Source: a virus (taxonomy: Duplodnaviria > Caudoviricetes). Taken from it: a stretch of DNA of 34,542 bases. Below, piece by piece: positions 1 to 34,542 of the stretch. Numbering within the stretch: position 1 is the stretch's first letter; the number at the start of each line of letters is the position of its first letter. The stretch is taken from IMG/VR virus record IMGVR_UViG_3300017589_000150, positions 1-34,542 of that record. One strand, given 5' to 3'. The translations under genes were made by a program, and so were the position numbers. Below the pieces are notes generated by a model. That model saw only the letters and a program-made list of their open reading frames with translations. It was not told the origin of the DNA and ran no database searches.

Positions 1-2
1 TC

Positions 3-143
3 GACAGAAACACCATAAGAAGGACATACAACCGGGCTCAGTACATATCTCAAAGAACGGCCATGATGCAATGGTGGGGTGATTTTCTGATTGCAGTTCG
101 GGATGGGAAAGATGTCCCGCTAAAACCGAATATAAATATATAG
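3..143 (+). CDS. int: Tyrosine integrase (P4/IntA-like), C-terminal fragment; 5' part lies outside the window
   Basis: Manual translation of frame 3: DRNTIRRTYNRAQYISQRTAMMQWWGDFLIAVRDGKDVPLKPNINI*, matching the P4-family end motif with the catalytic Tyr in TYNRA and MMQWW. Confidence 0.88.
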   Translation, partial: DRNTIRRTYNRAQYISQRTAMMQWWGDFLIAVRDGKDVPLKPNINI

Positions 144-145
144 GC

Positions 146-169
146 TAACAGGGGTTCAAATCCTCTAGG
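146..169 (+). other. Candidate att core resembling the 3' part of tRNA-Glu (variable loop and T-arm)
   Basis: TAACAGGGGTTCAAATCCTCTAGG resembles tRNA-Glu TAACAGGGGTTCGAATCCCCT; lies 2 nt after the integrase stop; acceptor strand is degenerate. Confidence 0.55.
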
Positions 170-667
170 CACTGTCAGTATTACTTCCACCACTTAAGCT
201 ATATCACCAATTGTTGGGGAATTTTTAGCAAATAGGTATCTTTTCTCTTTGCTATAGATCCCTAGTAGACCTTATAACCATTTTTCATAATTCTAAGCAT
301 TGTAATTGCCAGTAACAGTAACCAATTTTGTTTAGGTTTTGTGGAGAGGGCACGGGGCCAAGCTAAAACAAGTATTAAGTTTGAGGTGGAGGTGCTGATG
401 TATGTTAATCAGATTCGTTCGTATAATACTAAAAAAGGGCCTAAATAACAGGAGCCTTAATTGTCCAGAAGCTACCAGAATACCCCAGTCTTTCTGGATA
501 AAATTACATTTATTACTATACAAGTTCCAAGAATATGATATTTATAAAGAGACAAACACACTTTAATTTTTCAATTGTGCTAAAAACTCAACAAATTAAA
601 ACATTTTATGGTAAGAATACAGATGTAATTTTATTATTTATGTTGTATTCTATTACGCAATAGGGAG

Positions 668-1282
668 GTGCTTCAAAAAATGATTATAAATAGAGAACAA
701 AAAATCAATAATGCAATTGCTTTTTTTGCTATTAAATTTCATTCTCGTTGTAAATATTGGCCCTCTCAGACGTGGATTTATAAGCTTCTTGCTTTTTTGG
801 ATCACAGAATATTGAAAAAAACTGGTATCCCCTGTTTAGGTTTGAATTATGTGGCCATGGAACTAGGCCCAGTTCCAACAGAACTATATGAAAACAGGTA
901 TAACCTTAAGAATGATACGTTTCATTTTGTTCCTATAGAAAATAAAATAGAAGTAATCGCATGTAAAGAGCCAGATCTATCTTATTTTTCTGACCTTGTT
1001 ATAGATGAAATGGAGCAGATCAGTGATGAGTTTATTTATTCAACAAAAACCTTACCTGAAACAATAGACGCGGCACATGAAGAAATAAGTTCATGGAAAA
1101 AGGCTTGGAAAATAGCACAAGAGAATGGTCGCAAAATGATGCTTATGGAGTTTAAAGATGAATTTGATACTGATCCATATTCAACCCAAGAAGAATTGAC
1201 TCCTCAGCAGGAAGCCTTTTTACGTTATGAAGGAATAAATGAACTTGAACTTTCAATTGGATCCAATGCAGAGAAGCCATGA
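668..1282 (+). CDS. Panacea (DUF4065/SocA-like) antitoxin
   Basis: YKLLAFLD..ILKKTG...LGLNYVAMELGPVPTELYE fits the Panacea motif; GGAGG nearby; ATGA overlap with the next gene. Confidence 0.85.
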   Translation: MLQKMIINREQKINNAIAFFAIKFHSRCKYWPSQTWIYKLLAFLDHRILKKTGIPCLGLNYVAMELGPVPTELYENRYNLKNDTFHFVPIENKIEVIACKEPDLSYFSDLVIDEMEQISDEFIYSTKTLPETIDAAHEEISSWKKAWKIAQENGRKMMLMEFKDEFDTDPYSTQEELTPQQEAFLRYEGINELELSIGSNAEKP

Positions 1283-1767
1283 TAATTGGGGATATCTTCA
1301 CATGGGACGATTTCCCGTTTCCCAAGAATGGTGCAATTAAAGATAGATGGTTTTTATATTTGGGTGAAGGTCATTCCGAGGGGGATGTTTTTGCTCCATT
1401 TGTTTCTTTTCTAAATACAACAACAACCCAGCTTTCTTATTACGAAGATGAAGGTGATCGTTGCCAAAATCTACATATTTTATTCAAAGAGTCAGACGGA
1501 TATGGATTTGAGAGAGATTCTATCTTAGATGTAGATCAGGATTTTTCATCTATTGATCATAATGTTTTCAAAGATGCCGAAACAAAAAATAAAATACTTA
1601 AAGTTGGGGCAATACCACACAGTGTTCTTAATAAAGTTTATTCTCTTATTTGTAAATCAAAGAATATTGACTGGATTGTTAAGAAAACGATACATGATAA
1701 TTTGTCAGCAGCAGGTATTAATGGATTATCATCTCTTCCTCCAAAACGAAGCTTTAAAATATACTGA
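1279..1767 (+). CDS. PemK/MazF-like toxin (putative PanT)
   Basis: GDIFTWDDFPF...KDRWFLYL, TTTQ and GFERDSILDVDQ resemble the PemK fold signature; coupled to the Panacea gene. Confidence 0.6.
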   Translation: MIIGDIFTWDDFPFPKNGAIKDRWFLYLGEGHSEGDVFAPFVSFLNTTTTQLSYYEDEGDRCQNLHILFKESDGYGFERDSILDVDQDFSSIDHNVFKDAETKNKILKVGAIPHSVLNKVYSLICKSKNIDWIVKKTIHDNLSAAGINGLSSLPPKRSFKIY

Positions 1768-1876
1768 ATATTTTCTAATAATAACTTTTACTTTGCATTT
1801 TTATAAATTCTAGCACTGTGCTATACATACATGTAAACAAGCACAGTGCTATTGAGGTTGTATTTTTAAAAGTTTT

Positions 1877-2359
1877 TCAAAACAATATAGTCGCATACGT
1901 GATACCTATACCTATAACACACTCCCCGATATGCGTCACGCCAATGAATGGACCGACCGCCCACCTCTTATGCTGTTCTTTTGTTAGAGTAGTTTCAAGC
2001 ACATCCTTCTCTTCATGCAGTGTCTTTACCTGCCCCTGCCATTCTGAACGTTCCTGCAGGCGGTTCTTATTGAGATCTTCTACAGCGGAAATCAGCCTGT
2101 CTATCTGCGCATCCTTTGAGGCCAGAATCTGCCTTAGGGCAGATATCTCAGCTGATTGCGTATCTATCAGCTCCATGGTATCCCGGCCGTCTTTCAGCGG
2201 TACAACATAAGCAGCGTCAGTTAGTTTCGCTCCCGGCTCCGCCATCTTTATTTTTCCGTTGTTCGCGGTATTCGCCGATGCGTGCATTCCAGGCAGCAGC
2301 AACAGCATCATTATCAAGCTCAGCAATATTCTTAACAGCCTTCTTTTTAGCACTAGCAA
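1877..2359 (-). CDS. Putative outer-membrane spanin-like protein
   Basis: Basic-hydrophobic signal peptide ending ASA, central coiled coil, C-terminal beta-strands ending in Phe; starts inside the preceding gene in another frame with a GAGGAGG SD. Confidence 0.55.
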   Translation of the reverse strand: MLVLKRRLLRILLSLIMMLLLLPGMHASANTANNGKIKMAEPGAKLTDAAYVVPLKDGRDTMELIDTQSAEISALRQILASKDAQIDRLISAVEDLNKNRLQERSEWQGQVKTLHEEKDVLETTLTKEQHKRWAVGPFIGVTHIGECVIGIGITYATILF

Positions 2360-2579
2360 CCACCTCCTCGCTCTGCGACCGTTCCAGGTTTATATCTCTG
2401 AAGATCTCTTTAATCCTTCCTGAGCTGACATCGGCTGACATAGCAGCGGTGGGGAACTGTGATATACATTCAGGTTTTACCTTCCGATGAGTCCCTATGT
2501 AAAAAGATGTCATGGCAATTATTACTGCAGCCAGCACAAGGAAAATGACCCAGTACCATTTATTTATCTTTAGCATCAT
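2217..2579 (-). CDS. Putative inner-membrane spanin (Rz-like)
   Basis: N-terminal TM (WYWVIFLVLAAVIIAM) then a helical region; start moved to ATG 2579/2576 after GAGAGG; follows the holin. Confidence 0.6.
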   Translation of the reverse strand: MMLKINKWYWVIFLVLAAVIIAMTSFYIGTHRKVKPECISQFPTAAMSADVSSGRIKEIFRDINLERSQSEEVVASAKKKAVKNIAELDNDAVAAAWNARIGEYREQRKNKDGGAGSETN

Positions 2580-2802
2580 GAGCACCTCTCTCAGATATTT
2601 TCTTTCCGACATATCCGCCCATAGCCACACCGTATGCCGCCGTCAATTCTCCAAAATGTTCAAACGGCTGTCTTATACACTGTTCGAGAAGCCAAGCTAT
2701 GAGCAGGGAAATAAAAAGCACGAAGCACATGAACCTGGGGAGGCTCATATATCCATCCAAATCGTACAATGTGCTGCATAGGTCTCGTAAAAACTTTTTC
2801 AT
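2560..2802 (-). CDS. Holin (two TM segments)
   Basis: 80 aa, two hydrophobic segments, charged C-terminus, in the lysis cassette. Confidence 0.7.
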   Translation of the reverse strand: MKKFLRDLCSTLYDLDGYMSLPRFMCFVLFISLLIAWLLEQCIRQPFEHFGELTAAYGVAMGGYVGKKISERGAHDAKDK

Positions 2803-3092
2803 TTCGTCACACCAATTGCCGACAATAAATCAAGTATCTGCTGTGCTATGCTGAGAAACCACCCTATAAAACCTCCGAGTGCCAGCATGACCCCTATGAT
2901 TCCACGGAGAAAATATTTATTCTGCATAGCAGTATGCTCAAGTGTCTGGACGCGGGAGTCAAGATCGTTTATCTCTCCTGCTATTTCCTTATCCTGTACC
3001 GCTCTGGCAGCGTCTCTTTCCACCAATGAGGTTACGTTCTTGTCTATCCTGATGATCGCGTTCTCCATCTGTTCCGGGGTCATCCGTTCCAC
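2799..3092 (-). CDS. XhlA-like/holin-associated membrane protein
   Basis: N-terminal coiled coil plus C-terminal TM (GIIGVMLALGGFIGWFL). Confidence 0.55.
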   Translation of the reverse strand: MERMTPEQMENAIIRIDKNVTSLVERDAARAVQDKEIAGEINDLDSRVQTLEHTAMQNKYFLRGIIGVMLALGGFIGWFLSIAQQILDLLSAIGVTK

Positions 3093-3442
3093 CTCGCTCT
3101 ATACCCTCTTACATCTACATGTGTAAACGTCGGATACCTACCTATGCCGCCATTCTTAAACACGTCTATTTGTTCCGCGAAGTCAGCCACTTTGCCAGGA
3201 TCCATACCTTTGACCCTGATGTCTGCCGCCCTGCCTTTTATATGTTGTGAATCTTTGACTCCACCAATTTTTTTGTTATATTCTCGGCACCGCACGGCAG
3301 AGTTTATGATGATCGGCATACCTATCAGATCTCTCAGCGCCTGAAGCCCTTTAACCAGCCTGATGTCTACATAATTGCCGCCGCATTTGCCGCACTTGCA
3401 TTTAAACTCATCACGTGAAAAATCTTTTGTCAGATCACCCAT
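3080..3442 (-). CDS. Endolysin, peptidase M15A (YcbK-like)
   Basis: FSRDEFKCKCG, INSAVRC, SQHIKGRAADI, FTHVDVRG Zn-peptidase motifs. Confidence 0.92.
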   Translation of the reverse strand: MGDLTKDFSRDEFKCKCGKCGGNYVDIRLVKGLQALRDLIGMPIIINSAVRCREYNKKIGGVKDSQHIKGRAADIRVKGMDPGKVADFAEQIDVFKNGGIGRYPTFTHVDVRGYRARWNG

Positions 3443-3905
3443 TAGTCACCCATCTTTCATATCCACCGGCCAGTGCCTCAACATTTCTGGCATAAGACGA
3501 ACCATCGCCGGCGCCGTTGTAAGCCCCTGCGGCTTTCCTGATATCTCCATCATTTTTCTTGAGCAGAACACATAGATGCGCCGTACCGAAACGTATATTC
3601 TTATTGGCGTCAAGCAAGTCCGCTATCGAGTGCGCACCATAGCCGTAAGCCAAAGGAAACATGAGCTGCATAAGCCCGTAACTTGTCGCCATCTGTTCCG
3701 GTGTTAATCCGCATTCATGCGCGATTTTCAAATTACGTTTGTTTCCGAAAACATAGCGCCTCAAATAATCGCTTTCAAAACGGATAGCTGCAGGGTTACC
3801 GCCGCTTTCCTGCTCTATAACAGCTAAAATCAGTCCGGCCGGGACACCTGTCTGACGCGACCAATGCATTGCTATAGGCTTATAGGCCTGTACACTTGTC
3901 CTCAT
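3435..3905 (-). CDS. Lytic transglycosylase (SLT domain) endolysin
   Basis: AVIEQESGGNP, SYGLMQL, NIRFGT, AYNG SLT motifs. Confidence 0.92.
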   Translation of the reverse strand: MRTSVQAYKPIAMHWSRQTGVPAGLILAVIEQESGGNPAAIRFESDYLRRYVFGNKRNLKIAHECGLTPEQMATSYGLMQLMFPLAYGYGAHSIADLLDANKNIRFGTAHLCVLLKKNDGDIRKAAGAYNGAGDGSSYARNVEALAGGYERWVTNG

Positions 3906-3950
3906 TGTTTTGCCGCCTTTCTATGCCGCTGCACTGACAGGGCAAAATAA

Positions 3951-3976
3951 AAGAGAGCCGTTCCAGGCTCTCTCTT
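3951..3976 (-). terminator. Intrinsic terminator-like hairpin between tail and lysis modules
   Basis: AGAGAGCC/GGCTCTCT stem followed by a T-rich tract on the minus strand. Confidence 0.6.
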
Positions 3977-4007
3977 GATATTCTTTGCATTATGAAAATC
4001 TTATTGT

Positions 4008-4457
4008 TTATACCCATTGGATTGCATTTATTTCCTCATCTGTTGTGCATCCGTCTATTGACTCATCATACACAGCCTCTTTGTCGAAACAGTCCTGCAC
4101 ATGATCTCGTACCACTTGGGCAATTTCTATCACCTGGGCAGCAGTTAGAGGTACAAAACCATCTGAGGTCTTCCACCTTACAGTGTATGCACTGTCACGG
4201 ATGGCCGCCAAAGCCGCTCCTGTAATAAGCGCCTGACTGTCGCGGTCTGTTGCTATGAAGTAATTGCCGTATTTTATCCCTGCCGTCTCCGTCGTATAAC
4301 GTGATGCCGCTATCTCCGATTTTTTAGCTTTCTTAAGATCGTCCAGCGTAACCTCGGCAGGAGGATGAAGTGATATCCACTCTTCCTGGGTGAAATATCC
4401 TTCAGGTTTTATGTCCCAGACTTCATAATTTCCTTCAGGGCTGTAAAACTTAGGCAT
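4008..4457 (-). CDS. Tail fibre assembly-like protein (DUF4376-like)
   Basis: IATDRDSQALITGA...WKTSDGFVPLTA...HVQDCF pattern; follows the fibre gene. Confidence 0.8.
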   Translation of the reverse strand: MPKFYSPEGNYEVWDIKPEGYFTQEEWISLHPPAEVTLDDLKKAKKSEIAASRYTTETAGIKYGNYFIATDRDSQALITGAALAAIRDSAYTVRWKTSDGFVPLTAAQVIEIAQVVRDHVQDCFDKEAVYDESIDGCTTDEEINAIQWV

Positions 4458-4469
4458 TGAACCACCTCC

Positions 4470-5384
4470 CTAATACCTTATGACAAGCGCCCCATTGTTG
4501 CCTGCCCCTCCCGTACCTGGGGCAGATGAAGTCGCCGTGCCGCCTGTCCCTGCAACAGGGGATAGAACCCCGTTAACAATCAGGCCGCCATGCCCGCCCT
4601 CACCGCCGCAGGAGCGGGCTGCGGTGTTCTGGGTATAAACCTGACCTGCACCTCCGCCTCCGCCGGCTCCGTATCCTTTTCCGCCTTCACCGCCTCTGCC
4701 TGTAACTTTGTAGGCGGTTGCTGAAATACCGTCTGCACCATCTGCAGGAAGATAATGAGGGAGAACATCGGAAGCATCGGCGGTGCTGTATAAATTACCG
4801 AATACAGTATTCCCGCCTGGGGCAGCTCCTATAACAACCGTGTAAGAAGTCCCCGGAACAACTGAACACTTTACGTTGCGCAGATATTTACCTGCTTCAC
4901 CGCCAGCACCAGCGTTATTAGTAATGCCGGTGCCGCCGCTGCTGCCGGAATAGCCGCCGCCAATCGCATCCAAGGTTATTTCGGTTACGCCTTCCGGACA
5001 CAGCCATGATCCTGATGTCGTTATTAAATCGATATTGGGAGGATTGCCTGACGCGACAAGAGTACCGGTACCCGTATAAGATACGATGACCGTTTTACCG
5101 GCATCGGCTGCGTTGAAAAGTATAGTACCCGTATTCCAGCTATCGTCGTTATCAGCTTTAGTAGAGTAGTCCGGCCAGAATTCACCGGAGGCTGGAGCGG
5201 CGCTGACCTCGTTGGCTGTAACTCCGGCGATAGTCAGGCTGATTGACGACGGGTTATCTTTTTTGGGGACCTCCTCCAGCCGTATTGTGTATGGAGAATT
5301 GCTTGGAATAATATGTGTTTCGCCTGTTATATTTATAGCTTCAGAAGCATCGCTGAACGGGTCATATCTATAATCGTGTGGCAT
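4470..5384 (-). CDS. Tail fibre/receptor-binding protein with glycine-rich C-terminal domain
   Basis: TSGSWLCPEGVTEI..AIGGG motif, GxG-rich tract and GALVIRY terminus; position after the hub gene. Confidence 0.75.
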   Translation of the reverse strand: MPHDYRYDPFSDASEAINITGETHIIPSNSPYTIRLEEVPKKDNPSSISLTIAGVTANEVSAAPASGEFWPDYSTKADNDDSWNTGTILFNAADAGKTVIVSYTGTGTLVASGNPPNIDLITTSGSWLCPEGVTEITLDAIGGGYSGSSGGTGITNNAGAGGEAGKYLRNVKCSVVPGTSYTVVIGAAPGGNTVFGNLYSTADASDVLPHYLPADGADGISATAYKVTGRGGEGGKGYGAGGGGGAGQVYTQNTAARSCGGEGGHGGLIVNGVLSPVAGTGGTATSSAPGTGGAGNNGALVIRY

Positions 5385-5399
5385 AAATACACCTTCCTT

Positions 5400-6590
5400 C
5401 TAAGCCGTAGCCGCACTGCTCATACGCTGAAGCAGCTCAGCATTTTTAAGATCTCTTGTTAGCTGCAAAATAAACTGATCTAATCCTTTTGTGTACTCTC
5501 CCAGTTCCATTGTCATAGTGATCCCGTTATTGCTTATCTTGTATTTGACCTTCTGTATTGGATAGTCATAATTCGATAGGCCATCGTAAGTAGTTATCCG
5601 TGCAAGTCCCTCAGGTCTGATTTTCCGTCCTACTATTTCAGGTTTTATTCCATCTACCTTCGCCGTTCTCTTAGGGTCTTTAAGAGTGACAAGCTGGCTG
5701 TTGCCCCATTGAACTGCATCAACGTTTTCTACAGCGCTTGGTATAGTAAGCACAGCACCCCGGAGCCCGTACGCAGCTATGCTGGCAGCATCGCTTGTTT
5801 CATACACGACAGTAGAATCTCCGCCCTGCACATAGACGTAATTGACGACCGTTTCAACATCTTCTTCCGGTAAAAATTTCTCAATGTGATGTCCGACCCA
5901 GAAGCGGCTGTTTTCGTTTATATCCGTTACAAGCGGTTTGAAAAATACATCACGTGTTTCGTCCACACCATATATAAAATTGGCCGCGAACTCAGCCAGC
6001 TGTGACAATGCTTCTTTGGCCGTCACATGGTCGAATTTGAGCCCAGTTGCGATATAACCTGTGGAATAGATTTTGTCCGTTGCATATAGTGCTCCGGTAT
6101 TCGGCTCTATATAGGCACGAACAATAGATTTAACAATCTGCGATATCTCGGTATTCTCATAAGTTGCAGTTACTACAACGCCTTCGCATTGCTGAAAAAA
6201 ACCGTATCCGCTGTATTCCAGTGTTTCAGCCGTTGTACCTTCGACAGGCCGCACCTGTATGTACCCGCTGTACCATGGCTGGGGATCTCCAAACAGCCTT
6301 ATATCAATCCTCTGGTTATATGCAATTGAAATACCGTGGTTTTTGGCCAGAACAAGTTTGAACTGTGCACACCCGTTCTGGTTCAGCTCGAATTCAGCCG
6401 AAATAACAGGCGAATCCTTTCTATCAGAAACAAAAGTTGCAATCCGGATACCCTCTGAGTTGTAGAAATCTACGGCGAAATGTCCTTCTATATACGGGTA
6501 ATCTATCACCACTGCTCCTACGCGTTTTTCGGGAGAGGCTAAGCGGTATCGCCCTAAGCGGACATTCCTTCCGAACATTATGTTCGCCAT
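5400..6590 (-). CDS. Tail tip hub protein (Tal/gp27-like)
   Basis: Follows Dit; ASIAAYGLR and MTMELGE patterns typical of hub proteins. Confidence 0.65.
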   Translation of the reverse strand: MANIMFGRNVRLGRYRLASPEKRVGAVVIDYPYIEGHFAVDFYNSEGIRIATFVSDRKDSPVISAEFELNQNGCAQFKLVLAKNHGISIAYNQRIDIRLFGDPQPWYSGYIQVRPVEGTTAETLEYSGYGFFQQCEGVVVTATYENTEISQIVKSIVRAYIEPNTGALYATDKIYSTGYIATGLKFDHVTAKEALSQLAEFAANFIYGVDETRDVFFKPLVTDINENSRFWVGHHIEKFLPEEDVETVVNYVYVQGGDSTVVYETSDAASIAAYGLRGAVLTIPSAVENVDAVQWGNSQLVTLKDPKRTAKVDGIKPEIVGRKIRPEGLARITTYDGLSNYDYPIQKVKYKISNNGITMTMELGEYTKGLDQFILQLTRDLKNAELLQRMSSAATA

Positions 6591-7337
6591 TTATAACCAC
6601 CTCGGAGTGTATTGAATCTTAACGATGCATGGCGCACCCTCATAAGAAAAAGCATTGTCTCCAGGATCAAGCTCAATGAACGTGCCGGAAAAAGCATTTA
6701 TTGTATTCGAGCCATTCCTCTCAACAGTCGCATTGGCCGTGTCGAATACGACAGCAGCGCCGTCCGTCAGCTGCGGATCAGCGTAATAGCTCATCCGTCC
6801 GTTGGTTGTATCGGTCAGCTGTACAATCGGCACCGCAGTTGCCGCCGTTACCGTTATAAGTGCATGGGCATCCACATTGCCGCTGTTAATGATGGTAAAA
6901 ACCTGCGGAGTTTCAGTTATTGCAATTTCTGCAACAACTGAGGTCTCACTGTAGAAAAAAGGGTCATTGCATTTGAATTCAGCTGTGATAAAACACCTTC
7001 TGTTTGCAAAACCCGTTATAAATTCCTCTTTGAAGCTGTACAGGGAGGTAATATTGATGTACCTGTCTGCTGTTACATAAAGCTTCTGATCTCGTCGGTA
7101 TAGACGTCTTTTTATCGCGTCCATAGCTGCAAAATATTCAGCCTGGGTTTCTTCCGAAACGTATATCGTGAGATCTACAGTACGGCTGTCAATCTTCCCG
7201 TCCCCGGTATCTATAGTGCCATGCTGACAGGCGCGGTCAGATTCCTTACGGCGAACTGTAAATGGGACGCCGCTTATCCATGCGTTATCGGGCAGTACCC
7301 AGTTATCTGAACCCTTTACAAGCCTCAAACTTTCCAT
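6591..7337 (-). CDS. Distal tail protein (Dit)
   Basis: FKCNDPFFY, INSGNV, FIELDPGDN, YTPRWL; directly after the tape measure gene. Confidence 0.85.
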   Translation of the reverse strand: MESLRLVKGSDNWVLPDNAWISGVPFTVRRKESDRACQHGTIDTGDGKIDSRTVDLTIYVSEETQAEYFAAMDAIKRRLYRRDQKLYVTADRYINITSLYSFKEEFITGFANRRCFITAEFKCNDPFFYSETSVVAEIAITETPQVFTIINSGNVDAHALITVTAATAVPIVQLTDTTNGRMSYYADPQLTDGAAVVFDTANATVERNGSNTINAFSGTFIELDPGDNAFSYEGAPCIVKIQYTPRWL

Positions 7338-7348
7338 CCGAAAACCTC

Positions 7349-10126
7349 CTACGCTCCCATAAGGGCAAAGCGCGTATCGTCAAAGAGTCTGCTGAATATC
7401 CTGTCCTCGTCGCTTGCGCTGTTTATATCCCCGTATATATTGACCGTAGCGCTGCTCCGTTCTCCGGCCCCGTTAATACCCTCGGCTATACTCCTGAACA
7501 CCTTGTCCGAAAGAGGTAGGACAGCTTCCCTTGTCCGCCCCTCGCCTATCATTGCCAGGGTTGGACCTGTAGGTATTCCGCCATTTGCCATCTTTGGAAT
7601 ACTATTTCCGGCATCATGCCAATCGTCTGTACCTCCAGAACCGCTGCTTGCCCCTGACAGCGCGGCCGTTAAAGCATGCACCGCTGATATTCCGATCCCC
7701 GCCGGAATCGCATTGGCGCCGAAAGTTGCAAGCGAGACATTGGCCGCTGCTGCACTCCAGGCTTTTGCCACCTTCGCTCCTGCTTTAATACTTAGTGCGG
7801 TTTGAACAGCCAGTGCGGATTCCCCGATGGCAGACTCGAGGAGAATTCCGGCTATCTTTTTTGCGTAATAATCAGCTATCACCTTAAGTATGGATTTGCC
7901 CAGGCTTTTGAATGCATCCTCTATAGATGCCGTACCAGTAAGAATGTCTGATATTGCGTTCGATATACCATTGAATCCAGCAGTGTATATATTCGCCATA
8001 AGCTCCGCTGTTGTAGCATGAGCTGCCAGTGTTGCTTCCTGCCAGAGATCCATTAATTCTTTTTGCGCCTCGTAGTAGCTAACCATGACAGCGTTTTCTT
8101 CAGAAAGGGATTCCTGCAGCATAGTAATGGAATTTTGTCTGTACGCCTCCTCGATGCCAGCCTGTATATCCCTGCACTGCTGGTAATATTCGAGTTTATT
8201 ATTCTGTAACTGTTTCCATATTTCGGCTGCAGCGGCTTCTTTTTCTAAAGCAAAGTCCAGGGACTCCTCGGTTGTTACTTTATACTGGATCCCCATAGCC
8301 TTGAGCGAATTAATAATGTTTGCTTTCTGGGCTTCTGTTCCGGAAGCATATTCGGCATTAATCTTGGAGAAATAATCTGTCGTATTTTTATAATCATCTG
8401 CGGCTTTCTGCTCCATGCCGAATATATCGGCAGCCGAACCTTTGAGCCCTCCTGATGAAAGCTTGGTCCACATTGAGGTGTATCCGTTTGATATTTCCTC
8501 AAATGTCCGTTGCTTTTCCAGTGCCTCATCGTGAATTATCTGACGCCGTTTTTCAGAGTATGTTTCCTCAAGGCGGACCATATCGCGCTGGTAATTTCCG
8601 TTGGCAGCCTTGGTTTCGTTGAGCGTGGTTATTTCATCGGAATACCACTTCTCAAGCACATCCATCTTTGTTCCCGTCATCTGGATCCATTCGTCTTCTA
8701 TACGGTCGGAAGTATCCTTGGCTTTCTCGCAGAGTGAATCGTATTCGCGCTGCTGTTTTTTCAGTGCCGCAGCCGCTGCTTTCGCGGCTTTTGCATCGGT
8801 CCCCTTTTGTACAAGCGATTCCGTCAGCTGTTTCTTTGTGTTATAGGCTTCCTGAAGCGAGTTCCGCTCTTTCATGGAGGCTATTTCTTTCTGAAGCACA
8901 TCGTCCCCGGTCTCTTTCGCCACTTCGGTCTTTGTTTTTGGTATCCAGTCCGATGCTTTTTTATTATCTGTGATGTTTTTGCCTATTTCACCGGGCTTAA
9001 GGTTTTTCATTGCTTCCCTTTGTTCCAGGAATGCGTTTGTAAGTTCATTGGCCTTTGAAATAGCTGTTCTTGTTACATTGGTATAACCAAGCATTTCGGT
9101 TATAAGGAAGCTTATCCCAAAAGTCAGTACTCCCATTTTGACCTGCATCAGAGTCATTGCGCCGATTACAAGCTTCATGTTTATCCATGCGGTATATAAA
9201 GCAGGAACAAGCCTTGCCATGTAGGCCGACGCCAGCGCTATGACACCTACTTTTAAGGAATCCGGAATAAGGGTCCTCATTGCTTCCCCGACCCCGGAGC
9301 TTTCGGCCATGCGCGTGAATTCGCTCAGGAATGCTCCTGTGTCTTTAAGGATGTCCTTGAAATCGAACGCATCGGAAAGATCGTTGCCTATTACCCTGGC
9401 AGCGCCTACGACGTTGTCCATTACTGTCGACATCAGGCCGTTCATGCTCTGGCTCTGCTTTTCCATGCCGCCTTTGAACTGCTGGTTCATTCCGTTAACT
9501 ATCGTCTCTATGGCAGCCCGGGAAGAGAGAGCTCCCTTGCTTGCAAGGGACTGAACTTCTGATATTGAAACACCTGCGGCATCAGCGAGATATTTCCATG
9601 CGTTGATACCCTGTTCAGCCATTTGCTGAATCTCTTCAGCACTGACCTTGCCTTTTGCCTGTATCTGGCCAAGAGCCCGTATAACGGACTGCATATTTTC
9701 TTCATTGCCGCCGAGTCCGCTTATCGCATTTCCGACAGATGTAAGCATAGGGATGATGCTCTCTGCCTGAAACCCATATGCCAAGAGCTGCTGTGCCGAT
9801 TTTGTTATTCCGGGCATCTGAAACGGAGTCCTGGCAGCAAAATCCGTCAGATCCTTAACCATCTTCTGGGCTGCCTCTGCCGAACCAAGCAGTGTTTCAA
9901 ATGCAATTTCAGTCTGCTCCATATCGGCGGCAAACTTAACAGCTGCAAATCCGGCGCCGACAAATCCTGCGGTGAGATATTTTAAGTGGGTCAAAGAAGC
10001 CTGGGACGCCTTCATTGCTTCCTGTCCAAATGCGCTGTTGATCTGGCGTTTTGTGGCGTTCAGTTCTTTTCTCAGGTCTGAACTGTCACCTGATATTTTG
10101 ACAAGCAGGTCTGCTACAACTGACAT
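7349..10126 (-). CDS. Tail tape measure protein
   Basis: 925 aa, helical; FETLLGS..A...FAARTPF tape_meas motif; C-terminal MANGG..GPTLAMIGE.EAVLPL. Confidence 0.95.
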   Translation of the reverse strand: MSVVADLLVKISGDSSDLRKELNATKRQINSAFGQEAMKASQASLTHLKYLTAGFVGAGFAAVKFAADMEQTEIAFETLLGSAEAAQKMVKDLTDFAARTPFQMPGITKSAQQLLAYGFQAESIIPMLTSVGNAISGLGGNEENMQSVIRALGQIQAKGKVSAEEIQQMAEQGINAWKYLADAAGVSISEVQSLASKGALSSRAAIETIVNGMNQQFKGGMEKQSQSMNGLMSTVMDNVVGAARVIGNDLSDAFDFKDILKDTGAFLSEFTRMAESSGVGEAMRTLIPDSLKVGVIALASAYMARLVPALYTAWINMKLVIGAMTLMQVKMGVLTFGISFLITEMLGYTNVTRTAISKANELTNAFLEQREAMKNLKPGEIGKNITDNKKASDWIPKTKTEVAKETGDDVLQKEIASMKERNSLQEAYNTKKQLTESLVQKGTDAKAAKAAAAALKKQQREYDSLCEKAKDTSDRIEDEWIQMTGTKMDVLEKWYSDEITTLNETKAANGNYQRDMVRLEETYSEKRRQIIHDEALEKQRTFEEISNGYTSMWTKLSSGGLKGSAADIFGMEQKAADDYKNTTDYFSKINAEYASGTEAQKANIINSLKAMGIQYKVTTEESLDFALEKEAAAAEIWKQLQNNKLEYYQQCRDIQAGIEEAYRQNSITMLQESLSEENAVMVSYYEAQKELMDLWQEATLAAHATTAELMANIYTAGFNGISNAISDILTGTASIEDAFKSLGKSILKVIADYYAKKIAGILLESAIGESALAVQTALSIKAGAKVAKAWSAAAANVSLATFGANAIPAGIGISAVHALTAALSGASSGSGGTDDWHDAGNSIPKMANGGIPTGPTLAMIGEGRTREAVLPLSDKVFRSIAEGINGAGERSSATVNIYGDINSASDEDRIFSRLFDDTRFALMGA

Positions 10127-10153
10127 AATCTCACCACCTTTATCAATAAAAGC

Positions 10154-10175
10154 AGACCGTCCCGAAGGACGGCCT
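10154..10175 (-). terminator. C(UUCG)G-loop hairpin, terminator-like
   Basis: GCCGTCC-TTCG-GGACGGT on the minus strand followed by a T-rich tract. Confidence 0.5.
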
Positions 10176-10898
10176 ATAAGTTGAATTTCTTTTTAAGATA
10201 TTCTTCGTTCTTTTGCTTTTCTTTCTCACGCGCTTTTTCAAGCTCATGTCTGCACTCATCGGAAAGCATATGTCCTACAAAGGCTCCGAGGTCTTTAAAT
10301 CTATGATCTTTATCCATAACATAATTTGTTATCGGCAAAAAGAAATGTCCGTAAAACAGGGTTTCCTGGTCTTTTCTCCATTGATAACCTTCCAGTAGCT
10401 GGTAAAAAGTGTATGGCTGCATCCGTGAAAATTCTTCCGGGGAGAGGTTCAATGCTCCGTAAGCCCAGGGTTCCGCCCAATCCAGCCAGTCCGCGAAAGA
10501 TTCTACTCGCTTTCCGGCGCTTGCGCGTTTGGGTCGTTTTTTTCTTCCTCTCCTTCTTTTGTGATTTTTCCCATTGCACGGTTAGCTGCTTCTTTTCCAT
10601 ATATGCCGCTTGCAATGATCGCACGCCCCAGTGCCATTTCAAGCGTTGAAATGTTGCCGTCTTTTTCAAGATATTCTTCTGTCATCTTCACATAATCTTC
10701 CGGAGTGGCATTGTGATAATGGTGAGCAAGTCCGACCTGACACGCCTGAAGCACAAAGACTATACCGGTCGCTCCGCCTCCTGCTGCCATCTTTGTGATA
10801 GTTGTTCCAGAGATTTTTTCGAGAAGTGCAAGGCGCTCTATATCGAAATAGACAAATTGATTAGGCGCAAAGAATTCAAAAGGGATGCTCTTTTTCAT
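10174..10898 (-). CDS. Tail assembly chaperone GT (-1 frameshift product)
   Basis: A AAA AAC at 10542-10536; the -1 frame is open (RPKRASAGKRVESFADWLDWAEPWAYGALNLSPEEF...) into ORF 10174..10452. Confidence 0.85.
10503..10898 (-). CDS. Tail assembly chaperone G
   Basis: Between major tail and tape measure genes; ends EEEKN..., typical of G proteins. Confidence 0.85.
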   Translation of the reverse strand: MKKSIPFEFFAPNQFVYFDIERLALLEKISGTTITKMAAGGGATGIVFVLQACQVGLAHHYHNATPEDYVKMTEEYLEKDGNISTLEMALGRAIIASGIYGKEAANRAMGKITKEGEEEKNDPNAQAPESE

Positions 10899-10920
10899 GA
10901 TCTATCCTCCATAAATAATT

Positions 10921-10942
10921 AAGAGGGGCCGAAGCCCCTCTT
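10921..10942 (-). terminator. C(UUCG)G-loop hairpin after the major tail gene
   Basis: AAGAGGGGC/GCCCCTCTT perfect stem. Confidence 0.65.
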
Positions 10943-10944
10943 TG

Positions 10945-11649
10945 CTATGCCGTTACAACAAGGAGCATAGTAAGCGCTGCTCCGTCGCCTGTCGTCGCTT
11001 CTATAGTGTGATTGCCGACTGCAAGAGCCCCGCACGTAGCCGACTTGACGGTCAGCGTGCCGGCTGAATAGGTGTACCCGGTGCTTATAGTTACGGCACT
11101 GCCGTCAATTTTCACTGCCGAGACGGTTGCAGAGCTCGGTGTTATCGTGAAGATTTTATCCGCCGGAGAAGCTTTGCTTACTGTAGCTGAAGCAGGCGTG
11201 ACGCTTGGTGCTCGTGCCGTAAGTTCTCCGTCGCCTTCAATGGTACCGGATAGTTCGGCTGCGCCGTCATGCGGCGTTGAGAGAGAAAAGTCCGTCAGAC
11301 CGCCCCAGCCTGTCTGGGCTGAGCCGTCCGGATAGCGAAGCCGGATGTTCACTTCTTTCCCGTTGTGAAAAGCATAATCAAGGGCCGCTATGCCGTCGTC
11401 CTGAAGTAACATCAGGCCGCCCAGGTCAATCGACCACCCGCGAAGTCCTGGTTTGCTTGATTTCCATCCGCCGCTTGTTTTATGCGACAGATCAATACTG
11501 TCCGCTGAACGGTTCAGGTCCGCGGATTTCTGTGCTCCGACCAAAGTCCATACAGGGCTGTTGACCGTGCCTGTATTTACATCAAAGAGATAATCTTTTC
11601 CCAGTGTTGCTGAGTTCTGGCTTGGATTCTCAGGAAGCGATATTCCCAT
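10945..11649 (-). CDS. Major tail tube protein (TP901-1 family) with C-terminal Ig/X2-like domain
   Basis: IDLSHKTSGGW...PGLRGWSID motif; C-terminal YTYSAGTLTVK..L..G.HT beta-sandwich. Confidence 0.9.
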   Translation of the reverse strand: MGISLPENPSQNSATLGKDYLFDVNTGTVNSPVWTLVGAQKSADLNRSADSIDLSHKTSGGWKSSKPGLRGWSIDLGGLMLLQDDGIAALDYAFHNGKEVNIRLRYPDGSAQTGWGGLTDFSLSTPHDGAAELSGTIEGDGELTARAPSVTPASATVSKASPADKIFTITPSSATVSAVKIDGSAVTISTGYTYSAGTLTVKSATCGALAVGNHTIEATTGDGAALTMLLVVTA

Positions 11650-11653
11650 ATTT

Positions 11654-12055
11654 TTAACCTCCTATATACTGGATTTTTGCTGTAAAGGTAATGACTCCGT
11701 GGAATCCCGCCTTTTCAGCCTCGTAAACTTCAACCATGTCTATATCCTGTTCCAGGCATTTGAACCCGGTGCCGGCTGCTTCCAGCTCCCATGCTGTTAA
11801 AACAGCGGCAACATCGTTGCATATCTCTTCTACTTCTTTCTTGCCCATATCACTGCTCCATATATGAAGCTCCGTAGAGGTATTGGAGATGTCTATTCCT
11901 TTTGCTCCGTCACGTTTCCATGTGAAAGAACCGAATGTTACGCAAGGAAATACCGATTCATCCGTTATCTGGTCATAAACATTGGTTGTCTGTTTCTCTT
12001 TGAGGATGTCGGATACTCCCTTATGCGCGAAACTGAAAGGAATGTGCCTTATCAT
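11654..12055 (-). CDS. Tail terminator/completion protein (DUF3168-like)
   Basis: VYD, FPCVTFG, LHIWS...GKKE, HGVI motifs. Confidence 0.85.
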   Translation of the reverse strand: MIRHIPFSFAHKGVSDILKEKQTTNVYDQITDESVFPCVTFGSFTWKRDGAKGIDISNTSTELHIWSSDMGKKEVEEICNDVAAVLTAWELEAAGTGFKCLEQDIDMVEVYEAEKAGFHGVITFTAKIQYIGG

Positions 12056-12495
12056 TTCGGCTGCACCGCCTTTTTAAGTTCCCTAATGAGCTCCGGCCTC
12101 TCCTGTTCATAGGATGGCCGGATAAATGGACGGTTGCCGCGAGCCGGAATATCGACCTTTTCGGCAAAGCGAATAACCGAGGAATCAACCGTTCGCAGGG
12201 CCTCTTTCTTTTTCGGTACGATGGTCAAAGCCTTAACGCCGAACTCAATGAGGTGGGCATGAGGGGCTTTAGCACCGAAATATCCGACACACCCTATTTT
12301 ATGGAATGACGAAAAAACTGATTTTTTAAGACCTCCCGATTGAACTGGCACACGGGATTTAGCCAGTCGGGCCATTTCCTTGACCGACCTTTCAACAGCT
12401 GCTTCAATGCGGAGCCTGGATCTCGCGTCATATGCTGAGATAGACTTAAGGGCATTCTGCAGTTCCTTATTGGATGGTTTTATATCAAGACGCAC
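12052..12495 (-). CDS. HK97 gp10-family neck protein
   Basis: VPVQSGGLKKS, HAHLIEFG, RPFIRPS. Confidence 0.9.
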   Translation of the reverse strand: MRLDIKPSNKELQNALKSISAYDARSRLRIEAAVERSVKEMARLAKSRVPVQSGGLKKSVFSSFHKIGCVGYFGAKAPHAHLIEFGVKALTIVPKKKEALRTVDSSVIRFAEKVDIPARGNRPFIRPSYEQERPELIRELKKAVQPK

Positions 12496-12817
12496 GTCGG
12501 CCTACCTCCTCAACCATAAGCCCTGTACTCTCCGCATCGGGATAATATATATTGGTTATCTTGTAGGTCTTAGCACCGTCCACAAGCTGATAACCTATCT
12601 TAATATCGTCCCTTCTGCGGATGATCACTTCCTGGGTAACTATCGAGACAGGGCCTCCTGTTTCGATCTCGGTGCTGGTCCTGGGTCTTTTAAACTCTGC
12701 CCATACTTTGCAGAGTTCAGTCAACACCTGCCCGCGCTGTGTCCTCCCGCCCTGCCCGTCGTCAGCGCTGGGAATGTACCAGATAGTCACGCGATGATTC
12801 AGCCTGCCAGGGTTCAT
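12485..12817 (-). CDS. Head-closure (stopper) protein, SPP1 gp16-like
   Basis: MNPGRLNHRVTI, DDGQGG, VWA, IRRRDDI. Confidence 0.9.
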   Translation of the reverse strand: MNPGRLNHRVTIWYIPSADDGQGGRTQRGQVLTELCKVWAEFKRPRTSTEIETGGPVSIVTQEVIIRRRDDIKIGYQLVDGAKTYKITNIYYPDAESTGLMVEEVGRRAS

Positions 12818-13143
12818 ATGTAATCACTGCATCCTTCTATGTGCGCAATGATTGCATCCACCGTGTGCTGTATCCCCGCCACGATCGTTCCCGTGACTAC
12901 GATCCCCCTGTTTTCATACCAGTGGGCAACCATAAGCTTTACACACTGCTGATACAAAGAATCTTCGGCAAGTGCGGCATAAGTCTTTTCTCCTGTTTCA
13001 CTTAAGCCTGAGAGTGCCTGTGTCTTGCTGACCTTGCCCGATATGTACTTATCTGCTGCGGACATCTGGGAGCTGATCAGGCTATCTTCATCGTTTGTAT
13101 CGACACGAAGGTATTTTTTTAAATCTTCGGTATTCAGTGGCAT
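12814..13143 (-). CDS. Head-tail connector (HK97 gp6-like)
   Basis: LKKYLRVD..DEDSLI, LMVAHWYENR; start moved to ATG 13143 after AGGAGG. Confidence 0.9.
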   Translation of the reverse strand: MPLNTEDLKKYLRVDTNDEDSLISSQMSAADKYISGKVSKTQALSGLSETGEKTYAALAEDSLYQQCVKLMVAHWYENRGIVVTGTIVAGIQHTVDAIIAHIEGCSDYI

Positions 13144-13165
13144 ACAATTCCTCCTGTCCATAAAA

Positions 13166-13193
13166 AAGAAGAAGGGCAAAAGCCCCTCTTCTT
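13166..13193 (-). terminator. Terminator-like hairpin after the capsid/Ig extension
   Basis: AAGAAG.GGGC stem followed by T6 on the minus strand. Confidence 0.55.
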
Positions 13194-13464
13194 AAGCTCC
13201 TACAGTTACCGTTACTGTAACGTTTCCGCCGTCAGCCATAACGGCTGTGAATGTTTTATCCCCGTTTGCCAGTCCGGACAGATACGCTTGTTTTATCGTC
13301 AGTATTCCGGACGCATAGGTATAGTTATTAACGTTGACAGTCGCCGCTCCAATCAACAGGCTGGACAGTACTGCTGTCGAAGGCAACACCGTAAACACTG
13401 AGTCAGCAGGCGCGGCCTTGCTGAACACAGCACTCACCGGGCTTACGGTGTTACCTATTTTTTT
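13192..13464 (-). CDS. Ig/X2-like domain appended to the major capsid protein by -1 frameshift
   Basis: CTA AAA AAA TAG at the capsid end; the -1 frame reads IGNTVSPVSAVFSKAAPAD... into ORF 13192..13437, which lacks its own SD. Confidence 0.8.
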   Translation of the reverse strand, partial: KKIGNTVSPVSAVFSKAAPADSVFTVLPSTAVLSSLLIGAATVNVNNYTYASGILTIKQAYLSGLANGDKTFTAVMADGGNVTVTVTVGA

Positions 13465-14606
13465 AGGGTCACGAGGGAGTTGATGTCCACAACCTTGCCA
13501 TCCGCAAGAATAATGGCCTTCGTGATCTGGTCATCGGTCACATTGTCCTCGTATTTTTTAACGGTCATGTTGTAATTCGTGTTGAGCACATAATCCGAGA
13601 AATCGAACAGGAAGGCCCAGACAGTCTCATCAGTAAGCCCTGATGTATACGTTGGTATGTAATTGCATAGCACCACTTCGCGTCCCAACAACGTGCGGGA
13701 AGGTTTGCCGTCAATGCCCATGTTGACGCGTGCAAGAGGCTGCCCGTCAGTACCGACTTCTGCGAGCAGCTGGCCAAACGTCTTTTTTGTCATGACCCAG
13801 ACAGCCCCGTTTTCATATTCCAGCGGCAGGGCAGCTTCGGCTTCGACAAATTTTGCATAAACCGGAGTCCCGTCAATAGCTTGTCCAGTTGCCGGAGTTT
13901 CTGAAAGAATCCCCTTTGGAGATGCGCTGCCGGCCCCGCTGATAATTGACTGCTCAAGCGCCTTGACCATTGCTTCCGCCACGTTCGACTGCAGTGCTGC
14001 TTCAAAAGCTGACAGCGCCATCGTGTCGGTTTCAAGCGATACTGAAACAGCGCAGCGCAGTTTGTAATAACCAAACGTTATGCTGCCTGTCGTTTTTTTC
14101 TGCAGCGGGCTCGTTACTCCTTCGCCGACCCATGTTGCAACAGGCTTCACGCTGGAAGTAGGGATACTTACGCCGCCTTTGTAAGCTGTACGGGTTATTC
14201 TGGACAGGATCATGCCTGTTGCTTCGATCTTCTCAATTATCTTGTTGAGGATAGTCTCGGGGATTACCGCGCCTATATCTGTTGTAAGGGTGTTGTCGCG
14301 GAGCTCCATCGGAATTTCTTTCCCCGTAAGAACATAAGACATAAACGCTCTGCGGTATTCCATCGAATCTGTTCCGAGTTTCTGTTCTTCTGTTTTCTCC
14401 GGCACTTTAAAGGGAACTGGCGCTCCGCGTACTTCTCCTATGTTGATTTTTGTTGCAATATCAAGTTTTTCCCTGATTGAACGTTCCTCGTTTTCCAGCG
14501 CTTCAAGCTCTGCCTGGATTTTCTCAAGATCCACTTCGCTGCCCGCCTGGAGCGCAGAGCGGATTTCCATTTTACGTGCGTTTATTTCCTGCAGTCTTTT
14601 TTCCAT
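13455..14606 (-). CDS. Major capsid protein, HK97 fold, with N-terminal coiled-coil delta domain
   Basis: GAVIPETI, ATWVGEG, WVM, LLGREV motifs; start moved to ATG 14606 after AGGAGGA. Confidence 0.95.
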   Translation of the reverse strand: MEKRLQEINARKMEIRSALQAGSEVDLEKIQAELEALENEERSIREKLDIATKINIGEVRGAPVPFKVPEKTEEQKLGTDSMEYRRAFMSYVLTGKEIPMELRDNTLTTDIGAVIPETILNKIIEKIEATGMILSRITRTAYKGGVSIPTSSVKPVATWVGEGVTSPLQKKTTGSITFGYYKLRCAVSVSLETDTMALSAFEAALQSNVAEAMVKALEQSIISGAGSASPKGILSETPATGQAIDGTPVYAKFVEAEAALPLEYENGAVWVMTKKTFGQLLAEVGTDGQPLARVNMGIDGKPSRTLLGREVVLCNYIPTYTSGLTDETVWAFLFDFSDYVLNTNYNMTVKKYEDNVTDDQITKAIILADGKVVDINSLVTLKK

Positions 14607-14683
14607 AATATATTCCTCCTGTAGTTTTATTTTTTGCCGCACCATCCGGCGCGTCGCCGTCCTATCCAGAAACGGCAATAAAA

Positions 14684-14701
14684 AAACACCCGAAGGTGTT
14701 T
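14684..14701 (-). terminator. C(UUCG)G-loop terminator between protease and capsid genes
   Basis: AAACACC-TTCG-GGTGTTTTTT on the minus strand. Confidence 0.6.
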
Positions 14702-14704
14702 GAT

Positions 14705-15292
14705 TTAAAGGTATGTAGTTATGATCAGCCGTCGTTTTCTTGTTTCAAGTTCTGCTTTCAGCTTTTCTTCAATTTCTTTTTGCGCGCTGAAATAGCTCCT
14801 CACTGAGATAGTTGCTTTGTCGTAGGCAGGAAAATCTACCGCCGAAACATCGCCGATTCGTTTTATTTTTTCGATTATCCGCGTTCGGGTTTGTACATCA
14901 TAACTGTCTCTCTCAACTAAAAAGGCAAAGCTCATCTTGTCTACGTCCTTGCGCTTTATGAGCTCATACAAATCTCTTCCCGCTGTTGTTTTGGCAAGAT
15001 TAGCAGTTATTTTCAACCCACCGTCGTCAACAACCAAAGACAGTGTTTTATTACGAGTGCGGGCCATCACCATAACGTTGTCGCTGTGGTTGTATTTGAA
15101 GGGTACATCCGTCATGTCGGCACCGTTCAGCGCTCCTCGTTTGATTACTTCGCTGTACTTTATTCCGTCGCATTCAAAAATAACTGTCGGAGAGTCATAA
15201 ACCACAGGATTTCCGAACACGATTAACTCGCCGTCATTCTGCTCCGTCATCCGCAGTTCCGTCATCCTTGTTTCCATTTCCGCTTTCTGCAT
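14705..15292 (-). CDS. Prohead protease (HK97/S78)
   Basis: YNH, ART..TLSL.VD..GL, MSFAF, DVSAVDFPAY; start at ATG 15292 after AGGAGG. Confidence 0.93.
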   Translation of the reverse strand: MQKAEMETRMTELRMTEQNDGELIVFGNPVVYDSPTVIFECDGIKYSEVIKRGALNGADMTDVPFKYNHSDNVMVMARTRNKTLSLVVDDGGLKITANLAKTTAGRDLYELIKRKDVDKMSFAFLVERDSYDVQTRTRIIEKIKRIGDVSAVDFPAYDKATISVRSYFSAQKEIEEKLKAELETRKRRLIITTYL

Positions 15293-16490
15293 CGTCATCC
15301 TCCTCTCCAACCTGATATTTGTTAGCTTTGGCCGAGTCAACATAATTCAGAGACACAAGCCTTTTTTCCCCGTCCTCGACAGGGCCGAGGTTGAATATTT
15401 CCCTGCCTTCGTTTATCTTCAGCAGGCCAAGCGGCGAAAGTTCCTTGATAAGGCTTATCTTTGTCTTTGCGCTTGCATACTGCAGTCTGTTTGCTTCAAA
15501 AAGGATCTCGTTCCCATGCCCCTGCTCCCTGTCTGTGAAGCATTTTGACGTAAATTCAAGGCTTAACTGTATAGCTATCGGTTCAAGGGCCGATTCATAG
15601 AACGCATTCCATTCATCCTCGTTGTAATTGGCCTGGATGATTTTTTCATTTACACCGAAATATCTGTACGCATTCTGACGTGCAATCTCCATCTGCTCGG
15701 AGTCGGCCATCATCGATTTGGATTCAAGCGGCGTAAAATCCGCTTTGGCATCCAGGGCGGCTATACCTCCATCGTTGTTTATACCCATGTAGTCCGCGAC
15801 GAAATCGTCTTTCTGTTTTTTCAAATCCTCCGGGCGTAAGGTCGATGTGAATTTCATAAAGCCCCGAAGCCTTGCGCTGGATTTTATGGCGTTGACTATG
15901 CCCTGGTTGATGGTGTTTATAAGCGTCTGCGTAGGCTTATACGCTTTCCGGCCGTCTTCGCCGAAGATGTCGTCCCTGCAGAAGTGCCGCCTAAGATGGA
16001 TAAGGTCTGTATAAGGAACAGTCATTCTGAATCCAGTTTTGAATGAGAATCTGCAGTACAGCTCACCCTGGTATTCAACAAGCTCGACAGTGGAAAAGTT
16101 TATCGGGAAAAAACCGGTAATCATTCCCTTAACCGTCTGGATGTAGATAAATGCGTTGTTGTTGCTGTACAGCTGGCTGACGGTCTTGTAAATGAAATCG
16201 TACGCGTTCATATAAGGATTGGGCCTTATCTGCAGCAGCCTCTCAAGGTTCGAGTTAGTATTTATTATGTCGCCGTTTATCCGCCTTATATGTTTGGGTT
16301 TAAGTTTGGCCGCGTTCCTTGCGACCGCGTCTATGCATGTGCGGCCGATATCGGAGTCGTAAATTTCATCCCCTGAATCCGTGAATACCGGGACAAAATC
16401 GTTGAGCATCCTGTAATAGGTCGTTGTCTGCGGTGGCTTTTTGCCGCCGAAAATACTGGTTATCATGCTGCGGATTTCCGTTTTACTCAC
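15234..16490 (-). CDS. Portal protein, HK97 family
   Basis: LLQIRPNPYMNAYDF, IHLR, NEGREIFNL. Confidence 0.95.
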   Translation of the reverse strand: MSKTEIRSMITSIFGGKKPPQTTTYYRMLNDFVPVFTDSGDEIYDSDIGRTCIDAVARNAAKLKPKHIRRINGDIINTNSNLERLLQIRPNPYMNAYDFIYKTVSQLYSNNNAFIYIQTVKGMITGFFPINFSTVELVEYQGELYCRFSFKTGFRMTVPYTDLIHLRRHFCRDDIFGEDGRKAYKPTQTLINTINQGIVNAIKSSARLRGFMKFTSTLRPEDLKKQKDDFVADYMGINNDGGIAALDAKADFTPLESKSMMADSEQMEIARQNAYRYFGVNEKIIQANYNEDEWNAFYESALEPIAIQLSLEFTSKCFTDREQGHGNEILFEANRLQYASAKTKISLIKELSPLGLLKINEGREIFNLGPVEDGEKRLVSLNYVDSAKANKYQVGEEDDDAESGNGNKDDGTADDGAE

Positions 16491-16494
16491 CTCC

Positions 16495-18237
16495 TTAAAT
16501 AAGCGCCCTGTAATCTTCGTAATGCCGCTCCAATGCTACATACGCATCCAGAAGCGACGCCGTGCCGTCAATACGCCGCCGTTGGCTGCTGCCTTTTATT
16601 GGCTGGATATTATCGTTCTTGTCTACTTCTATTGAAGTATTCGAAAGACACCACTTGAGAATAGGGTTGTTGTTATAGTTGATGATCTTCGATTCAAGAT
16701 CCGCGCCAAGTGATTTCATGGGCGATGAAAGGGTTTTCTTCCCCTGTATTACGCCTTCCATTGCTTCGCTGCCGAGGAAATCTTTCATCTCTTCGACAAA
16801 ATATGTGGCCGACCAGTTGTCATATCCAAAGTACGATAGATATATATCGTGCTCCTCCTGTATTTCCCTGAACCATTCGACGACGTGCTTGTAGTGGACT
16901 TTGTTGCCTGGGCAGGTCCTTAAGAGACCCATGTTCTTCCATGTCGAATAAGGGATCTTGTCGTCGCACTCCCTTGCCTCGAGTATGTCTTCGGGTATCC
17001 AGTACATCTGCAGGACGTAGATGTGAGGATCGTCAGGCACCATGAAGAGAACTGTGGCGCATGTTAGGTCCACGGTAGACGAAAGGTCTGCGCCGCCTAT
17101 TCCATATCTGGGTTTTAAAAGCGCCAGATCGAACGTTTCCGTGTTGTTGAGCTGTTCAAATGTGAGCCAGGCTTCCGACGCGGTTTCCCTTACGTTGAAA
17201 TCCTTTGTTACCAGGTTCCTCACCAGCAGCGGGTTTTTCTTCGCTTTCTCAACCTTGCCGGCAAGTATGCTGAGGCTTTTTATGGTGCCGAGCCCCGGGT
17301 TGGCTTTTTTCCAGCATGCCGGGTCCTGCCACTCGCTGCGCTTATCGAGCTCGTATATGATGGGAAGGACGCGCTCGTCGCGATATCCGTCCGGATCGCC
17401 GTAGCCGTTTATTATCTGTACGCATTCGTCATATTTAAGATCGAATATGCCTTCGCGCAGGGTTCCTGCCGTCGATACGATTATTGAAAGCGGCTGTTCC
17501 CTGGCGCTCATTCCGTCGATGATGACATCGTAGAGGTTTTTGTCCGCTATGGCATGGAGTTCGTCTATGAGTGAGCAATGGACGTTAAGACCGTCGAGCG
17601 TCCCGCTTTCAGAGGATAGCGGCTTGAATACTCCGTCGTTCGCATCGCATATGATTTCACCTACAAGCGCTTTTGCACGTCTGGAAAGCACCGGCGATTT
17701 TTTGACCATCCGCTTGCCTTCAAGCCAGATTATTTTCGCCTGGTCTCTTTTTGTTGCTGCAGATACTACTTCCGGCCCGTTTTCGCCGTCGGCCAGGAGC
17801 ATGTAGAGCGCTATCGCGCTGCCCAGGGTAGATTTGCCGTTTTTGCGGGCCACGATAAGTATCAGTTCGCGGTACTTGCGGGTCCCGTCTATTTTATGGA
17901 CGAAGCCGAATGCTGCGGCGATTAAAGCCTTTTCCCATAATTCGAGGATAAAGGGCTCTTTGCCCATCTTGCCTTTGGAATGCCGGCAGTATTTTTCAAT
18001 GAAGGATATTGGGTGCTGCGCTTTGTTTTCGCTGTATTCCCATTCGCTGTTTTTGTCGTCTAAATCCCGGACGAGCTTTTTATATACTTTGTAAACCTTG
18101 CGGCTTACGATTTCCCTGCCGGAGCGTATTTCTTCCCAGTACTGCCGTATGGGGTTCGTTCTTCCAGTGAGCAGCTCGGCGCTCAGTCTGGCTAGATTTG
18201 CCTCACTCTTTTTCGTTGACGAAGGCTTCGAATTCAT
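16495..18237 (-). CDS. terL: Terminase large subunit
   Basis: VARKNGKST Walker A, IDELH Walker B, STAG, GADLSSTVD, RIDG nuclease motifs. Confidence 0.97.
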   Translation of the reverse strand: MNSKPSSTKKSEANLARLSAELLTGRTNPIRQYWEEIRSGREIVSRKVYKVYKKLVRDLDDKNSEWEYSENKAQHPISFIEKYCRHSKGKMGKEPFILELWEKALIAAAFGFVHKIDGTRKYRELILIVARKNGKSTLGSAIALYMLLADGENGPEVVSAATKRDQAKIIWLEGKRMVKKSPVLSRRAKALVGEIICDANDGVFKPLSSESGTLDGLNVHCSLIDELHAIADKNLYDVIIDGMSAREQPLSIIVSTAGTLREGIFDLKYDECVQIINGYGDPDGYRDERVLPIIYELDKRSEWQDPACWKKANPGLGTIKSLSILAGKVEKAKKNPLLVRNLVTKDFNVRETASEAWLTFEQLNNTETFDLALLKPRYGIGGADLSSTVDLTCATVLFMVPDDPHIYVLQMYWIPEDILEARECDDKIPYSTWKNMGLLRTCPGNKVHYKHVVEWFREIQEEHDIYLSYFGYDNWSATYFVEEMKDFLGSEAMEGVIQGKKTLSSPMKSLGADLESKIINYNNNPILKWCLSNTSIEVDKNDNIQPIKGSSQRRRIDGTASLLDAYVALERHYEDYRALI

Positions 18238-18568
18238 CTTCCGGCTCCTTCGGCGGCTCTTTGACGACGAATTCCGTCAGCTGCTTCATGATCCCCTGGT
18301 AGTTTTTGTTCATTGTGTTGTAAAGCCTGGCTATCGGGCGCTCCCTTTCATAAGGCTGAACATCCTTGCTCTGAGAGAAAAATTCTATAAACCCGTTCTC
18401 GTCCAGATCAGCTTCCATATCCTCAAGCGTCACGCGCATAAATGCCGCCCTTCGAAGAAGTCCTTCTATGGCGGCACGTTCTTTTTCCGACAACTCTCTG
18501 TAAATATCGCTAGTTCTCTTGAATTCTTTCTTGATTCTTTCATCTTTGCTTAACTCTTTCTTTTTCAA
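18203..18568 (-). CDS. terS: Terminase small subunit
   Basis: AAFMRVTLED, ERERP..RLYNTMNKNY; TTG start at 18568 after AAAGGAGG. Confidence 0.85.
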   Translation of the reverse strand: MKKKELSKDERIKKEFKRTSDIYRELSEKERAAIEGLLRRAAFMRVTLEDMEADLDENGFIEFFSQSKDVQPYERERPIARLYNTMNKNYQGIMKQLTEFVVKEPPKEPEDEFEAFVNEKE

Positions 18569-18579
18569 GTCACCGCCTC

Positions 18580-18680
18580 CTTTTTCGGGTGGGGGGTCAC
18601 GCGCGCGGCCTGCGTGTTTTCCGAAGCTCCACGTTCCGGTCTGGCTTTTCGGCACTTCAAAGGTCAAATAGGGGGGGATT
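18580..18680. other. Candidate cos/packaging region
   Basis: GC-rich intergenic stretch with C/G runs between HNH and terS, the usual cos location in HNH-associated HK97-like phages; exact site not determined. Confidence 0.45.
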
Positions 18681-18960
18681 TTACCGCGATTAATTGCCCA
18701 TTTATGTCAAATTTCACGTCTTTTCTGGTGATTTCTTTGCCGAAATGTTCCCTGTTATGGCACTCAAGACAGAGATATTCGAGATTGTCCCAGTTCAACG
18801 TGATGTTTGGATCGTTCTCATTATCATCTGTGATATTGGTTTTATGATGAACAATGTAGCCTGGCTGTTTGCATCTTTCACATAGATAGAAGACCGAAGC
18901 CGCGTATGCGTCTTTGCACTTAAGCCATTCAGGGCTGTTGTAGAAATTCCTTCTTGCCAC
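18664..18960 (-). CDS. Terminase-associated HNH endonuclease (HK97 gp74-like)
   Basis: FYNSPEW, CERC, VHH, NLEYLCLECHNREH; GTG start at 18960 after GAGG. Confidence 0.92.
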   Translation of the reverse strand: MARRNFYNSPEWLKCKDAYAASVFYLCERCKQPGYIVHHKTNITDDNENDPNITLNWDNLEYLCLECHNREHFGKEITRKDVKFDINGQLIAVKSPPI

Positions 18961-18973
18961 TTGAAACACCTCG

Positions 18974-19134
18974 CGAATGCAACATAAATATTTACCCTCA
19001 AAATGAACGCAACATAACGAGGCAACGTCATATTCATGAGGAATTGCCTTAAAGACAGTCATGAAGGCTTTCCGCAGCCTCCGTTTCCCCTGTAATAAAT
19101 ACGAATGCACCATAACGGTATTTTGTAGTATTCG
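18974..19134. repeat. Three GAAYGCAMCATAA direct repeats, the third forming an imperfect 13-7-13 palindrome
   Basis: Copies at 18974-18987, 19004-19017, 19102-19115; inverted arm at 19121-19134. Confidence 0.6.
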
Positions 19135-19225
19135 AGATAGGAACGCCAAAGCCGGACAGAAACGGAAGAAACATAATACATGCAGCCCTTATCCATGATG
19201 CAGGATTTCGTAACGTCAGTATTGG

Positions 19226-19837
19226 TTAAATGTTTAAGCTCTTAATTAGATCGTCAGTTTCGTCTTTGGTTATTCCAATGTAGGCAAGCGTGACCTCCGG
19301 CGATGAGTGGTTGAGCATGAACTGGATGCGTGTTATGTCTGTCCCGGCAGCATACAGTGCGTAACCAAAGGTCTTCCTCATCGTGTGGGTTCCGACCCTG
19401 TACCTTATGCCGGCTTCGCGCGCTGCATCGTGAAGCGCCCTCCATGCCGCTGACCTGGTAATAGCCCTGCTTCCGCCGCCCTTCCTTGAAGGAAAAAGCG
19501 GCGATTTGGAGCCTTCCGGAAAAGCCAGAATACCGGATTTTATTACGTATTCTTTTATCGCGTCTTTTGCGGCTTTATTGAGCGGAATATCGCGGTTTTT
19601 CTTTGTTTTTTTCTCAATTATTTCTATTGAATCAGCGATCCTGATGCGGCTTGGAACAGATGCAGGATCGAGGATGTCTTCCACTTTGAGCTTCAGTATG
19701 TCCGAGGCTCGAAGGCCGGTGTTCGCTCCAAAGGTAAACATGGCCCAGTCCCTTATGTTCCTGCGCCTTAGCGCGTTCTTGAACCGTTCAACCTCGTTCT
19801 TTTCCCTAAGTGGCTGTACCTTCTGCATCTGTATCAC
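19226..19837 (-). CDS. Small tyrosine recombinase (catalytic domain only)
   Basis: TGLRASDIL (R), EKKT (K), HTMRKT (HxxR), LNHSS (H), TLAY (Y) all intact; 203 aa. Confidence 0.93.
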   Translation of the reverse strand: MIQMQKVQPLREKNEVERFKNALRRRNIRDWAMFTFGANTGLRASDILKLKVEDILDPASVPSRIRIADSIEIIEKKTKKNRDIPLNKAAKDAIKEYVIKSGILAFPEGSKSPLFPSRKGGGSRAITRSAAWRALHDAAREAGIRYRVGTHTMRKTFGYALYAAGTDITRIQFMLNHSSPEVTLAYIGITKDETDDLIKSLNI

Positions 19838-20585
19838 CCCGCTTTTTTATTAAATTTTCTATACGCTCTTTTGTCATAAGACAGAAATCCTCAGACATCT
19901 CCATTCCTATCCATTTGCGGCCCGTTGCTTCACATGCGGCAGCCGTAGTTCCGGAGCCCATGCAGTTGTCCAGAACGGTTTCACCTGGAATCGTGTATGT
20001 GCTAATAAACCACTCGAACAATGCCTGCGGCTTCTCAGTAGGATGTTTTGTCTGCCCTTCCTGCGGAAAACGTAGCACGCTTCTTGGATAGCGTGTCCCG
20101 GTGTTGTTCTCGGATTTCTGCTCCCTGAATTTCCCGTATATGGACGTGTGTTTTCCGTTCTCTTTCGATTTGTACGGTGTTCCGTGTGTCATCTGCGGCA
20201 TGTATGTTGGCAGATGGCGGTAGAATACAAGAATGTTTTCATGTGCCCGAAGCGGCATCTTGTTTGCATTGAGAAAGCCAAGCGCCTTTGCTTTCTCCCA
20301 TATCAGCTCATAGCGGAATTTGAACATCCTTCCGGACGATAATATAAGCTCCGTAGCAAAAGGCTGCTGCGCAGTAAGCACAACAGCCCCGTTTTCCTTG
20401 ACCACACGTCCCCATTCGCGCCAGAGCGGCACAAGCGGGATCTTTACGTCCCATTTGCAATCGGTGATGCCATAAGGCAAATCGCAAAGGACCATATCTA
20501 CTGAACCGTTCAGTATCTTTCCGAAATGCTCCATGCAATCTCCATGATAAAGCTGACCAAGTTCTGTTTTAAAATATAGTGACAT
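19806..20585 (-). CDS. Orphan DNA amino-methyltransferase (beta class)
   Basis: Motif IV DLPY precedes HPTEKP and motif I DNCMGSGTT. Confidence 0.92.
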   Translation of the reverse strand: MSLYFKTELGQLYHGDCMEHFGKILNGSVDMVLCDLPYGITDCKWDVKIPLVPLWREWGRVVKENGAVVLTAQQPFATELILSSGRMFKFRYELIWEKAKALGFLNANKMPLRAHENILVFYRHLPTYMPQMTHGTPYKSKENGKHTSIYGKFREQKSENNTGTRYPRSVLRFPQEGQTKHPTEKPQALFEWFISTYTIPGETVLDNCMGSGTTAAACEATGRKWIGMEMSEDFCLMTKERIENLIKKRGDTDAEGTAT

Positions 20586-20643
20586 ACAGACACCTCGTAT
20601 ATAATATAAGTTGTCTATGTGTCTGTATCACATAGATGAAAAA

Positions 20644-20677
20644 GAGGCGGTGAAGAGTGGCCGCTCTTCCCGCCTCA
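20644..20677 (-). terminator. Hairpin, terminator-like on the minus strand
   Basis: GAGGCGG-T-GAAGAG/CTCTTC-CCGCCTC followed by T5 on the minus strand. Confidence 0.5.
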
Positions 20678-20701
20678 ACATCTGGTTCATTTATAACTGC
20701 G

Positions 20702-20769
20702 AATAATACGTATTATTTATACGTACTTATATTTTATACTTGACATGCAATAATATAGGGGTGTAATAT
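20702..20769 (+). promoter_or_regulatory. hicAB promoter with upstream palindromic operator candidate
   Basis: Perfect 16-bp palindrome AATAATACGTATTATT (20702-20717); TTGACA 20740-20745; TGTAAT/TAATAT at 20762-20769. Confidence 0.55.
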
Positions 20770-20833
20770 CACCGTTGTGGTGGTACGACACCACCGCTAT
20801 ATCCCTATTTAAGGAATAAGGAGGTGATAGCGC

Positions 20834-21025
20834 ATAACTTCTGCTCAGGTATGCCGTATTCTTAAGGGAGCAGGATGGATCGAGACAACCAGGGGTAACG
20901 GAAGCCACAAGCTGTTTATCAATCCATCCACAGGAGCAACAACGACTGTTCCCAAAAGTAAGGGTATTCCAAAGGGAACACTGGCTGCAATACGACGCCA
21001 GACAGGAATTGACGAAATACGCTAA
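20834..21025 (+). CDS. hicA: HicA toxin with ATA start codon (absent from the ORF track)
   Basis: Manual translation: (I/M)TSAQVCRILKGAGWIETTRGNGSHKLFINPSTGATTTVPKSKGIPKGTLAAIRRQTGIDEIR*; GSH catalytic motif; SD AAGGAGGTGA. Confidence 0.9.
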   Translation: MTSAQVCRILKGAGWIETTRGNGSHKLFINPSTGATTTVPKSKGIPKGTLAAIRRQTGIDEIR

Positions 21026-21103
21026 TCCAGAGCGGGCAATCCCCGCTCTGGACCCTAAAAAAATAAAAATAACAATCGTACAATTATGAAAGGAGAATTC
21101 CAA

Positions 21104-21514
21104 ATGCAAAAAAAAGACTTCGCTGTCTATCCAGCGGTATTTGATTATGCAGATGATGGTATAACCATCACATTCCCTGATCTGCCTGGATGTATTTCTT
21201 GTGCTGATACTCAGGAAGAAGCCGTCTATATGGCAAAAGACGCGCTTGGCTGCTGGATTGCGGGCAATGAAGATCTTGGCAATGTTATATCAGCCCCATC
21301 AAAGGTCGCTGAACTGTGCCTTGAGCCCAATCAGTCCGCATGCCTTATAGATGTTTGGCTTCCCATTTATAGGGAAGAAAAACGTGCAGGCAGCGTAAAG
21401 AAAAATGTAACTGTACCTGTATGGCTGAATTCACTGGCAGAAAAACAAAACCTCAATTTCTCGCAGGTGTTGCAAGCCGGATTAAAAGCCTCACTTGGTA
21501 TCCAGGACAGGTAA
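21104..21514 (+). CDS. hicB: HicB antitoxin
   Basis: YPAVF, FPDLPGCIS..DT.EEA..MA.DAL, VKKNVTVP.WLN, NFSQVLQ; ATG 21104 after AAAGGAG. Confidence 0.95.
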   Translation: MQKKDFAVYPAVFDYADDGITITFPDLPGCISCADTQEEAVYMAKDALGCWIAGNEDLGNVISAPSKVAELCLEPNQSACLIDVWLPIYREEKRAGSVKKNVTVPVWLNSLAEKQNLNFSQVLQAGLKASLGIQDR

Positions 21515-21526
21515 GGAATCAGCTTT

Positions 21527-21566
21527 CAATAAAGCCCGCCCTTCATATGAAGGGCGGGCTTTATTG
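21527..21566. terminator. Perfect 40-bp palindrome, bidirectional terminator
   Basis: CAATAAAGCCCGCCCTTCATATGAAGGGCGGGCTTTATTG between convergent hicB and the late regulator. Confidence 0.8.
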
Positions 21567-21627
21567 TTTCACATTCTATTTGCACAATAATATTTTACCA
21601 TACTTGACTTTCCTCTAACAGCCCTGC

Positions 21628-22164
21628 TTAACGGCGGTTAACATACCACTTAACTGGCGTATATTGAGAACTTAGCAGCTGCCCCCTGAGGTAAACCTCG
21701 CGTGATATGTGAAGTATCGCAAGGTCACGTTCCCTGTCCATAGTCCTTATGCTCATATTATAATTTGAAGCAACCTGCATTTTGGTCATAAAGCCCGGTG
21801 ATTTTAACATTGAGAGATCTCTTAAAATAGATATTCTTTCAGGACATTCTTTTTCATACCAGGCGAATATATTATAAAAAAGATCAAGCCCTCCGTTACT
21901 GTCGATAACATCCCGTATCTGGTCGGCACTTTCTATTATCTTCTGTGCGACAGGCACTTTGTCCCCGCCGTCGATATGGCAGCCTGCATCACCGCCGCGG
22001 CGTACAATACTCACCATTTCCGATATCTCCGCCGTATCAGGAAACGGAGTACGGTTTGTAAAAGGGTACAGGCCAAGCGGATAATGGCTAAGAAACAGAT
22101 ACAGCAGCCCCATGATCTGCTTCATCCCTCTTGGTATATATCTCTCAGTCCTGAGTCTTGGCAT
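21628..22164 (-). CDS. Putative late-transcription regulator with C-terminal HTH (RinA/ArpU-like position)
   Basis: TKMQVASNYNMSIRTMDRERDLAI HTH; last early gene; TGGTAAAAT extended -10 just downstream (21600-21592, minus). Confidence 0.55.
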   Translation of the reverse strand: MPRLRTERYIPRGMKQIMGLLYLFLSHYPLGLYPFTNRTPFPDTAEISEMVSIVRRGGDAGCHIDGGDKVPVAQKIIESADQIRDVIDSNGGLDLFYNIFAWYEKECPERISILRDLSMLKSPGFMTKMQVASNYNMSIRTMDRERDLAILHISREVYLRGQLLSSQYTPVKWYVNRR

Positions 22165-22196
22165 GTTTCCACCTTCCCTGCTTTTAATAAAACCGG

Positions 22197-23060
22197 TTAC
22201 GCTATCAATACATTCTGCCTGAAATCACTGCAGCCCTTCAGGACGATGTAGTATCCGTACGAATTGTCGCTCATGCGGCTTGCAATCATAGCGCCCCTTT
22301 TGCCGGCCAGATTGGCAAACTGGTTCATATCCATGGCATTCGATGTTATCGCCATGGGTTTCTTTTCTCGGTATCTGTAATCTATAAGTTCGAATAGCCT
22401 TTCCGTAACCCACAGGTTGTCGCGCTGTGCGCCAAGGTCGTCAATAACAGTAAAATCAGCCGCTTTTACTGCGGATTCTATTTTGAGCGTCCTGTCCTCG
22501 AACCCGGCTTTTATACTGTCCAGAAGTTCTATTACTGAAATAAATACCGCGCTTTTTCCGCGGCTTATATATTCATGTGCCATTGCTATGGACAGGTGTG
22601 TTTTGCCGGAGCCCGGATCTCCCATAAGTACAAGCGACAACCCCTGCGCTGCGCAGTCTTCAGCAAGCAGTTTTGCCTTCTTCACCTGATCGTCGCACCT
22701 TAACGTCGAAAATGTGCTGAACCTGCAGTTTTTATAACGTTCTGGTATTCCACTGTTTTCGATTATCCTGTCTATCCTGGACTGTTCCTGTACAGCGGAC
22801 ACATTGCTGCATGCGCCAGCGCGGACCGTGAATTCATACTGGGTATGCCAGCCTTTTTCCCTGCTTATAACGATTTTCTGTCCGTTTGTAGGACAGTTTT
22901 TTATTCCAGGACAGCCAAGTTCGCAGTTTTCACGCCTGCGTGCCCACTTAAGACGCCCTGTATCCGTTATATCGTCGAAAGATGCGTCAGGATATGTTTC
23001 ACGCAGCCATTCAAGCAGATCCAGTTTTTCCATTTCCTGCAGCCGGCTTAGTTCATTCAC
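22197..23060 (-). CDS. dnaC: DnaC/IstB-like helicase loader ATPase
   Basis: SGIPERY, GDPGSGKTHL, IDDLG, IDYRY, ITSN, IASRM; GTG start at 23060. Confidence 0.9.
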   Translation of the reverse strand: MNELSRLQEMEKLDLLEWLRETYPDASFDDITDTGRLKWARRRENCELGCPGIKNCPTNGQKIVISREKGWHTQYEFTVRAGACSNVSAVQEQSRIDRIIENSGIPERYKNCRFSTFSTLRCDDQVKKAKLLAEDCAAQGLSLVLMGDPGSGKTHLSIAMAHEYISRGKSAVFISVIELLDSIKAGFEDRTLKIESAVKAADFTVIDDLGAQRDNLWVTERLFELIDYRYREKKPMAITSNAMDMNQFANLAGKRGAMIASRMSDNSYGYYIVLKGCSDFRQNVLIA

Positions 23061-23895
23061 GCCTGACACCCCCTCCGTATTTTTCCTCAAGCCATCTCTC
23101 GTGCGCCGTTTCCTGTTCCCTGGTTACTACAAGCCTCTGCGGCGGCTGTATTTCTTGCACGGTTTTAGGCTTGTCCTTTTTTGAATTCTGCCTCTTCAGG
23201 GACTCATAGATGTACTCGAAAGTAAGCTCGGCAGGCGGGCGTCCCTTACGGGCAAAACGTTCAAGCGCAATAACGATTTCCTGCTGCACCCGTGCGGGAT
23301 AATGTCTTTTCTCAAGGGCCATTACTGCCCCTATTTCTGACGGGATAAGGCCTTTTCTCCCAGTTTTAAGCAGGAGGTATTCAGCAGTGCTGCGCATTGC
23401 GTTCGGTATTTTTTCCATGAGGTCAGAAGATATGCCGGAAGCTCCTGCTTCCTCCGTAGGAGCTTCTTTTGATTCTCGTAATACTGGTTCTAGTAATTGG
23501 CCTGCACATTCTGCAGCCCTAGGGGTGCATGGTGTGCAGTCTTGGGGTGCATATATTGCAGTCTGGTTCGCCCTGTGTCCTATGAGGGTATATTTTGAAG
23601 CGCACTGATGCCCTTCCTTGAATGTCATTTCAACCTTGATATAGCCTCTCTCTTTAAGTTCCTTGACTGCATATCTGACCTGACGTTCGCTGATTCCAGC
23701 CGTATCTGCTAATGTTTTTATCCTAACGGACCATGTTCTCGACTTTACATCCATGTATGTCGCCAGGAGTGCGTAAACGCCCTTTGCAACAAAAGACAGA
23801 TTCTTGTCCTGCATAACGCAGATATCCAGGTGTGCAAACCAGAAATCACGATCATCCGAGATCTGTATGTTCTCTTCCTGAGATTTTTTATTCAT
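23053..23895 (-). CDS. Phage replication initiator (N-terminal winged HTH)
   Basis: LSFVAKGVYALL, TLADTAGISERQVRYAVKELKERGYI; upstream of dnaC; contains iterons. Confidence 0.85.
   Translation of the reverse strand: MNKKSQEENIQISDDRDFWFAHLDICVMQDKNLSFVAKGVYALLATYMDVKSRTWSVRIKTLADTAGISERQVRYAVKELKERGYIKVEMTFKEGHQCASKYTLIGHRANQTAIYAPQDCTPCTPRAAECAGQLLEPVLRESKEAPTEEAGASGISSDLMEKIPNAMRSTAEYLLLKTGRKGLIPSEIGAVMALEKRHYPARVQQEIVIALERFARKGRPPAELTFEYIYESLKRQNSKKDKPKTVQEIQPPQRLVVTREQETAHERWLEEKYGGGVRRE
23503..23561. repeat. Putative origin iterons, 3x TGCA-N5-TGCAG
   Basis: Copies start at 23503, 23526, 23548 (23 and 22 bp apart) within the initiator linker. Confidence 0.7.
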
Positions 23896-23897
23896 GG

Positions 23898-24341
23898 TTA
23901 CCCCATTTGAGGTTCATAAACGGAAGGGTCAAAATCATCCGAAGGAAGCTGTCCGTCTCTGTCGGATGGAGTGTAGCTGTCAGCTTCGGAGAAATTCTTA
24001 GGCATCCATATGACACGGCTTAACGTATGGTTCCACAGCGTGGCACATATGACACATGCCATCCTGCCGTCTTTTGTCGGGTATACATGAGGCTTGGGAT
24101 CTCGGACAAGGGCGCGGACCTTTTCACCCTTCTGCAGCCCTTCAAAGGCAAGTTTAGAGGCGTAGTCGCCCCACGCCGAGAGCTCCCACCACGCCTGGTT
24201 GCTGTTGTCGTAGCTTCCGTCGCTGCGGCGTTCGCTTTTGCCTGTGGCAATCATGATTTTATAGACACGTTTGCCGTTTTTGGTTGTTGTGTCCTGTATA
24301 GAGGCGATATGCCCCTGTATTTCGATACTAGCCGTTCCCAT
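23898..24341 (-). CDS. ssb: Single-stranded DNA-binding protein
   Basis: TTKNGK, W..SAWG, LQKGEKV OB-fold motifs and acidic tail; ATG 24341 after AAGGAGG. Confidence 0.8.
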   Translation of the reverse strand: MGTASIEIQGHIASIQDTTTKNGKRVYKIMIATGKSERRSDGSYDNSNQAWWELSAWGDYASKLAFEGLQKGEKVRALVRDPKPHVYPTKDGRMACVICATLWNHTLSRVIWMPKNFSEADSYTPSDRDGQLPSDDFDPSVYEPQMG

Positions 24342-24538
24342 CAGAGAACACCTCCTTGTACTTTTTGCACAGGCTGCCACCTCGGGCACCAGTACTTATC
24401 GTGCGGACTAAATTCACGCTGCTCTATCCTGTGCCCGTTATGGCACTCGACCAAATGCAGCATCTCTGTTATCCAGCGGCCACTGATAAAGCAGCCACAG
24501 TTGAAACAGTCGCCGTGTTTATCAGCAGCGTTTGTCAC
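24341..24538 (-). CDS. Small Cys-rich (possible Zn-binding) hypothetical protein
   Basis: CFNC...C...CPRW; translationally coupled on both sides. Confidence 0.6.
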   Translation of the reverse strand: MTNAADKHGDCFNCGCFISGRWITEMLHLVECHNGHRIEQREFSPHDKYWCPRWQPVQKVQGGVL

Positions 24539-24879
24539 AGCGATATTTCTTTCTGGCCGTTCATGTAACGGATTGGCATACCCTTTTTCCTGGCAAAGTC
24601 AATTTCCATTTTGCAGCCCGACGATGTTTCCCAGTCTCCGAAGACCCATATTTCATCGCAGCTGTCCAGCAATGCAAAACAATGCTGCATTGCTGTCCGC
24701 TGATCACATTCGAGCGCTTCCATATAATTGAAGGCGTGAATAGGAGAGAAAGGGATAATTTCCCCGGTTGAAGATAATAATTGGCATATAGCGGTGGCGT
24801 CTTTTGTATTTTTTATGACTTTTTCTTCTGTATACGGATAAGCACCCCTTAATGGATGCGCTATATATATTCTTTTCAT
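24535..24879 (-). CDS. DUF4406/DUF1937-like (nucleoside deoxyribosyltransferase-fold) protein
   Basis: IYIAHP, PFSP, LLDSCDEIWVFGDWETSSGCKMEIDFA. Confidence 0.8.
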   Translation of the reverse strand: MKRIYIAHPLRGAYPYTEEKVIKNTKDATAICQLLSSTGEIIPFSPIHAFNYMEALECDQRTAMQHCFALLDSCDEIWVFGDWETSSGCKMEIDFARKKGMPIRYMNGQKEISL

Positions 24880-25043
24880 GCCTGGATATCCTCCTTATTG
24901 AATATAAACAAATTACACTCGTCAGCATCGTTGCCCTTCCAGTGCAGCCGTCCGTCTGCGAAACACCTGCGAAGGTTAGAACTACTGAAATTGTCACACC
25001 GGTCAAAATTGCCGCAGTCCATACATCTCAACTCACTCCACAT
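24876..25043 (-). CDS. 55-aa Cys-rich hypothetical protein (below the ORF-track cutoff)
   Basis: MWSELRCMDCGNFDRC...RRC...DECNLF...; ATGA overlap with the next gene. Confidence 0.6.
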   Translation of the reverse strand: MWSELRCMDCGNFDRCDNFSSSNLRRCFADGRLHWKGNDADECNLFIFNKEDIQA

Positions 25044-25121
25044 GATGCCACCACCCTATGTGCTATAATCGGCTCGAGGTGTTATCCCACCTCAAAAACT
25101 TTTCAAATGAAAAGTTTTCTC

Positions 25122-25442
25122 CTATCTGTAGAGCTCCTCACTCGTGGGGGGCTCCGTTTTTTCACCAGGTTTGTCCGTACTTTCATAGGTAAGCCTGAAT
25201 GTTTTATCCGGCATTACATCAATGAGGTTGCAACCTGTTTCGTCGAAGATAAGCCAGTCTCCGGTATGCGGCGTTTTCAGCCCTCTTCGTACAGCTATGA
25301 GGTAACGGCACTGCTGGTAGTCATAGGCAGATTTAAGGTCGTTCCTGAATCTCCTGCTCAGTTCATCGTCCATTTTTAGTCCCGCGTACTGGATAGCACA
25401 GATTTTGGTACGCAACCTTTCAAATCTCTGCATTTCGATCAT
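25122..25442 (-). CDS. Conserved phage hypothetical protein (PGDYG-like motif)
   Basis: AIQY...TGDWLI..E.G...V.PD.TF..TYE; ATG 25442 after AAGGAGG. Confidence 0.55.
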   Translation of the reverse strand: MIEMQRFERLRTKICAIQYAGLKMDDELSRRFRNDLKSAYDYQQCRYLIAVRRGLKTPHTGDWLIFDETGCNLIDVMPDKTFRLTYESTDKPGEKTEPPTSEELYR

Positions 25443-25584
25443 GGTGTTTGTTCCTCCTTGCATATAAAAAAACAAATTCACGGTAAATCCCTGCGGCCAG
25501 AAGCAAAGCACAGAATGAAAACCAAGTTCCCATATCCCCGTAGAAAGATTGCATAAATGGACTGCATGCAAATTCAAGTAACAT
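25420..25584 (-). CDS. 54-aa small membrane protein (below cutoff)
   Basis: MLLEFACSPF...WFSFCALLLAAGIY...; ATG directly follows the upstream TAA. Confidence 0.45.
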   Translation of the reverse strand: MLLEFACSPFMQSFYGDMGTWFSFCALLLAAGIYREFVFLYARRNKHHDRNAEI

Positions 25585-25710
25585 TTACTCGACCCTCCCA
25601 CTGCGCCATATTTTTATCTGCTTTCTGTTACGCTTTACTTTCCATTTAGCTATGGCAAACATGAACACTATGCCAGCTGTAACTATTGCTATGCAGATAC
25701 AGCGTTCCAT
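25585..25710 (-). CDS. 41-aa small membrane protein (below cutoff)
   Basis: MERCICIAIVTAGIVFMFAIAKWKVKRNRKQIKIWRSGRVE*; TGATG coupling to the upstream gene. Confidence 0.55.
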   Translation of the reverse strand: MERCICIAIVTAGIVFMFAIAKWKVKRNRKQIKIWRSGRVE

Positions 25711-25982
25711 CAAAACGCCCTCCTGTATTTTTTGATGTACTCTTCCGGGTCCAGGACCTCTACTTTTCCTTCTTTTACCTTCCGTACAAGTGTTGATCTG
25801 CCAATCGAATACTTATTGCAGAACTGAGGCGCTGTGAGCCAGGGATTTTCTTCTGTAATGGGATGCGAAAAGGCCTTTGATGTAATTTCTTTAAGGATCC
25901 TATCTACTTTGTTAGTCATATCTACTATCGCCTGATATTCTTCTTTAGGCATCATTACAAACTGTCCCGTAAATGACTGCAT
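25710..25982 (-). CDS. Excisionase-like HTH protein
   Basis: WLTAPQFCNKYSIGRSTLVRKVKEGKV MerR/Xis-type HTH; GGAGG SD. Confidence 0.65.
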   Translation of the reverse strand: MQSFTGQFVMMPKEEYQAIVDMTNKVDRILKEITSKAFSHPITEENPWLTAPQFCNKYSIGRSTLVRKVKEGKVEVLDPEEYIKKYRRAF

Positions 25983-26014
25983 ACTTATTCCTCCTTCCGT
26001 GTTGATATAACCCT

Positions 26015-26752
26015 TTAGGCTACCAGGGCTAGTTTCTTCTTAAGGAAAAGATTGACGAAATAAACTTGCCCCTTGCCTGTAACCTTGACTGTGTGAGAGA
26101 TAAGGACTGTCCCATCGGGTTTTGTTATCGTTGTCTCTTTGACCCTGAATATCCCCATCTCCATAGATCTCTGTGTCGGCATGTTCCGTGATGATCCGTA
26201 CTTCATCAGGAACCCTTCGTTGCGGAGGAACTCAAACAGTCTCTTTTGTCCGATATCGATCCCGTTTTGATGAAGGATCTTCGCCAGGTCGCCGATCAGG
26301 ATCTCTGACTTACTGGTTGAGACAGCATCGGCAAATAAAACCTTGGGAGCATCCTGTTCGACTTTTTCCGCCAGATCCGCCGCAAGTCTCAGAGCTTCAG
26401 GAAGATTCCTGGGAATGCTGAATGTTGTGGCAGATTTGGACGCGATACTTCTTTCCATCTCGTTGAACGCTGCAATGTAGAGCTCCTTCCAGCGGGCGGC
26501 CCTTACACCAGTAAACCCCATTGCAAGGAATGAAAAGCCGTCCCTGGACATAATGATTTCCGGCATTTCCCTGTTCTGGTCGTTGATGTAGGAGGACTGG
26601 GAAAAATTTCCCAGTCTAAATTCCTCTGAACACTCCAGGTTTCGGATAGCTTTAAGCAGATCGTTGTGAGGCTTTTCAAAAACCCTGGCAACATCCCTGC
26701 TCGATACGACCGCTTTTCGATCCTTGATCACGATCCCAAATTCATTGTTCAT
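26015..26752 (-). CDS. Antirepressor: Rha N-terminal plus KilAC/ANT C-terminal domain
   Basis: VSSRDVA.VFEK.H, RDGFSFLAMGFTG, YIAAFNEME; PKVLFADAV, IGQKRLF, VTGKGQVYF. Confidence 0.93.
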   Translation of the reverse strand: MNNEFGIVIKDRKAVVSSRDVARVFEKPHNDLLKAIRNLECSEEFRLGNFSQSSYINDQNREMPEIIMSRDGFSFLAMGFTGVRAARWKELYIAAFNEMERSIASKSATTFSIPRNLPEALRLAADLAEKVEQDAPKVLFADAVSTSKSEILIGDLAKILHQNGIDIGQKRLFEFLRNEGFLMKYGSSRNMPTQRSMEMGIFRVKETTITKPDGTVLISHTVKVTGKGQVYFVNLFLKKKLALVA

Positions 26753-26806
26753 TTATTTGACCCCCTTTCATTGCTGATATAATCTTTTCAGATATAAAAA
26801 TGCCCG

Positions 26807-26834
26807 GCACCATGACAGTCGGATACCGGGCTTG
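26807..26834 (+). repeat. Left 28-bp inverted repeat, within a terminator-like hairpin
   Basis: GCACCATGACAGTCGGATACCGGGCTTG; 26/28 identical to the reverse complement of 28332-28359. Confidence 0.85.
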
Positions 26835-26858
26835 TAATTTTTTTTGTTGGAATTTACA

Positions 26859-27113
26859 TCAAATTTTATTTTTATCTACCTCATCAAAACCTCTTTCGCA
26901 AATATCCTGCAGCCTCATCTTCATACCATACAAAAAGGAAATGAGCGAAATAATAAACATAAATAACCAAGATGCTAATGGTCCAAGCCTAATGTTTGGG
27001 ATTTCTGCCCACTCCCCTAAAAGATTAAAACAAACGAAAAAAAACCAAAAACCTAAAAATTTACTGAATCTGGACTGCACCATCATTAGCAGGATTGTTA
27101 TTGCTGATTTCAT
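26859..27113 (-). CDS. Small two-TM membrane protein
   Basis: Two hydrophobic segments; GGAGG SD; AT-rich. Confidence 0.7.
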   Translation of the reverse strand: MKSAITILLMMVQSRFSKFLGFWFFFVCFNLLGEWAEIPNIRLGPLASWLFMFIISLISFLYGMKMRLQDICERGFDEVDKNKI

Positions 27114-27304
27114 TTATGTTCCTCCATTATTAGCTGTAATTAATCAATTTCAAATAAAACACAGTGTGTTTTATGCTTGCTAAACTATTTTGAATTGTTA
27201 ACCTAAAAATATTAATTGCAGTATTTTTATTCAAGGGTGATAATTAACAATAATTGGAATATGAAACTCGTATGGTTGTATTTAATCGATAGGAGGTTAC
27301 AGTT

Positions 27305-28240
27305 ATGGCGGAATCAAATAATACTGAAACTATGGCAGTATCCCAAGATAACGACCAATTGAAACTTGCTATTACTTACAACGGCGAAGCGGTTGAAAAT
27401 CATGAAATTGACCTTACTGAGTTTGCGCAGTCAATGCTCGGATTGTCCACAACAATACGTGGGGCCGGTAAATTTTTAGTAGGAAAAGATTATGATATAA
27501 ACTTAAAATTATCAGCAGTTGAAGGTAACTGTGTTACTTTTACTATTACGCTTAATGCTGGAGCTCTTATAGGCGGCACACTTTTATTCCTTGGAACATA
27601 TAGCTTACAAACTCTTGCAGAAAACATCGGATTCATATTTCATGGTGGCAAAGGGCTAATACAGTTTTTAATCCATCTCAAAAAATCTCCGGTAATTCAA
27701 ACAGAACAACTAGATAAAGAAATGACAAAAGTAACCTTTGCTGATGGTTCTATTATTGAGATCCCATATAAGGTATTTGAGATGAAGGATTCTGATCCAA
27801 TACGTAAGGGAATTTTTAAGTTTGTACAAATACTCTCAAAACAGGGATACGAAAATATTTCTGTCATGCAAAAAAATGTTACTGAATCAAAAAGCGTGAT
27901 TACGAAAGATGATGTCCCTGCCCTTGTTTATAGTTCACAAGATGAAGTAATCGAAGGTGAACTTAAAATTATAGGAGAAATTGATCGCCCTTCGCTTAAG
28001 GGTGAACGAAAAAACTGGATAGTTGTAGATGTTTCTAATGATGATAGCTATATAGCTACAATGAGAGATGATGCCTTTATGGAACGGATTGATAGAGGAG
28101 AATGTGAGTTTAGAAATGGGAACTTGTATCATGTTACACTTTGGGGTACTAAAACGACTAACCCTGTCGGAAAATCAAAATCAAAGTATGAAATTACTCA
28201 TATTGAACAAGTAACTAGCAATCAGAACATTTTATTCTAG
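27305..28240 (+). CDS. Accessory (moron) hypothetical protein, 311 aa
   Basis: AGGAGG SD, AT-rich, opposite to the lytic direction; NHEID..EFAQS.LG N-terminus, central hydrophobic segment, probable C-terminal OB-like beta domain. Confidence 0.8.
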   Translation: MAESNNTETMAVSQDNDQLKLAITYNGEAVENHEIDLTEFAQSMLGLSTTIRGAGKFLVGKDYDINLKLSAVEGNCVTFTITLNAGALIGGTLLFLGTYSLQTLAENIGFIFHGGKGLIQFLIHLKKSPVIQTEQLDKEMTKVTFADGSIIEIPYKVFEMKDSDPIRKGIFKFVQILSKQGYENISVMQKNVTESKSVITKDDVPALVYSSQDEVIEGELKIIGEIDRPSLKGERKNWIVVDVSNDDSYIATMRDDAFMERIDRGECEFRNGNLYHVTLWGTKTTNPVGKSKSKYEITHIEQVTSNQNILF

Positions 28241-28331
28241 TGACATTGCTACATTTGTAACTGTATGGATATACCGATATTTGAGATAACAATAGTTAAA
28301 TATTGATTGACTCAAGGAAAAACATTTTTTT

Positions 28332-28359
28332 CAAGCCCGGTATTCGATTGTCATGGTGC
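28332..28359 (-). repeat. Right 28-bp inverted repeat
   Basis: Reverse complement GCACCATGACAATCGAATACCGGGCTTG. Confidence 0.85.
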
Positions 28360-28374
28360 GTGGAGATTTATTCC

Positions 28375-28859
28375 CTAGCCTTTACTCCCTACCGTTTCCA
28401 GCAGTTTTTGGCATGTTCTGACGCTTTCTTTTACCCTGTCTATCCATTGCTGGGTGATTTCTTCGTCCGGGTTGCCGTCGGCGCAGTCTTTAACGATCAG
28501 TGCTATTTCCTTTGGTTCGTCGGCCAGTTCATTTGCTTCCCTGACGGATTCCATAACATCGACAGCCCGGAGCAGAAAATCTTTTGGATCACAACTTAAG
28601 CTGTTTTCTTGTCCCCCTGCTCCGCTTGCAGCTCGGCAGGGGGCGGAGTAGGGTTTGCTTCTTGCAAAACCTTATAAAGCTCTCCTCGTTCAAGATGTAA
28701 GACATCTTCAAGAGCTGCTATTTTGTTTGCGTCTGTAGGCGGATATTTGCCAGATTCCCAGTCGTAAACTGCTGATCGAGATACGCCAGTTTTATCTGCA
28801 AGTTCTCCTTGAGTAAACCCAGCTTTTTTCCTGAGATCACGAATATATTGCGAGTACAC
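28375..28859 (-). CDS. Predicted 161-aa Cro-CII-like fusion via -1 frameshift
   Basis: A AAC CCT heptamer at 28656-28650, 6-nt spacer, 8-bp GC stem; -1 frame open to TAG at 28377-28375. Confidence 0.6.
28596..28859 (-). CDS. cro: Cro-like XRE HTH regulator
   Basis: LRKKAGFTQGELADKTGVSRSAVYDWESG; divergent from cI; GGAGG SD, GTG start. Confidence 0.9.
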   Translation of the reverse strand: MYSQYIRDLRKKAGFTQGELADKTGVSRSAVYDWESGKYPPTDANKIAALEDVLHLERGELYKVLQEANPTPPPAELQAEQGDKKTA

Positions 28860-28890
28860 TTTTACACCTCCCTCTTAATTGCTTTGCTTA

Positions 28891-28948
28891 CTACGCATTA
28901 TATGCATAATATTTCAATTGTCAAGTAAACTACGTAATAATTGCGTAG
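28891..28948. promoter_or_regulatory. Immunity switch: lytic promoter with two 19-bp operator candidates
   Basis: Minus-strand TTGACA (28924-28919), 16 nt, TATAAT (28902-28897); CTACGTAATAATTGCGTAG at 28930-28948 and CTACGCATTATATGCATAA at 28891-28909. Confidence 0.7.
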
Positions 28949-29008
28949 CAGGCAAATATTGATAAAAAATGTCATTGAATGTAGAGTTCACTATGAAGAG
29001 GTGAATTA

Positions 29009-29818
29009 ATGCGTAAAGGTGACGAAATCCGTCTGTTACGAAAGAAATTAAGATTAAGCCAAGAAGGGTTAGCTAATCTTATAGGAGTGTCGCGTTCTGC
29101 TGTCTATGACTGGGAGAGAGACGCATATTCACCAGAAGGCGAAAACCTTATAAAACTTGCTAAGGCACTAAATGTTTCTGCGTCTTACCTCATGGGCGAA
29201 ACAGACGACCCAACACCAAAAACCAGGCTTTATGAAAAAATAGAAACACATGAAGCTCTTCACGAAAAAATAATTCGTAACGGCAAGGAATATTCAGCTG
29301 ATGACATTGCTAAAAATCCTAATTTAGGACTGCCGATAGAAGAAAAATCCAACGTTCGATCAGGCAGTAAATTTCTGGAGATCCCGCTTCTGACAATGGC
29401 TACTGCTGCTTCGTGCGGTGCAGGAAATGGTCTTTATGGAGTGATCCCGGAATCCACTGAAAATATCTTCGTGGAAGCCAGCACCTTCAAATGCCTGGAC
29501 GACACAAGAAAGCCGTTCGCCATTCCCATAGAAGGCGACTCAATGACAGGCGCGGGACTTGAAGAGGGAGCGAATGCAGTAATAAATCCGGCGGAAGAAG
29601 TTATGAACGGGGACGCAGCGCTTATATCCTGTGACGGTGACTGGCTGATTAAATGGGTAGTCTACAATCCTGACGGAAGTGTCGACCTCAAACCGGCCAA
29701 CCCGAACTACAGCCCCCGACATATTGAGTCCGCTTATGCATCCGATCCGTCATGGTTCCGTGTCATTGGTAAAGTAGTCAGAGTAGTCCGTATTTCCAAC
29801 CCTAAACGAGCATTCTAG
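29009..29818 (+). CDS. cI: CI-like repressor (XRE HTH plus S24 autoprotease)
   Basis: N-terminal HTH, CGAG cleavage region, GDSM Ser, LIK Lys, PANPNY. Confidence 0.95.
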   Translation: MRKGDEIRLLRKKLRLSQEGLANLIGVSRSAVYDWERDAYSPEGENLIKLAKALNVSASYLMGETDDPTPKTRLYEKIETHEALHEKIIRNGKEYSADDIAKNPNLGLPIEEKSNVRSGSKFLEIPLLTMATAASCGAGNGLYGVIPESTENIFVEASTFKCLDDTRKPFAIPIEGDSMTGAGLEEGANAVINPAEEVMNGDAALISCDGDWLIKWVVYNPDGSVDLKPANPNYSPRHIESAYASDPSWFRVIGKVVRVVRISNPKRAF

Positions 29819-29843
29819 CCCCTGCTGTTGCAGGGGTATTTTT
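29819..29843 (+). terminator. Intrinsic terminator after cI
   Basis: CCCCTGC/GCAGGGG stem followed by TATTTTT. Confidence 0.7.
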
Positions 29844-29862
29844 ATACTTGAGGTGAAAAATT

Positions 29863-30087
29863 ATGTCTTCGTCTTATGGAATAAGATTAAGGTTTAATGA
29901 ACAAACCCAAACTATAGAAATAAAAGAAGAAGAGGATTACTATACTTCACGCCCAGAGAAAGTTTACAGTCCAATCACAGAAGTGCCTGCTGATTTCATT
30001 GCTATAGATTTTGAAACTGCTAATAAGTATACTTACTCTCCTTGTTCTATTGGTGTGGCAGTTGTAAAAGCAGGAGAAAAAGTTTGA
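29863..30087 (+). pseudogene. Truncated DEDDh 3'-5' exonuclease (epsilon-like)
   Basis: FIAIDFETAN....PCSIGVAVV is the ExoI motif; the ORF stops before ExoII/III. Confidence 0.75.
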
Positions 30088-30138
30088 GGTGTAATATAAA
30101 ATTAAATAGATATAACAAGGTTAATCCATGTCTTTATC

Positions 30139-33006
30139 TTGAAGGAAGGCTTAATAATGATTTTTAATAGCATCTTTTCAAGAAAATATTCCTCTTGGGT
30201 GGAGTTAGAGACTGCAATTGAGGCAATTGAGACAGCAAAAGAAAAAGGTACTGCCTTTGAGCAATTTGTCTTAGCCTACTTTACATATTTTAAAAATATG
30301 TATTTGATCTCTGAATTGTATATAGAAAGTTCCATTCCTTTAGAGTTGCGCAAAAAAGTTAAATTGGAAAAACGCGACAGTGGCGTTGACGGCTTGATCG
30401 TAAAAGAAGACGGAACTACTGTCGCATATCAAGCTAAATTCAGAAGTGGTCAGATAGCGCCTTCCTACGATGAATTAACCTCATTTTGGGCTGAATCTGA
30501 ACATGCGGATGAAAGATGCATTATTGCTAACTGTTATGAGCTTCCACAGCAGGCTTACAAAAAGAAAGACCAGTTTTTTATTTTTAGAAATGAATTAAAC
30601 AGTCTTGAGCCTAACTTTTTCGAATGGTTATATACTTTTGCAACAACAGGTTCAACCGAACCCAATGTTTCAAGATATGAGCCAAAGGATCATCAGTATA
30701 AAATGATCTCTGAAGTTTTAGAAGGATTTGTAACAGAAAAAAGAGGAAAAATGCTTGCTGCATGTGGTACCGGCAAGACTCTTGCGGCTTTATGGATAAA
30801 AGAAAGTTTGACGGCCCAAAATACTTTATTTGTGGCTCCGAACCTTGCCCTTATAAAGCAAACACTAGAAGCTTGGATGCAACAAGCAAAAACACCATTT
30901 ACTTATCTTTGTGTATGTAGCGATGTAACAGTGGCAGAAAATGCAAACCCCTTAGAAAATGATGATTTTCAAACAGATGCGTCATATATTGGTGTTCCTG
31001 TTACTACCGATTCGGAAAAAATCCTTGATTTTATTATGTTTGAATCACCAAAAGATAAGGTTATATTCTCAACCTATCAATCACTTGATGCTATTGTCGG
31101 TGCATTAGAGAAATTTGATGGATTTAATTTCGATATCTCATTCTTTGATGAGGCGCACAGAACAGCGGGTAATAAAGATACGCAAATGTTTATTATGGGC
31201 ATGAATGATGCTTTTATACCATCGAAAAAGAGATTGTTTATGACCGCAACTGAAAGATTTGTTAATCCTCGTATTGTTGGTCGTGCCCATGAGTACCACT
31301 ATGAAGTTTTTTCAATGGATAACTATGAGCAATATGGCCCAACATTTACTTCACTTCCTTTTAGGTCTGCAATAGAGCAAGGAATAATCAGTGATTATAA
31401 AATTGTTCTTTGCTGTATGAAAGAGGGGGAACTTAAAAGTATTATAGACAACAATTTAATTCTGAATATTGGAGATAGAGAAGTAGACGCCCAAAATCTG
31501 TTTAAACAGGTCCTCCTAGCTAAAACCATGAATGACATTGGTATTCGCAAAGCTATTTCATACCACCGAGATATTAATTCCGCTAAGCGGTTTATATCTT
31601 CTACTAACAGTACAAATTTAAATGAGGTAATATCTGGTATCACTGATGATATTATTGTGTCTGATGTGTATTGTGATCATATTAATGGTACTATGTCAGC
31701 TGGGGCACGAAAAGGAATTTTTGATGAATTCATTACTGCTCCCTATGGTGTTATTTCTAATGCAAGATGTTTGACCGAGGGCATTGATGTCCCCATAATA
31801 GATGCTGTATATTTTGCAGATCCTAAAAACTCTATAATTGACATAATACAAGCTGTTGGACGTTCCTTAAGAAAGGTGAATAATCAAGATAAAATCTCTT
31901 ATATTATTATTCCAATAATTATTGCTGATGAAATTTCCAATTTTGAGGATATAGATCCCGAAAATTTCAGCACACTTCATACCGTTGTACAAGCATTAAG
32001 AGATCAAGACCGAATTTTAGCTGATTATATTGATAAGCTTAACCTTAAGCTCGCGACAGGAGAAAGGCCCACTGGTGGTGAAGATGGAGATTCCCCATTA
32101 ATTATTGAAGCAACTGAGCAACTAGGCATTGATGACATTGCCGGTAAAATTCTGTTGAGAGTTGCTGAGGTAAACCGCGATCCTGCTAATATTTCTCGAG
32201 AATTTATTTTCGAGCCAAGATCTCGTACATCAGGTGTTGAGCGAGGAGATTTCACTACTGTTGGAGACTATAATCTTGATTCCTATTGGAAATCTTGCGT
32301 AATAGCAACTTTACAAAAATATGATTCCTTTGATGTTGGTCTTCCTCATACAGCTATCGTTATTGACCACAATAATGTTTCTCACGCTGTTAAAATAGGA
32401 GCTATAATTGAAAAGGAACGCAAATTTTATGTTACTGAAGTTGGTCTCAGACTATTTGAATGCTCCTCATTTGAAGAAGCAGCCCCAATATTCCAAGAAC
32501 AACTATTAAAGTTTTATAAACTTGCGGCTATTACACGCTTCCCACATTTCCCATACCGGTTTGCGCTTAAGGTGTTAGCTCAAGTAGGTAAAATCTCAAA
32601 ATTTGAATTTGCTTATTCAATGTTTATTGCAAAAAACTTAGGAAATCGCGGCGTTAGCGAAGCTTGCGAAAAAATCGCGTACTTAATGGATACCTATCCT
32701 CGTATTGAAACTTTAAGTGATGCCAATAAAGAAATAGTCCTAGCAGCACTTAATGAAAAATACGACACCACTCTAAAATTAATTGATATCTGGACTTCGA
32801 GGACAACCCTTTATAACCAATTCAATTACTTAAAGAAGCACCTTACAATATGGCCGGGAGTTACTGTGGCTGGAGCTCCAGAAATAATGCTTACCACTAA
32901 TGGAGCGGAAAAAATAAAAGAGCTTCTTCAAAAAACAAATGAAATAGAAACCTGTCCTATGGATAAACTCAGATCGAACTTTATTAATTCCAAGGATTGG
33001 CTTTAA
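30139..33006 (+). CDS. Mrr-like nuclease-SF2 helicase with a C-terminal putative DNA-recognition domain
   Basis: KGTAFE, DSGVDG, YQAKF; ACGTGKT, STYQS, DEAHRT, MTAT, CLTEGIDVP, QAVGR; start may be ATG 30157. Confidence 0.88.
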   Translation: MKEGLIMIFNSIFSRKYSSWVELETAIEAIETAKEKGTAFEQFVLAYFTYFKNMYLISELYIESSIPLELRKKVKLEKRDSGVDGLIVKEDGTTVAYQAKFRSGQIAPSYDELTSFWAESEHADERCIIANCYELPQQAYKKKDQFFIFRNELNSLEPNFFEWLYTFATTGSTEPNVSRYEPKDHQYKMISEVLEGFVTEKRGKMLAACGTGKTLAALWIKESLTAQNTLFVAPNLALIKQTLEAWMQQAKTPFTYLCVCSDVTVAENANPLENDDFQTDASYIGVPVTTDSEKILDFIMFESPKDKVIFSTYQSLDAIVGALEKFDGFNFDISFFDEAHRTAGNKDTQMFIMGMNDAFIPSKKRLFMTATERFVNPRIVGRAHEYHYEVFSMDNYEQYGPTFTSLPFRSAIEQGIISDYKIVLCCMKEGELKSIIDNNLILNIGDREVDAQNLFKQVLLAKTMNDIGIRKAISYHRDINSAKRFISSTNSTNLNEVISGITDDIIVSDVYCDHINGTMSAGARKGIFDEFITAPYGVISNARCLTEGIDVPIIDAVYFADPKNSIIDIIQAVGRSLRKVNNQDKISYIIIPIIIADEISNFEDIDPENFSTLHTVVQALRDQDRILADYIDKLNLKLATGERPTGGEDGDSPLIIEATEQLGIDDIAGKILLRVAEVNRDPANISREFIFEPRSRTSGVERGDFTTVGDYNLDSYWKSCVIATLQKYDSFDVGLPHTAIVIDHNNVSHAVKIGAIIEKERKFYVTEVGLRLFECSSFEEAAPIFQEQLLKFYKLAAITRFPHFPYRFALKVLAQVGKISKFEFAYSMFIAKNLGNRGVSEACEKIAYLMDTYPRIETLSDANKEIVLAALNEKYDTTLKLIDIWTSRTTLYNQFNYLKKHLTIWPGVTVAGAPEIMLTTNGAEKIKELLQKTNEIETCPMDKLRSNFINSKDWL

Positions 33007-33010
33007 ACCA

Positions 33011-33054
33011 AACTGCCGCAGTTGAGTCATATCAATAACTCGTCTGCGGTAGTT
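33011..33054. terminator. Hairpin between the convergent helicase and MTase genes
   Basis: AACTGCCGCAG/CTGCGGTAGTT arms. Confidence 0.5.
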
Positions 33055-33056
33055 TA

Positions 33057-34394
33057 TTATTCTTTTACTAATTCTACTATGCTTTCTCTTAACACATTTT
33101 TCAAATATGGAAAACGTTGCAACTGCTGAGCCGATGTTCGGCACTTCCTGCATTCTATGATACTTTCCACTTTAAAGCCAACTTGCTCAGATAAATAAGC
33201 TAACAACAAATCAGTCGGTACTATAACACCAACATACGCAGATTGATCGATCACAATATATGTTTTTTTACCCTTTTCCAAACAGAGCCCACACTGCCTA
33301 ATTATCTCTTGCATGTCAGAAAAATATCCCTTAATCATATTTGGTACTTTTCTTGTCCTCGAGTCCTTTTTACCAGTCTTAGCTTCCTTTTCTGGAATAG
33401 CCTTATGTATTTCCTCTGCAATAATATTTATATATTTATCAGATTCTTGTTGTTCCTTTACACCTATAAATGACCTAACTGCTTGCTGTCTAAAATCGTT
33501 AATGCCTTTGATATTAGCAGCAAAATCACCAAATACAAGTTCTAATTTATATGATTCAAAATAATCAAATGAATTTGGGTATGGGGGAGAAAAAATAATC
33601 GTTCCAACCTTTAAATTTTTTGATCCTTTATACTGCTTATATATTTGATATAAGTTTGTAGCACTGTCAGCGATACATTCTCCTTTTCCGATTAGATTAC
33701 ATGATGTAGTTTCTAAATCGTTCAAAATCTCCATTGCTTTTTTAATAAAGGTGTCTCTTACATCTGAGACCTTTGTGCTCACGGTCTTTAATCCATTGCC
33801 ATCTCTTCGACGGTTAGAACAAGCCTCAATAATACACAGGAATGCTGTCATTAGAATTGACTGCGTACTTATATCATCTACACCGTCTATATAATCTTTC
33901 AAACCACATAGCACCTCGAAATTCATTGGCTTGAAATATTTTTTTATACCATCATATTTATTCCTGTTAGATATATTAACTTCAGGCAAATTTCTCACTA
34001 TGCTTTTGCATAATTGCAGCTCTCTTCGTGTGCAATGTTGCATCTTAACATTAGCTATAAACGCTGATAAAGGGTTTACGTCAATACCCAAACCGTTGTA
34101 TCCATTAAGAACAGCAACCATTGGTGTCGTCCCAGAACCACTGAAAGGATCTATTATTACTTCATTCTTAGTGGCACCAGAATCACTGATTAGCTCCTTT
34201 ATCAAGTTGCCGGAAAAGCCTTCTCGATAGCGAAACCATTGATGGAATGGTACGTTCTCGTTTTCGGAAAAATTAACTGAGTTACAATATTCAGATGACA
34301 TATCTTTAATTTCATATCGACATTCTAACTGCAGAATAAATTGTTGCAAATCCTTATTATCGTATATCTGTCTTTCTTTAAGAAGTTCTTTCAT
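33057..34394 (-). CDS. DNA methyltransferase, alpha class, probably N4-cytosine
   Basis: HQWFRYREGFS, motif I DPFSGSGTT before motif IV SPPY; likely start ATG 34394 after AAGGAG (ORF extends to 34427). Confidence 0.9.
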   Translation of the reverse strand: MKELLKERQIYDNKDLQQFILQLECRYEIKDMSSEYCNSVNFSENENVPFHQWFRYREGFSGNLIKELISDSGATKNEVIIDPFSGSGTTPMVAVLNGYNGLGIDVNPLSAFIANVKMQHCTRRELQLCKSIVRNLPEVNISNRNKYDGIKKYFKPMNFEVLCGLKDYIDGVDDISTQSILMTAFLCIIEACSNRRRDGNGLKTVSTKVSDVRDTFIKKAMEILNDLETTSCNLIGKGECIADSATNLYQIYKQYKGSKNLKVGTIIFSPPYPNSFDYFESYKLELVFGDFAANIKGINDFRQQAVRSFIGVKEQQESDKYINIIAEEIHKAIPEKEAKTGKKDSRTRKVPNMIKGYFSDMQEIIRQCGLCLEKGKKTYIVIDQSAYVGVIVPTDLLLAYLSEQVGFKVESIIECRKCRTSAQQLQRFPYLKNVLRESIVELVKE

Positions 34395-34398
34395 AGCA

Positions 34399-34542
34399 TT
34401 AATGCTCCTTAATAACCCATTTTTCATTAATGTAATTAAGCTTTTTCTTTAACAAGTTATCTACATAGTCATCAGAATATGTTTCAACCTTAAGCATTTC
34501 CTCTTTGTTGTCTATATGCTCTACAATATATGCCATAAGCAC
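34399..34542 (-). CDS. 3' end of an unidentified gene directly upstream of the MTase
   Basis: Open frame from the window edge: VLMAYIVEHIDNKEEMLKVETYSDDYVDNLLKKKLNYINEKWVIKEH*; stops 4 nt before the likely MTase start. Confidence 0.65.
   Translation of the reverse strand: MLMAYIVEHIDNKEEMLKVETYSDDYVDNLLKKKLNYINEKWVIKEH

Follow-up and report, generated by a model that had tools for sequence, protein, structure and literature searches.

Which proteins are made from the cro gene of this prophage: the Cro repressor alone, or also a longer form reached by a -1 change of reading frame? The question arises in a stretch of DNA of 34,542 nucleotides (IMG/VR record IMGVR_UViG_3300017589_000150; hereafter the window), which is a whole prophage-like contig with ORFs of terminase, portal, capsid, tail, replication, and antirepressor type. 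A preliminary description, made from the letters alone, had read in cro a programmed -1 frameshift that would give both Cro and a CII-like regulator from one gene. Homologues of the domain downstream of cro that carry names belong to Synergistaceae, Cloacibacillus, and Dethiosulfovibrio, together with one MAG record labelled Paludibacter and one labelled Bacteroidia; public sequencing runs contained at most 10% of the window's words and gave only contigs of relatives.

The cro gene and its surroundings in the window

In the window, cro (28596–28859, minus strand; 0 frame, 87 aa, with the HTH at residues 6–60 and a Pro-rich tail) is an HTH_3 gene divergent from a cI-like repressor gene (HTH_3 and Peptidase_S24; 29009–29818, plus strand), as expected of a Cro-type gene, and the recognition helix GVSRSAVYDWE is identical in the two proteins. 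A strong SD precedes cro (28865–28872, minus strand; -12.2 kcal/mol), and a sigma70-type, pR-like promoter that would point toward it was found by consensus match (28897–28924, minus strand; 12/12). Imperfect direct and inverted repeats around this promoter (28883–28956), weak at 74–87% alike, are candidate CI/Cro operators.

On the other side, a consensus scan marked a terminator-like hairpin 3' of cI (29818–29837, plus strand), whose arms, CCCCTGC/GCAGGGG, are common to it and to the frameshift hairpin described below (28613–28643). Beside cI, convergent genes for a ResIII/helicase/AlwI-like endonuclease and an N6/N4 methyltransferase (30139–34427) form a restriction-modification-like pair. 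Elsewhere in the window, a SocA/Panacea antitoxin-like gene (668–1767, plus strand) is followed by an overlapping unknown ORF, probably a toxin-antitoxin pair.

A candidate -1 frameshift signal in cro

The cro gene holds a single in-frame X_XXY_YYZ heptamer, A_AAC_CCT (AAACCCT; 28650–28656, minus strand), which stands in 0-frame phase within the overlap of the two frames. It is followed by a 6-nt spacer, ACTCCG (28644–28649, minus strand), and by a stimulatory hairpin predicted from folding and comparison (28613–28643, minus strand; arms CCCCCTGC at 28643–28636 and GCAGGGGG at 28620–28613, loop of 15 nt). The -1 frame is open from 28671 to 28375, and a tandem slip at the heptamer would join 70 codons of cro to a -1 frame extension of 91 codons (28375–28650, minus strand), giving 161 aa; in the extension, a disordered linker leads into a domain of three predicted helices, in which a D-x2-3-G-x2-D turn is conserved. 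The heptamer, spacer, stem arms, and open -1 frame all lie where the preliminary description had placed them.

As a measure of chance, among the 5499 codons in 12 long ORFs of the window, AAACCCT occurs in frame once and any heptamer of the form XXXYYYZ 34 times. The window hairpin itself is only moderately above chance when 91 nt are considered (z -1.28; 25 of 200 shuffles as good), with z -2.7 when only the 55 nt that follow the heptamer are taken, and a search of Rfam over the cro region gave no match.

Heptamer and frame offset in relatives

Loci were collected by viral, metagenome, and genome scans together with 268 Synergistota genomes, and L001–L109 and the window were searched with two HMMs, one of the domain alone and one of the HTH. 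The 67 distinct domain hits were classed; after removal of eight without an upstream HTH (cut contigs, remnants, and one spurious hit) and of a second remnant in L072, 58 distinct Synergistota-type HTH plus domain units remained. Fifty of these have the domain in the -1 frame with an in-phase A_AAC_CCT, seven are in-frame fusions, one is noisy (L003, an indel-ridden copy of L002 with two single-base indels), and none is in the +1 frame. Set aside were a chance match (L037), a spurious one (L091), the HTH-less remnants L020, L021, L023, L026, and L054, and the contig-cut L007 and L013, both with the heptamer in phase. For about half of the 50 loci, the query included the heptamer or the KPY that it encodes, and the 50 are related to each other; among loci with an HTH that were reached by domain-only queries, and thus blind to the heptamer, 25 of 26 have the in-phase heptamer and the -1 offset. 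Median pairwise identity is 25% for Cro and 25% for the domain, with 27 Cro clusters at 50% identity and 10 domain clusters at 45%, nine of which contain shifted loci. A viral scan that began from the motif gave 72 hits (54 distinct), of which 11 follow an HTH; in each of these 11 the motif stands in the 0 frame, and in 10 it goes with a -1 ORF of at least 60 aa. One locus (L162) keeps heptamer and hairpin with a -1 frame of just 21 aa. The common layout recurs in five weaker genome hits that scored under the domain cut-off and were not counted (L084, L086, L087, L090/L102, and L105).

The bases that flank the heptamer vary among the 50 loci (-1 position: C 27, G 8, A 8, T 7; +7 position: A 44, C 6), and a C located 7 nt downstream of it is invariant (50/50), opening a stem of lineage-dependent sequence. 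The 0 frame ends 3–33 codons past the heptamer and the -1 frame runs for 74–118 codons (53 in one cut contig); in most loci the -1 frame is closed shortly upstream of the heptamer, and in L012 a -1 stop immediately precedes it. The signal in the window is therefore beyond chance by virtue of its conservation, in 50 of 58 units and in 25 of 26 of the heptamer-blind subset. An alignment of related prophages, the check that had been proposed for heptamer, stem, and frame break, thus finds the arrangement conserved far beyond the window contig, and the comparison strongly supports both the -1 frameshift reading and its two product sizes of 87 and 161 aa. Judged by this comparison, it is a phylum-wide putative recoding signal in cro of Synergistota prophages.

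Some loci depart from the common layout in other ways. In L026 (OY821326.1) the domain is intact, cro is absent, and the heptamer has decayed to AAATTCT, the signal being lost along with the HTH. L079 (G239:C2:82541-83675) and G033:C1:1083021-1087172 each hold two to three neighbouring HTH/-1-domain units, and in L072 (G148:C41:24262-24739) the -1 ORF is directly followed by what remains of a second domain, of the fused clade and without a start codon.

The hairpin in relatives

A hairpin starts 6–7 nt past the heptamer in the relatives also, within the 5–9 nt usual for a stimulatory structure, and its sequence changes between loci. The 55-mers downstream of the heptamer reach z<-2 in 31 of 50 loci, compared to 4 of 50 upstream controls, and the other 19 fall short of that threshold. 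In 23 distinct close relatives, 87% of the hairpin cells pair, compared to at most 62% for slid registers and controls. Pairs changed on both sides number 5 of 12, a count within the shuffle range (33/500), and the RNAalifold consensus is weak (-3.7 kcal/mol). Column counts over the loci showed no conserved upstream SD stimulator.

The -1 frame and the internal start codon

About 40 database clusters call a separate 59-aa protein here, starting from an internal ATG (MESV...; 28552–28554, minus strand). As noted previously, this ATG is without a recognisable SD (-2.5 kcal/mol, compared to -9.3 to -12.2 kcal/mol for four other starts). It is kept in 21 of 22 loci of the window's clade, so some independent initiation is possible there; it is ACG in L015 and absent in other lineages, some of which have GTG or TTG codons near the domain start. 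Overall, 12 of the 50 -1 ORFs are without any ATG, and 14 are without any ATG, GTG, or TTG up to 15 codons into the domain. Between the cro stop and the ATG lie 12 codons, in which the first, second, and third -1-frame positions vary in 2, 4, and 9 columns, respectively (16 distinct sequences); by this pattern the stretch before the internal ATG appears to evolve as -1-frame protein. Since start codons are absent in 14 of 50 loci and the constraint begins before the ATG, separate initiation cannot be the general rule. The offset has a conserved direction and the -1 frame is under coding constraint without a start of its own, as expected of a -1 frameshift.

The added domain and its natural fusions

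AlphaFold predicts the -1 extension as a disordered linker and three helices (residues 24–44, 48–60, and 66–89; pLDDT 75), the first of which begins 11 residues ahead of the internal Met; for a natural fusion the HTH is predicted well, the linker is loose, and the helical domain comes with low confidence. Searches with the added domain returned no match in Pfam or PHROG, only designed helical proteins among PDB sequences, and no viral or PDB structure at E≤0.001 with Foldseek, and nothing usable came from the VIA fold search (best Z 7.2), the ESM Atlas (≤0.80), or GenBank phages.

A first search for longer homologues (168–2000 aa) yielded nothing, and a search at 40–200 aa gave the fusions. 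Homologues of the -1 ORF joined in frame to an HTH, which the preliminary description had suggested looking for, make up 9 of 63 profile hits. Those of Cloacibacillus are well attested (WP_302805101.1; cluster members on 20–98 contigs), and the singletons P0049–P0051, each from a single short contig, are possibly artefacts of assembly and count for little as fusions. The seven fused genomic loci form a further clade. On the tree, the fusion state requires at least four changes on well-supported branches, a single origin is rejected (AU p = 0.001; 28-row subset), and the window's own 22-row clade includes no fused allele. Uninterrupted fusions in relatives had been named as an observation that would speak against a frameshift; such fusions do exist, but they are recurrent derived alleles beside 50 shifted loci and none is in the window's clade, and they therefore support the long product rather than a one-off indel. 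Having arisen more than once, the fusions also argue that the long form is a real protein. From their distribution, the fusion is evidently a protein kept by selection, some phages apparently make only the fusion, and the short form appears to be dispensable in those phages.

Character of the long form

We compared what the long form shares with Cro and with CII. Among loci with a divergent ORF, this ORF matches the window cI in 40 of 44 shifted and in 6 of 6 fused cases. Over an 11-residue recognition segment, the Cro proteins of 36 shifted pairs match their cognate CI at 7.5 residues compared to 3.8 for non-cognate CI, and those of five fused pairs at 7.6 compared to 4.4 (0 of 5000 shuffles in each case), the pairs not being fully independent. 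By the proxy of recognition-helix identity (7.5 vs. 3.8 of 11), operator specificity is thus shared with the cognate CI. A CII-type regulator would have its own HTH, distinct from those of CI and Cro, in a separate gene after cro; here the Cro HTH is shared.

The same -1 frameshift could instead produce a CII-type activator of repressor establishment that opposes the short Cro, with the extra domain re-spacing the HTH pair onto a different site. We consider this possible, if somewhat unlikely. It would fit the window in that no separate cII-like HTH gene is seen between cro and the antirepressor gene, and the D-x-x-G-x-x-D turn of the domain resembles the C-terminal domains of CII-like regulators. 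It could also appeal to phrog_6499, a transcriptional regulator family that spans residues 12–145 of the fused L082; yet the domain alone matches this family at only E 0.17, and its hits over 61 genomes cover just the HTH except at one fused locus. Likewise, the match to phrog_4836 ("CII-like") covers mainly the HTH, and the domain has no match among CII families or folds by Pfam, PHROG, PDB sequence, Foldseek, or VIA, searches in which short helical domains are easily missed. A consensus scan, which activator-dependent promoters would escape, showed no leftward promoter in or after cro, and the motif behind the gene (see below) matches rRNA-operon sites and is not evidently an establishment promoter. 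Most directly against an activator, the fused alleles stand alone opposite cI (6 of 6 with sequence) and have CI-matched recognition helices, and must therefore do the job of Cro; a fused allele alone in the cro position with CI specificity most simply would act as Cro. The label "CII-like" given to the product at the outset is accordingly not borne out: neither sequence nor fold searches connected the domain with CII, and the recognition helix goes with that of the cognate CI, fused alleles included, for which reason the long form is more likely a Cro-type repressor. Provided that recoding takes place, we therefore regard the long form as probably of Cro type rather than a CII-type activator, and its architecture suggests that the added domain probably oligomerises it.

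A boxA-like motif behind the long ORF

Fifteen nucleotides past the stop of the long ORF lies a 19-nt motif, GCACCATGACAATCGAATA (28341–28359, minus strand), that resembles boxA of rRNA operons. It is present behind the long-ORF stop in 24 of 49 shifted loci, in 0 of 46 control stretches, and in 0 of 7 fused loci. Near-identical copies occur about 35 nt before 16S in L111, L115, and L116 and 18 nt before 23S in L114 and L118 (5 of 10 loci scanned, in three Synergistota genomes). These are leaders and spacers of rRNA operons in the host phylum, where an rrn-type boxA would lie, and the motif is called boxA-like on account of this position. A leftward promoter and a 7-aa ORF were considered in its place and rejected, as the peptide is not conserved and the motif matches the rrn sites. 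By position, it is a candidate NusB-NusE site.

In phage lambda, boxA lies in nutR, behind cro. The window resembles the lambdoid cI-cro-nutR-cII region in the divergent cI and cro, the matched recognition helices, and a boxA-like site directly behind the cro gene; unlike that region, the site follows the -1 ORF and not the 0-frame stop, and a separate cII is not seen. Because the motif is placed behind the -1 ORF, this ORF is marked as the end of the cro unit, and the idea arises that shifting might affect read-through past the motif.

Just behind the motif, on the opposite strand, lies a moron-like gene (phrog_3243, DUF7946-like; 27305–28240, plus strand), whose insertion slot differs among relatives. 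In G002:C1 (e.g., 467113 and 468657), the boxA-like 19-mer occurs several times in inverted pairs about 1.5 kb apart, which are probably IS ends.

Proposed mechanism and alternatives

We propose that a -1 frameshift yields two Cro forms, the 87-aa one abundant and the 161-aa one minor and extended by a predicted three-helix domain, an explanation that as a whole we hold to be likely; that the long form is made by recoding at the A_AAC_CCT heptamer is very probable on the comparative evidence. The hairpin would make the ribosome pause while AAC occupies the P site and CCU the A site; tRNA-Pro(GGG) would re-pair from a wobble contact with CCU to a perfect one with CCC, an improvement under standard wobble rules, while tRNA-Asn would slip from AAC to AAA. 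Reading would resume at UAC, leaving the junction ...EANP-YSAPCR.... Having the same HTH, both forms would bind the operators of CI, and oligomerisation of the long form through the added domain would probably make it a tighter or cooperative Cro-type repressor, so that the shift rate would fix the short-to-long ratio in the lysis-lysogeny switch. With one search pattern, a tRNA-Pro(GGG) was found in two of the five Synergistota genomes probed.

Three explanations dispense with ribosomal slippage at this heptamer. If no frameshift took place, a separate small protein would be translated from the internal ATG or a weak start by reinitiation and would bind Cro or CI in trans, and heptamer and hairpin would serve another purpose, e.g., as a pause or processing site. 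The 59-aa calls in some 40 clusters, the ATG kept in most of the window's clade, and the GTG/TTG codons near the domain start elsewhere would agree with this, but we find it very unlikely given an ATG that has no SD and is ACG in L015, 14 of 50 loci without a common start, coding constraint upstream of the ATG, and a predicted helix that begins 11 residues before the Met; furthermore, the offset is always -1 and never +1, which separate genes would not require. The change of frame might also come about by RNA polymerase realignment, by single-tRNA slippage on the C-run (CCC CCU), or by a +2 hop. A C-rich run does lie 6–7 nt past the heptamer in nearly all loci, and C_CC.Y tetramers shift in E. 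coli (PMC4066793). Against these routes, which we judge highly improbable, there is no long homopolymer; the C-run, which forms the 5' arm of the hairpin, is variable, whereas the heptamer is in phase in 50 of 50 loci; and the shift only ever goes in the -1 direction, which Antonov et al. (PMC3711429) connect with ribosomal and not with transcriptional shifting. The chance that the break is a one-off indel, an assembly error, or a pseudogene of a fused regulator is negligible: relatives with in-frame fusions exist, but the same break and motif in 50 distinct loci and nine domain clusters already refute it by conservation.

A stronger version of the CII-type alternative would place a Cro/CII pair in one gene, the shift making part of the lytic repressor, with its HTH unchanged, into an oppositely acting establishment factor and its rate also tuning early-operon read-through; we think it unlikely. 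Under it, shifted ribosomes would stop 10–20 nt before the boxA-like site and unshifted ones would leave about 240 nt of bare RNA, which is how the shift rate would tune read-through, and ribosome slippage itself would then be the dial of the lysis-lysogeny decision. As for the frameshift that would make two Cro forms, it appears, throughout a bacterial phylum, to be an integral part of the genetic switch, and that it has outlasted wholesale exchange of the HTH implies that the ratio of the two regulator forms is under selection. This heptamer class scores low in frameshift predictors, and in pipeline annotation the extension comes out as a hypothetical protein of 59 aa in its own right. The 60-nt cassette, the natural fused alleles, and the named hosts (Cloacibacillus porcorum and Dethiosulfovibrio) make the proposal directly testable.

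Comparison with known recoding systems

To our knowledge, programmed frameshifts in phages come almost only from structural genes. As to the heptamer, Sharma et al. (2014; PMC4066793) report for E. coli that CCN A-site codons are weaker shifters on average and that C_CC.U and C_CC.C tetramers shift with a pseudoknot; with the IS3 pseudoknot, 61 of 64 heptamers shift above background, and the three failures are A_AA.C_CC.A, G_GG.C_CC.A, and C_CC.G_GG.C, which do not include A_AA.C_CC.U. The initial caution that CCC is atypical and efficiency possibly low is in line with this source, in which A_AAC_CCU falls outside the highly efficient E. coli class (V_VVA_AAR, H_HHU_UUY, and the like). Compared to the bacterial -1 frameshifts of IS3-family elements and dnaX, as covered there, the Synergistota cro has the same in-phase heptamer, GC-rich hairpin 5–8 nt downstream, and overlapping -1 ORF; it differs in a CCU A-site codon, weak in E. 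coli, in place of A_AAG or U_UUY, in being a phage switch regulator gene, and in that no conserved upstream SD is seen.

The mechanism is of a known kind, and its use to make two forms of a switch regulator was not found in the open-access literature searched (PMC and bioRxiv). The initial statement that no case had been described stands to that extent, with the qualification that a -1 shift in a cro gene is known from Lactobacillus phage A2 (Escobedo et al., 2014, as cited in PMC5009743 and PMC10885494). That shift shortens Cro by 12 aa upon expression in E. coli and is apparently irrelevant in L. casei; unlike the Synergistota case, it adds no domain, and its account in PMC5009743 reports no conservation. 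PMC5009743 also describes msi172-msi171 of a Mesorhizobium ICE, in which recoding likewise builds a transcription regulator of a mobile element, the activator FseA, from two ORFs, but by a +1 shift and for ICE excision rather than a -1 shift in a phage immunity region. In Streptomyces phage Hau3, recoding is also proposed to bear on lysis versus lysogeny, there through UUA bypassing in the terminase controlled by tRNA supply and here through a -1 shift in the switch protein itself (PMC10732093). The table of PMC3711429 lists only two Synergistetes genomes, and the family may be among the GeneTack clusters of that study.

A phage parallel in product layout is the tail chaperone pair G/GT, also a phage gene with a short major and a C-terminally extended minor product at a set ratio; it is structural, in contrast to the early DNA-binding regulator described here (PMC10885494 and PMC5009743). 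A_AAC_CCT occurs at such a position in an unrelated phage, and the window phage has a candidate G/GT site of its own. In the former (L213; IMGVR_UViG_3300050014_000293, 388–917, minus strand), a 108-aa ORF is connected through A_AAC_CCT and a hairpin with a -1 ORF that has no start codon, and the pair is flanked by a tail-tube-like and a tape-measure-like gene, a G/GT-like position by gene order; these ORFs gave no family hits. In the window, the candidate G/GT tail-chaperone -1 site is A_AAA_AAC (10542–10536, minus strand), which joins the ORF at 10898–10503 to an open -1 frame ending at 10174.
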